Source: a virus | Lineage: Duplodnaviria; Heunggongvirae; Uroviricota; Caudoviricetes | Reading direction: 5' to 3' (one strand) | Virus record (IMG/VR): IMGVR_UViG_2529292997_000008 | Location: 1-38,707 of that record | Length of the DNA stretch: 38,707 nt | Part shown: piece by piece, positions 1-38,707 of the stretch | Layout of the letters: each line of letters begins with the position of its first letter | How positions within the stretch are numbered: position 1 is the first letter of the stretch | Translations under genes and position numbers: made by a program | Notes under the pieces: model-generated | The model's database searches: none | What the model was told of the DNA's origin: nothing | The model's input: the letters and a program-made list of their open reading frames with translations, nothing else

Positions 1-129
<129 letters not shown>

Positions 130-330
130 TCAGGGACTTGTTCGCACCTTCCTTAAGTGTTTAATTGTCTCAGGCAAGCATCCTGCTTCGTCATATTCCG
201 CTGATAATCCTGTTTTCTGGCGTAACTGCTGCATTGTGTCGATGCCATCCAGTTCAAGGATGTTGATAATTTTTGTTTCAAGTTCAATGCTCATTGTTTT
301 TAGCCTCAATTTAAGCGCGAAAACAGCCAC
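130..330 (-). CDS. hypothetical small protein downstream of helicase gene
   Basis: 66-codon ORF in track, same orientation as replication operon; no recognisable motifs; alternative internal start at 294. Confidence 0.3.
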   Translation of the reverse strand: MAVFALKLRLKTMSIELETKIINILELDGIDTMQQLRQKTGLSAEYDEAGCLPETIKHLRKVRTSP

Positions 331-373
331 CAGAAAGCGGTAAACTTTCCGGTAAGCCGTTTGCTCAAGTTAA

Positions 374-1795
374 TTAAAAAGATGCTTTATTCTGGTTGTT
401 TCGTGGCGAGAATCGGCTTACCGCCGGACGTTGTTGCATTGACTGGATGCAAGCTGACGCCGCGCGGGCCTGGTCACACGGTAATATGTTGCCGTTGTCG
501 TCAAAACGCTGGTAAACAGTCCCGGTTTTTCCGTGACGGTTTTTTGAAACGATAATCTCCATGTATTCGCGTGCAACAGATTGTTCGTTGTAGTAGCCGT
601 CGCGGTATACCATGATGATCCGGTCTGCGTCCTGTTCAAGATTGCCGGAATCGCGCAGATCAGAATTGTTCGGTCGCTTGTTCGGTCGTTCCTCGACGCG
701 GCGGGATAATTGCGCCAGCGCCGCCACTGGTACGCGCAATTCTTTCGCCATCATTTTCAATGACCACGACAATTGCCCTACAGCGAGATCGTGACGTTCT
801 GCCTTAGCCAGCTTCATTAACCCGATGTAGTCAATCATTACCATACCCAGGTTGGGATAATCCTGCTTCATTCGTTCAGTTGTGGCGCGTATTTCCTCGA
901 CAGTTAACTGTGATGCATCAACAATCCACACATCGAGATCAGCAAGTGCGCTCATTCCCTGGGCAACGTGCGCCCATCCTTCGTCATCCAGTTTTACCGG
1001 ATTACGTAAGCAATCCGTTGACAAATTCCCTGCGCCAGCGATAGCGCGTTCAGTCATCTGATCGAGCGACATTTCAAGCGTGAACAGCAAAACGCCGACC
1101 CGCTGACCTTCGCCTCCAGGGTATGGGCGTTCAGCCGCCGCGCGGGCAATTGCCAACGCCAACGCCGATTTACCAGACCCTGGGCGTCCGGCGATAAGCA
1201 CCAGATCAGTAGCGTTAATGCCGCCTAACATTTCGTCGAGTGGGTCAATCCCTGTTTTGATGTTGTCAGAGTTCACGCCACACTCCATGCGTTTACTTAA
1301 CACTTCCGTGTATTCCTGGACCGCATCGCGCAACAGCACCGGGATAATTTGATCTTTTGTTACCTTTAATTTTGAATACCGGGAATCAAAATCTTTCATC
1401 GTCTCCCTGACGACTTCAAGCGTCCCTGTTTCCAGCTTGTAGCGAATGTCTTCCATTAGTTCCAGCATTTGCCGACGCTGGTGTTCTTCCTGTAGTAGTT
1501 GCGCATATCCTTTCAGGTTGGCAGCAGAAGGGCACGATCGTGCCGTTTGCATTAGCGGTACAAAGTTTTCATTGCCAATCTCATCGCCAACCAATAACGC
1601 GTCGATAAGATTTCTGTTTCTGGCTTGCGCCCGGATAACTTCAAACGCACGTTTATAAAGCGGGATCGTGAACACTTCAGGATCAAGTGTGGCGAGAACA
1701 TCTTGCGCGTTAGGAGTAAGGCCACCTAACAGTAGCCCGCCGATAACTGACGCTTCACGTTCCTGCCGTAGTGAGTTTATTTGCTCAGTTACCAT
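374..1795 (-). CDS. replicative DNA helicase, DnaB family
   Basis: 473 aa; Walker A GRPGSGKSALAL, DnaB-like N-terminal and RecA-like C-terminal layout; GGAGG RBS upstream of ATG at 1795. Confidence 0.9.
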   Translation of the reverse strand: MVTEQINSLRQEREASVIGGLLLGGLTPNAQDVLATLDPEVFTIPLYKRAFEVIRAQARNRNLIDALLVGDEIGNENFVPLMQTARSCPSAANLKGYAQLLQEEHQRRQMLELMEDIRYKLETGTLEVVRETMKDFDSRYSKLKVTKDQIIPVLLRDAVQEYTEVLSKRMECGVNSDNIKTGIDPLDEMLGGINATDLVLIAGRPGSGKSALALAIARAAAERPYPGGEGQRVGVLLFTLEMSLDQMTERAIAGAGNLSTDCLRNPVKLDDEGWAHVAQGMSALADLDVWIVDASQLTVEEIRATTERMKQDYPNLGMVMIDYIGLMKLAKAERHDLAVGQLSWSLKMMAKELRVPVAALAQLSRRVEERPNKRPNNSDLRDSGNLEQDADRIIMVYRDGYYNEQSVAREYMEIIVSKNRHGKTGTVYQRFDDNGNILPCDQARAASACIQSMQQRPAVSRFSPRNNQNKASF

Positions 1796-1813
1796 TATGT
1801 TATTGCCTCCGGT

Positions 1814-2932
1814 TTACAAAATGGAATATTCAGGGTAATAAACAAAGCGCCCAATTTCCCCATGATCCGGGCTGTAAATAATCACCGCTGCCAGACGCCG
1901 CGACCGCCAGCCGCCATTAGTTGAATATGCGTCTTTGCCAGCTAATGTGCCGTGGTGCTCAACTATTCCAAGTGATGTTTCAACAACTGATTGATGGTGC
2001 AGATGTCCAGTGTGAGCGTAAACAGCCACAGACCTTCCGAAATCCTCCCGCCAGTCAGCTACGCAAGCAGACAATAAATTTTCCGGCTTTTTGATAGTGT
2101 GCCCGTGGTGGTAAGCAAGGAATGTTTTGCCATACTGTGTGTGGTGGACAATGGCAGGTGACACGTCAACAGTCACGCGCGGCTCATCTTCGTAAAAAGC
2201 CGCAAGCGCAGCACGTAGCCAGATCATACCTGATTGGTCGTGATTACCGGATAATACCTGGATCTCGACATCCTTATGATTTAGTAACATCTTCCCGACC
2301 GCACGCCGGACCGACCGGATCGCCACATAAACCAGTTTTGCGTAGCGTGAATCACAATCTAAAACGTGATTACTTGATGGCGTCACTGGTAACAGGCCGT
2401 CAGTGTGAAGCACATCACCGCCGAGAAGTAAAACAGCTTTTTCAGACATCGGAGCAGCGCCAACAGCGTAGTCAAAGAAGTCATTCAACACGCGCTCAGC
2501 GATCCCAGTATCGTAGCTCTCACCGCATTCAGCTTTATGAGCAAGCGCCCCGATATGCAGATCAAACACCGGATAAAGTGCCAGGCTTTTTTGAAAATCA
2601 ATTTCAGGCACTGGCACAGCCTCCGCGCGTGGTATTTCATCAGTGAAAGCGTCGCGGGCCGCTTCCATTAGCTGTTCCATTTCTTCGCGGTCACGGGCTG
2701 TTTTAATCCAGCGCATGATAACATTGCCGTTCTTATCGACTAGCAACGACTCGCCATTGACGCCAAAACCAGGAGCGCGGCGTGTTGATAATAAACCACG
2801 TTTCGCCAGTTTTGCGCCCAGGCGCTCGACATTGCGTTTTGACATGCCATATTTTTCAGCAATCTGCTTGTACGTTAAACCGTTGTTATATTCAGCGATC
2901 AATTGCTCATCGCTGATTTTTCTTTGCGACAT
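1814..2932 (-). CDS. HTH domain protein fused to calcineurin-like metallophosphoesterase
   Basis: 372 aa; N-terminal HTH (LTYKQIAEKYGMSKRNVERL); metallophosphatase motifs DLH, GGD, GNHD, HHGH, GHLHH in canonical order; GAGGA RBS. Confidence 0.6.
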   Translation of the reverse strand: MSQRKISDEQLIAEYNNGLTYKQIAEKYGMSKRNVERLGAKLAKRGLLSTRRAPGFGVNGESLLVDKNGNVIMRWIKTARDREEMEQLMEAARDAFTDEIPRAEAVPVPEIDFQKSLALYPVFDLHIGALAHKAECGESYDTGIAERVLNDFFDYAVGAAPMSEKAVLLLGGDVLHTDGLLPVTPSSNHVLDCDSRYAKLVYVAIRSVRRAVGKMLLNHKDVEIQVLSGNHDQSGMIWLRAALAAFYEDEPRVTVDVSPAIVHHTQYGKTFLAYHHGHTIKKPENLLSACVADWREDFGRSVAVYAHTGHLHHQSVVETSLGIVEHHGTLAGKDAYSTNGGWRSRRLAAVIIYSPDHGEIGRFVYYPEYSIL

Positions 2933-2966
2933 AATGTTAATTCCTCAGGTTTACATTTTGTATACA

Positions 2967-4022
2967 TCAGGATATAGCACAACGAAAAAACTTGCACCCC
3001 AAATAATCCTCAATGCGTTTTTGTCTTATCGCATCGCTTTTTGCTTGCCGTTTGTGATGTGATTCATCAATTTCTACAGCAATATTATTCACAAGATCGT
3101 AGCCATCAATAAAATACTTGTTGCCAGCAACATTAACAGGATATTGCCTTATTAATTTAACTCCTTTTAGTTTTTCGTACATAGTTAATCCAGCATGTTC
3201 ATAACGCTTCCTAATCATATTTTTACAATTATAACTCATTTCTGATAATTTCTCGTCACATTCCCTTTTTATTTCCTCAATTACATTCTTGTCGCTTTTT
3301 AATTCAATAAAGTTTTCTATGTCGTTATAATTACCGCATTCAAAATTATTACTAAGACCTTTATTTTGACCCCATGTATGATACTTTTCCGCTATCTTAT
3401 CGCTAATATATCTTTCATATCCATAATTTGTTTTAACTGTAAAATATTCAATATTTAAATCAATGGTAAACTCATCATTATTAAGATGTTCATTTAAAAA
3501 CGTATCTGGATCTGCAATATCGCTTGAATGAAACAACCTTACCCATAGTTTTTCTATTGATACTCCGCGAGTAACGAACAACCATTTTTTATACTTTTCA
3601 GCATCTTCCTTTGACACATACACAGAGCATCGCCCGGGAGTATCACTAGTTTCAACATAGTTGTTACACCATAAAACATAATTATAAGCATAAGGACTAT
3701 CTTTTCTGGTATTATTTGAATATTTATTAAACACATCTTGTAAATCAACTAATCCACAAGATTCAATAACTGGCTTAACCCAATTTTCATTATATTCATA
3801 ATGTCTATATTTACCAGGTGTAACGAATCTAATAAACGTTATAGGTGTGATATACACATCATCACCATCAATAATAAAATCCTTGTATTCCTCAAATCCG
3901 TAAAGATCAGAGTATTTAACAAATGATTTAAGCCTATCGATTTCAAGTTCAGAAACAAGATTATTAACAGATAGTAATTGCGTGTCCTTACAATTTAGTT
4001 TCACATGATAAGTGGCAATCAT
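2967..4022 (-). CDS. low-GC accessory protein with C-terminal DUF559/Vsr-like (PD-(D/E)xK) endonuclease-type motif
   Basis: Track ORF 2967..4103 trimmed to ATG at 4022 preceded by AAGAGG; 351 aa; markedly AT-rich versus flanks; C-terminus FIDGYDLVNNIAVEIDESHH..DAIRQKRIEDYLGCKFFR fits pattern aIE.DG..HH...D..R...L...G..v.R. Confidence 0.6.
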   Translation of the reverse strand: MIATYHVKLNCKDTQLLSVNNLVSELEIDRLKSFVKYSDLYGFEEYKDFIIDGDDVYITPITFIRFVTPGKYRHYEYNENWVKPVIESCGLVDLQDVFNKYSNNTRKDSPYAYNYVLWCNNYVETSDTPGRCSVYVSKEDAEKYKKWLFVTRGVSIEKLWVRLFHSSDIADPDTFLNEHLNNDEFTIDLNIEYFTVKTNYGYERYISDKIAEKYHTWGQNKGLSNNFECGNYNDIENFIELKSDKNVIEEIKRECDEKLSEMSYNCKNMIRKRYEHAGLTMYEKLKGVKLIRQYPVNVAGNKYFIDGYDLVNNIAVEIDESHHKRQAKSDAIRQKRIEDYLGCKFFRCAIS

Positions 4023-4175
4023 ATGTACCTCTTTTCTTAATTTTATATATAACGCCTCAGACGTGCTACAACGCAAAAATCCCACCGCGTAACCCGTTTG
4101 CACAGGTTGCAGTGTCTTATTGCGTCAGAGGCGCTCTCAGGTGGCTAATTTTTGATTTACAGGCTGGTATGAAGG

Positions 4176-4277
4176 TTATGGATTGATAAGAAGGAACAAA
4201 CCGCCGAACAAAGCGACGTTAACAGCGATTGCAGCAGCGATGGCAAAGGCCAGGGCGAAAACGTGTTTACCGTCCAT
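4176..4277 (-). CDS. small hydrophobic peptide (33 aa, single predicted TM helix)
   Basis: MDGKHVFALAFAIAAAIAVNVALFGGLFLLINP; ATG with GAGAGGA RBS; not in track (<60 aa). Confidence 0.3.
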   Translation of the reverse strand: MDGKHVFALAFAIAAAIAVNVALFGGLFLLINP

Positions 4278-4410
4278 TTTAAAATCCTCTCTAAAACGCT
4301 CTATAACGAGCTAAATAGCTAAAGATATGCAATCGTAGCACCATGCGTGTTTTAGCTCGCTGGTGAGGTTGTTTTGTGGGTAATTTTGGATTTTTGCGAA
4401 TCGTGGTTGG

Positions 4411-5463
4411 TCAAAGAGCGCCTGCGCGTGTGTCGCGTAGCGTTTTTGGTTTAAGCAGGAAATCAAGTGTCGCTGTGAAGCCATTGCCGAAGTAAAAATC
4501 TGAAGCCGTGTTTTTGAATGTTTCGAAGTAGGCGACAAAGCCGTTAATGCTTTTGTCTTTCAGGTAGTCAGTGAACGCATAGATCTTGCGTTCAAGATCC
4601 CGATCCAGTTCGACAGGTGGTAACAGGCCGTCAAACGTGCTGTTAAATGCTTCCACCACGTCGGCAGCGTTTGCAGTGGCTGACAGTTTGCGCCATTGTT
4701 CAGCATCAGTCAGATACCCATCAAATTTAGTTACCCGGCAAATATTGATAGGCTTAGGTGTTCCACCACGGCTACGCCATTGCGTTAAAGCCCACTCAAT
4801 CACTAATGTGATCTCATCCTCCGTATACGCTTTACGTGTTTTTGTTTCTGTCAGTAGTTCGATGAATGGCTTCGCATCACGACATTTGCATCCTGCCTTG
4901 TCGTTGTAGAAGGCCAGGCAACGCAACGCCGCTTCGTTTACGCCATCATGATTGACCATTTTTTGTTCATTTTCGACAATACACGAAGTGTATATATCTT
5001 TTTCTCTTTCTTCTTCTACTTCTAATTCTAATTCATGACCCTTTCCTGACCCGGTCATGACCCTATCATGACCTTTTTGTGTTGGATTGATTAACTTTTC
5101 TAATTTTAATTGCTCCTTAGCTGTGTTTATGGCGGCCCTGTACGCGCTTTTAGAAGTCATTGATTGGTCAAGCCTTTTCAATAACTTTAAACAAGTTATG
5201 TGGCCTTGAGAACATTCAAACAAACCAATTTCGATGAAGTATTTCATCATTTCTTCTATACGTTTTTCAGTCGATCCGACGTTTCGCGCAATGATTCTCG
5301 CGTCATGTCGTAGGTCAAAAGTCAGATTGTGCTGATCTACGTCATAAGTTATTAGTTCGAGGCAATACCAATAAAGCCCGTACCCTTCCAGGCCATAATC
5401 TAACAAAACGTTTTGAAGTTTTTCATCGCGGTTCGCATCGCTGTCATGCTTAAACCACTTCAT
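4411..5463 (-). CDS. replication initiation protein, phage replisome-organizer N-terminal type
   Basis: 350 aa; N-terminus MKWFKHDSDANRDEKLQNVLLDYGLEGYGLYWYCLELI resembles replisome organizer N-domain; acidic linker; GGAGGG RBS; start overlaps upstream stop. Confidence 0.65.
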   Translation of the reverse strand: MKWFKHDSDANRDEKLQNVLLDYGLEGYGLYWYCLELITYDVDQHNLTFDLRHDARIIARNVGSTEKRIEEMMKYFIEIGLFECSQGHITCLKLLKRLDQSMTSKSAYRAAINTAKEQLKLEKLINPTQKGHDRVMTGSGKGHELELEVEEEREKDIYTSCIVENEQKMVNHDGVNEAALRCLAFYNDKAGCKCRDAKPFIELLTETKTRKAYTEDEITLVIEWALTQWRSRGGTPKPINICRVTKFDGYLTDAEQWRKLSATANAADVVEAFNSTFDGLLPPVELDRDLERKIYAFTDYLKDKSINGFVAYFETFKNTASDFYFGNGFTATLDFLLKPKTLRDTRAGAL

Positions 5464-5466
5464 AGA

Positions 5467-5724
5467 TCATCCCTCCGGCAACATCACTACATAGACATCA
5501 CTGAATGCATCAAGACGACAAACAAATCCTTTATCCATTAACGCGGCGAAGGCATCATGTACCGTATGAACAGGAAGTTCACACATTGCGGCTACTTCTT
5601 TGCGTGATGCATCATGTACCCGTCCTTTGTTATCTGCCTTTTCAGCCAGAGCCATTAAGACAAGTTTTTGAATCGGGCTATTAAGTTTTACGTTCCATGC
5701 TTTACTAATCATGTTTATACTCAT
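5467..5724 (-). CDS. small winged-helix DNA-binding protein at Cro/CII position
   Basis: 85 aa from ATG at 5724 with AGGAGA RBS (the 111-aa track version needs a TTG start); first gene of leftward operon divergent from cI. Confidence 0.5.
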   Translation of the reverse strand: MSINMISKAWNVKLNSPIQKLVLMALAEKADNKGRVHDASRKEVAAMCELPVHTVHDAFAALMDKGFVCRLDAFSDVYVVMLPEG

Positions 5725-5833
5725 CGCATTTTCTCCTATGGTTAGAGTGAACGCGCGGGCGGGCATCCCATTAGCATTAGATAGCAGTGACTGACCGCTC
5801 AACAGATCCCGCCGTTGCGTGATATTTGTTTTT

Positions 5834-5867
5834 CGCTTCGCAGCGACACCGGATTTTTAAAGAGCAT
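5834..5867 (-). promoter_or_regulatory. candidate nut-like site (boxA TGCTCTTTAAAAA plus boxB-like hairpin CGCU-GCGA-AGCG) in leftward leader
   Basis: Read on minus strand; boxA 11-12/13 to rrn/lambda boxA consensus, followed 8 nt later by 4-bp stem with GNRA-type loop. Confidence 0.35.
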
Positions 5868-6029
5868 AAGGTAAGTGCCTTTTTGTGCCTTCCGTTATCT
5901 TTTTCCTTGCGTCTTTGCAAGTATGGCCTTACCTTGTCTGCAAGTTTACAAAATGGAATTTTAAGATCAAGGCTTAAAATACACGTTTTGTGACTTGCAT
6001 CAAACTTTTTGAGGTTATAGGGTAGCGAC

Positions 6030-6677
6030 ATGAAAACAAAATGGTATGACTTAGCAAAGCAGCTCATGCGGGCGCAGGGCATGAGCCAGGATTCGCTCGC
6101 GGATCGTATGGGGATAACTAAAGGCGGCCTGTCACACTGGCTGAACGGTCGCCGAGAGCCAAATCTTGAAGATATTGCGCGGATTATGCGCGAGCTTGGT
6201 CGTCGGCAGTTTACTGTTACACATGATGGCATGGTCATTGATGATTCTGTTTCTAATACACTTCAGGCCGTGCCGCCGCGTGATTTAGGTAGTTACCCGG
6301 TTATTGACTGGAAGGACACAGTAAACAATATGGATGACGCAAGGCGTTCAGCATTACGACACGTTACGACTAGCGTTATTTGTTCAGATGACAGTTACTG
6401 GCTGGTTGCCAAAGGTGAATCAATGAACGCGCCGCAGGGGTTGAGCATCCCGGCGGGGACGATGATACTTGTGGACCCGCACGCGCCAGCTATTGACGGC
6501 AAACTGGTTATAGCCCAGCTTGAGGAAGGGCAGATACCGACGTTTAAACAGTTGATTATTGATGGAGGTCAAAGGCTTTTACGTTCGCTCAATCCGCTGT
6601 ATCCGCCAATCCCTATGAATCCAGAATCAAAAATTATAGGCGTGGTGGTTGATGCGAAGATCGTAAACCTGCCATAA
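6030..6677 (+). CDS. CI-type prophage repressor (HTH-XRE N-domain, LexA-like S24 peptidase C-domain)
   Basis: 215 aa; HTH QDSLADRMGITKGGLSHWLNGRR; C-domain with GESM serine motif and downstream Lys-containing segment; GAGG RBS. Confidence 0.85.
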   Translation: MKTKWYDLAKQLMRAQGMSQDSLADRMGITKGGLSHWLNGRREPNLEDIARIMRELGRRQFTVTHDGMVIDDSVSNTLQAVPPRDLGSYPVIDWKDTVNNMDDARRSALRHVTTSVICSDDSYWLVAKGESMNAPQGLSIPAGTMILVDPHAPAIDGKLVIAQLEEGQIPTFKQLIIDGGQRLLRSLNPLYPPIPMNPESKIIGVVVDAKIVNLP

Positions 6678-6684
6678 ACATTAG

Positions 6685-6708
6685 CCGCCGAATGGCGGCT
6701 TTTCTTTG
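6685..6708 (+). terminator. rho-independent terminator after repressor gene
   Basis: GCCGCC-GAAT-GGCGGC hairpin followed by TTTTCTTTG. Confidence 0.7.
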
Positions 6709-6800
6709 CCTGGGAAACACCAAAACGTAAACAGAAAACGTTATTTATTATTTAAATATCAATGGCATATAAAATATTTTAAAAAAGTATACAAAATGGA

Positions 6801-6829
6801 TTGACTCGATGTTTTACGGGGCGTATATT
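6801..6829 (+). promoter_or_regulatory. sigma70-like promoter (PL-analogue) driving rightward early operon
   Basis: TTGACT-17 nt-TATATT; TACAAAATGGA motif immediately upstream (6790-6800). Confidence 0.5.
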
Positions 6830-7082
6830 GCGAGTCAAAGGAAGGGCGCAGGTAACAAAAGCAACTTCCTGGCACTTTAAAAATCAGGCTTAACACCTTG
6901 TCAACCGTGGAGTAACTCCCCGATGGGGGACCGAAAGCGGCACTGATAACAAGGCGCATGGGGTGTTTAAAGCGTTACATCCCCCACGAAACCGCACGCA
7001 AGGCGACGAGTCAGCTTGCTTGGAGTGAGCAAGGTCACGCCGGGAACGGCGATGATTGCGGGATTAGTTGAAAGATGTTAAG

Positions 7083-7120
7083 CCGCTCATTAACAATCTG
7101 GTCAGCCGCTGGAAGTGCGG
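7083..7120 (+). promoter_or_regulatory. candidate nutL-like site (boxA CGCTCATTAACAA, boxB-like hairpin GCCGC-UGGAAGU-GCGGC)
   Basis: boxA 11/13 to consensus, 11-nt spacer, 5-bp stem hairpin; about 60 nt upstream of N-like ORF. Confidence 0.45.
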
Positions 7121-7177
7121 CAATTAACGAAGATGATTTTTTATTAAGTATCATCAAGGATATACGGAGATCAGATT

Positions 7178-7468
7178 ATGAGCGTTACAATTATATATGG
7201 TAAATGTGATAGCAAAATGAATGCCAGGGAACGCAGAAGGATAAAAAGAGAAAACGAAAGAAAATCATCACCTGCAATCAATAAAACAGACAATGTGGAT
7301 AAAGCTATTCGATTTGCAAACGAGGAAAGATGCAAACCAAATAGCATTAAAGAACGTCGCAAAGGATCAGTAAAATGGTATACGGAAAATGAAAGCGGCA
7401 GCTACTACCACGCAACGCAACCACGCCATTTAGGGGAAAAACCCCTGGATAAAGTCCGCTACCATTAA
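7178..7468 (+). CDS. N-like transcription antiterminator candidate (arginine-rich motif protein)
   Basis: 96 aa, basic; N-proximal ARM NARERRRIKRENERK; first gene after PL-like promoter and nut-like site. Confidence 0.5.
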   Translation: MSVTIIYGKCDSKMNARERRRIKRENERKSSPAINKTDNVDKAIRFANEERCKPNSIKERRKGSVKWYTENESGSYYHATQPRHLGEKPLDKVRYH

Positions 7469-7498
7469 TACAAAATGTAAACATCCGGAGATGACATT

Positions 7499-7621
7499 AT
7501 GGTTATTCAGGCGCTTCAATTCAAACTGGCAGTAGCGGAAATGCTTCACGATGCCGAAATGTGGAGCGCCGCGAATAAAGCCTTATACATAGTGTTAACA
7601 GCACGGGAGATTAAATGGTGA
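7499..7621 (+). CDS. small ORF (40 aa)
   Basis: ATG with GGAG RBS, preceded by conserved 15-mer ATACAAAATGTAAAC cassette; overlaps erf start. Confidence 0.35.
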   Translation: MVIQALQFKLAVAEMLHDAEMWSAANKALYIVLTAREIKW

Positions 7622-8259
7622 AAACAGAGTTACATAAAAAGCTATGGACGATTCAGCAAACGCTGAACGCGCCGAAAAATCAGCGTAATAATTTTGGTGG
7701 ATATAATTACAGGTCGGCGGAGGATATTTTAGAGGCGGTTAAACCACTGCTTCAAAATATCACGCTGACTGTTAGTGATGAAATTGTCCTGATCGGCAAT
7801 CGCTATTATGTGAAAGCAACGGCGACGCTAAGCGACGGTGAAGACGTAATAGCGGTAACTGCTTATGCCAGGGAGGAAGAAAACAAGAAGGGTATGGACG
7901 CCAGCCAGCTAACAGGAGCAACATCAAGTTACGCGCGTAAATATGCTTTGAACGGTTTATTCTGTATAGATGATGCTCGCGATCCTGATACTGATGCTTA
8001 CGCGAAGCAGACAGGCCAGCAGCCGCGACAACAGAAAAACCCACCAAAACAACAACCGCAGCAGAAGAAAGCGCCGCCAAATCCTGATGAAGTATTAGCA
8101 CGTTTCTGTGATGCAGCAGCGAAAGCGCAGGACGCTAACAAGCTGCGTGAAATATTTGGCAAATGCTGGAAATTACTACCGGAAGGATCGGAACATCGAA
8201 TCAAGGCAAAAGATGTTTATGACATCCGGGTCGCAGAGCTTAACGGGGAGATGGGTTAA
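7615..8259 (+). CDS. erf: ERF-family single-strand annealing recombinase
   Basis: 214 aa; N-terminal ERF-like core, Q/P-rich linker, C-terminal domain; GGGAGA RBS. Confidence 0.8.
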   Translation: MVKTELHKKLWTIQQTLNAPKNQRNNFGGYNYRSAEDILEAVKPLLQNITLTVSDEIVLIGNRYYVKATATLSDGEDVIAVTAYAREEENKKGMDASQLTGATSSYARKYALNGLFCIDDARDPDTDAYAKQTGQQPRQQKNPPKQQPQQKKAPPNPDEVLARFCDAAAKAQDANKLREIFGKCWKLLPEGSEHRIKAKDVYDIRVAELNGEMG

Positions 8260-8678
8260 TGAGTTTGAATTCAATTACGCTGGGCGGGAATATCGGAAAC
8301 GACATGGAAGTTCGCTACACGCAAAACGGTAAAGCGATTGGTAGTTTTCCGTTAGCTGTAACGAATGGCTACGGTGATAACAAGCGGACAATGTGGATCA
8401 CTTGCCTGGTATTTGGTGAGCGTGCGGAAAAATTAGCGCCACATATCCGCAAGGGTGGAAAAATAGTGGTAAGCGGTCGCCTGGATGTTCGGCAATATGA
8501 CCGGAACGACGGCACGAAGGGGACTGCGGTAGAAGTGGCGGTTAATGAATTTGAATTCATGAATGTTAACCAACAAGGCCAGCAGCAAGGACAGCAGCAG
8601 AAAGCGCCGCCGCAGCAGCAGAATAATAACGGGAATAATCCGCCTCCGATGGACTTCGACGACGATATTCCTTTTTAG
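8259..8678 (+). CDS. ssb: single-stranded DNA-binding protein
   Basis: 139 aa; OB-fold core, Gln/Gly/Pro-rich linker, acidic C-terminal tail DFDDDIPF. Confidence 0.9.
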   Translation: MSLNSITLGGNIGNDMEVRYTQNGKAIGSFPLAVTNGYGDNKRTMWITCLVFGERAEKLAPHIRKGGKIVVSGRLDVRQYDRNDGTKGTAVEVAVNEFEFMNVNQQGQQQGQQQKAPPQQQNNNGNNPPPMDFDDDIPF

Positions 8679-8694
8679 AATCAATGTGTTAGCG

Positions 8695-8973
8695 ATGAGT
8701 GATTATCTAAAACCGCCGCCGCAACCACGAACAAAAGAGCAAGTATTAAAAGAAGCCCGCGATCAAATCGATCGCGGGCTTTTTTTATGCGGCACGGCAG
8801 CGGAACGGATGGCAAAAAGATTTAGTGACCTGTACGCAAAACAAATATGGTTCGACAACTGGCAGGCAAGTTTTTATCCGCTGCAAAGAAAACCGGATAT
8901 GCATTGGCCTGAATATGTCGATCCGCGTATGCGCAAATATCGCGGGCGTATGGGCCAGGTTATTAACGATTAA
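8695..8973 (+). CDS. hypothetical protein
   Basis: 92 aa from first ATG after ssb stop; co-directional compact operon. Confidence 0.5.
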   Translation: MSDYLKPPPQPRTKEQVLKEARDQIDRGLFLCGTAAERMAKRFSDLYAKQIWFDNWQASFYPLQRKPDMHWPEYVDPRMRKYRGRMGQVIND

Positions 8974-8987
8974 TGAGGTATTAAATC

Positions 8988-9212
8988 ATGATCGAAGATA
9001 AAGAAGTTGACAATGAAATTCCTGACGGCGCTGATGAACTTATCACTTTCGGTGGCGGGCTGTACGAGTTTGAAACGTCGGCTGGGTGGACGGATAAGTG
9101 GCCTTTCCCAACGCGCCAGGAATTAAGCGTTCGTAAATCATTTGGCGAAGATGCCGAACGGCTGGCTAATAACAAGTGGCTTAATAAGTTTATTGCGGAG
9201 GGTGGCAAATGA
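8988..9212 (+). CDS. hypothetical protein
   Basis: 74 aa; GAGG RBS. Confidence 0.5.
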   Translation: MIEDKEVDNEIPDGADELITFGGGLYEFETSAGWTDKWPFPTRQELSVRKSFGEDAERLANNKWLNKFIAEGGK

Positions 9213-9322
9213 ACCTTGCAAAAATTGCCGCATTGCTTGCGGCTTTGTCTATCGCTGTGCTGTATCTCAGCGCATCTCTTTATATCACGGCAGCGATCAT
9301 TAAACTCATTACTAACATGTGA
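9209..9322 (+). CDS. small hydrophobic peptide (37 aa)
   Basis: MNLAKIAALLAALSIAVLYLSASLYITAAIIKLITNM; GGAGGGTGG RBS; ATGA overlap with upstream stop. Confidence 0.4.
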   Translation: MNLAKIAALLAALSIAVLYLSASLYITAAIIKLITNM

Positions 9323-9330
9323 GGCCAATT

Positions 9331-9450
9331 ATGAAAGTCGGTAAGGATATTGTGACTGTCGCGTTTTGCATTATTTGCTTCCTGTTTGTGTTTGTTTCTT
9401 GTGGCGCATTTGCTGCGCTGGTTAGCTTTATTTTCAGAGGGTTGCTGTGA
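9331..9450 (+). CDS. small hydrophobic peptide (39 aa)
   Basis: MKVGKDIVTVAFCIICFLFVFVSCGAFAALVSFIFRGLL; GAGG RBS; stop overlaps next start. Confidence 0.4.
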   Translation: MKVGKDIVTVAFCIICFLFVFVSCGAFAALVSFIFRGLL

Positions 9451-9722
9451 TGAAAACATGGGATGCAAAGTCTGGTGATCTTGTCGTGTTGCCTGAATAT
9501 CGTGATGACCCTGGCCTGGTTGTACTGAATAAGATGTATAACGATCTCGAGCGCCCGCTAGTGGTTAAATACCTGGACGGAACAATCATCGAACCGCGCT
9601 ACTTTGATGATATTGAACTGAAGGCCCGCAATGTTCGCGTTAAGCCGTTCCGGGCTTATGCTGAAAACCACTGGCGGAAATTGTTCGCCGGACTGAATGG
9701 GATGTTCGGCGTATGGCTATAA
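9447..9722 (+). CDS. hypothetical protein
   Basis: 91 aa track ORF, overlapping start/stop with neighbours. Confidence 0.5.
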   Translation: MMKTWDAKSGDLVVLPEYRDDPGLVVLNKMYNDLERPLVVKYLDGTIIEPRYFDDIELKARNVRVKPFRAYAENHWRKLFAGLNGMFGVWL

Positions 9723-9904
9723 AATTGGTGAAAGTTAAAGATTTAAAAGGCGGCGAAAAGATCCGAACGTGGTATGGGTATAAATTTATCATAGCTGCCT
9801 TTTCTTTTGGGCCTGGTGGTCAGGTAACATTATTTGACGAGGAAGATGATGAGGTGGGTCAATGGCATCTTGAACAATATGTTGAGGTGTTAAATGAAAA
9901 TTAA
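9713..9904 (+). CDS. hypothetical protein
   Basis: 63 aa track ORF. Confidence 0.45.
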   Translation: MAIKLVKVKDLKGGEKIRTWYGYKFIIAAFSFGPGGQVTLFDEEDDEVGQWHLEQYVEVLNEN

Positions 9905-10226
9905 ATTCCATAAAGCATATGATAGCGAAACAAACAAGCTATCACTATTTATCGAATTCGAACGCCGGATCGTGGTTGTGCCCTGGGCGCGGCGCTTCAA
10001 TGACGCTGGCGGACGTAGACAATTCGCGGTCGATATGCTGTTACGCGGCTGCGGCCTTATGCGTCCGCTATCTGATTTAAAACGAATGATGCCGGGATCG
10101 TTCGGTCAGATTGATGAAATAGAAATAAGCCCGGAAGAACTGAAACGGGAGCGTGATTTATTCCTTTCAAGCGAAGGAAACCCGTTTAATTCAGAAACTG
10201 AAATGAAATGGCATCACCCACTATAA
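9894..10226 (+). CDS. hypothetical protein
   Basis: 110 aa track ORF. Confidence 0.5.
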   Translation: MKIKFHKAYDSETNKLSLFIEFERRIVVVPWARRFNDAGGRRQFAVDMLLRGCGLMRPLSDLKRMMPGSFGQIDEIEISPEELKRERDLFLSSEGNPFNSETEMKWHHPL

Positions 10227-10239
10227 AAGGATAAATATC

Positions 10240-10860
10240 ATGAACGACATCAAAACAGCTTACTCTCTCGGTAATGAAGGTATGTTGATCACTCGCTATA
10301 CAGATGATGCAAACTTTCACGAAGTGGAAATTAAAGATTATCACGAAGTATTGAAAGATATGGAAGCTGGCGCGTATGACGCTGATTTGAATCTGGCGCT
10401 ACAGGTTGTTGATATTGTGATGGGTGCGTCAATCCGCGATTACGTGTCTTTAAGTATGGAAGAAAAAACATCGGTAGCGCGTTATGTATTCTCTCTTACT
10501 TTTGTGAAGCGCATGGAGGAAGAATTCGGACGCGTACCAGTGCCGGAAGAGGTTGATCCGCTCGCGTTCGGAAGTGCTGTCATTTTCCCGTTGAACAAGG
10601 AACAGCTTGGTAGTGTTTCACTGCATTCTATGCGCGTCCTGATGAAAAATATCTTTGAGGTTAAGATGTTGCAGAAATGCATTGAGGAAGGCCACAAAGA
10701 GGAAGAAGTAAAAGCGCTCATGCCATTGTTTTACGGTGAAATGGTTGGCAATGATATGCGTGCAAATGATTTCGGCGTACAGGCGGCTATCGCTGTGCTT
10801 AATTACGCACGGAAAAACGCACAGCCGACGCCTGAACAGGGAAAACGTGTACTGCATTAA
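10240..10860 (+). CDS. hypothetical protein (206 aa)
   Basis: Long ORF with RBS; no motif recognised. Confidence 0.6.
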   Translation: MNDIKTAYSLGNEGMLITRYTDDANFHEVEIKDYHEVLKDMEAGAYDADLNLALQVVDIVMGASIRDYVSLSMEEKTSVARYVFSLTFVKRMEEEFGRVPVPEEVDPLAFGSAVIFPLNKEQLGSVSLHSMRVLMKNIFEVKMLQKCIEEGHKEEEVKALMPLFYGEMVGNDMRANDFGVQAAIAVLNYARKNAQPTPEQGKRVLH

Positions 10861-10959
10861 CCGAGTAATTCCGATCACATAAATATACATTTTGTATTGT
10901 GATTGTATATCCGTTTTGTAAGCCGAAATCAAAAGGTTTACGGTGCGGAGGAAGCAAAA

Positions 10960-11178
10960 ATGGAACGCGAATTGATGCTTTATTGCGTAGAAGGTGGCGT
11001 AGGTCACGATGCCTACGTCGCCGGGAAAGACTATCCAGCCGATGAAGTGCTTTCTAATATGCACTTCAGAGAAAATGAAAGCCAGGTGTCTGTGTGGAAA
11101 CGGTGTATTGATGGTATTGAGGTTGTAAGTATCGAACGGTATTTAGGCACGTTTGATTACGGTGTTATTGAGGCTTAA
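10960..11178 (+). CDS. hypothetical protein
   Basis: Track ORF 10903 trimmed to ATG with GGAGGAAG RBS; preceded by motif-bearing intergenic region. Confidence 0.45.
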   Translation: MERELMLYCVEGGVGHDAYVAGKDYPADEVLSNMHFRENESQVSVWKRCIDGIEVVSIERYLGTFDYGVIEA

Positions 11179-11180
11179 TT

Positions 11181-11273
11181 ATGGACGATACATTGTTTTA
11201 TATGTGCTGTTTCTGGGGTTTTATTGCCTTATACCTGTTTATCAGGTGGTTTATTGAATACCATATGAGGTAA
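11181..11273 (+). CDS. small hydrophobic peptide (30 aa)
   Basis: MDDTLFYMCCFWGFIALYLFIRWFIEYHMR; GAGG RBS. Confidence 0.3.
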   Translation: MDDTLFYMCCFWGFIALYLFIRWFIEYHMR

Positions 11274-11276
11274 TGT

Positions 11277-11471
11277 ATGGAACAAGAAACTGATTATCGA
11301 ATACCTGATAGCCTAAAATTAGTTGGCATTGGTTTCGGGTGTAGATTTGTATCTGACGCAAAAGGAGCGATTTATTTAATACGTCTTATTGATGGCGTTC
11401 AACATATAAGGAGATTAGGAATTTACATCAAAGCATTCAGAAGAGGTTATTTAAAAACTCATGAAATTTAA
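11277..11471 (+). CDS. hypothetical protein
   Basis: 64 aa track ORF. Confidence 0.45.
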   Translation: MEQETDYRIPDSLKLVGIGFGCRFVSDAKGAIYLIRLIDGVQHIRRLGIYIKAFRRGYLKTHEI

Positions 11472-11664
11472 ACATTACATGGAATGGAAAATTCCAGAAG
11501 CAGCAACAAAGGCAGCGCCAGGAAATTTTTCTGGCGTTTATTTTTATATGGATGGCAAATGGTATTTCGGCAGCAGGCCGGATCACTACTATCAAGAAAT
11601 ATGCAAGCCTCACGTATGGGATATTAAAGAGCGCGTGAAAGGCGGGGTAATTGAGGACGTTTAA
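11461..11664 (+). CDS. hypothetical protein
   Basis: 67 aa track ORF. Confidence 0.45.
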   Translation: MKFKHYMEWKIPEAATKAAPGNFSGVYFYMDGKWYFGSRPDHYYQEICKPHVWDIKERVKGGVIEDV

Positions 11665-11665
11665 A

Positions 11666-11902
11666 ATGCTTAAGAGCTTTTTTAACTGGTTGGGGGCGTG
11701 GCTTTTGGCTACGCTTTTTGTTTTCCTGGCGGCCCTGACTGTTATCGGTGTTATTATGCTGGGGGCTATGTTTATTACGTGGTCGCTTCCTGAATTTAAC
11801 GACATTGGGAATATTCTTTTTGCAGCCCGCGCTTTATTGGCTGTTAGCGCATTCATTGGTTTTTGCTGGACTGCCGCGCCGGATTGGACTGACACATGGT
11901 GA
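11666..11902 (+). CDS. membrane protein (2 predicted TM helices)
   Basis: Track ORF trimmed to ATG after GAGGA RBS; hydrophobic segments. Confidence 0.5.
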   Translation: MLKSFFNWLGAWLLATLFVFLAALTVIGVIMLGAMFITWSLPEFNDIGNILFAARALLAVSAFIGFCWTAAPDWTDTW

Positions 11903-11906
11903 TCCT

Positions 11907-12140
11907 ATGGCCTTATTCAATATGTCAGAGCCGCAATTTAACGCCGTAAAGACTGCCGCCCGCGCCGCGCTTTCGGCCTGCAAAGCGGAGGTAGAGAAGA
12001 ACGGCTACAGCGATAAAGCCACGCGGCTGATACTCGACAAGCATTATCGCAAGGTCGCCCCGCTAATCAGCATTGAGCGTTTTGTGTGGTTGGTGGGGTA
12101 TCTGAATAACCGCTGGGGGACGGAGCAGGATTATTTCTAA
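11907..12140 (+). CDS. hypothetical protein
   Basis: Track ORF 11748 trimmed to in-frame ATG after previous stop. Confidence 0.45.
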   Translation: MALFNMSEPQFNAVKTAARAALSACKAEVEKNGYSDKATRLILDKHYRKVAPLISIERFVWLVGYLNNRWGTEQDYF

Positions 12141-12150
12141 GGGGGACGCA

Positions 12151-12690
12151 ATGAAAAATGATTACGGCGGCAGTCATACGCCGAAAGAAATAAAAGACCT
12201 ATGGCAGACGCCGAAACCTGTTTTTAGAGGAATGGATCGGGAATTCGAATTCGTCGCGGACGTGGCGGCAAACAAGGCAAATGCATTAGTTCCGCGATAT
12301 ATAACCGAAGAAATGAACACGCTTAATTACCCGTGGGGAGCGGTGGCGATGCCTGGTGAATATGTCTGGATGAATCCACCATATTCTAATCCGGGACCAT
12401 TCGTTGATAAGGCGGCGTTTGAACACCACCGAAATCATATTGGCTGTGTAATGTTATTGCCAGCCGACACTTCTGTTAGTTGGTTTATGAACGGCGTGGA
12501 GACGGCAAATGAATGCCGATTAATCACGCGCGGGCGGCTGGCGTTTATTAATGCCGCGACGGGTAAACCAGCAAGCGGAAACAATAAGGGGAGCTTGTTC
12601 TTGATCTGGCATCCACGGTGCAGACATGAATGTATTTTCACGCAGATAACACGTAAAGAGCTATATGCAAGAGGTGCAGATAATGACTAA
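12151..12690 (+). CDS. DNA N6-adenine methyltransferase, phage Dam family
   Basis: 179 aa; catalytic NPPY motif (WMNPPYSNPGPF); size and layout typical of small phage Dam-family enzymes. Confidence 0.75.
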   Translation: MKNDYGGSHTPKEIKDLWQTPKPVFRGMDREFEFVADVAANKANALVPRYITEEMNTLNYPWGAVAMPGEYVWMNPPYSNPGPFVDKAAFEHHRNHIGCVMLLPADTSVSWFMNGVETANECRLITRGRLAFINAATGKPASGNNKGSLFLIWHPRCRHECIFTQITRKELYARGADND

Positions 12691-13015
12691 GGCAGCAGAT
12701 TTATTGAGACTTGCAGCGGAAACCATAGAGCAAAGAGGTAAACAAAACGGCTACGACAAAAAAGAGGAAAAATCAGCGCCAAAAATAGCCACTATTTACA
12801 ACGCTAAGAAGGGAGCAGATTTAACCCCGCTTGATGTATGGGATCTGCTAATTTGTCTCAAGGAGGCGCGTTTAGAGGCCATTTTAAGCAATAAATCAGA
12901 TCCGACAGACACGCTAATTGATTTGATTAGCTATAACGCGCTAAAAGCGGAGCAAATATTAACGGAGCGGGAGGAAGCACAAAGAAAGAAACGGGCTGTT
13001 TTGATATACCGTTAA
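12683..13015 (+). CDS. hypothetical protein
   Basis: Track ORF 12665 trimmed to ATG after AGAGGTG RBS; overlaps methyltransferase stop. Confidence 0.5.
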   Translation: MTKAADLLRLAAETIEQRGKQNGYDKKEEKSAPKIATIYNAKKGADLTPLDVWDLLICLKEARLEAILSNKSDPTDTLIDLISYNALKAEQILTEREEAQRKKRAVLIYR

Positions 13016-13153
13016 ATTGCGGCTGTAAGAATGCCTCAATACCAGGCGACTTAATCGCCAGCAGCAAGGTAACGCTAAATAGTGTCCTTGCAAACAGGCT
13101 TGATGGTAAGTGTGATAACGAATCACTACTACGCGCGGCGGGGTATCATAAAA

Positions 13154-13657
13154 ATGGAAAGGGTGACAATTGACAGGTTATTGGCCTGCATTTATGTCGC
13201 CGTTTTCGTGATCATTAACCTTATTGTTAACCACTGCGGCCCGTGGGTAATTCCGATCACCACGGTAGCCGCCGTGTGCGTCAATATGATGATCCGTGAC
13301 TTCCTGTTATATGACGGCGGCCTGAAATGGTCGGCTACAACATGCGCCGCCGCTGGCGCAATCACGGTGCTGATAAACTACGATGCCGGGATGGTGGCGA
13401 TCGCGTCATTCGTCGCGGTTGTTTCCGGTGCGCTTATTTCTGGCGGTGTTTACCGGATTTTACCTGGCGATTTCGATTCAAAACGCTGGCCTGCGAATAT
13501 AGCGTCCGCCATTGGTGATGCGTTAATTTTTCCCACGCTATCGTTTATGGCATTTATGCCGGAAATATCAGCTATGCAATTCATCTCAAAAATGGCGGCT
13601 GTAACGGTGATCACTATCATCATTCGTCGCTATTTTACGTTCGAGGGTAGGAAATGA
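13154..13657 (+). CDS. polytopic membrane protein, possibly YhhQ/VUT-like transporter
   Basis: 167 aa, about 5 hydrophobic helices; loose resemblance to YhhQ from memory only, unverified. Confidence 0.45.
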   Translation: MERVTIDRLLACIYVAVFVIINLIVNHCGPWVIPITTVAAVCVNMMIRDFLLYDGGLKWSATTCAAAGAITVLINYDAGMVAIASFVAVVSGALISGGVYRILPGDFDSKRWPANIASAIGDALIFPTLSFMAFMPEISAMQFISKMAAVTVITIIIRRYFTFEGRK

Positions 13658-14418
13658 GTGGGCTTAGAAATTGGGTGGTGTGGTCGCTGTACGACGGCAG
13701 CGGGTACGCCGTTAAAGATTGGGCCGACGCTGGCTATAAGTGTTATTGTTTCAATTATGACGGCGCTAATCATGGCGATTATGAAGGCGTCAAGATCATT
13801 CATCCTAACATTGAATATGTCAACGTATGGATTGACAGCCATTTCCTGGTAATGTTCTCCCCTGAATTGTCTGTTTATCCAGATCCTGACATTATCCTGG
13901 GCTTTCCTCCGTGCGACGATCTTGCGGTGTCCGGCGCTCGTTGGTTTTCAAGCAAGCGTGAAAAAGATCCTTACTTCCAGCAGAAGGCGGCATACAACGC
14001 AAAACTGGTAGAAACGCTTGCTGACATGTACCACGTCCCGTGGATGGTGGAAAACCCGGTTGGAGCACTGTCAACGTTATGGCGTAAGCCGGATTTCATT
14101 TTTAATCCGTGCGCTTACGGTGGCTACCTGCCGGAAGATGATAAGCATCCAGCTTTCCCGGAATACATCGCCGACCGCGACGCCTACACGAAGAAAACTT
14201 GTATCTGGTGCGGCAACGGATTTAAACAGCCGCTATTTCGGCCTGTACCAATGCCTGATGAGTGGGAAGATAGTAAGCAGCACGCGAAGTTAGGCTGGAA
14301 GTCGAAGCGCACTAAGATGATCCGCTCACTCACGCCGCGAGGATTCGCCCGTGCTGTATTCCTGGCTAATGACCGGGCAATCACGCGGACTACTCTTAAC
14401 CGCGTTTTACCGGATTGA
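13654..14418 (+). CDS. compact C5-cytosine methyltransferase-like protein with PCD variant of motif IV
   Basis: 254 aa; motif I-like LYDGSGYA, motif IV GFPPCDD (PC then D instead of Q), motif VI MVENPVG; ATGA overlap with upstream gene. Confidence 0.55.
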   Translation: MSGLRNWVVWSLYDGSGYAVKDWADAGYKCYCFNYDGANHGDYEGVKIIHPNIEYVNVWIDSHFLVMFSPELSVYPDPDIILGFPPCDDLAVSGARWFSSKREKDPYFQQKAAYNAKLVETLADMYHVPWMVENPVGALSTLWRKPDFIFNPCAYGGYLPEDDKHPAFPEYIADRDAYTKKTCIWCGNGFKQPLFRPVPMPDEWEDSKQHAKLGWKSKRTKMIRSLTPRGFARAVFLANDRAITRTTLNRVLPD

Positions 14419-14440
14419 TGTTTACAAAATGGCGTCATTG

Positions 14441-14456
14441 TGTGATGCGGATCACA
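14441..14456. promoter_or_regulatory. CRP-type palindrome TGTGATGCGGATCACA
   Basis: Perfect TGTGA-N6-TCACA, lying between inverted TACAAAATGG motif copies in the 160-bp intergenic region. Confidence 0.4.
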
Positions 14457-14578
14457 TAATGGCGCTTTATTGTTTGTTCGCATGTATCCGTTTTGTATAC
14501 TTCAAACAAACAAAATGCTCTTTAAAAATCCGGTAACGCTGAAATGCGTAAAAATCACCTGAAAAAGGAGAGAGCATT

Positions 14579-14755
14579 ATGTCTTTTGAGAATTACCAAT
14601 GGCATGACGACTATGAACGGGAAAGTGTCATGCGTGCAATGTGCAGTGTATGCAGCACGAAGAAGGGAGAATGTAACGAGTGCAACGAATGCGTAGATCG
14701 CTTGCTAAGGGCTGGACACGCCGAAAGGCTGAACGAAACAGAGAATCAAGAATAA
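14579..14755 (+). CDS. small Cys-rich protein (58 aa)
   Basis: AAGGAGAGAG RBS; CSVCS and CNECNEC motifs; overlaps ninG start region. Confidence 0.35.
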   Translation: MSFENYQWHDDYERESVMRAMCSVCSTKKGECNECNECVDRLLRAGHAERLNETENQE

Positions 14756-14769
14756 TCGGGGTGGTTTTT

Positions 14770-15375
14770 ATGCAAAACCCTAAGAAACCAATAAGACGCC
14801 GTTGCAAATGCTGCGGCGTTTTTTTTGAGCCTAAATATCACAATCAAACGTGGTGCAGCGATGAATGTCTGGAAGAACTGAAGTTTGACCAGCTATGCCG
14901 CGACCGTGAGAAGGCTATGAAGGCTATGGAGCGGAAGAAACGCCGTGATAGCCAGAGGGAAGAACGCAACCGGAAGCGTAAACAGTTAAATCCGCGTAGT
15001 TATTGGATCAAACAAGTTCAAAATGTATTTAACGCCTATATTCGCGAACGTGACGCGCGCTTGCCGTGTATATCTTGCGGGACTTACTACGGTGAGCAAT
15101 GCGGGTGGGATGCAGGTCATTACAGGACGGTAGCCGCCGCCGGACACCTTCGCTTCAACGAGGATAATTGCCATAAGCAATGTAGGCACTGCAACCAGAC
15201 ACTAGACGGCAGCATCGGAGGGTATCGCCCGGCACTGATTCGAAAAATTGGCCTCGCAAGGGTGGTAGCACTGGAAAACAACAATGATACGCATAAATGG
15301 ACGATCGCAGAATGTAAGGAGCTAATAAACATCTATCAGGCGAAATTGGACGCCTTAAGGAGAAAGGCAGCATGA
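14770..15375 (+). CDS. ninG: NinG/Rap-family recombination protein
   Basis: Track ORF trimmed to MQNPKKPIRRRCKCCG; strong match to lambda NinG core (RSYWIKQ..ERD..LPCISCGT..WDAGHYRT.AAA..LRFNE.N.HKQC..CNQ). Confidence 0.85.
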   Translation: MQNPKKPIRRRCKCCGVFFEPKYHNQTWCSDECLEELKFDQLCRDREKAMKAMERKKRRDSQREERNRKRKQLNPRSYWIKQVQNVFNAYIRERDARLPCISCGTYYGEQCGWDAGHYRTVAAAGHLRFNEDNCHKQCRHCNQTLDGSIGGYRPALIRKIGLARVVALENNNDTHKWTIAECKELINIYQAKLDALRRKAA

Positions 15376-15779
15376 ATGAATATACTTTTAGCCTGCCTTA
15401 CCCGCCATCGAATAACCGCTATTACCGACATTCACGGGGTTTTCACTATATCAGCGAAGTGGGGAAGGAATACCGGGAACAAGTAAAAGACATCATCGAA
15501 TTATTAAATCTAGACATTAACCTGTCTTGCCGACTGGCAATCGCCATTTATGCCGCGCCGCCTGATAACCGGACCAGGGATCTTGATAATATCCCTAAAT
15601 GCCTATTTGACAGCCTTACTTATGCCGGATTTTGGAAAGATGATGGACAAATTGACTCAATAAAAATTGTCCGCTGCCGGAAGGTAAAAGGCGGACGCTT
15701 GTTTATTAAGATCCGCGAACGCGGCGACCTACTACCGGATATTGACGAATACGCGACTAATATGTGGGGTGAGCAATGA
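15372..15779 (+). CDS. rusA: RusA-family Holliday junction resolvase
   Basis: 135 aa; LPYPPSNNRYYRH, RDLDN, GGRL motifs as in E. coli RusA; ATGA overlap. Confidence 0.9.
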   Translation: MNEYTFSLPYPPSNNRYYRHSRGFHYISEVGKEYREQVKDIIELLNLDINLSCRLAIAIYAAPPDNRTRDLDNIPKCLFDSLTYAGFWKDDGQIDSIKIVRCRKVKGGRLFIKIRERGDLLPDIDEYATNMWGEQ

Positions 15780-15958
15780 AAAACGAAGTTAAAGATCTGC
15801 AAATAGATATTCAGCGCGATGAGCATGATTTAGCTACAGTCCGACAAATCCGGGCTTTTCATATGCGCGAATTGCTTGCATTGAAAGAGCTTGAGAAAAA
15901 GTTAGTCCAGTCTATTTCTGATCGTAAACAACTTATTGCTCGTTACGGGGGGAAATAA
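15776..15958 (+). CDS. hypothetical protein
   Basis: 60 aa; overlapping start/stop. Confidence 0.5.
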   Translation: MKNEVKDLQIDIQRDEHDLATVRQIRAFHMRELLALKELEKKLVQSISDRKQLIARYGGK

Positions 15959-16680
15959 TGAATTTAGAATCCATTCTGAAATTCCACTTTCCCAAATCAC
16001 CGCGATTATCAGACGAAAGCCGGGGCACATCCCCGGATGCGCTTAATACGACTGATGCGCTAACCGCTGCAGGTATGGCGCAATCGCGCGTAGAGCTTGG
16101 TTACAGCGCTTTTTTAGGGAAGATGGAACTATCGCAAGCCGAAAAACACAGGGCCGTAGTTTTGCTTACAGAGCGTTTAAGAGCTATGGCAAAAGATTAC
16201 GAATACGTCATGGAGCTGGACGAGGACAAACGCAATGATCTTATTATTCTTGTTGCCGTTTTCGCGTTTCGGGATTACTGCCAGAGTGCCGCGACAGAAA
16301 AAACTTGTATGGATTGCGGCGGATATAAATTTACGTTTGACGACTACGGAGAAAAACACCTTTGCAAAAAATGCAAGGGGCATGGAAAAGTTCGCAATCA
16401 TTGTAAACGATGCAAAGGGCGCGGCGAGATACCGGATAAAGCAGCCAGTGAAGCAGCGGAAATGCCAGTGTTCAAAACGTGCCAGCATTGCGGCGGGCGC
16501 GGGTACTCGCGTTTCCCTGTAGATCTTGTCCGGCGTGCGGTTAATCAGCTTGTATTTCCGGTAAGCCGATCAACATGGTGGAAAAAATACCGGGTTTTCT
16601 ATGAAGACGCCATCGCTGAATTGTTCAAGGAAGAGGCGCGGGCTGATAACGAAATTAAACGAGTTACGCGGGGTGAATGA
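15958..16680 (+). CDS. Cys-rich protein with four CxxCxGxG repeats; possible Q-type late antiterminator
   Basis: 240 aa; CMDCGGYK, CKKCKGHGK, CKRCKGRGE, CQHCGGRGY; sits after ninG-rusA where Q normally lies; function uncertain. Confidence 0.4.
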   Translation: MNLESILKFHFPKSPRLSDESRGTSPDALNTTDALTAAGMAQSRVELGYSAFLGKMELSQAEKHRAVVLLTERLRAMAKDYEYVMELDEDKRNDLIILVAVFAFRDYCQSAATEKTCMDCGGYKFTFDDYGEKHLCKKCKGHGKVRNHCKRCKGRGEIPDKAASEAAEMPVFKTCQHCGGRGYSRFPVDLVRRAVNQLVFPVSRSTWWKKYRVFYEDAIAELFKEEARADNEIKRVTRGE

Positions 16681-16883
16681 TGGATAAACTGGAAATAAAC
16701 GATCAGTTTGCCGTTATCTTGTTCGAAGATAAAACAGGCGGCGCATGGTGTAAGAAAGTCACTGGTGCTGAAGCACGCTTAATATTGGGTATGGCAAGCG
16801 CGTTAAATGATGGCGAATTGCCAGCCGTGCCAATTAAGCCAGTACATATTTACGGACGGAGTAACGACAATGAAAATACTTAA
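16677..16883 (+). CDS. hypothetical protein
   Basis: 68 aa track ORF. Confidence 0.45.
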   Translation: MMDKLEINDQFAVILFEDKTGGAWCKKVTGAEARLILGMASALNDGELPAVPIKPVHIYGRSNDNENT

Positions 16884-17217
16884 CATTGGGTGGCTGTATT
16901 GCGAAAACTGCGACGACGATGGCATGGTCGTAAAAACCGAAAAAGGTTGCGGCCTCATGCTGTATCAAGGTGATAAATTCGTTTGTCCTCGCTGCGGCGG
17001 CGGTGGTGAGATAGAAATTGTTAATGATATTGCTACAGCATATAAGCCATCTCGCATTGCCCTTGATGAAAAAATAAAAATTCATCCTTATTTATTACAG
17101 CAAATTATCGATCACGTATCGGCAGCCGCAATCTATAGCGGTAACAATTATCAGCGAGAAATGAACGTCAAACGTGCGATTGAGCAGTATTTCGAAGGTG
17201 ACGACAATGAAGCCTAA
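16870..17217 (+). CDS. zinc-ribbon protein
   Basis: Track ORF trimmed to ATG after GGAG RBS; CENC..(N)..CPRCGG motif. Confidence 0.5.
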   Translation: MKILNIGWLYCENCDDDGMVVKTEKGCGLMLYQGDKFVCPRCGGGGEIEIVNDIATAYKPSRIALDEKIKIHPYLLQQIIDHVSAAAIYSGNNYQREMNVKRAIEQYFEGDDNEA

Positions 17218-17476
17218 ATTAAAAGAGCATGAATTTAGGGATCTCATAAACGGAATAACCGATAAAGCTAGGATGTACTCAAATGCGCAACAGTTAAGGG
17301 CGGTTATAGTTACGGAATTAATGAAATACATTGAGCCATGCGGACCAGGCGACGAAATGACTATGGATAAGGCCATCAAGCGCCGTTCGGCTGATTGGTC
17401 GGTTAGTAACACTGGATTAACCGGATACATTGAAGGCTATAACGACTGTTTACAGGATCATGGCAATGAAAAGTAA
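17207..17476 (+). CDS. hypothetical protein
   Basis: Trimmed to ATG after GAAGGTGA. Confidence 0.45.
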   Translation: MKPKLKEHEFRDLINGITDKARMYSNAQQLRAVIVTELMKYIEPCGPGDEMTMDKAIKRRSADWSVSNTGLTGYIEGYNDCLQDHGNEK

Positions 17477-17681
17477 CCGCAAGCGCCTTGTAAGGGCATA
17501 CGATAAAGCATTAAAGGCTTTTGATGATCTGCGACACAATAAGCGCCAGCGCCGCAAATGGGCGCGTATGCTTGTTTATGAGTGGCATTATTCTGATGCT
17601 TTCATGGAAAGTGCGCCGCTATTAACACAGGAACAAGCCGACGAAGTAGCTAACGATAACGTTTATTATATGATGTGGTGA
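17460..17681 (+). CDS. hypothetical protein
   Basis: Trimmed track ORF 17430. Confidence 0.4.
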   Translation: MAMKSNRKRLVRAYDKALKAFDDLRHNKRQRRKWARMLVYEWHYSDAFMESAPLLTQEQADEVANDNVYYMMW

Positions 17682-17685
17682 TAAT

Positions 17686-18051
17686 ATGCAAATAATCATT
17701 GATTATCTTTGCCATGCTGCAAATACGCTTTTTGGTTTTTATCAACAACCATTCCTCAAAGAATGGGACGAAATGCTTAATGACATCATTGATAAAGGGT
17801 TAATAGTTGAGGTTGGCGAGCTAACGATAAAATTTAATTACGAAGGCAAAGAATATGATATATGGGTAGGTAACAGATGGTACGCATACGGGCATATTTA
17901 TTCAATTGGCGGCAAATACATTAAACGTAGCCAGGAGTTCAGGCCGCGATTCCGCACAATGCGCCGCCTGCGTGACCTGCATATGAATATATTTGAAAAT
18001 CAGGAAGCGTGTGAACTATTCAAAATCTACGGAGATAAATCATGGAACTAA
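17686..18051 (+). CDS. hypothetical protein
   Basis: 121 aa track ORF. Confidence 0.5.
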   Translation: MQIIIDYLCHAANTLFGFYQQPFLKEWDEMLNDIIDKGLIVEVGELTIKFNYEGKEYDIWVGNRWYAYGHIYSIGGKYIKRSQEFRPRFRTMRRLRDLHMNIFENQEACELFKIYGDKSWN

Positions 18052-18272
18052 AAATCTGGCAGGGTATCGACGTAGTTGATAATGAATTGTCTATGTTCGC
18101 CACTAACGGGAAACGCGTGGTGATCGCTACATGGACGCGCAACCATGATGATATAGCTTTTCGTCGCAAGGCTGCGGAGTGGCTTTTCTCTGATGAAGGC
18201 TACACGATGAATATCTCCCAGCTTGCCAGAATGAAGGATGAAAAGCTGGTTGATAGTTACACAACTGCATAG
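18042..18272 (+). CDS. hypothetical protein
   Basis: 76 aa track ORF. Confidence 0.45.
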   Translation: MELKIWQGIDVVDNELSMFATNGKRVVIATWTRNHDDIAFRRKAAEWLFSDEGYTMNISQLARMKDEKLVDSYTTA

Positions 18273-18282
18273 TGGGGCAAAT

Positions 18283-18516
18283 ATGTGTATCTATGAACAC
18301 AAGCGGGATAAAACCCGCTTTTTTGTTCGTGCTGGCGTGGCTTACCAGTATCACGACTGCGGATATATCGAGGCGCTTGCTTACGATCTGGACTTCGAAC
18401 AAGAAAAAGAATGGTTCGATTTCAAAATTTACCGGAAGCGTAAACCGACGCGCGACGAGCGACACGCTATCCGGGACTTTTTAATCAGCATAGACCGCTG
18501 GGAGACAGAGGAATGA
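18283..18516 (+). CDS. hypothetical protein
   Basis: Trimmed to ATG after GTGGGG. Confidence 0.45.
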   Translation: MCIYEHKRDKTRFFVRAGVAYQYHDCGYIEALAYDLDFEQEKEWFDFKIYRKRKPTRDERHAIRDFLISIDRWETEE

Positions 18517-18800
18517 GAGCGAAGAAAACAGCAGATCAGAAAGCGTTAGTTATCACTACAACTGATGTGTCGTTATTCACGAAGGGTGAAGAAATAGATC
18601 TTAAATTACTTTTCGGCATGTTTGAGCCACACGAAAAGCCGTGGTTCGTGCATGAAGACAAACAGGGAAATATGCGCGTAGTAGTGCCGGACAAAAACAG
18701 CGACATATTTTTTGCTATTCCAGACCCGTTACATGACGGTGAATTGCTGGCGGTATTGTTGATCGCTGATGCTGTTACTTATAAAGGGAAAGAAATATGA
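18513..18800 (+). CDS. hypothetical protein
   Basis: 95 aa; ATGA overlap. Confidence 0.5.
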   Translation: MRAKKTADQKALVITTTDVSLFTKGEEIDLKLLFGMFEPHEKPWFVHEDKQGNMRVVVPDKNSDIFFAIPDPLHDGELLAVLLIADAVTYKGKEI

Positions 18801-19024
18801 AAGTTAAATTCTTGCACGATCACGGCTACCCATCATTAAAACGCGTGGTAGGGGAAACGGTAGACGTTGTTCATTCTGATGATGTGACCTGCGTCATTTT
18901 GGGTAAAGACCTTATCGCTCACGGTGCTGATGATTACTACATTAACCCGGCGTGGTCATATACGTTTAGCCTGGGCGACTTCGTAGGCGATAAGGGGCGC
19001 GGCTTGCAAGTAGTCGAGGGTTAA
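18797..19024 (+). CDS. hypothetical protein
   Basis: 75 aa; ATGA overlap. Confidence 0.5.
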   Translation: MKVKFLHDHGYPSLKRVVGETVDVVHSDDVTCVILGKDLIAHGADDYYINPAWSYTFSLGDFVGDKGRGLQVVEG

Positions 19025-19028
19025 TATC

Positions 19029-19277
19029 ATGGACGTTTACGAAGATTTATACCTTCAAACAAATACCAGCACTTTTTATTTTTTGAAAAACGGCGTCGTA
19101 TATCGCAGCGACAACGGGGTGATAATGAAAGAGTGTTTATTTAAGCGTAAAGACCTACTCGAAGATCTGGTTTTTGCCGGGATATTTCGTAAACGTCCGG
19201 CTAACCTGGAAGAAGAAATGTTGATTGAGGTTATTAAACATGAAAATCAGGGTAAGTTATTTCCGGGCGAAAGATAA
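19029..19277 (+). CDS. hypothetical protein
   Basis: 82 aa track ORF. Confidence 0.5.
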   Translation: MDVYEDLYLQTNTSTFYFLKNGVVYRSDNGVIMKECLFKRKDLLEDLVFAGIFRKRPANLEEEMLIEVIKHENQGKLFPGER

Positions 19278-19491
19278 GGCAACAGGAAAGCGGATGGCGA
19301 TCCTGGTTAATGAAGCTAATTATATGTTTGTGCTTCAGCCGTGGTGCATAGCTGACTATAACGATGATTATCGCCGTCACGGTGCGCGGGGTGCTGTAGG
19401 GATGAAGGGATGGCAACCGCGTGACATGGAAAACTATTGTGAATGGAAATTGATAGCAAAATATACGGTCGATTATAAAGGTGTTTTCTAA
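19240..19491 (+). CDS. hypothetical protein
   Basis: Trimmed track ORF 19225; overlaps preceding gene in another frame. Confidence 0.4.
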   Translation: MKIRVSYFRAKDKATGKRMAILVNEANYMFVLQPWCIADYNDDYRRHGARGAVGMKGWQPRDMENYCEWKLIAKYTVDYKGVF

Positions 19492-19697
19492 TGTACGTCA
19501 GATGCACTGAATCAAAATCATCATGCTTTGAGGTTGGCGGAATATATACCGTAGATCACCTGACTGGTGATGAACTTAACACCCAATACATTAAAGACGA
19601 CCTCGGCGACGCGTGGCGCTATTGGGATTGCTACGCGCGTGGACACGTTACCAGTCAGTTTGGTACGGAACCGATCGCGCGTTTTGTTAAGTGGTGA
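19491..19697 (+). CDS. hypothetical protein
   Basis: 68 aa track ORF. Confidence 0.45.
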   Translation: MYVRCTESKSSCFEVGGIYTVDHLTGDELNTQYIKDDLGDAWRYWDCYARGHVTSQFGTEPIARFVKW

Positions 19698-19716
19698 GGC
19701 GTTGGACAACCATAAA

Positions 19717-19732
19717 TGTGATCTGTATCACA
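19717..19732. promoter_or_regulatory. CRP-type palindrome TGTGATCTGTATCACA
   Basis: Perfect TGTGA-N6-TCACA, flanked by AAA and A, close to the idealised CRP site; intergenic. Confidence 0.45.
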
Positions 19733-19735
19733 ATG

Positions 19736-19776
19736 TATACGAAATGGCATTGTTTCGACAGTGCCATTTTGTTATA
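19736..19776 (+). promoter_or_regulatory. inverted TACAAAATGG-type motif pair enclosing a sigma70-like promoter
   Basis: TATACGAAATGG-16 nt-CCATTTTGTTATA; TTGTTT-17-TATATA promoter inside; same architecture as 36082-36121. Confidence 0.4.
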
Positions 19777-19811
19777 TATAAGCCACGGAAAGACGGAGGG
19801 GAGGCAAGAAG

Positions 19812-19952
19812 ATGAGCGCTAACGCTAAATATCCGGCATGGGTTTTTGAGTTATACGCCCGCTACTTTGAATTGCTGGCACAAGGTGAAGAAGCATTAAG
19901 CATTGACGAGTACGCGGAGTGCTTAGGGTTTAAAGGAGACGAAGAAGCATAA
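19812..19952 (+). CDS. small protein (46 aa)
   Basis: ATG preceded by GGAGGGGAGG; below track cut-off. Confidence 0.35.
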   Translation: MSANAKYPAWVFELYARYFELLAQGEEALSIDEYAECLGFKGDEEA

Positions 19953-19995
19953 AACACGGGGCCGGATGGCCCCATCAAATCAGAAGGGTGTAATC

Positions 19996-20289
19996 ATGAA
20001 AAGCGCTAAATTTATTGCTTGCTGTTTTGTTGAAGTTCCCTATAACGATGCGTTCTATCACGCTACTTTTACCGATAAGAATGGGAATGATCACGTTATT
20101 GTCGGCAAGCGTGGTGACTGGCTTTATATAACTGATGATGATTGCATTTTCACTAAAAATCAGTTGCAAAAACTGGTTATCGGTAAACAGGAACAGGAAG
20201 GCTATCAAATCATCCCGGTGGAAAGACTGAAAAGGGAGCAGAGAATTAAACGCGCTCAAGAGGAATTAAATAACATAAAGGGTATGTGA
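19996..20289 (+). CDS. hypothetical protein
   Basis: Track ORF 19966 trimmed to ATG after AAGGGTG. Confidence 0.5.
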   Translation: MKSAKFIACCFVEVPYNDAFYHATFTDKNGNDHVIVGKRGDWLYITDDDCIFTKNQLQKLVIGKQEQEGYQIIPVERLKREQRIKRAQEELNNIKGM

Positions 20290-20290
20290 T

Positions 20291-20545
20291 ATGAAAACAA
20301 TCAGACTATGGCGCGGCAATAGCCGACTTGATGGTGAGTACATCCGCGTGATTGAAGATGTTAATCGTGGTCGGTTTTATGAATTGGCATACAGCGAAAA
20401 AAGGGAGAAAGAATATCTGAACGAATCGACCCCTATGTGGCGTAAAGTGGCTGGCCTTGCCTCAATTCTGCGCCACGGGTTTTATGCAGATCATAACACG
20501 CTAATTGATGCCGAACTGGTGACAACTCTTTACGAAGGAGAATAA
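20291..20545 (+). CDS. hypothetical protein
   Basis: 84 aa track ORF. Confidence 0.5.
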   Translation: MKTIRLWRGNSRLDGEYIRVIEDVNRGRFYELAYSEKREKEYLNESTPMWRKVAGLASILRHGFYADHNTLIDAELVTTLYEGE

Positions 20546-20548
20546 ACA

Positions 20549-20872
20549 ATGAGTAAATTTATCAGCGTTAAGGTTTTCCGTGGCAATTTTCCAGAAGATA
20601 AAGAAATTGGACAATTCGCAGGTGAACGTGGCGTATGTTTCCGTGTAGCTACTGAAGACGATGCGCACGTTAAATGCTTTCACGTATCTGAACCGCCTTT
20701 TAATGCAGACCATCTTGAAGACCTGAATAGAATTAAAAGCCTTATTTTTGCCTATCTGGCGTTCCCTGGCATAGCTGATGCTGATGTTGAATTGGTTGGG
20801 GCCGAACTGGTGGCAGAATACAAAATGACTGAAGGCGAAAACGGAGGGGTGGAAATTGAGCGCATCAAATAA
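20549..20872 (+). CDS. hypothetical protein
   Basis: 107 aa track ORF. Confidence 0.5.
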   Translation: MSKFISVKVFRGNFPEDKEIGQFAGERGVCFRVATEDDAHVKCFHVSEPPFNADHLEDLNRIKSLIFAYLAFPGIADADVELVGAELVAEYKMTEGENGGVEIERIK

Positions 20873-21107
20873 GCTGTATAAAGTCAGGTGTAAAGGCGAA
20901 TACCCTGGCTTTACGGTTGGTTGCGAATATCTGGGCCACATTGGGTACGGCCCTTTCGGTGAGTTGGGAATGAATACGATTGACGACGACGGCGACAGCA
21001 GGACGCTTGATCTTGATAGCGATGATTTCGAATACATCCCGCCAGTCACTTACCGCGTCGTCGATGATTTCCTGGCTGAACATGAAGACGAGGATGATGA
21101 TGATTGA
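20856..21107 (+). CDS. highly acidic small protein
   Basis: 83 aa; C-terminal half dominated by D/E, ending EHEDEDDDD. Confidence 0.5.
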   Translation: MSASNKLYKVRCKGEYPGFTVGCEYLGHIGYGPFGELGMNTIDDDGDSRTLDLDSDDFEYIPPVTYRVVDDFLAEHEDEDDDD

Positions 21108-21294
21108 ATGCCTTATCGCTGTGATTGTTTTGCTTTATATCGCTGGCGCGATCCTGATGTCATGTTTTATTAAGTTTAGCGGCGCTGAACCTGGTGGCCT
21201 TGAGATTCCTTTTTGGCCTGTGACTGTGTTTATCGCTTTCTTCGACGCTACGGCAGAGCAGATCAATCGAGCTATTAAGGAGCGCAAGAAATGA
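21098..21294 (+). CDS. small membrane protein
   Basis: Trimmed to ATG after GAGGA; two hydrophobic segments. Confidence 0.4.
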
Positions 21295-21470
21295 TTGAAG
21301 ATGGGGTGTACGCAACAGTAGTAGACGGGCTGTTTTACCGCGTAGAAGGTGATGATATTCGCATCCGCGTTGGCGGTGGTGAGTGGGTAGCGCCAATCAT
21401 TAAGACGACGCGAGAAACAATTAAAATATTTCTTGATGCTGGTGAACTGGTGAGGGTTAGCGACCTATGA
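21291..21470 (+). CDS. small protein (59 aa)
   Basis: ATGA overlap; N-terminus MIEDGVY resembles next ORF (MNEIEDGIY). Confidence 0.4.
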   Translation: MIEDGVYATVVDGLFYRVEGDDIRIRVGGGEWVAPIIKTTRETIKIFLDAGELVRVSDL

Positions 21471-21643
21471 ACGAGATCGAAGATGGTATCTATTTACATA
21501 AGGTATTTAACATCGTCTATTTGGTTAGAGGTGAATCGGTGATGATAAGACCTGATGATGATCCTTATTGGGAATTAAGCGACATGGATCGGTGGCATAT
21601 GCAAACATTGCTTGATAATGGCCTGATATATAGAAAGCCGTAA
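21467..21643 (+). CDS. small protein (58 aa), possible paralogue of preceding ORF
   Basis: ATGA overlap; stop lies inside the first copy of a 15-bp direct repeat. Confidence 0.4.
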   Translation: MNEIEDGIYLHKVFNIVYLVRGESVMIRPDDDPYWELSDMDRWHMQTLLDNGLIYRKP

Positions 21644-21655
21644 AGCCGTATTTGT
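21641..21655 (+). repeat. direct repeat copy 1 (TAAAGCCGTATTTGT)
   Basis: Identical 15-mer recurs at 21891-21905; both copies begin at a stop codon. Confidence 0.6.
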
Positions 21656-21665
21656 TGGGGGGAAT

Positions 21666-21893
21666 ATGGAAGAAATGGTTTTACTGTCATCAATATGGCA
21701 TCGGTTCGGAACTGAAAAAGGATACTCACCTGCTTGCTGGCTGGATAGTAAAAGCGGAAAGGAGTATCAAAACGAGTGCGAATTTAGAAGGGAGTGGCGA
21801 GGTGGTAAGGAAGTGCAAGGATATTTTGCACCAAAACACGTTGCCGCCAAATACAAAGAATGGCTTGTGCGTTTGCTTGGCCCTTATCGTTAA
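21666..21893 (+). CDS. hypothetical protein flanked by 15-bp direct repeats
   Basis: 75 aa; GGGGGGAA RBS. Confidence 0.45.
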   Translation: MEEMVLLSSIWHRFGTEKGYSPACWLDSKSGKEYQNECEFRREWRGGKEVQGYFAPKHVAAKYKEWLVRLLGPYR

Positions 21894-21905
21894 AGCCGTA
21901 TTTGT
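21891..21905 (+). repeat. direct repeat copy 2 (TAAAGCCGTATTTGT)
   Basis: Identical to 21641-21655. Confidence 0.6.
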
Positions 21906-21929
21906 AGGGCGTAAACAAACAGATTAAAA
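21902..21929 (+). promoter_or_regulatory. candidate late promoter (TTGTAG-16-TAAAAT) upstream of a terminator and the lysis genes
   Basis: Promoter-like hexamers about 30 nt upstream of hairpin 21959-21981; resembles lambdoid PR'-tR' layout. Confidence 0.35.
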
Positions 21930-21958
21930 TATTCTCTAACAATGCGAAACTGTAACTA

Positions 21959-21981
21959 CCCGGCCCAGCGCCGGGTTTTTG
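21959..21981 (+). terminator. rho-independent terminator upstream of holin (tR'-like)
   Basis: CCCGGC-CCAGC-GCCGGG hairpin followed by TTTTTG. Confidence 0.7.
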
Positions 21982-22000
21982 CTTTGTTGGAGGTAAATCT

Positions 22001-22201
22001 ATGTTCGACAAAATACGGGCGGCGTGCGCTTATGTAACAGGGACCGTAACCGCTTTTTTTGGTGCGATAACCATTAATGACGTTGCCGTCTTTGTGGGTA
22101 TCTTATCAACCATTGGCACATTTGCCGTTAACTATTACTTCAAATCACAGGAGAACAAGCGAGCGCAAGAGGAACACGACGCACGAATGGGGAATAAGTA
22201 A
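22001..22201 (+). CDS. holin, class II / pinholin-like
   Basis: 66 aa; two TM segments, charged C-terminus; immediately precedes SAR endolysin. Confidence 0.75.
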
Positions 22202-22202
22202 C

Positions 22203-22694
22203 ATGATTAGCCAATCGCTAAAGAATAAAATTATTGCTGCGGCGGCTGGTGGGGCTATCGCTATTGCGGCTGTGATGGTTAAACCATTGGAAGGCGTGGA
22301 ATATGATCCTTATCGTGATGTTGTCGGTGTATGGACTGTTTGCCACGGTCACACCGGAAAGGACATCATGCTTGGTAAGACTTACACGCAATTTGAATGC
22401 GATGCTTTGTTGAACAAAGATCTACACAAAACCGCAAAAGCGATTGACCCATATATCAAAGTCGAAATATCAGATTTTACCCGCGCAGCACTTTATTCAT
22501 TCGCCTATAACGTAGGCGCAACCAACTTCAAAACATCAACCTTATTAAAGCTACTTAATGACGGCAAGAAATCGGAAGCGTGCGCACAGCTTAAACGCTG
22601 GGTATACGCTGGCGGTAAGAAGTGGCAAGGCCTGGTTAACCGCCGTGATATTGAATATGCCGTTTGCGAATGGGGTGAAACATGGACAAGGTGA
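22203..22694 (+). CDS. SAR endolysin (phage lysozyme, R21-like)
   Basis: Trimmed to MISQSLKNK; Gly/Ala-rich SAR segment then [34 protein letters not shown], near-identical to phage 21 lysozyme core as recalled. Confidence 0.9.
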
Positions 22695-23152
22695 AGACGT
22701 TAATCATCGCCGTTGTTGTTTGCATTATTGCCGGGCTTACCGCCGTAACGTGTTATTACCAGGGTGAGGCGGCAAGGTTACAGGAAGAAGTCACGGTGAC
22801 GAAAGGCGCACTAAAAACAGCAAGTAACACTATCCAGCAGATGAAGGAGCGAAACGCCGAACTGTCAAAACTTGATAAGAGGTATCACGATGAGATTAAA
22901 GCTATCAGATCTGACATTGCCGATCTTCGCGCTGGCATTGATAGCGGTGCTATCAGGTTGCACGTCAACGCCGAGCCAGTGTACGTGCACGACGCCACCG
23001 GAACCGCCAGCAGCATTAATGGAGCCACCTGTAGACTTACTGCCAGTGCTCAATCAAATTATCTATCCCTCAGAGAACAACTAAAAGAGAAAGACGCGAA
23101 GATCACCGGATTACAGGACTACATCAAAACGCAGTGCATACGCAAAGAATAA
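22682..23152 (+). CDS. Rz: Rz-type i-spanin
   Basis: 156 aa; N-terminal TM helix then coiled-coil periplasmic domain; overlaps endolysin end. Confidence 0.8.
22890..23084 (+). CDS. Rz1: Rz1-type o-spanin lipoprotein embedded in Rz (+1 frame)
   Basis: Lipobox LSGC, proline-rich mature region; wholly inside Rz. Confidence 0.7.
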   Translation: MRLKLSDLTLPIFALALIAVLSGCTSTPSQCTCTTPPEPPAALMEPPVDLLPVLNQIIYPSENN

Positions 23153-23420
23153 CAGCGCGCGGACGTGTCGCCGTTTCCGCCAGCCAGCCATAACCGGGCC
23201 AATCCTTCCCGCGAGCGACAGCGGAAATTCAAAAACACGTAATACCGGATCAACAGTCCCATTAACAGGTCGGGCGCTACCTGGGTAGAAGAAAGCGCCA
23301 TTCACCAATTTTATAAAATTCTGGAAACGGTACTGATGAAGCGCCGTTCTCAGTGTTTTATGTCATTCCTGCCGCTGTATAAACAGGAAGTAAAAGCAAA
23401 CCAGACAGGAGATTATTCTG

Positions 23421-23993
23421 ATGGCTAAGGCTAAAGGCATTAAGTTGCCTCAATTCAAAGTCCCGCTCTTTGAGCATACAACCGTTTTCTTTTGCCCGAC
23501 CCGCGAGATGTTCTATGAATTTTGCGAAAAGGCCGGAATACCAATCGAACCTGATTTCGAACTAGCTGGCGGTCTGACGTTAACCTGTACTGGTGAGACC
23601 GGCGGTAATTTCTACGTGATCGCAGTATTCAACAATGAGACTGGAACGCTGGTCCATGAATGCGCTCACACTACATTCCACGTTTTAAGTGATGTAGGCG
23701 TCGTGGCGACCACTGATCCTACTCATCCTGCGAATGAGACTTACGCTTACATGGTTGGACGTATCTTTGACGCATTCTTCCCAATCCTGGCTGAATCAAA
23801 CGAAGCACAGATCACAGCGATGCAGGCGGCTGAAGTCGTTGAGCAGGCGTTAGAAAAGGCAGAGCAGGCGACTGATGCAGCAGAACAGGCAGAGGAGCCG
23901 AAAGAAGAGAAAAAACCAGCTAAGAAAGGCAAACGTAAGCCGAAAGCAAAAGAGGCGCTTGTACCGCGCGTTATGAGCTTTAAGAGAGGGTAA
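23421..23993 (+). CDS. HExxH-motif protein with Ala/Glu-rich linker and Lys-rich tail
   Basis: 190 aa; LVHECAHTTFH zincin-like motif; C-terminal KKPAKKGKRKPKAK; GGAGA RBS. Confidence 0.55.
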   Translation: MAKAKGIKLPQFKVPLFEHTTVFFCPTREMFYEFCEKAGIPIEPDFELAGGLTLTCTGETGGNFYVIAVFNNETGTLVHECAHTTFHVLSDVGVVATTDPTHPANETYAYMVGRIFDAFFPILAESNEAQITAMQAAEVVEQALEKAEQATDAAEQAEEPKEEKKPAKKGKRKPKAKEALVPRVMSFKRG

Positions 23994-23995
23994 TT

Positions 23996-24064
23996 ATGTT
24001 TACTTTTCTGTTAGGCGTATTTGTTGGCATAGCTGCCGCTGTGATCTTGATATACGGACATTGA
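23996..24064 (+). CDS. micro-ORF 1 of tandem array (22 aa, single TM helix)
   Basis: MFTFLLGVFVGIAAAVILIYGH; GAGGG RBS. Confidence 0.4.
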   Translation: MFTFLLGVFVGIAAAVILIYGH

Positions 24065-24068
24065 TATT

Positions 24069-24173
24069 ATGGATGCTTACATCATCGCCGGATTAATCGG
24101 CGTTTCTGTGTTTCTTGTGGGTTCTATTATAGTTGCGCTGATAAACGTATATATCAAGTATTTGGTGGGGTGA
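24069..24173 (+). CDS. micro-ORF 2 (34 aa, single TM helix)
   Basis: MDAYIIAGLIGVSVFLVGSIIVALINVYIKYLVG; weak GGA RBS. Confidence 0.4.
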   Translation: MDAYIIAGLIGVSVFLVGSIIVALINVYIKYLVG

Positions 24174-24178
24174 AAAAT

Positions 24179-24253
24179 ATGATTGACCCGCTAATTATCC
24201 TTTCTGCCTGCGTCGCTGTATGGCTGGCGATCATGATATTCATTGAAAGCTGA
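24179..24253 (+). CDS. micro-ORF 3 (24 aa, single TM helix)
   Basis: MIDPLIILSACVAVWLAIMIFIES; GGTGGGG RBS. Confidence 0.4.
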   Translation: MIDPLIILSACVAVWLAIMIFIES

Positions 24254-24264
24254 AGGTATCCACA

Positions 24265-24345
24265 ATGAACGCATACGAAATGCTATTGCTGGTGGCTGTT
24301 ATTACAGTTATTGCCGTAGATGTTTATCGGGAGTTTAAAAAATGA
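24265..24345 (+). CDS. micro-ORF 4 (26 aa, single TM helix)
   Basis: MNAYEMLLLVAVITVIAVDVYREFKK; GAAGG RBS. Confidence 0.4.
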   Translation: MNAYEMLLLVAVITVIAVDVYREFKK

Positions 24346-24410
24346 AATGGCTTGATTTCTTTTTCCTGATCGTTGCGATTGTTCTCACTATGACAGCGCT
24401 TGCTCAATAG
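24342..24410 (+). CDS. micro-ORF 5 (22 aa, single TM helix)
   Basis: MKWLDFFFLIVAIVLTMTALAQ; GGGAG RBS; ATGA overlap. Confidence 0.4.
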   Translation: MKWLDFFFLIVAIVLTMTALAQ

Positions 24411-24418
24411 GTGAAAGC

Positions 24419-24493
24419 ATGAACGCTATTGATATTATGTTGATCGTGTGTACCGTTGCATTAGTTATTATTGGGGTGATTATCAATGTCTGA
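24419..24493 (+). CDS. micro-ORF 6 (24 aa, single TM helix)
   Basis: MNAIDIMLIVCTVALVIIGVIINV; AGGTGA RBS. Confidence 0.4.
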   Translation: MNAIDIMLIVCTVALVIIGVIINV

Positions 24494-24554
24494 TGGTGAT
24501 TTCTTAATCATGGCTATATGCACGCTGTTAACTGTTATTGTTTTCTTCGCGTAA
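24486..24554 (+). CDS. micro-ORF 7 (22 aa, single TM helix)
   Basis: MSDGDFLIMAICTLLTVIVFFA; GGGGTGA RBS; overlaps ORF 6 stop. Confidence 0.4.
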   Translation: MSDGDFLIMAICTLLTVIVFFA

Positions 24555-24563
24555 AGGTAAACA

Positions 24564-24647
24564 ATGAAAGAATTATTCGATTGGTTGGAAGTATTAACAT
24601 ACTGTGCAAGTTTTGTTGCTTGCGTATATATCATCAATAAATATTGA
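24564..24647 (+). CDS. micro-ORF 8 (27 aa, single TM helix)
   Basis: MKELFDWLEVLTYCASFVACVYIINKY; AAGG RBS. Confidence 0.4.
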   Translation: MKELFDWLEVLTYCASFVACVYIINKY

Positions 24648-24657
24648 GAGGTGAATT

Positions 24658-25173
24658 ATGGCCCGCACTAAAAAGGCAAAAGCTGACGACAAAAAGCCAG
24701 CCGCAAAAAGGGTGGGCCGTCCGCATGGTTATACCGAAGAAAAGGCGTTAGAAATCTGTGAACTGGTGGCGGACGGTCAGAGCGTTAACAAAATTTCGAA
24801 GATGCCTGGTATGCCTACCCGTTCAACAATCCTGAAATGGTTTAGAGACGTGCCGGAATTCTCGGACATGTACATGCGCGCGAAGGAAATCGGCTTCGAG
24901 GTATTAGCTGATGAGATCCTCGATATAGCTGATGATGCTAAGAACGTTGATAAAGACCAACTACGCCGCCACCAATTAATGATTGAAACGCGTAAATGGT
25001 TATTGGCTAAGCTACAACCGCGCAAATACGGCGAACGCGTCACACAGGAGATCGTCGGTAACAAGGAAGAAGCACCCGTCCAGGTAGAAGTAAATCAGAC
25101 TACTGTCCTTGAGATAATCGATAACCTGAATAAGGAGTACAATACTCATGGAGACTGCGACGACAAAGATTGA
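24658..25173 (+). CDS. terS: terminase small subunit (Sf6/P22-like HTH type)
   Basis: 171 aa; pattern GRP..Y....IC..V..G.S..KI.KMPGMP..ST...W.......Y..A.E......EI..IAD.A......TRKW.LA...PRKYG matches Sf6-type small terminase as recalled; GAGGTGA RBS. Confidence 0.8.
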   Translation: MARTKKAKADDKKPAAKRVGRPHGYTEEKALEICELVADGQSVNKISKMPGMPTRSTILKWFRDVPEFSDMYMRAKEIGFEVLADEILDIADDAKNVDKDQLRRHQLMIETRKWLLAKLQPRKYGERVTQEIVGNKEEAPVQVEVNQTTVLEIIDNLNKEYNTHGDCDDKD

Positions 25174-26662
25174 CAGAGAGGTTCTAAGGGGGTTGTGTGT
25201 TAAAGGTTGTGCTCCCAAAGACATATCAGCACCTTTGTTTTTTAGTTCCTACTTTTATAAGCAACAGGTTGGCAAGGACTTTTTGGTTGGGCGTCATCAC
25301 AGAATAATTGCCGATACGCTACAACGAGTTATTAATGGTGAAATCACCAGGTTGATAATCAACATCCCACCGGGCTATGGCAAAACAATGATTGCCACAA
25401 TTCACATGATGGCCCGCTGCCTCGCAATAGAACCCCGCACCAGATTCCTGCATGTATCGTATTCACACGGACTCGCCTTGCTTAATTCCTCAGAGACAAG
25501 AAACATAATCACGATGCCGCAATATCAGGAATTGTGGCCTATGCAAATGCGCAACGATTCGAACGCGAAAAACCTGTGGTGGACCACTCAGGGTGGCGGC
25601 GTGTATGCGACGTCATCGCTTGGACAGGTGACAGGGTTCCGCGCCGGGTACATGGAACCTGGGTTTAACGGCGCAATGATTATTGATGACCCCCTGAAAC
25701 CAGCTGACGCTTATTCTGATGTGGTGCGAAAGCAGGTTAATACCAATTACAACGACACGCTTTCTTCGCGCCTGGCTGTGCAAACAACGCCAGTGATCGT
25801 CATCATGCAGCGTATCCACTACGATGATTTATCCGGCTACCTGTTACGTGGCGGTAGTGGTGAGAAATGGCATCACCTTTGCCTGCCAGTGAAGATCGAC
25901 AACAGTCTTGACTATTGGGATCTGTACCCGGAAAACAAATTCGCTATTCCTGTTCCTCACAACCTGCCGGATGGCTGGCTATGGTTGCATAAGCATAGTG
26001 ATAAAGATGAATCAACTCTTAAATCACATCGCCGAACATTCGAAGCTCAATATATGCAGTGTCCGCGCAAGTTCGATCAAGAGGGCGCATTGTGGACTGA
26101 AGCGATGATAACCGCCGCGCACATGATGCAGATAACGCGGGAGAAAATTCGCACGGTGATAGCCATCGACCCGGCGACAACATCATCTGATGAGTCAGAC
26201 GAAACAGGGATTGTAGCCTGTTCCGCTTATGGTGGTGGCAAGAATGCTCAGTATTCAGTAGACGGTGACTACTCAGGCCGCATGTCACCTAATGACTGGG
26301 CGCAAGCAGCAATGAACGCCTACAACATCCATGAAGCTGACGCGATGGTTATCGAAACCAACCAGGGTGGTGATATGGCAGAGGCCACACTACGCAATGC
26401 AGGATTTAAGGGCCGCATTGTTAAGGTGCACGCAAGCAAGGGTAAATTTGCCCGCGCCGAACCAATATCTGCATTGTATGCACAGGGTAGGGTAGCCCAC
26501 ACTGGCAGCCTGTACACGCTGGAAAATCAAATGATGGAATATGTGCCAGCTACCGCTAAAAAATCCCCTGACCGTATGGATGCGATGGTATGGGGGATCA
26601 CTGAATTAAGCCAACCACAGGCGATGGGGCTTATGTTACCTAAACGCCTGCGCGGATTTTAA
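25148..26662 (+). CDS. terL: terminase large subunit
   Basis: 504 aa; N-terminal ATPase with PPGYGKT Walker A-like loop, C-terminal nuclease-type region; AAGGAG RBS; overlaps terS. Confidence 0.85.
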   Translation: METATTKIDREVLRGLCVKGCAPKDISAPLFFSSYFYKQQVGKDFLVGRHHRIIADTLQRVINGEITRLIINIPPGYGKTMIATIHMMARCLAIEPRTRFLHVSYSHGLALLNSSETRNIITMPQYQELWPMQMRNDSNAKNLWWTTQGGGVYATSSLGQVTGFRAGYMEPGFNGAMIIDDPLKPADAYSDVVRKQVNTNYNDTLSSRLAVQTTPVIVIMQRIHYDDLSGYLLRGGSGEKWHHLCLPVKIDNSLDYWDLYPENKFAIPVPHNLPDGWLWLHKHSDKDESTLKSHRRTFEAQYMQCPRKFDQEGALWTEAMITAAHMMQITREKIRTVIAIDPATTSSDESDETGIVACSAYGGGKNAQYSVDGDYSGRMSPNDWAQAAMNAYNIHEADAMVIETNQGGDMAEATLRNAGFKGRIVKVHASKGKFARAEPISALYAQGRVAHTGSLYTLENQMMEYVPATAKKSPDRMDAMVWGITELSQPQAMGLMLPKRLRGF

Positions 26663-26680
26663 GTTATTGATTATTATCAA

Positions 26681-26699
26681 CTTCGAAAAATTTTCGAAG
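26681..26699. repeat. hairpin-forming inverted repeat CTTCGAAAA-a-TTTTCGAAG between terL and portal
   Basis: Perfect 9-bp arms with a single central base. Confidence 0.5.
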
Positions 26700-26810
26700 A
26701 TGAACAAGAATAATTCTCAATTGGCTACATAAAATCTGTCTCACAATCCCCCACAAGTTTTTCTATTTTTCGCGTAGCAACGCGTAAACATGTATTCAGG
26801 AGTAAACATT

Positions 26811-28196
26811 ATGCCATCCAATTTAGAATTGGCGGTTAATGCTGCCTTGTCACAACGCAAGGCGGCCTTTGCCCGCTATGCAGCCGCTAACCCATTCTCA
26901 ATGGGTATTGATGCAAAACGTGATGCTGCGTGGAGTGAATACGGATTCAAAGAAGAAATCACCTATGACGATTTATACAAACTGTATCGTCGCGGTGGTA
27001 TCGCTCACGGTGCTATTGAGAAGATCATCACTACGTGCTGGCGCACCAGGCCAACGCTGATCGAAGGTACGGAAGACGAGAAAGCAGAAAAGGAAACGCC
27101 GTGGGAAAGAGAAATCAAAAAACAATTTGATAATCGTTTCTGGCGCGTCATAGCTGAATGTGATCGCCGCCGCCTCATTGGTCGTTATGCTGGCCTGTTG
27201 ATTCATGTCAGAGATAACCAGCCGTGGGATCAGCCAGTAACAAAAGGCGTAGGCATTGCCAAATTTACTCCAGTATGGGCTGGTGCTCTGACGCCGAAGG
27301 ACTTCGAAGAAAACCCGGATAAAGAAAACTATGGCCTGCCTACATGGTGGGAATACAAGGAGCGCATCAATAGTAAGACCATAGCAAGAAAGATACATCC
27401 AGACCGGATATTCATCTTCGGTGACTATTCTGATGATGCTATCGCTTTCCTTGAGCCGTCCTATAACGCTTTTGTATCGCTGGAGAAAGTGGAAGGAGGT
27501 AGCGGTGAATCCTTTCTAAAAAACGCCGCACGTCAACTGGCTATCTCGTTCGATAAAGAGATTGATTTCCGTTCCCTGGCTGCAACATACGGTTGCGACG
27601 TTACAGAGCTACGCGAAAAATTCAATGAAGCGGCAGAGGATATAAACAAAGGGAATGATGTGATGATGGCATTACAGGGAGCCACCGTTAGCCCGCTGGT
27701 CACTGCCGTAGCAGATCCGTCCGCAACCTATGACGTCAACCTGCAAACCGCCGCCGCTGGTATCGACATTCCAACGCGTATCCTGGTTGGGAATCAGCAG
27801 GGCGAACGCGCATCAACTGAAGACCTCCGCTACTTCAATAATCGCTGTATGACCCGCCGTGAGGAAATAGGAGGCGAGCTTGAGGAACTATTCCGCAAGA
27901 TGGCAGATCTCCGCCTTATCAGTATGCCAGTCGATGTATCAGTGTTATGGGATGACCTTAACGCCATGACAAAAGCCGAACTACTGGAAGCGGCACACAA
28001 GATGGCGCAAATCAATCAGGCATGTCTCGCTACTGGTGAGGAAATATTTAGCGGCGATGAGATCCGCGAAGCTGCCGGATATGAAGGGCCAACGCAGGAA
28101 GTAGAAGTGGAAGACGAGGACGATAAAGATGAAGATGAAGATGAAAGTAAAGAGAATAATCAAAAAGATTCCGCCGTCCGCGATAATGCCATCTAA
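26811..28196 (+). CDS. portal protein (positional call)
   Basis: Track ORF trimmed to ATG after CAGGAGT; 461 aa directly after terL; acidic C-terminal tail. Confidence 0.6.
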   Translation: MPSNLELAVNAALSQRKAAFARYAAANPFSMGIDAKRDAAWSEYGFKEEITYDDLYKLYRRGGIAHGAIEKIITTCWRTRPTLIEGTEDEKAEKETPWEREIKKQFDNRFWRVIAECDRRRLIGRYAGLLIHVRDNQPWDQPVTKGVGIAKFTPVWAGALTPKDFEENPDKENYGLPTWWEYKERINSKTIARKIHPDRIFIFGDYSDDAIAFLEPSYNAFVSLEKVEGGSGESFLKNAARQLAISFDKEIDFRSLAATYGCDVTELREKFNEAAEDINKGNDVMMALQGATVSPLVTAVADPSATYDVNLQTAAAGIDIPTRILVGNQQGERASTEDLRYFNNRCMTRREEIGGELEELFRKMADLRLISMPVDVSVLWDDLNAMTKAELLEAAHKMAQINQACLATGEEIFSGDEIREAAGYEGPTQEVEVEDEDDKDEDEDESKENNQKDSAVRDNAI

Positions 28197-29082
28197 CACC
28201 GAAGACCCGACCATGACAGGTAAGTTGCGGTCTGGAGCTATTAAGCGTTTTAAATCCTGCCTGAAGAAAATAGCCGATCCATATATCGCCATACTGGACA
28301 AAATACAATATAGCCTGGCTGTTAATAAGAAATATACCTTCCAGATTTACATGGATGAATTGCACGACATGCTGGAGGACGCCAGCGACATGATTGATGA
28401 TATATTCGAGCTAACCGACCCGGAAAGTTTTTGGTTCTGGCAGGAATACGTGAAGGTCGCGTATCTGCGAGGCACGGCACAGGAATACGCCAACCTTGCT
28501 AACCAGTCTGTCACGTACTCAAGCGTTTATCCCGATGTATCTGCCGTACTATCAAGCACAACCTACCGCACGCGCCTTGCCCTGGTCCGTACCCGTGTAT
28601 TTGAGGAAATGCGCGGGCTGACAGCACAGATCAAAAAGGATATGGCCCGCCGACTAACTGAAGGCATGGCCCGTGGCTTAAACCCACTTGAAATAGCGCG
28701 CACATTGCAGCAGGAAACGCAATTGCCGCTATACAGGTGCAAACGTATTGCTCGAACTGAAATATGCACAGCGTTGCGCACAGCGCGTATGGATGAGGCA
28801 GAAGCAGCGTCAGAAGAGCTTAATTTGCGCACCATGCAAATGCATATTTCGGCATTATCACCGACTACCAGGTTATCACACGCACAGCGGCACGGGAAAA
28901 CATACACCATAGAAGAGCAGCGCGAATGGTGGAGCAGATCCCCTAATTCAATTAACTGCAAATGTAGCACGATTACCGTATTAGTTGACGAAGACGGTAA
29001 TATATTAAACAAACGAATATTAGATCGGGCGCAAGAAAACTATAAGGTTGCGCACGCTAAATATGGCGAAGATTGGGAGTAA
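28186..29082 (+). CDS. minor head / head morphogenesis protein (positional call)
   Basis: Track ORF trimmed to ATG at 28186; about 298 aa directly after portal. Confidence 0.5.
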   Translation: MPSNTEDPTMTGKLRSGAIKRFKSCLKKIADPYIAILDKIQYSLAVNKKYTFQIYMDELHDMLEDASDMIDDIFELTDPESFWFWQEYVKVAYLRGTAQEYANLANQSVTYSSVYPDVSAVLSSTTYRTRLALVRTRVFEEMRGLTAQIKKDMARRLTEGMARGLNPLEIARTLQQETQLPLYRCKRIARTEICTALRTARMDEAEAASEELNLRTMQMHISALSPTTRLSHAQRHGKTYTIEEQREWWSRSPNSINCKCSTITVLVDEDGNILNKRILDRAQENYKVAHAKYGEDWE

Positions 29083-29087
29083 AAATC

Positions 29088-30377
29088 GTGAGTAAAGAAC
29101 TGATTCAGGTTAATACCAAATTAACCGCTAATACCATCCGCCGGGAAACATATAACGGGCGTGAACACATTGTAGTCCCGTCGTATACGTTGCCCTTCAA
29201 TATCGTTATGAATCGTGAATATTACCCGGAAGCCGAAATCATTGCTAATTATCAATCTCTGGAAGGCACGCTCGCACCGCTGGGCCATCCTACGGTTGAC
29301 GGCGAATTTGTTTCCGCATTTAGCCCTGAAGGTCTGAATATTGGCTTTTGTGGCGCATGGAACAGGAATGTAGAATTACGCGGGAACCGTGTTTATGTGG
29401 AAAAGTGGGTGGATGTTGAAACCGCCAGCCATTCAGAACAAGGCCGCGAATTATTAAGCCGACTGGAAGCACTGGAAAAAGGCGAAAGCAAATATCCGAT
29501 CTGGTCATCTGTTGCCGTATATCGTCAGCGTATGCCAGCTACTGAAGAAATGAAAGCCCAGGGCGCTGACAGCGTTGTCAAAATCATGTCGATTGACCAT
29601 GACGCCATCTTACTGCATGAACCGCCAGCCGCATCGCCTGAACAGGGCGTTGGCCTGATGGTTAACACTGACCAGGCGAAACCGTTAATGGCGGTGGCAA
29701 TGAAAGAAAACAGTTACCGTACGCTTGAGAAACAATTAACCGACGCGGCGCGTGAATTATTTCCTGATGCCGATTACGTGTATGTTGTGGACTTCACTGA
29801 TAAAGAAGTGACGATTGCCACTAATACCGAAAGTGCTCAAGTTTGCGCATATGAAAAACAGGCTGATAAAATTATTCTCAATAATGGCGAGCTTGCAACC
29901 AATGAGGAAAGTAAATCATGGTTCGCTCAGTTCGCTGAACACCTGTCTAATCTTTTCTCCCTGAATGAAAAAATTAAGGCCAATAAATCGGAGGACGATC
30001 CCATGCCTTTGACCAAAGAAGAACGCGCCGAACTGGTAAAAGAAATTAACGAAGGCTTATCCGCCAATATCGCTAATGCAGTAGCAGAGGCATTAAAACC
30101 AGTACAGGCAAGCGTTGAAGAATTACAGACCAACCAAGAAGAATTACAGACCAACCAGAAAGCAATTAAAGAAGAAATTGCAGCAAACGCAAATAAAGAA
30201 GTAGCAGAAAAACGCGCCGCAGTAGCAAAAGTTCACGGAGAAATTGTTGCTAACGCATTAAGCGGTGAAGCATTAGAGGCAATGTTTAAATCCCTGGGTA
30301 AAGCAACTCCGCTAGCCGCCAACACAGCAAGTGAAGACAAAAAAGGTGAAGTCCCTGACTTTAACACTTATTTCTAA
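29088..30377 (+). CDS. putative scaffolding or head maturation protein
   Basis: GTG start after GGGAG (track start is TTG); C-terminal coiled-coil-like repeats EELQTNQEELQTNQ. Confidence 0.45.
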   Translation: MSKELIQVNTKLTANTIRRETYNGREHIVVPSYTLPFNIVMNREYYPEAEIIANYQSLEGTLAPLGHPTVDGEFVSAFSPEGLNIGFCGAWNRNVELRGNRVYVEKWVDVETASHSEQGRELLSRLEALEKGESKYPIWSSVAVYRQRMPATEEMKAQGADSVVKIMSIDHDAILLHEPPAASPEQGVGLMVNTDQAKPLMAVAMKENSYRTLEKQLTDAARELFPDADYVYVVDFTDKEVTIATNTESAQVCAYEKQADKIILNNGELATNEESKSWFAQFAEHLSNLFSLNEKIKANKSEDDPMPLTKEERAELVKEINEGLSANIANAVAEALKPVQASVEELQTNQEELQTNQKAIKEEIAANANKEVAEKRAAVAKVHGEIVANALSGEALEAMFKSLGKATPLAANTASEDKKGEVPDFNTYF

Positions 30378-30391
30378 CTGGAGGGAATACA

Positions 30392-30820
30392 ATGTCTCGT
30401 TTTCGTCGTGTAAATATTGATGGTAAATCCATTACCGAAACCTACACTGCTAAGGTCGCAGTAAAACCAGGTGAACTGGTAAAACTGGACGGAGGTAAGT
30501 TTGCAAAAGCAACCAGTGCTGATGTCGGTGCAGCTCAGTTGTACATCGTCAACCCGGCATTCCACGAAGGCAAAACCATTACTGATGCAATCGCTGCAAA
30601 TGAAACTGTTGTTGCTGATTATGTGGAACAGGGCCGAGAGTTTGCTCTCCTTGTTCCTGCAGCCGCTTATGTTAAGGGTGCAGCTATTGCTCTCGCAGCT
30701 GACGGGGTGAAACTGTTTGTTGCGCCAAGTGAACAGGCAGCGCCAGATCCGATCATCGCATACTGCCAGGAAGACGTAACCCTGGAAGCGGAAGATTTTA
30801 TCCGCGTTCGCGTGGCTTAA
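30392..30820 (+). CDS. small head protein (decoration/cement-like, positional)
   Basis: 142 aa, Ala/Val-rich, immediately upstream of capsid gene; GGAGGGAA RBS. Confidence 0.4.
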   Translation: MSRFRRVNIDGKSITETYTAKVAVKPGELVKLDGGKFAKATSADVGAAQLYIVNPAFHEGKTITDAIAANETVVADYVEQGREFALLVPAAAYVKGAAIALAADGVKLFVAPSEQAAPDPIIAYCQEDVTLEAEDFIRVRVA

Positions 30821-30837
30821 TTTAAAAGGGGAATAAC

Positions 30838-31902
30838 ATGTACTTTACTAAAGAAAACCTTGTCGCCAACTCCCGGATGCAGAGCCATTGGAAAGAACTG
30901 TGGGCGCAACGCAATATCTTCAACGAGCAGCACAACGCCATGATTGCAGCAAATCAGGCAAATATGACCGCTGAAATGTTGACCTGTAACGCCGTCGGCG
31001 GCTTCGCAAAAGAATTCTGGAAAGAAATCGATAACCAAATCATTGAACTGAACACCGAAGAGGTCGGTATCGAGATCGTAAACGACCTGATGGGTGTACA
31101 GACCGTATTACCAATCGGTAAAACGCTGAAAATGTACAACGTATCCGGCGACATTAACGATGAGGTCGTAATGTCTATGGATGGTCAAGCGCCACACAGC
31201 TTTGATCACACCGAATACGGCAGCGATGGCGACCCGATCCCGATGTTCGCAGCGGGTTACGGTGTTAACTGGCGTTTAGCTCAGGGCTTAAATACTGTAG
31301 GTATCGACCTTGCATTAGACAGCCAGCGCCTTAAACTGAAAAAATTCAACAAAGCACGCGTCCAGTTCTACCTGAATGGTAACGATCGCATCGTGGTTGA
31401 TGATCATAAAGCAATGGGTATTAAAAACCACAAAAACACCCAGCAACTTAAACTGAAAACTGTTGCTAAAATCGACCTTACCACTGCGGCTTTCGATAAG
31501 ATTATTGAATTCTTTACCACTGGTGAGTTCGGGAAACTGGCCCGCGCCAACTTCGTAGCTAAATACGATGTAATGTGGGTATCGCCAGAAATCATGGCTA
31601 ACCTGGCACGCCCACACATCGTTAATGGCGCAATTGTTGGTAGTGTGCTGGATGTTATCAAGCCGTTTGTCCCGGTTGGTGATATTCGCCAGACCTATGC
31701 GCTGACTGGCAACGAATTTATCGCTTATCAGCGTAGCCGCAGCGTCATCACCCCGCTGATTGGCATGACCACTGGCGTAGTTCCGTTACCGCGCATGATG
31801 CCGACTGATAACTACAACTTCCGCATCATGTCCGCTGAGGGTCTGCAAATCACCCGTGACATGGAAGGTCGTTCAGGAGTGGTCTACGGCAGCAATACCT
31901 GA
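30838..31902 (+). CDS. major capsid protein (positional call)
   Basis: 354 aa; strong RBS; followed by a strong terminator, typical of the highest-expressed head gene. Confidence 0.65.
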   Translation: MYFTKENLVANSRMQSHWKELWAQRNIFNEQHNAMIAANQANMTAEMLTCNAVGGFAKEFWKEIDNQIIELNTEEVGIEIVNDLMGVQTVLPIGKTLKMYNVSGDINDEVVMSMDGQAPHSFDHTEYGSDGDPIPMFAAGYGVNWRLAQGLNTVGIDLALDSQRLKLKKFNKARVQFYLNGNDRIVVDDHKAMGIKNHKNTQQLKLKTVAKIDLTTAAFDKIIEFFTTGEFGKLARANFVAKYDVMWVSPEIMANLARPHIVNGAIVGSVLDVIKPFVPVGDIRQTYALTGNEFIAYQRSRSVITPLIGMTTGVVPLPRMMPTDNYNFRIMSAEGLQITRDMEGRSGVVYGSNT

Positions 31903-31921
31903 TTGATATGTTTCTGTAGCT

Positions 31922-31950
31922 CCCCGGCGCAATGCCGGGGATTTTTTTTG
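31922..31950 (+). terminator. rho-independent terminator after capsid gene
   Basis: CCCCGGC-GCAAT-GCCGGGG hairpin plus T8; near-identical hairpin recurs at 38511. Confidence 0.7.
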
Positions 31951-31967
31951 TATGTGGAGAAAACAAA

Positions 31968-32354
31968 ATGGTTACCACACAACAGGCGCGGGAATATCTC
32001 GAAAGCCAGGGGATTGAAATACCAGACGTGGTTTTATCTTTGCTGGTGGAGCAGGCAAATAGCGTTAATGAATGCCTTGATGCCAATTATCCGTCCTCCA
32101 CTGCAACATTGATTCAGCTTTATCTCATTGGCCTGTTAGGACTCAGCCAGGCTGATAAATACGTTTCCTCGCAGACTGGTCCGAACGGTGCAAGCCAGTC
32201 TTACCGCTATGTCGATTTTAATAAGCGATGGAAGGCGGCCTATTCGTTGCTTTACTCACTGGACAAACACCATTGTACAGCCGAACTAATTCCACCAGAT
32301 CCAGAAAACACCGCGCACGCCGGGCTGTGGATTGGTAAGAGCAGGAGGATGTGA
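31968..32354 (+). CDS. head-tail connector/adaptor protein (positional)
   Basis: Track ORF trimmed to ATG at 31968. Confidence 0.45.
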   Translation: MVTTQQAREYLESQGIEIPDVVLSLLVEQANSVNECLDANYPSSTATLIQLYLIGLLGLSQADKYVSSQTGPNGASQSYRYVDFNKRWKAAYSLLYSLDKHHCTAELIPPDPENTAHAGLWIGKSRRM

Positions 32355-32542
32355 CAATGTGGAACGACCTGACATTACCAAATCCAGTATTGCCGAAACC
32401 ATTTACCCGCGTGTGGGTTAAAACGGATAGCGGACGCCAGGTGGCGGCCTACCTCAATGATGCTGGCTTATGGGTAATTCTTTGCCCGCGCGTGGCGAAA
32501 ACTCATCCAAAGGTCATTAGCTGGAGTTACGGCTATGAGTAA
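32351..32542 (+). CDS. hypothetical structural protein
   Basis: 63 aa; ATGA overlap. Confidence 0.45.
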   Translation: MTMWNDLTLPNPVLPKPFTRVWVKTDSGRQVAAYLNDAGLWVILCPRVAKTHPKVISWSYGYE

Positions 32543-32903
32543 GATTGCGCGATTCAGTTACAAGGCATTAGCCACCATCTACCCCGTAACGCATGACGAC
32601 TGGACAAACGCCGACGTATACGGCGCACCATACCTGATTAACTGCGCATGGGAGCGCACCGACGGCACTGCAACAGACACAAACGGTAATGAGGTTAGCA
32701 ATACAATAACCGTATTTACCGAACTGCTTCATAATATGCAGCCAGTGCAGCGCCCGAAAAACGGCTGGATGATTGCCACTGGCGACACCACTAATATTTC
32801 CGACCCGCTGGTGGCTGGGGCCAACGTTATTACCGGGATCGTTGAATGGGATATGAGCATGTTTAACGACACGCCGGATTATAAGATCGTGACAGGGGGT
32901 TAA
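32535..32903 (+). CDS. head-tail joining protein (positional)
   Basis: 122 aa; overlapping start/stop. Confidence 0.45.
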   Translation: MSKIARFSYKALATIYPVTHDDWTNADVYGAPYLINCAWERTDGTATDTNGNEVSNTITVFTELLHNMQPVQRPKNGWMIATGDTTNISDPLVAGANVITGIVEWDMSMFNDTPDYKIVTGG

Positions 32904-32905
32904 TC

Positions 32906-33370
32906 ATGCCTATCAAGGGGGTTAAACGCGTCCGTGAGAGATTAAAGCAGGAACTAAAGGAAATCACCGATAAAAAGACGCACGAAGTTTTATGGCGCGT
33001 CGGTATGCTGGCTGGTGGCTTCGCGGCAAACATGACACCAGTTGATACGGGTTTTTTAATTAACAGCCAATTTCAATATATAGGTAACACGGCGGACGGT
33101 ATGCAATTACGCCTGGGATATACGGCCCGCTACGCTGAATGGGTGCACAATATGCCGGGTACATTAAAAGGCCAGCCGCGCGAAGATTTCGGCAAAACGA
33201 ATAACCTTTCAGATTTCGGACCGAAACAGGTAATTAGTTTTGGTGGTGGTACTGGAAAGGGTAATTATTGGGATCCAAATGCGGAGCCTGGATTCTTGCG
33301 TAAGGCATTCGAAGATCCTAACCACGCCGATGATATTTATAAAGAAATTGTAGAAGGTTACAAAGTATGA
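32906..33370 (+). CDS. head-tail joining / tail completion protein (positional)
   Basis: 154 aa track ORF. Confidence 0.5.
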   Translation: MPIKGVKRVRERLKQELKEITDKKTHEVLWRVGMLAGGFAANMTPVDTGFLINSQFQYIGNTADGMQLRLGYTARYAEWVHNMPGTLKGQPREDFGKTNNLSDFGPKQVISFGGGTGKGNYWDPNAEPGFLRKAFEDPNHADDIYKEIVEGYKV

Positions 33371-33753
33371 AACGCAGCGAAGTTTACGACGAAATAAGGG
33401 ATTGGATTCAATCCCACGGATACGATGAAGGCTATATTTTGCAGGCCCGTTTCTGGAATGAGCGAAGTAATTCGAATAATGACAGATACATCGTGATCCA
33501 GCAAAACGGCGGCGCGGCTGGTGAGGAAGCAATAACCCGTGATTATTTCCGCATCCTGGTTATTTCAGCGCGTAATGATGCAAATATCAGTGAGGTGGAA
33601 GACCTTGCCGATGCCATCCGTCAAAGTATGTTAACAGAATATAAAACTGATAAAATTACACACATGAAGCCAGTTGGCGCTATTCCTGCAATACAGACAA
33701 GAGAAGGGCGCTTTATTTTTACCGTAGCCTTTCAAACCATCATATCAAGATAA
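33367..33753 (+). CDS. tail completion protein (positional)
   Basis: 128 aa; ATGA overlap. Confidence 0.5.
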   Translation: MKRSEVYDEIRDWIQSHGYDEGYILQARFWNERSNSNNDRYIVIQQNGGAAGEEAITRDYFRILVISARNDANISEVEDLADAIRQSMLTEYKTDKITHMKPVGAIPAIQTREGRFIFTVAFQTIISR

Positions 33754-33766
33754 GAGGTAAATTAAC

Positions 33767-34243
33767 ATGTCTCAGACTTGCGAAAAAGGCACGTTTACAG
33801 GCCGTGACGTTGCTGTATTCTTCGCTATCGCTTGTCCAAATGCGAAGCCGGAAGCTGAAGCGTACAAAGCGTTAGGCATGATGCGTGGTAAAACACTTTC
33901 CGTTGAATGGGAAACCGCTGACGCCACCGCCGATAAATCAGCCGATTACACGAAAGAATCAATGGTTACTTACAAATCCGTTTCTTTCTCCGGCGACGGT
34001 GTGTCCCGCACTGAAGAAATCCATAATCAGAAAGCGCTGAAACGCCACGTAATTACGCCAGGTGAAACCACCGGATCACAACCTTATGTATGGCTGAAGA
34101 TCGTTTCTCCTGTAGACGTAACTGAAGGCCCATTCCTTTGCACTTCCTTTAAAGAAGAAGATCCGCATGATGATGTTTCCACCTGGTCTATTGAGTGCGA
34201 AAGCGCTGGCAAGGTAACGGTAGGCGACGTTCCGCCAGCATAA
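33767..34243 (+). CDS. major tail (tube) protein candidate
   Basis: 158 aa; followed by terminator hairpin; upstream of chaperone-position gene and tape measure. Confidence 0.5.
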   Translation: MSQTCEKGTFTGRDVAVFFAIACPNAKPEAEAYKALGMMRGKTLSVEWETADATADKSADYTKESMVTYKSVSFSGDGVSRTEEIHNQKALKRHVITPGETTGSQPYVWLKIVSPVDVTEGPFLCTSFKEEDPHDDVSTWSIECESAGKVTVGDVPPA

Positions 34244-34261
34244 CAGCCAATATTAACAATC

Positions 34262-34286
34262 GGGGCCATTTGGCCCCTTTTCTTTT
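34262..34286 (+). terminator. rho-independent terminator after major tail gene
   Basis: GGGGCC-ATTT-GGCCCC hairpin followed by TTTTCTTTT. Confidence 0.65.
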
Positions 34287-34298
34287 AAGGTGAATACT

Positions 34299-34997
34299 AT
34301 GATCCATGTTCGTACAGGACAATTTGCTGCCGTGGTGAACGGTAAGCGCTATGAGTTTAATCCTTGCTTTGCTGCGATGGCTAAAATCGGCAACGATAGT
34401 GAGCTTGTCGAATATTTCGCACTTATCCACGGCGGCAAATATCCATCACGATTGCCAGCAGATCCAGACCTACGCAATCGCATTCTGGCGCGGTGTTATG
34501 GTGAAATAGTTCAGACATCAATGCACATCCTGAAATGTTGCTCAGACGACGAAATAGGCCCGTTATTGGGCGAATGCTGGTTTACTCCTTCGGGTAAGTT
34601 AAAGTTAAAGCCCGGATTAATGCCGATCGAGGATATCATCACGCTTGCGCAGCACTGCATGTACCACGGTCTTATTGGTGATGGCCCGGAAGAAGAGTCC
34701 GGGGAAATTCCGGAAGGGGAATATAAGCCGACTTTTAACGTCCTTGAATTCGTCTATTCTGCCGTTGCTCACCTGGGCTTGTCAGAATCGGAAGCATGGA
34801 ATATGACAATGACCGGATATAGGGCCGCTGTACGCGCTAAAACGCCGCCAGACGAAAGAAACGAGAAAAGCAAGCCAAACATTCACATAAATAAACGTGC
34901 TTATGACGAGCAAATGGAGGCCGCTAAAAAGGCACTAGAAAGAATGAAAAATCGTGAGCAAGAAAAGCCCGGTAGATCCGGGCGTTTTGCTAATTGA
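34299..34997 (+). CDS. tail assembly chaperone-position protein
   Basis: Trimmed to ATG after AAGGTGA (track start is GTG); last + gene before tape measure. Confidence 0.4.
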   Translation: MIHVRTGQFAAVVNGKRYEFNPCFAAMAKIGNDSELVEYFALIHGGKYPSRLPADPDLRNRILARCYGEIVQTSMHILKCCSDDEIGPLLGECWFTPSGKLKLKPGLMPIEDIITLAQHCMYHGLIGDGPEEESGEIPEGEYKPTFNVLEFVYSAVAHLGLSESEAWNMTMTGYRAAVRAKTPPDERNEKSKPNIHINKRAYDEQMEAAKKALERMKNREQEKPGRSGRFAN

Positions 34998-35364
34998 AAT
35001 CTTTAATTGCTGTACCTGGTGAACTGTGTGTGATTGTATTGTATACAGACTTTGCCTTACTGCGATCTTTCCATTCTTTTAGGATGCAGTTATCAAACTT
35101 TGCGATAACCCTTGAAGGGGATAATTCTTCAACATCCATGTAAGTAAATCCTATCGTGCTGGTTACTGAATACCATACGTGATAACTATAATTACCGTCA
35201 TGCTCGATTCTTTGTGGTTCCCCCATTATTTTATTCACTTGCTCACAAGTCATTCCAACTTGCAAATTTTTATCAGCTAACTTAACGAAATCAGTTGATC
35301 TTGCGCACCCTGTAAGAGCTAAAGCCATAACACCAATGAGAACCGCTTTGATTATTTTTTTCAT
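34990..35364 (-). CDS. moron lipoprotein with BamE/SmpA-OmlA-like motif
   Basis: 124 aa; signal peptide plus lipobox LTGC; GMTCEQVNKIMGEP resembles BamE motif; opposite strand inside tail module. Confidence 0.7.
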   Translation of the reverse strand: MKKIIKAVLIGVMALALTGCARSTDFVKLADKNLQVGMTCEQVNKIMGEPQRIEHDGNYSYHVWYSVTSTIGFTYMDVEELSPSRVIAKFDNCILKEWKDRSKAKSVYNTITHSSPGTAIKDFN

Positions 35365-35374
35365 GATTTACCCC

Positions 35375-36034
35375 TTAATTCCAGTTGCAAGCGTTTTTCA
35401 CTTTGTCGATGTGGTTATAAAGACCATCAATGTTAAACACTGCTTTCTCAATGTCGCCAGCTTCCGGCACTACTTCAATGATGAATTGTTTTTCGTTAAC
35501 CAGTTTTTTAATCATTGGGATGGCTTTTTTGCCGTCCCATAATCCAAGAGCTTTATAATTAGTTGACCGCCACCACTCAGTAGCTACAGCTTTGTGAACG
35601 CCGATCCGGTAGTTAATATAAGTAGTGTCCCCGGCGTCAGTTACATGGTGTGACCATGCTACGAACATTTTTGTTTTATTACCCTGGCAAGCGATTGTTA
35701 ATACCGGTTTATTCTTATCCTGTGCCTTCAGTGTCGGGAAAGCATCAAGACTTCCGCTGAATTGTTCTGCTTTCACAAAAAGGAATACGTTTTTTGCGTC
35801 CTGCATATCATCTTTTCTTTCAACTACAAGCCACTGTTTACCAGCATTTTCTTTTTCTAACTGTGCATCGTATGCGGCTTGTTTTGCTTGTTGTTCTGCA
35901 AGCCATTTAGCATTTTTCTCTGCTAATGCTTGTTGCTCTTGATTGGTCACTATAGGCGCTTTTTCATTATCCTCATTGCAACCAACCAGACCCAATACCG
36001 CCGCAATCATTGCCACTTTTGCTAACCGTTTCAT
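35375..36034 (-). CDS. moron lipoprotein (219 aa)
   Basis: Signal peptide plus lipobox LVGC; Gln/Ala/Lys-rich linker; GGTGGG RBS; own promoter at 36082-36121. Confidence 0.7.
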   Translation of the reverse strand: MKRLAKVAMIAAVLGLVGCNEDNEKAPIVTNQEQQALAEKNAKWLAEQQAKQAAYDAQLEKENAGKQWLVVERKDDMQDAKNVFLFVKAEQFSGSLDAFPTLKAQDKNKPVLTIACQGNKTKMFVAWSHHVTDAGDTTYINYRIGVHKAVATEWWRSTNYKALGLWDGKKAIPMIKKLVNEKQFIIEVVPEAGDIEKAVFNIDGLYNHIDKVKNACNWN

Positions 36035-36081
36035 AACCCACCACGCTAACTTGATTTACTGACCATTCCCTTTAGCTTCCT

Positions 36082-36121
36082 TATACAAAATGGAGTCGTT
36101 GAAGTAAAGCCATTTTGTATA
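36082..36121. promoter_or_regulatory. 40-bp inverted TACAAAATGG motif pair with divergent promoters
   Basis: TATACAAAATGG-16 nt-CCATTTTGTATA; minus-strand TTTACT-17-TATAAG inside; plus-strand TGTATAAAAT extended -10-like element. Confidence 0.5.
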
Positions 36122-36161
36122 AAATAGATACACAGATCACATTTTTGCATGAGGTTAAATC

Positions 36162-38504
36162 ATGGCTACCAGTGTAGGTACAATTTATTACGAAGTTGAT
36201 GCGAAAACTGGTCAACTTCTCGTTGCACAACGACAGGCAGACCAGGCCTTTGATCGTATAGAGCGCGGCGCAAAACAGGCTGACCGCCAGGTAAACACCC
36301 TGAAAACATCCATCAAGGCACTGACCAGGGTTATCCATCTGCTAATTGCTGCGGAGGCTGTGCGCCAATTTATGGATATGGCGGAGCAAGCAAAAATGCT
36401 TCGCGTAAAAATCAAAATGCTTACGGGCGATGCGGAGTCCGCCGGACGGGTTTTCGACGGCCTGAAAGCAATATCCAGGGAGACGGGGCAGAGCCTGAAA
36501 GATACTGGCGAATTATGGCAAGGCCTGGCTATCTCACTAAAAAACACCTCCGCTACGGAAGGGCAATTGCTTAACCTGGTTGGCACTATTCAGAAAATGG
36601 GTGCATTAGGCGGCGCGTCAGCGGAACAGATGTCTAACTCAATGCGTCAATTCCGTCAGTCTATCGACGGCGGTGTTCTTCGTGCCGAAGAATTTAACAG
36701 CCTGCTTGAAAATACGCCGACCATCGTACAAACAATGGCCCGCCATATGGGATTATCAATGGGCCAGTTCCGCGCCGAAATGCTGGACGGCAAGATCACG
36801 GCTGAAAGGATGGTTAACGCAATACAGGCGGCTACGCAGGAAACAAACGATAAGTTTGCTCAGTTGCCGCGCACATCCGGCATGGCTATCAATGAGCTTA
36901 AAGTAGAAATTATGGGCCTTGTTGAGCAGTTGGATGATCTTTTTGGCGTGTCAGATGGCGTTGTTTCAGCTATCGACTTGATCACGAAAGGCGTTAAAGG
37001 GCTTGGCGATGGCGCTAAATTCGCTAAAACCTGCTTCGACACACTCAAAACGGCTGGTAGCGAATTTATCGACATGTTTGATGATGTGGCTGTTAAGGCT
37101 GGAGAGGTGGCAGAGAAGATCATCGCAATGGTGACGCCAATCAAGGCGCTAATGGATGGCTATAAATGGATGAAGGAGGTAGTAGGAGAGCAAACCGACG
37201 AATATAACAGCAACTACGAGAAGAAATACGGGAAGACCGTTGGCAAGGTCATGCAACTACAGGATGATCTGACCGCAGCAATCCAGGCTACAGAAGAAGC
37301 AAGGAAAAATGAACAGAATGCTGCCAATGACGGAGCGATTACCGGATTCGACAAGCCAGTAGACAAGCCGAAAAAACAGAAAAAAGAGAAGAAATCGGAA
37401 GCTGATCGGCTTGGTGACAAAGGTATAAGCGTTTCTGATCAGTACAACAAAGACGCCGCCGCCATGCGCAAAGCGTTGGAGAACGGCAAGGCCATTGATG
37501 CTGCATTTGCCCAGGGTAAAATCACGCTCCTTGAGTACCGCGCCGCGCAAAAAGGGATCGGCAAGGAACTGAAAGAAGAATTAGCACAAATTCCGGTAGA
37601 TGAATTGCGTGATAAATGGTCACAAATAGTAAGCCCGATGGATCAGCTAAAAGGCGAAGTTGACCCCATCCAGCAGGCGCAAAATGAATGGGCCATCCGT
37701 AAGCAAATGCTTATAGACCTGGGCGCTACTGAAGCGCAACAGAAACAGGAATTGTTAGCCTATGAGCAACAGATCCGCGATCTGAAATGGGAACAATGGC
37801 AGGCGCAAAGCGACACAAACGGCCTTATCGGTGATTGTGTTAATGGCCTTAAAGGCGGAATGAGTAATGCGCTTGTTGGCCTGTTAAACGGCACTCAATC
37901 ATTGAGTGATGTTTTTGCTAACTTAGGAAGCAATATACTCGGCAATATCGGTAACAGACTCTCAGACATAGCTGCAAACTGGATAGCAGATCAGATCATG
38001 ATGGAGACACAAAGCAAGGCCACGCAAACAAGTACAACAGCAAGCGCGGTAGCAGCTCAGGGAAGCATTGCTGCGGCGGCGGCCCCAGCAGCGGCGGCAA
38101 CTGCGGCGTCAACTGGCGGTAGCTGGGCGGCGGCTGGTTCGGCGGCGCTCACTGCGATCATGTCGCTGGCTACGTCAATTTTCGGCGGCGGTCGCTTTAA
38201 TGGTGGTAGCGTCATTGGTGGTAATATGTACCGCGTAGGGGAACACAACAGGCCGGAGCTATTCCAGACATCTAACGGCAATCAATATATGATCCCTGGC
38301 GAGAACGGCAGAGTTATTCCGGGCCGTGATATTGGCGGCGGTGGCGGTATTAGTATGCCTGTCAGTATCAGCATTCAGACCACGAACGGATTCAGCGACG
38401 AAGACAGCCGCAGACTTGAATTAACAATGGAACGTGTAGCCATGAAAATGATAACAAGGGAATCTCAAAGACCAGGCGGAATGTTGCAACCTCGCCGCAA
38501 ATAA
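36162..38504 (+). CDS. tail tape measure protein
   Basis: 780 aa; long helical Ala/Gln/Glu-rich protein, Gly-rich C-terminal region, in tail module. Confidence 0.8.
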   Translation: MATSVGTIYYEVDAKTGQLLVAQRQADQAFDRIERGAKQADRQVNTLKTSIKALTRVIHLLIAAEAVRQFMDMAEQAKMLRVKIKMLTGDAESAGRVFDGLKAISRETGQSLKDTGELWQGLAISLKNTSATEGQLLNLVGTIQKMGALGGASAEQMSNSMRQFRQSIDGGVLRAEEFNSLLENTPTIVQTMARHMGLSMGQFRAEMLDGKITAERMVNAIQAATQETNDKFAQLPRTSGMAINELKVEIMGLVEQLDDLFGVSDGVVSAIDLITKGVKGLGDGAKFAKTCFDTLKTAGSEFIDMFDDVAVKAGEVAEKIIAMVTPIKALMDGYKWMKEVVGEQTDEYNSNYEKKYGKTVGKVMQLQDDLTAAIQATEEARKNEQNAANDGAITGFDKPVDKPKKQKKEKKSEADRLGDKGISVSDQYNKDAAAMRKALENGKAIDAAFAQGKITLLEYRAAQKGIGKELKEELAQIPVDELRDKWSQIVSPMDQLKGEVDPIQQAQNEWAIRKQMLIDLGATEAQQKQELLAYEQQIRDLKWEQWQAQSDTNGLIGDCVNGLKGGMSNALVGLLNGTQSLSDVFANLGSNILGNIGNRLSDIAANWIADQIMMETQSKATQTSTTASAVAAQGSIAAAAAPAAAATAASTGGSWAAAGSAALTAIMSLATSIFGGGRFNGGSVIGGNMYRVGEHNRPELFQTSNGNQYMIPGENGRVIPGRDIGGGGGISMPVSISIQTTNGFSDEDSRRLELTMERVAMKMITRESQRPGGMLQPRRK

Positions 38505-38510
38505 ACTAAA

Positions 38511-38538
38511 CCCCGGTGCAATGCCGGGGTTATTTTTG
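38511..38538 (+). terminator. rho-independent terminator after tape measure gene
   Basis: CCCCGGT-GCAAT-GCCGGGG hairpin plus TTATTTTTG; near-copy of 31922 hairpin. Confidence 0.7.
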
Positions 38539-38540
38539 TG

Positions 38541-38568
38541 CACAGAAAACCCCCAGCTAGGCTGGGGG
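38541..38568 (-). terminator. candidate convergent terminator for minus-strand transcription from beyond the window
   Basis: CCCCCAGC-TAG-GCTGGGGG hairpin with T-run on the minus strand only. Confidence 0.4.
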
Positions 38569-38707
38569 TTCCGGAAAGCTTTCAGCTTTAAGCCAGTTAT
38601 TAAAACCCCTTTTGATTTGTTAAAACACCTTGCGGTCTGGCAACTGCAAGTGTCAAACAAGAAATCAAAAGGGGGTCCCAATGGGGAACGAAAAGAGCTT
38701 AGCGCAC

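Follow-up and report, generated by a model that had tools for sequence, protein, structure and literature searches.

Does the apparently intergenic gap ahead of the terminase small-subunit gene (terS) in mEp021-like phages encode anything and, if so, what might its products do? The window analysed here, a 38,707-nucleotide stretch of viral DNA (positions 1 to 38,707 of IMG/VR record IMGVR_UViG_2529292997_000008), is a mEp021-like (mEpimmI) temperate Escherichia coli phage or prophage; mEpimmI phages are tailed siphoviruses that are assembled in the cytoplasm and that match lambdoid phages in prevalence among isolates from the human gut (PMC11893012). An initial annotation had claimed eight tandem micro-ORFs at window positions 23996-24647, and all eight were found there on the + strand, arranged head to tail (22, 34, 24, 26, 22, 24, 22 and 27 codons), each opening with ATG and together covering 93% of the slot that separates a 190-aa gene from terS (Table 1). 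We are highly confident that these ORFs are real membrane-peptide genes, and we lean towards reading them as a polycistronic battery of eight micro-genes whose membrane peptides would be made late and would modulate the membrane or lysis.

Table 1. Micro-genes of the array and neighbouring genes, with positions in the window; occurrence refers to the 69 arrays compared.
Feature	Product	Position	Strand	Occurrence and remarks
Holin, HP1/P21 class		22001-22201		Family match
Upstream gene, mEp021 gp49 homologue	190 aa	23421..23993	+	Invariant HExxH motif; PHROG 1365 match
Micro-gene 1 (family A)	22 aa, MFTFLLGVFVGIAAAVILIYGH	23996..24064	+	32/69 arrays; pN/pS 0.38; SD -8.8 kcal/mol
Micro-gene 2 (family B)	34 aa, MDAYIIAGLIGVSVFLVGSIIVALINVYIKYLVG	24069..24173	+	60/69 arrays; pN/pS 0.24
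Micro-gene 3 (family C)	24 aa, MIDPLIILSACVAVWLAIMIFIES	24179..24253	+	66/69 arrays; pN/pS 0.26
Micro-gene 4 (family F)	26 aa, MNAYEMLLLVAVITVIAVDVYREFKK	24265..24345	+	68/69 arrays; pN/pS 0.21
Micro-gene 5 (family H)	22 aa, MKWLDFFFLIVAIVLTMTALAQ	24342..24410	+	63/69 arrays; pN/pS 0.16
Micro-gene 6 (family I)	24 aa, MNAIDIMLIVCTVALVIIGVIINV	24419..24493	+	48/69 arrays; pN/pS 0.18
Micro-gene 7 (family J)	22 aa, MSDGDFLIMAICTLLTVIVFFA	24486..24554	+	Intact in 43/69 arrays; pN/pS 0.33
Micro-gene 8 (family M)	27 aa, MKELFDWLEVLTYCASFVACVYIINKY	24564..24647	+	69/69 arrays; pN/pS 0.22
Terminase small subunit terS (Sf6-type)		24658..25173	+	Pfam PF20901, E = 1e-37

The stop of the 190-aa gene and the ATG of ORF 1 are separated by 2 nt, successive units follow at junctions of +4, +5, +11, -4 (an ATGA overlap), +8, -8 and +9 nt, and terS starts 10 nt after the end of ORF 8. 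The -4 overlap, in which the ATG of micro-gene 5 overlaps the stop of micro-gene 4, is kept in relatives, and the 8-nt overlap lies between micro-genes 6 and 7. A Shine-Dalgarno (SD)-like run had been claimed ahead of every ORF; pairing with the anti-SD at the 16S 3' end is indeed strong for ORFs 1, 3, 5 and 7 (-6.0 to -8.8 kcal/mol; for example, GGGGTGA at -6.8 kcal/mol ahead of micro-gene 3) but only modest for ORFs 2, 4, 6 and 8 (-3.2 to -3.9 kcal/mol), against a mean of -2.4 kcal/mol for all ATGs of the window. Across all micro-ORF copies in the relatives described below, the mean duplex energy is -5.0 kcal/mol, and 93% of the junctions in their arrays are either overlapping (33%, with ATGA overlaps recurring) or have a spacer of 0-15 nt (60%). 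Read from the DNA, every unit is shown to have its own ATG, together with an SD or an overlap of start and stop codons with the adjoining unit.

The products share a simple design. As initially described, each has a single hydrophobic stretch, here measured as one uncharged apolar run of 13-23 residues (GRAVY 0.78-2.43; maximum KD17 1.9-3.3), and the hydrophobic moment is low (0.02-0.25, that is, a non-amphipathic helix); the helix is of sufficient length to cross a bilayer, although the most marginal segments are those of peptides 4 and 8, with runs of 13 and 15 residues. N-terminal residues 2-7 comprise 24 acidic versus 5 basic residues, and the last seven residues comprise 8 acidic versus 17 basic, the basic C-termini being short in some units (REFKK, KYLVG, INKY) and missing in others. 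From this combination of an acidic N-terminus, a helix and often a basic C-terminus, the positive-inside rule predicts an N-out/C-in inner-membrane peptide, a prediction for which only a handful of charged residues is available (the net flank charge is zero in peptides 1 and 5). Similar peptides had also been pointed out elsewhere in the window, and these do exist, except that 9209-9450 proves to hold two tandem ORFs (37 and 39 aa) rather than one.

Tiling of this kind was never matched in 2000 dinucleotide-preserving shuffles (mean of 2.0 hydrophobic ORFs, maximum of 6; maximum coverage of 81%), and the minus strand of the slot holds no such hydrophobic ORFs. The array region has a G+C content of 0.38 versus 0.46 for the window because 56% of its bases at codon position 2 are T. 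A promoter and terminator scan of the array returned counts equal to the shuffle expectation (7 promoter-like sites versus 7.0 expected). The one terminator-like hairpin in the array (24086-24102, inside ORF 2) was rejected, as it is not kept in 60 family B alleles. At a permissive E-value, no Rfam family reached its gathering score between 23000 and 25300; an S15 leader match at the ORF 8/terS junction (24605-24686; 22 bits versus a gathering score of 39.5, E = 0.029) was treated as chance. Tandem or dispersed DNA repeats in the region did not go beyond short chance pairs.

For comparison, we assembled 69 copies of the slot (57 distinct DNA sequences), comprising 7 isolated phages, 15 E. coli prophages, 46 IMG/VR contigs and this window. 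They hold 634 intact micro-ORFs in approximately 19 peptide families, all of which keep the acidic N-terminus and TM helix design, and only about 9 damaged copies; conservation of the frames in related phages, which the initial annotation had named as a check, is thus borne out, the frames being intact rather than broken by frameshifts or stops. The order of families is strictly collinear, (A/a2/a3/a4)-B-n-C-D-y-E-F-G-H-I-J-K-L-M, with whole cassettes present or absent, yielding 40 architectures of 3-13 units per phage; the slot accordingly varies by entire cassettes from 318 to 1154 bp, with a median coding fraction of 92%, and whole cassettes have been gained or lost among otherwise close phages. 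Families C, F, H and M are near-universal, M is always the final unit, and family C (micro-gene 3) is the best conserved, its peptide being nearly invariant across arrays. One relative is reduced to A-B-M only and, as cassette content ranges from 3 to 13 units, most units would be individually dispensable. Wherever family I occurs, J or what remains of it comes next, and J is never seen without I; five additional J copies lack an ATG. Arrays end at most 10 nt before terS, or before a polar ORF that precedes it (an extra polar ORF of 47 aa lies ahead of terS in some relatives), and a fused multi-TM version of the array occurs in no relative examined.

The region was found in 34 of 5,426 complete E. 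coli genomes, and tblastn of family M against 50,697 phage records recovered only the seven mEpimmI phages, with peptides M, B and L giving nothing outside this group in the same records. Among 185,579 species-representative genomes, a degenerate pattern for peptide C produced 0 matches and terS-based locus retrieval produced 0 relatives. These searches bound the known distribution, and unrelated arrays may exist elsewhere.

The synonymous bias that real genes should display, another of the checks proposed at the outset, is evident: the pooled in-frame pN/pS is 0.237, compared with 1.04 and 1.24 when the identical alignments are read in the two other frames, and it lies at 0.16-0.38 for every family with at least four alleles. 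Substitutions at codon positions 1, 2 and 3 number 173, 140 and 400, and 52% of amino-acid replacements stay within AVILMFWC. The flanking genes are approximately 2.4-fold more constrained (0.10 versus 0.24; 0.100 for the 190-aa gene and 0.10 for terS). By this comparative evidence, each unit is shown to be a conserved frame whose amino-acid sequence is under purifying selection.

Similarity between families exceeded that of shuffles in 16 of 210 pairs (0.4 expected). Family F (ORF 4) is related to family I (ORF 6; z = 6.5) and is paralogous to n, D and I, and family H is paralogous to G, K and h2, whereas family B (ORF 2) groups with A and a3 rather than with F or I; of the paralogy first suggested for ORFs 2, 4 and 6, the link between ORFs 4 and 6 therefore stands and ORF 2 drops out. 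As repeats are absent at the DNA level, any amplification must be ancient, and on these comparisons several of the peptide families are ancient paralogues.

That the units would be missed by standard callers was foreseen correctly: the slot stays unannotated in prophages processed with PGAP, the mEp021 genome carries no feature there in its manual annotation, and a collection of 15 billion proteins lacks six of the eight peptides in their exact form. The exact micro-gene 2 peptide occurs on 174 contigs, labelled 'hypothetical protein'. No family in Pfam, NCBIfam, PHROG, PADLOC or Rfam was matched at curated thresholds, and the micro-peptides matched neither holin family models (Pfam, NCBIfam and PHROGs) nor PADLOC defence models at E-values up to 10, nor Pfam toxin families, nor DUF2730 (releasin). 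The best type I toxin candidate, NF047374 CD_typeI_toxin, was hit by peptide 1 alone and was discarded at 11.6 bits, the cut-off being 60. In the literature, the peptide strings appear in no paper, and the mEpimmI genome paper (PMC11893012) does not discuss the region or its ORFs.

The genomic surroundings offer a possible setting for such peptides. Upstream lies a lysis cassette with the holin of Table 1 and an endolysin whose N-terminus is SAR-type, both within 22001-22694, and with a lipoprotein ORF embedded in Rz; a pinholin system made up of an HP1-family holin and a SAR endolysin has been described experimentally (PMC7312051), and ancillary single-TMD N-out/C-in proteins encoded a few genes from a SAR endolysin can control its release (for example, Mu releasin; PMC9239132). 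Between this cassette and the array lie the 190-aa gene and a spacer of 268 nt, in which terminators are predicted in relatives. In P22-like phages, a homologue of the 190-aa gene occupies the same slot and micro-ORFs are absent; any link between the array and the HExxH gene is therefore not obligatory.

Because the units lie on the same strand, no spacer is longer than 11 nt, and promoter and terminator signals rise no higher than chance, we infer that the array would be co-transcribed with the 190-aa gene and terS in the late (lysis to packaging) message, and the micro-genes are probably late co-transcribed products. Ribosomes would translate the units in relay, and the peptides would insert into the cytoplasmic membrane N-out/C-in, as other tiny phage and bacterial membrane proteins do. 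Late in infection, they may tune inner-membrane energisation or helix-helix interactions; as pinholin/SAR-endolysin lysis depends on both, the peptides could serve as lysis-timing or membrane-conditioning accessories. Taken as a whole, we consider this reading to have a somewhat better than even chance of being correct. A role in lysis timing specifically is a more tentative suggestion, given that the tie to the holin and endolysin is one of proximity.

The alternative that survives best, albeit as an unlikely one, is that the peptides are moron-like host-conversion factors, expressed in the lysogen or early, that block the entry of superinfecting DNA or modulate host membrane proteins, in the way that bacterial small membrane proteins act on kinases, transporters and respiratory complexes. 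The 40 architectures, variable between close relatives, resemble those of accessory or conflict loci, and the slot itself is plastic: an HNH insertion sits at this post-lysis, pre-terS position in mEp013, the polar 47-aa ORF appears in some relatives and a GIY-YIG nuclease lies at a comparable place in epsilon34. Moreover, regulation of larger membrane proteins is a common task of small proteins with one TM helix (PMC12648545), and Lpp lipoproteins that act in exclusion are already known from mEpimmI phages (PMC11893012). However, promoter-like sites in or before the array are at chance level, only 2 and 10 nt separate the array from the late-type genes on either side, PADLOC matches are absent, and the core families C, F, H and M are present in nearly all phages and are not fast-evolving.

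We regard it as rather improbable that the peptides are depolarising agents of the type I toxin kind (Ibs, Ldr, TisB or Hok), which would collapse the PMF for host shut-off or lysis triggering, or stabilise the prophage post-segregationally. PMF collapse is the established trigger of pinholin/SAR lysis, and this explanation overlaps mechanistically with the late membrane role favoured here. At 22-34 aa, with a single very hydrophobic helix and minimal flanks, the peptides resemble the smallest type I toxins, some of which are prophage-borne (PMC12648545). Yet no curated toxin-family threshold in Pfam or NCBIfam was reached, and the units are polycistronic and head to tail with spacers of approximately 0-11 nt rather than stand-alone loci with long structured 5' UTRs. 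Minus-strand ORFs are absent, and neither antisense promoters nor terminators rise above chance (minus-strand promoter-like sites are at chance level and no minus-strand terminator lies within the array, in a consensus scan that is weak for sRNAs). Finally, 8-13 different lethal toxins on one message would be hard to square with productive late expression.

It is very improbable that the array acts chiefly in cis, with coupled tiny cistrons keeping ribosomes on the message (thereby preventing Rho-dependent polarity or setting terS translation) and the peptides as by-products. The very tight junctions, the invariable end of the array within 10 nt of terS or its preceding polar ORF and the terminal unit M in all arrays would fit such a role, but a relay would need neither the amino-acid selection seen in frame (pN/pS 0.24, versus approximately 1 out of frame) nor the acidic N-terminus and TM design common to all families, and as few as 3 or as many as 13 units suffice in relatives. 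A non-genic origin (chance ORFs in AT-rich DNA, a pac or cos site, a structured RNA or a decayed polytopic membrane-protein gene), to which the low G+C, the sub-threshold S15 leader match and the silence of gene callers might point, is effectively refuted by the comparative data, as the tiling was reached in 0 of 2000 shuffles, starts and stops are kept under frame-specific purifying selection, variation of slot length by whole cassettes is incompatible with a fixed packaging site, and neither a fused multi-TM relative nor an Rfam family or repeat was found; the initial annotation had named such a pac/cos or structured element as a refuting outcome.

Returning to late-made membrane peptides, a bolder and frankly speculative extension is that the array represents a hitherto unrecognised type of accessory locus in phages, a combinatorial 'micropeptide battery'. 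Its bare TM helices, translated together, would associate with one another (the obligate I-J pair being an example) or with membrane proteins of the phage or the host, and cassette turnover between close relatives would re-tune a membrane process such as the lysis clock, competitor exclusion or evasion of membrane-based defences. If true, no denser cluster of functional genes of fewer than 35 codons would be known from a tailed phage, and the locus would offer a natural setting for learning how minimal TM helices acquire specific functions. Genes of under approximately 30 codons are systematically invisible, and here eight (up to 13 in relatives) occur in less than 1.2 kb with evolutionary proof of function, adding approximately 19 new micro-protein families; a stretch that looks 'intergenic' in the curated annotation of phages and prophages can thus be 92% coding, which argues for re-annotating phage genomes by comparative, selection-based micro-ORF detection. 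As the phages are isolated, infect K-12 and are inducible, the array also provides a tractable test bed for the part that bare TM helices may play in infection and in tuning the lysis clock.

Several known systems share features with the array. Bacterial small membrane proteins (50 aa or fewer; for example, AcrZ, KdpF, CydX and MgtS) are alike in size, single helix, minimal flanks and missed annotation, and insertion that is YidC/Sec-assisted or unassisted is likewise expected (PMC12648545). They are, however, scattered single genes or lie in the operon of the complex that they regulate, whereas here eight units (up to 13 in relatives), unrelated or anciently paralogous, are chained head to tail in a phage late region, and they have no sequence family in common with the array peptides. 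Type I toxins (IbsC of 19 aa, TisB, LdrD and Hok) are also very short hydrophobic single helices, some prophage-borne and some multi-copy (PMC12648545). The array differs in being polycistronic with translational coupling, in having no antisense RNA antitoxin signal and in matching no family. TisB-like toxins, in addition, are amphipathic, unlike the low-moment array peptides.

Single-TMD accessory proteins of lysis that neighbour a SAR endolysin are a further parallel; they comprise Mu releasin (gp25, DUF2730; PMC9239132) and antiholins or additional holin-like proteins, for instance P1 LydC and LydD (PMC9025707). Encoded a few genes 3' of the endolysin, with an N-terminal TM segment, a predicted N-out/C-in topology and a late inner-membrane action, they resemble what is proposed here. 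At 99 aa, releasin nevertheless requires a 73-aa cytoplasmic domain for function, whereas the array peptides (22-34 aa) are essentially bare helices. Genes VII and IX of filamentous phages encode membrane-inserted minor coat proteins of approximately 32-33 aa with overlapping start and stop codons, and are alike in being tandem, coupled genes of approximately 30 codons with one inner-membrane helix each; these are virion parts of a membrane-extruded phage and number only two, compared with 3-13 units in tailed siphoviruses. The staphylococcal psm-alpha operon, with four tandem peptide genes of 20-22 codons that each have their own ribosome-binding site, likewise places consecutive micro-cistrons of approximately 20 codons on one transcript, but its products are amphipathic secreted cytolysins (muH of approximately 0.44 for PSM-alpha3, versus 0.02-0.25 here) encoded on a Gram-positive chromosome, whereas those of the array are predicted to be non-amphipathic helices of a phage that infects E. 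coli.

Listing all open reading frames (ORFs) of at least 20 codons in window 23700–24950, we recover, with exactly the coordinates of the initial annotation and on the plus strand, the eight tandem ATG-initiated micro-ORFs that it had described, and their placement between a lysis cassette and the terminase is correct, because genes for an HP1/P21-class holin, a lysozyme and Rz lie upstream, with the terminase small subunit gene (terS) downstream. From ORF 1 to ORF 8 the junctions are +4, +5, +11, −4, +8, −8 and +9 nt; the stop of the upstream 190-aa gene is 2 nt from the start of ORF 1, and ORF 8 ends 10 nt before terS. The resulting slot (that is, the interval between the 190-aa gene and terS) measures 664 bp and is 93% covered by the eight ORFs, each with a GRAVY above 0.7; 2,000 shuffles that preserve dinucleotide composition yielded on average 2.0 ORFs of this kind, at most 6, and covered no more than 81% of the slot. 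No comparable ORFs occur on the minus strand of the slot. The low G+C content of the array region (0.38 versus 0.46 in the window) is accounted for by second codon positions that are 56% T, as is characteristic of sequences coding for hydrophobic peptides. Anti-Shine–Dalgarno (SD) pairing is strong at ORFs 1, 3, 5 and 7 (−6.0 to −8.8 kcal/mol) and modest at ORFs 2, 4, 6 and 8 (−3.2 to −3.9 kcal/mol), against a background of −2.4 for all window ATGs; re-initiation is plausible at the ORFs with weaker SD, which start 4–11 nt past the preceding stop.

Micro-ORFs, flanking genes and lysis genes, with coordinates in the window
Feature	Coordinates	Strand	Remarks
Micro-ORF 1 (family A)	23996–24064	+	22 aa, ATG
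Micro-ORF 2 (family B)	24069–24173	+	34 aa, ATG
Micro-ORF 3 (family C)	24179–24253	+	24 aa, ATG
Micro-ORF 4 (family F)	24265–24345	+	26 aa, ATG
Micro-ORF 5 (family H)	24342–24410	+	22 aa, ATG
Micro-ORF 6 (family I)	24419–24493	+	24 aa, ATG
Micro-ORF 7 (family J)	24486–24554	+	22 aa, ATG
Micro-ORF 8 (family M)	24564–24647	+	27 aa, ATG
Upstream 190-aa ORF	23421–23993	+	borders slot 5′
terS	24658–25173	+	Pfam Sf6_terminase, E = 1e-37; borders slot 3′
Holin	22001–22201	+	66 aa, two TMDs; matches HP1 and P21 holin families
Endolysin (lysozyme)	22203–22694	+	Gly/Ala-rich N-terminus, typical signal-anchor-release (SAR) domain
Rz	22682–23152	+	contains embedded lipoprotein ORF
Rz1-like lipoprotein ORF	22872–23084	+	embedded in Rz; LSGC lipobox
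Micro-ORF	9209–9322	+	37 aa, hydrophobic, strong SD (−10.0 kcal/mol)
Micro-ORF	9331–9450	+	39 aa, hydrophobic, strong SD (−5.6 kcal/mol)

By megablast, the region matches the mEp021-like (mEpimmI) temperate coliphages MagusPhagus, mEp010, mEp013, mEp021, mEp044, mEp515 and mEp554; among 5,426 complete E. coli genomes, 34 carry it in prophages, and the 190-aa gene is found on 46 IMG/VR contigs. Our comparison set of 69 arrays (57 distinct sequences) comprised seven phage, 15 prophage and 46 viral-contig loci plus the window, with the slot delimited in each as the interval from the 190-aa gene to terS (318 to 1154 bp). The same type of ORF tiles each slot (median coverage 92%), giving 634 intact micro-ORFs (3–13 per array, median 9) that cluster into about 19 peptide families. 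Across all 69 arrays the order of units is invariant, (A/a2/a3/a4)-B-n-C-D-y-E-F-G-H-I-J-K-L-M, and the arrays vary only in which whole cassettes they carry, in 40 architectures, the window being A-B-C-F-H-I-J-M. Families M (69/69), F (68/69), C (66/69) and H (63/69) form a near-universal core; I never occurs without J or a J remnant beside it, and the paralogs G and K never share an array. By tblastn of peptides M, B and L, no phage outside the mEpimmI group carried them among 50,697 phage records; in 185,579 species-representative genomes, a degenerate pattern for peptide C and locus retrieval by terS found no relatives.

Relatives also carry other elements in the slot. In mEp013 (locus L006, 2033–2518) the 190-aa gene is separated from the array by an inserted HNH endonuclease gene, which marks the slot as a plastic insertion site. 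Some relatives have an extra highly acidic, polar ORF of 47–48 aa (MNDEELKIADEIRKALDSAENNET...) after the final micro-ORF and ahead of terS (L011 2233–2379, L012 2460–2603, L013 2479–2622; hypothetical according to PGAP), which the window lacks. Arrays without cassettes I and J contain a 59–69-nt non-coding spacer with a conserved hairpin, GGACGCGCATTTTATGCGCTTCC (about 2420–2488 in L003 and L005; the H-to-M spacer in L004 and L006).

The coding claim withstood a search for broken frames, in which all arrays were queried by tblastn for family copies outside intact in-frame ORFs, with alignment run-throughs removed: against the 634 intact copies, about nine damaged ones were found in the 69 arrays. 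These include a J allele without ATG at five loci, two D copies (one frameshifted, one with ATG changed to ATA), the remains of a J unit in an array with only A-B-M left and an n copy with a Leu codon in the start position. Frames are thus overwhelmingly preserved, with occasional decay as expected of dispensable accessory genes. Counting changes along minimum-spanning trees of codon-aligned unique alleles, we obtained a pooled pN/pS of 0.237 (Sd = 702, Nd = 596), and 0.16–0.38 in each family with at least four alleles. In the first 23 loci, changes at codon positions 1/2/3 numbered 173/140/400, and shifted readings of the same alignments gave 1.04 (frame +1) and 1.24 (frame +2), with many stop codons. 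As the ratio is far below 1 only in frame, the peptides are constrained at the amino-acid level, about 2.4-fold more weakly than the neighbouring genes (by the same method, 0.103 for terS and 0.100 for the 190-aa gene). Replacements within AVILMFWC make up 52% (most frequently I/V, A/V and F/L), so the hydrophobic helix is preserved.

All eight window peptides have a single uncharged apolar run of 13–23 residues and low helical hydrophobic moments (0.02–0.25); they are uniformly hydrophobic, not amphipathic. Among 21 family representatives, residues 2–7 include 24 acidic and 5 basic residues, and the last seven 8 acidic and 17 basic, from which the positive-inside rule predicts an N-out/C-in orientation, weakly so for peptides 1 and 5, whose flanks carry no net charge. 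Openings are formulaic (M-[DN]-[AI]-Y-x-[LMI] or M-[KRS]-x-x-D-F), and local alignment beats 1,000 shuffles (p ≤ 0.002) in 16 of 210 family pairs (0.4 expected), with related groups {F, n, D, I, y}, {G, K, H, h2} and {A, a3, B, E}. This similarity between families, together with the lack of any DNA-level repeat in the array, indicates ancient duplication and divergence. Of the paralogy proposed initially for ORFs 2, 4 and 6, the relationship of ORFs 4 and 6 holds, and ORF 2 belongs to another group.

Standard callers do miss these genes: PGAP leaves the slot empty of micro-ORFs in all prophages inspected. In the E. coli O157:H7 LSU61 prophage (L010, 1447–1836) it calls a 390-nt minus-strand 'hypothetical protein' across the array, probably spuriously, given the conserved plus-strand ORFs. 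In the mEp021 record, which was curated by hand, no feature is annotated from gp49 to terS; some of the units do appear in PHANOTATE and Pharokka records, with boundaries partly unlike the conserved ORFs. By exact look-up among ~15 billion proteins, no entry matches six of the window's eight peptides and peptide 4 is present once; peptide 2 and the relatives' longer E and L units are present on 50–170 contigs as 'hypothetical' or 'putative membrane' proteins. The peptide strings occur in none of 8 million full-text papers, the mEpimmI genome paper (PMC11893012) does not mention the region, and searches of Pfam, NCBIfam, PHROGs and PADLOC gave no match to any peptide at the curated cut-offs.

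Similar peptides had also been noted elsewhere in the window. At 9209–9450 there are two tandem hydrophobic micro-ORFs rather than one; the DNA of the pair is 88–92% conserved in six mEpimmI phages. In mEp021 it falls between gp22 and a 'putative toxin-antitoxin system subunit', in a stretch with an annotated terminator but no annotated gene. At 4176–4277 there is a hydrophobic 33-aa minus-strand ORF (MDGKHVFALAFAIAAAIAVNVALFGGLFLLINP), preceded by a good SD and situated where the long ORFs on either side leave a gap; its DNA is conserved in 7/7 related phages. At 11181–11273 (+) there is indeed a 30-aa ORF (MDDTLFYMCCFWGFIALYLFIRWFIEYHMR), but it is less hydrophobic and falls below the GRAVY filter.

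The lysis cassette (window 22001–23152, +) is of the pinholin/SAR type, in which membrane de-energisation is needed for endolysin release and lysis. The pairing of an HP1-type holin with a SAR endolysin is reported to form a pinholin system (PMC7312051). As the array shares its strand with, and tightly abuts, the 190-aa gene and terS, it would most simply belong to a late message with both; the peptides would be made late, then inserted into the inner membrane, and we suggest that they may act there by tuning membrane energisation or the transmembrane-helix interactions that set lysis timing. We offer this lysis-timing role tentatively. The array is not immediately next to the lysis genes: the 190-aa gene and a 268-nt non-coding spacer (23153–23420, between Rz and that gene) separate the two, and intrinsic terminators are predicted in the equivalent spacer of relatives (mEp021 TERM_6, mEp013 T11); a consensus scan found none in the window spacer. 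The large variability in cassettes would fit a role in exclusion or conflict equally well, and exclusion or host modulation by the peptides is conceivable, if unlikely. Toxin-like depolarisation, which overlaps mechanistically with the lysis-timing proposal, appears improbable.

Purely cis-acting ('ribosome relay') or non-genic readings are very improbable; a relay would leave the peptide-level selection unexplained. No Rfam family reaches its gathering score in the array region; a ribosomal S15 leader at the ORF 8 end/terS start (24605–24686, +; 22 bits versus a gathering score of 39.5, E = 0.029) was judged a chance match. Promoter-like and terminator-like sites occur only at shuffle frequency, and relatives do not conserve a hairpin that lies within ORF 2. 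A fixed pac/cos element is ruled out by the threefold variation in slot length, and the absence of a fused multi-TM ORF in any relative argues against a decayed polytopic gene.

The coding interpretation is therefore strongly supported, and the units are very probably real membrane-peptide genes: a collinear, lineage-specific battery of micro-genes that encode bare transmembrane helices. Neither annotated nor described, the battery falls outside every curated family searched, and its function is experimentally tractable. The upstream gene product is probably a small zinc-metallopeptidase-like protein. Its N-terminal 125 residues have a homolog in P22-like phages, Orf129 (ST64T, L, epsilon34 gp70 and HK620 hkcC). 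These phages have Orf129 in the same post-lysis, pre-terS slot, but a 134-aa gene comes next and there are no micro-ORFs; association of the array with the 190-aa gene is not obligatory. Small single-TM proteins of phages and bacteria are known, and in phage Mu the SAR endolysin's release is controlled by an accessory single-TMD protein (N-out/C-in) whose gene lies just downstream (PMC9239132).

Follow-up and report, generated by a model that had tools for sequence, protein, structure and literature searches.

The window (the whole stretch of DNA analysed, 38,707 nucleotides in length) is by its sequence an mEp021-like (mEpimmI) E. coli prophage. It shares 81–87% DNA identity with mEp021, mEp554 and others, and its repressor is 94% identical to Rep021. 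A close copy of the prophage in strain 2017C-4173W12 sits at abgT, an integration site given for the mEpimmI group (PMC11893012), and phages of this group are prevalent in human gut samples (PMC11893012). The L004 prophage and the window differ over the window's first ~33 kb. Two minus-strand genes lie between the plus-strand DUF6246 and tape measure genes, opposite to the late tail operon, and the features of the locus are as follows.

33767..34243, tail tube gene, ahead of the DUF6246 gene
34290..34997, plus strand, DUF6246 gene forming the left flank (PF19759 at 2.2e-54)
34967..34983, GC-rich hairpin GCCCGGTAGATCCGGGC acting as terminator, T-runs on both strands
34990..35364, minus strand, 124-aa lipoprotein gene, BamE/OsmE/BLIP-type fold
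35375..36034, minus strand, 219-aa lipoprotein gene, VasI/TagO domain
36035..36080, minus strand, leader with SD-like GGTGGG, from an alignment of six different first-cargo genes
36080..36108, minus strand, weak candidate sigma-70 promoter towards the cargo, TTTACT-17-TATAAG, whose -35 falls in the loop of the repeat and whose -10 falls in its left arm
36081..36122, backbone inverted repeat TTATACAAAATGG-N16-CCATTTTGTATAA, arms 36081-36093 and 36110-36122, 13/13 complementary
36099..36125, plus strand, candidate tape-measure-directed promoter TTGAAG-15-TAAAAT, from a position-weight matrix (PWM)
36162..38504, plus strand, tape measure protein gene forming the right flank (PF20155 at 1.1e-49; phrog_1538 at 2e-159)

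The DUF6246 gene stands where siphophages have their tail assembly chaperone, and from this position it would have that role. The two minus-strand genes are co-oriented with a gap of 10 nt, and each has an SD-like sequence upstream (GGTGGG for the 219-aa gene, AAGGGG for the 124-aa gene). The first-pass annotation had placed two minus-strand genes here; since their dN/dS values against orthologues are 0.18–0.25 (219 aa) and 0.07–0.10 (124 aa), both are, on the sequence comparison, real genes under purifying selection. Its description of both products as lipoproteins also holds. A lipoprotein was recognised by a positive n-region, a hydrophobic h-region and a lipobox of the form [LVI][ASTVI][GAS]C in the first ~35 residues. 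These were found in the signal peptide of the 219-aa protein, MKRLAKVAMIAAVLGLVGC followed by N (lipobox LVGC, Cys19, Asn at +2), as well as in that of the 124-aa protein, MKKIIKAVLIGVMALALTGC followed by A (lipobox LTGC, Cys20, Ala at +2), and they are kept in the homologues. The lipoboxes and the cysteine pairs are conserved among homologues of both proteins. According to the Lol sorting rule of E. coli, a lipoprotein without Asp at +2 goes to the outer membrane. Neither lipobox has Asp at +2, so both proteins are predicted by this rule to be anchored in the outer membrane and should face the periplasm. Searches of Pfam, PHROG and NCBIfam with both proteins gave families of unknown function and no characterised exclusion or defence protein; a PDB sequence search gave no match for either, and PADLOC returned nothing for the two or for the proteins in the same slot of mEp021 and MagusPhagus.

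The 219-aa product is a VasI/TagO-domain (Pfam PF11319) lipoprotein with an IalB-like beta-sandwich. It scored 58.1 bits against PF11319 (gathering score 26.5) over residues 55–218, and a profile search found 1,879 relatives. A helix is predicted at residues 31–63, followed by the beta-sandwich, with conserved Cys116 and Cys216. With VasI/TagO (PF11319, TIGR03360; V. cholerae VCA0118) the protein shares the domain, the conserved cysteine pair and export. On the other hand, it is a lipoprotein whose helical stalk is rich in Gln, Ala and Lys, whereas the family usually carries an N-terminal Cys-x(n)-RLxCYD module; and unlike VasI/TagO proper its gene lies outside type VI clusters and reaches 47.4 bits against NCBIfam TIGR03360, under the equivalog cut-off of 124.2. 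At each locus looked at, the gene of the 219-aa type is flanked by phage tail genes and not by a type VI cluster. It was observed that several lineages of temperate phage with no relation to each other (P2-like, Klebsiella, Pasteurella and Brucella phages) repeatedly carry VasI-like genes as cargo. The VasI/TagO domain had been overlooked in the first-pass annotation. A paper on 'TagO' in EHEC was set aside as a source on this gene, as it concerns a chromosomal type VI gene and not the prophage gene.

One of the two products had been noted to carry a BamE-like motif, and for the 124-aa protein this is right for the fold but not for the family. It has the alpha-alpha-beta-beta-beta fold of BamE, a type of domain (BamE/OsmE/BLIP) which often serves protein binding, and OsmE is its best structural match. 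Its score against BamE/SmpA_OmlA PF04355 is 18.9 bits, below the gathering score of 23.2 and covering residues 33–51 only, and that against OsmE NF008423 is 17.8 with a cut-off of 65. Thus it differs from BamE, OsmE and BLIP in staying under all the family cut-offs, and also in having an additional C-terminal tail and a conserved Cys40/Cys93 pair. A structural match to BtiO was no better than those to BamE, OsmE and BLIP and therefore reflects sharing of the fold only. A BFVD fold search with this protein gave weak matches to unnamed phage lipoproteins only, and no Cor, Llp or Bor.

The two genes form a typical moron, an ordinary kind of phage cargo, as had been suggested; they lie on the opposite strand, are AT-rich and end at a hairpin terminator. 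In the sense of Hendrix and Juhala a moron is extra DNA between genes which in related phages are neighbours or have something else between them, and other cargo was found in the slot between the DUF6246 and tape measure genes of mEp021, MagusPhagus, mEp013, the relatives L005, L007/8 and L057, and 42 IMG/VR contigs. At least 8 alternative combinations replace the cassette, nearly all of them envelope-targeted (Sec-secreted, lipoprotein or membrane proteins). Six alternative cargo proteins compared with Pfam and PHROGs gave no informative family. L057 is a further member of the same architecture, and its sequence stops short of the immunity region. The base composition also sets the cassette apart, with GC of 0.37–0.43 over 34990-36160 as against 0.47–0.52 in the flanks. 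The cassette has its own terminator, which is also its left boundary: the hairpin at 34967-34983 lies within the 3' end of the DUF6246 gene, 7 nt beyond the stop of the 124-aa gene, has a T-run on the minus strand, was matched by the terminator scan on both strands and folds as RNA at -15.5 kcal/mol (z -3.7). In mEp021 and mEp013, terminators are annotated at the corresponding site. As for a promoter of its own, which belongs to the definition together with expression from the repressed prophage, the cassette has only the weak sigma-70 candidate, which scores at background level. On the right, the leader at 36035..36080 and the start of the signal peptide (~15 codons) are common to otherwise unrelated cargo genes in relatives, and the leader thus marks the right-hand recombination joint. 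With such fixed boundaries the slot is easy to mine, and it amounts to a compact library, made by nature, of cargo aimed at the envelope.

The pair of 219-aa and 124-aa genes was found in 8 sequences. In 4 others the 219-aa gene is paired with a 106-aa gene, a fifth such locus ends after the 219-aa gene, and L005 has a 203-aa VasI-like homologue alone. Other contents of the slot are 138+124, 129+127 and 59+124 (mEp013). As judged from these sequences, the 219-aa and 124-aa genes assort independently. VasI-like cargo was found with tape measures of both 780 aa and 957 aa, and the 780-aa type itself occurs with at least 3 different cargoes. The type of cargo is uncoupled from the tape measure allele and from the J allele, and therefore no signal of co-inheritance with a specific target is seen.

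It should be noted here that the slot is the same as that of HK97 gene 15, the archetype of morons (Juhala et al. 2000; Cumby et al. 2012; review PMC3594210), which likewise lies in the tail operon, preceded by the chaperone position and followed by the tape measure gene. Like the cassette, gene 15 is an add-on that is absent or replaced in relatives, differs in GC, has its own terminator and encodes an envelope protein. However, HK97 gp15 is a single small YebO-like protein of the inner membrane, whereas the cassette codes for two outer-membrane lipoproteins of unrelated families, and the slot here holds many alternative cargoes, unlike the case of gene 15. An exclusion phenotype was shown for gp15.

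An inverted motif at 36082-36121 had been reported as part of the moron. The motif is real, with its arms fully complementary, but both of its bounds had been set one base off and it does not belong to the cargo. It was found that the repeat at 36081-36122 is kept whatever the cargo, in mEp021, MagusPhagus, mEp013, L005, L007/8 and the 42 IMG/VR contigs, and hence it is part of the phage backbone. It consists of two face-to-face copies of a phage-wide 13-nt motif, GT[AT]TACAAAATGG, which has 12 sites as against 1.9 expected. Among near-exact sites, 7–8 of 10 are intergenic in the window, which is 87% coding, and 9 of 10 in mEp021. The motif accompanies the early promoters and each strand switch of the tail module. 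Most copies are single, and with respect to local transcription they may point either way, antisense copies being at 1812 of the window and at 6062 and 16566 of mEp021.

These observations suggest that the repeat is most likely a protein-binding, putatively operator-like element rather than a promoter. The motif of the junction element (the comparison covers this element only) resembles the stoperators of cluster A mycobacteriophages (PMC9283540), which are also asymmetric 13-nt sites; a genome has many of them, mostly in short stretches between genes, early promoters among these. Unlike stoperators its orientation to transcription is not uniform but mixed, and the mEpimmI repressor is of the CI/LexA type, expected to bind symmetric sites. 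Other identities were tried for the motif. A sigma-70 -10 or -35 element was rejected, since the motif has no fixed place with respect to promoter-like hexamers: at the PR-like promoter and at junctions J1 and J2 it precedes the -35, at the PL-like promoter and J4 it falls in the spacer or the -10, and at J3 it is found downstream of a strong promoter. A nut-site boxA/boxB was also rejected; a separate boxA-like TGCTCTTTAAAAA follows the copy at 14488. The motif is not known to match the consensus sequences of the host factors IHF, TyrR and CRP.

The repeat had further been credited with a promoter for the cargo and a restart promoter for the tape measure gene, and the present analysis bears out neither. 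The sigma-70 scan called no promoter in the repeat. For the cargo-directed candidate a rough PWM of our own gave a score of 7.4, which is within background (in random 127-nt windows of the phage the median best score was 6.2 and the 75th percentile 7.7). Nothing clearly better was found within ~850 nt upstream of the cargo, where the top scores were 7.7 and 7.55. The candidate's layout of motif, 1 nt, -35, 17 nt and -10 is shared by junction J2 and the PR-like promoter. The tape-measure-directed candidate scored 10.7, about the 96th percentile (6.9–10.7 in relatives); of its two hexamers the relatives conserve the -10 and not the -35, and it went uncalled in the scan because of its 15-nt spacer. 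A promoter within the repeat is plausible by its position only.

We propose that the cassette, a moron which an mEpimmI prophage carries between the chaperone position and the tape measure gene, has its expression tied to the dispersed motif and serves in protection of the envelope; as a whole this is our leading explanation, held tentatively and somewhat short of probable. Transcription would run leftward from a start in or beside 36081-36122 and stop at the hairpin at 34967-34983. The junction element would be more than a promoter, offering two sites to a DNA-binding protein that the phage itself encodes. As the same motif stands at the early promoters and at all strand switches of the tail module, expression of the cassette may be tied to the phage's own regulatory circuit. 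The products would present to the periplasm a VasI/IalB-type beta-sandwich on a helical stalk (219 aa) and a BamE/OsmE/BLIP-type domain (124 aa). Following the logic of HK97 gp15 in the same slot, their role could be to protect the lysogen at the level of the envelope from incoming phages, at the point where the phage DNA is delivered through the periplasm, which we regard as a serious though still doubtful possibility. Binding of the motif by the prophage repressor, if it occurs, might silence the cassette in lysogens, which would speak against a lysogen-protective role. If the lipoproteins do protect the lysogen, two uncharacterised families would be added to the envelope defences of prophages, and the orphan VasI/TagO domain would gain its first function outside type VI clusters.

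It could also be, on a rather speculative reading, that the 13-nt motif is the dispersed operator of one mEpimmI regulator gating the early promoters together with all four backwards-facing cargo islands of the tail module, and that the VasI-domain lipoprotein represents a new class of periplasmic guard, acting on phage DNA delivery or type VI effectors, with mature domains swapped behind a shared leader and signal peptide. The operator reading, if true, would be a case of stoperator-like genome-wide control in a coliphage, and the motif offers a direct handle on the control of cargo islands in mEpimmI.

Apart from the protection of the lysogen, the cassette may serve host fitness or virulence by lysogenic conversion, as lambda Bor and Lom do, through adhesion or invasion (IalB-like) or tolerance of envelope stress (OsmE/BamE-like). 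VCA0118 was proposed as a possible adhesin by its authors (PMC3166118), OsmE tops the structural matches of the 124-aa protein, and the E. coli genomes bearing the cassette are mostly from human isolates. However, the folds are generic, IalB and OsmE are without a defined mechanism and the alternative cargo of the slot is equally uncharacterised, which leaves this reading unlikely.

A link to type VI secretion was also considered, in which the VasI/TagO-like lipoprotein modulates the host's own system or, together with the BLIP/BamE-fold lipoprotein, shields the periplasm of the lysogen from effectors as mobile orphan immunity. The PF11319 domain retains the family's conserved cysteine pair (CxxNxT...ACxW), VCA0118 is required for full type VI killing in V. 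cholerae though not for Hcp secretion (PMC3166118), and VasI-like genes recur as cargo of unrelated temperate phages. This is nevertheless improbable in view of the TIGR03360 score (47 vs 124 bits), the lack of type VI genes nearby, the BtiO match that reflects a shared fold and the independent assortment of the two genes; PMC13584744 lists even TagO/VasI itself as being of unknown function.

The first-pass annotation had likened the products to Cor/Llp-like lipoproteins which block the phage's own outer-membrane receptor and are expressed from a divergent promoter in the repeat. Cor (phi80, N15, HK022, mEp167), Llp of T5 and Lpp of mEpimmI phages (mEp021 gp81, mEp010 gp116; PMC11893012) do resemble the cassette in having a lipobox and in lying on the opposite strand in the structural region; the cassette products are likewise predicted phage-encoded outer-membrane lipoproteins, mEpimmI phages are known to use lipoproteins for exclusion (PMC11893012), and promoter-like hexamers are present in the repeat. 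But the resemblance fails on sequence, fold, size and position. Searches of protein families, PDB and viral folds gave nothing that matched Cor or Llp. Cor, Llp and Lpp are of about 60–80 aa and adjoin the gene of the receptor-binding protein, whereas the cassette adjoins the tape measure gene and its proteins are 2–3 times the size of Lpp021. The exclusion lipoprotein tested in mEpimmI is in fact Lpp (mEp021 gp81, 72 aa), encoded downstream of J (PMC11893012), and this Cor position is occupied by a separate gene, an 81-aa ORF in L003 (32747..32992) and gp81 in mEp021. While Lpp types track receptor use, the cassette does not co-vary with the receptor-binding gene: the same cargo occurs with at least 3 J/Lpp alleles, and strain GN05505 has the same J/Lpp allele with different cargo. 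With the cargo-directed hexamers at background level as well, this reading is about as improbable as that of type VI, and the role of the cassette would not be blocking of the phage's own receptor in the manner of Cor or Llp.

That the repeat acts as an RNA hairpin through which the late tail transcript is processed or stabilised, rather than as a site on DNA, is the least likely reading: either strand is predicted to form a 13-bp stem (-13.5/-14.6 kcal/mol, z about -3) and a related, stronger hairpin lies at 19735-19777 (-23.5 kcal/mol), but the mostly single copies of the motif cannot form a hairpin, their orientation to local transcription is mixed, there is no U-tract and Rfam gave no match over 34200-36400 at E<=1. 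It was also observed that a CRP-type half-site, TGTGATC, adjoins several copies of the motif.

The two lipoprotein genes occupy a slot in the tail module as follows.

Features of the cassette and its flanks
34290..34997, DUF6246 gene, flank of the cassette
34967-34983, GC-rich hairpin with T-runs on both strands, within the DUF6246 3' end and just past the stop of the 124-aa gene
34990..35364, minus strand, 124-aa lipoprotein gene, lipobox LTGC
35375..36034, minus strand, 219-aa lipoprotein gene, lipobox LVGC
36162..38504, tape measure gene, flank of the cassette

The first-pass annotation had read two minus-strand lipoprotein genes before the tape measure gene as a moron, and the ORFs, lipoboxes and dN/dS (0.18-0.25 for the 219-aa gene, 0.07-0.10 for the 124-aa gene) bear out the two genes. 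Both proteins begin with a charged n-region and a hydrophobic stretch leading to the lipobox, position +2 after the lipobox Cys is not Asp in either, and the lipobox and one Cys pair per mature protein are kept in homologues of both. An SD-like sequence precedes each gene, and 10 nt separate the two. The moron reading is supported by a GC content of 0.37-0.43 over the cassette against 0.47-0.52 outside, by the hairpin, whose site carries a terminator annotation in mEp021 and mEp013, and by a slot that is differently filled in relatives. The cassette is a lipoprotein moron of a well-known kind, and HK97 gene 15 is the closest positional analogue of its slot.

The region has 81-87% DNA identity to mEp021, mEp554, mEp010, mEp044, mEp013, mEp515 and MagusPhagus, and the alignment to mEp021-type phages is interrupted precisely across the cassette. 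Because of these DNA matches and a CI-type repressor (6030..6677) 94% identical to Rep021, the mEp021 repressor, the window is, as judged from sequence, a member of the mEpimmI group (PMC11893012). The cassette was found in 14 of 5,426 complete E. coli genomes (96-100% identity, at least 80% of length), being chromosomal in all. The prophage of strain 2017C-4173W12 is near-exact to the window over 34.5-37.5 kb, is a looser match to it between about 33 kb and the window end and is divergent upstream. At the portal position of the related locus L003 (11861-13231) the PGAP name is 'anti-CBASS protein Acb1 family protein'. The Acb1 name is probably an annotation artefact; in the mEp021 gene order, the equivalent place is taken by a protein annotated as portal protein.

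It was found that the 219-aa protein has a VasI/TagO domain (PF11319, 58 bits, cut-off 26.5; PGAP name TagO) and retains the family Cys pair CxxNxT...ACxW as IACQGNKT...NACNW. It misses the TIGR03360 equivalog cut-off (47 vs 124 bits), and its N-terminal module differs from that of most other family members. Its close relatives are few and belong to this phage group throughout, against 1,879 representatives in the wider domain family; VasI-like cargo genes also occur in P2-like, Klebsiella, Pasteurella, Brucella and Labrenzia phages. A type VI-related role is a live alternative. In V. cholerae, VCA0118 is needed for full killing and not for Hcp secretion (PMC3166118), TagO is entered as 'Unknown' in a 2026 review (PMC13584744) and no type VI genes lie beside the 219-aa gene in any locus examined. 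The 124-aa protein matches phrog_18614, a family of 'unknown function'; its matches to BamE, OsmE and DUF7738 are all sub-threshold.

Other loci carry different genes in the slot.

Cargo in the slot of related phages and prophages
mEp021 and MagusPhagus, 138/139-aa Sec-secreted protein and a mini-ORF
L005, 203-aa VasI-like homologue and nothing else
L007 and L008, 129-aa secreted protein and a 127-aa homologue of the small lipoprotein
mEp013, 59-aa membrane protein and the small lipoprotein
L057, 119-aa secreted protein

A scan of IMG/VR for the inverted repeat at 36081-36122 (the junction repeat) gave 42 contigs, mostly of about 52-57 kb, whose slots hold at least six types of cargo in first position and at least four in second, almost all of them secreted proteins, lipoproteins or membrane proteins. 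These combine freely; thus the 219-aa and 124-aa genes are independent modules and no obligate pair. When window 35985-36080 was aligned with the matching parts of loci L001, L002, L005, L007 and L057, unrelated first-position genes agreed in the leader and ribosome-binding site and over roughly the first 15 signal-peptide codons (MKRLAKV...), the likeness stopping at the signal-peptide cleavage region. Given this common start, what is exchanged behind it seems to be the mature domain of the cargo. Less expected by-products were this shared-signal-peptide structure and a dispersed 13-nt motif.

Backwards-facing islands number four in this group's tail module, across relatives; the next one stands directly after the tape measure gene (window 38591-38707, minus strand; L003 23602-24029) and opens with a ParE-family toxin-like gene. 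In another phage type (L006 5874-6000, Logan SRR8048118 contig) a 54%-identical VasI-like lipoprotein gene is divergent from DUF6246 and tape measure genes; two direct repeats of ATCTACGTCAACA there replace the mEpimmI motif, which hints that every phage may put a regulatory site of its own at the junction.

The likeliest role for the cassette would be envelope-level protection of the lysogen, a tentative preference held well short of probable, and a host-fitness role is, like the type VI-related one, a live rival. The proposal of Cor/Llp-like exclusion lipoproteins is not supported, since family and fold searches with both proteins gave no link to Cor, Llp or Bor, the tested exclusion gene is elsewhere and the cargo is uncoupled from J/Lpp alleles. 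The tested exclusion lipoproteins of the group are about 72 aa long and encoded just downstream of the receptor-binding gene J (PMC11893012), a position at which the 2017C-4173W12 prophage has its own small ORF in addition to this cassette. The VasI and small-lipoprotein cargo occurs with at least three J/Lpp alleles (GF66.2, MLI107 and STEC306-308 vs the 2017C-4173W12 type), and the 2017C-4173W12 allele accompanies different slot cargo in strain GN05505. The cargo is not bound to a single tape measure type either.

The inverted repeat, taken earlier to contain the cargo's own promoter, is real, with arms complementary at 13/13 positions (36081-36093 and 36110-36122), but it is kept in every relative whichever cargo is present and is therefore a phage backbone element. 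A cargo promoter in it stays putative, as a sigma-70 scan called none; on our own rough sigma-70 matrix, built from consensus frequencies, the candidate TTTACT-17-TATAAG scores 7.4, inside background. On the minus strand, the best-scoring sequences in the roughly 850 nt upstream reach 7.7 and 7.55, not clearly above this candidate. The supposed restart promoter for the tape measure gene, TTGAAG-15-TAAAAT, scores 10.7 on the same matrix and its -35 is not conserved; a Q-type antiterminator is present in this phage group, so late tape measure expression need not rely on it.

Both arms are copies of one asymmetric 13-nt motif, GT[AT]TACAAAATGG, which has 12 sites in the window (at most 2 mismatches) against 1.9 expected. 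Near-exact copies are intergenic in 7-8 of 10 cases in the window, which is 87% coding, and in 9 of 10 in mEp021.

Copies of the 13-nt motif
Window: 1812, 2953, 5944, 6787, 14420, 14488, 19735, 36081, 36110
L003: 24100, 24168, 25697, 33138

Upstream of the repressor gene, a PL-like promoter has one copy lying across its -10. The copy at 6787 ends 1 nt before the -35 of a strong PR-like promoter (TTGACT-17-TATATT, 6801-6829), which follows the repressor gene and precedes an Arg-rich N-like gene (7178..7468). Two copies flank the strong hairpin of terminator t4 within 14410-14580, a region that folds at -37.9 kcal/mol; boxA-like TGCTCTTTAAAAA (14516-14528) and then boxB-like CCTGAAAAAGG follow the motif/terminator block, and the region probably corresponds to nutR2 as described for mEp021. 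Each of the four junctions at which the tail module switches strand is marked by the motif: one junction copy sits in the spacer of a promoter-like sequence upstream of the tested mEp021 exclusion gene gp81, and at junction J3 a copy is downstream of a strong promoter. Because placement relative to promoters varies, the motif is better explained as a putative operator than as a promoter element. Neither operator sequences nor the motif are described in the 2025 paper on this group (PMC11893012). Within 19717-19777 the motif forms another inverted pair, which has a predicted 21-bp RNA hairpin (-23.5 kcal/mol, z -5.4) and adjoins a perfect CRP-type palindrome, TGTGATCTGTATCACA (19717-19732). A TGTGATC half-site (36135-36141) is found 12 nt away from the junction repeat.
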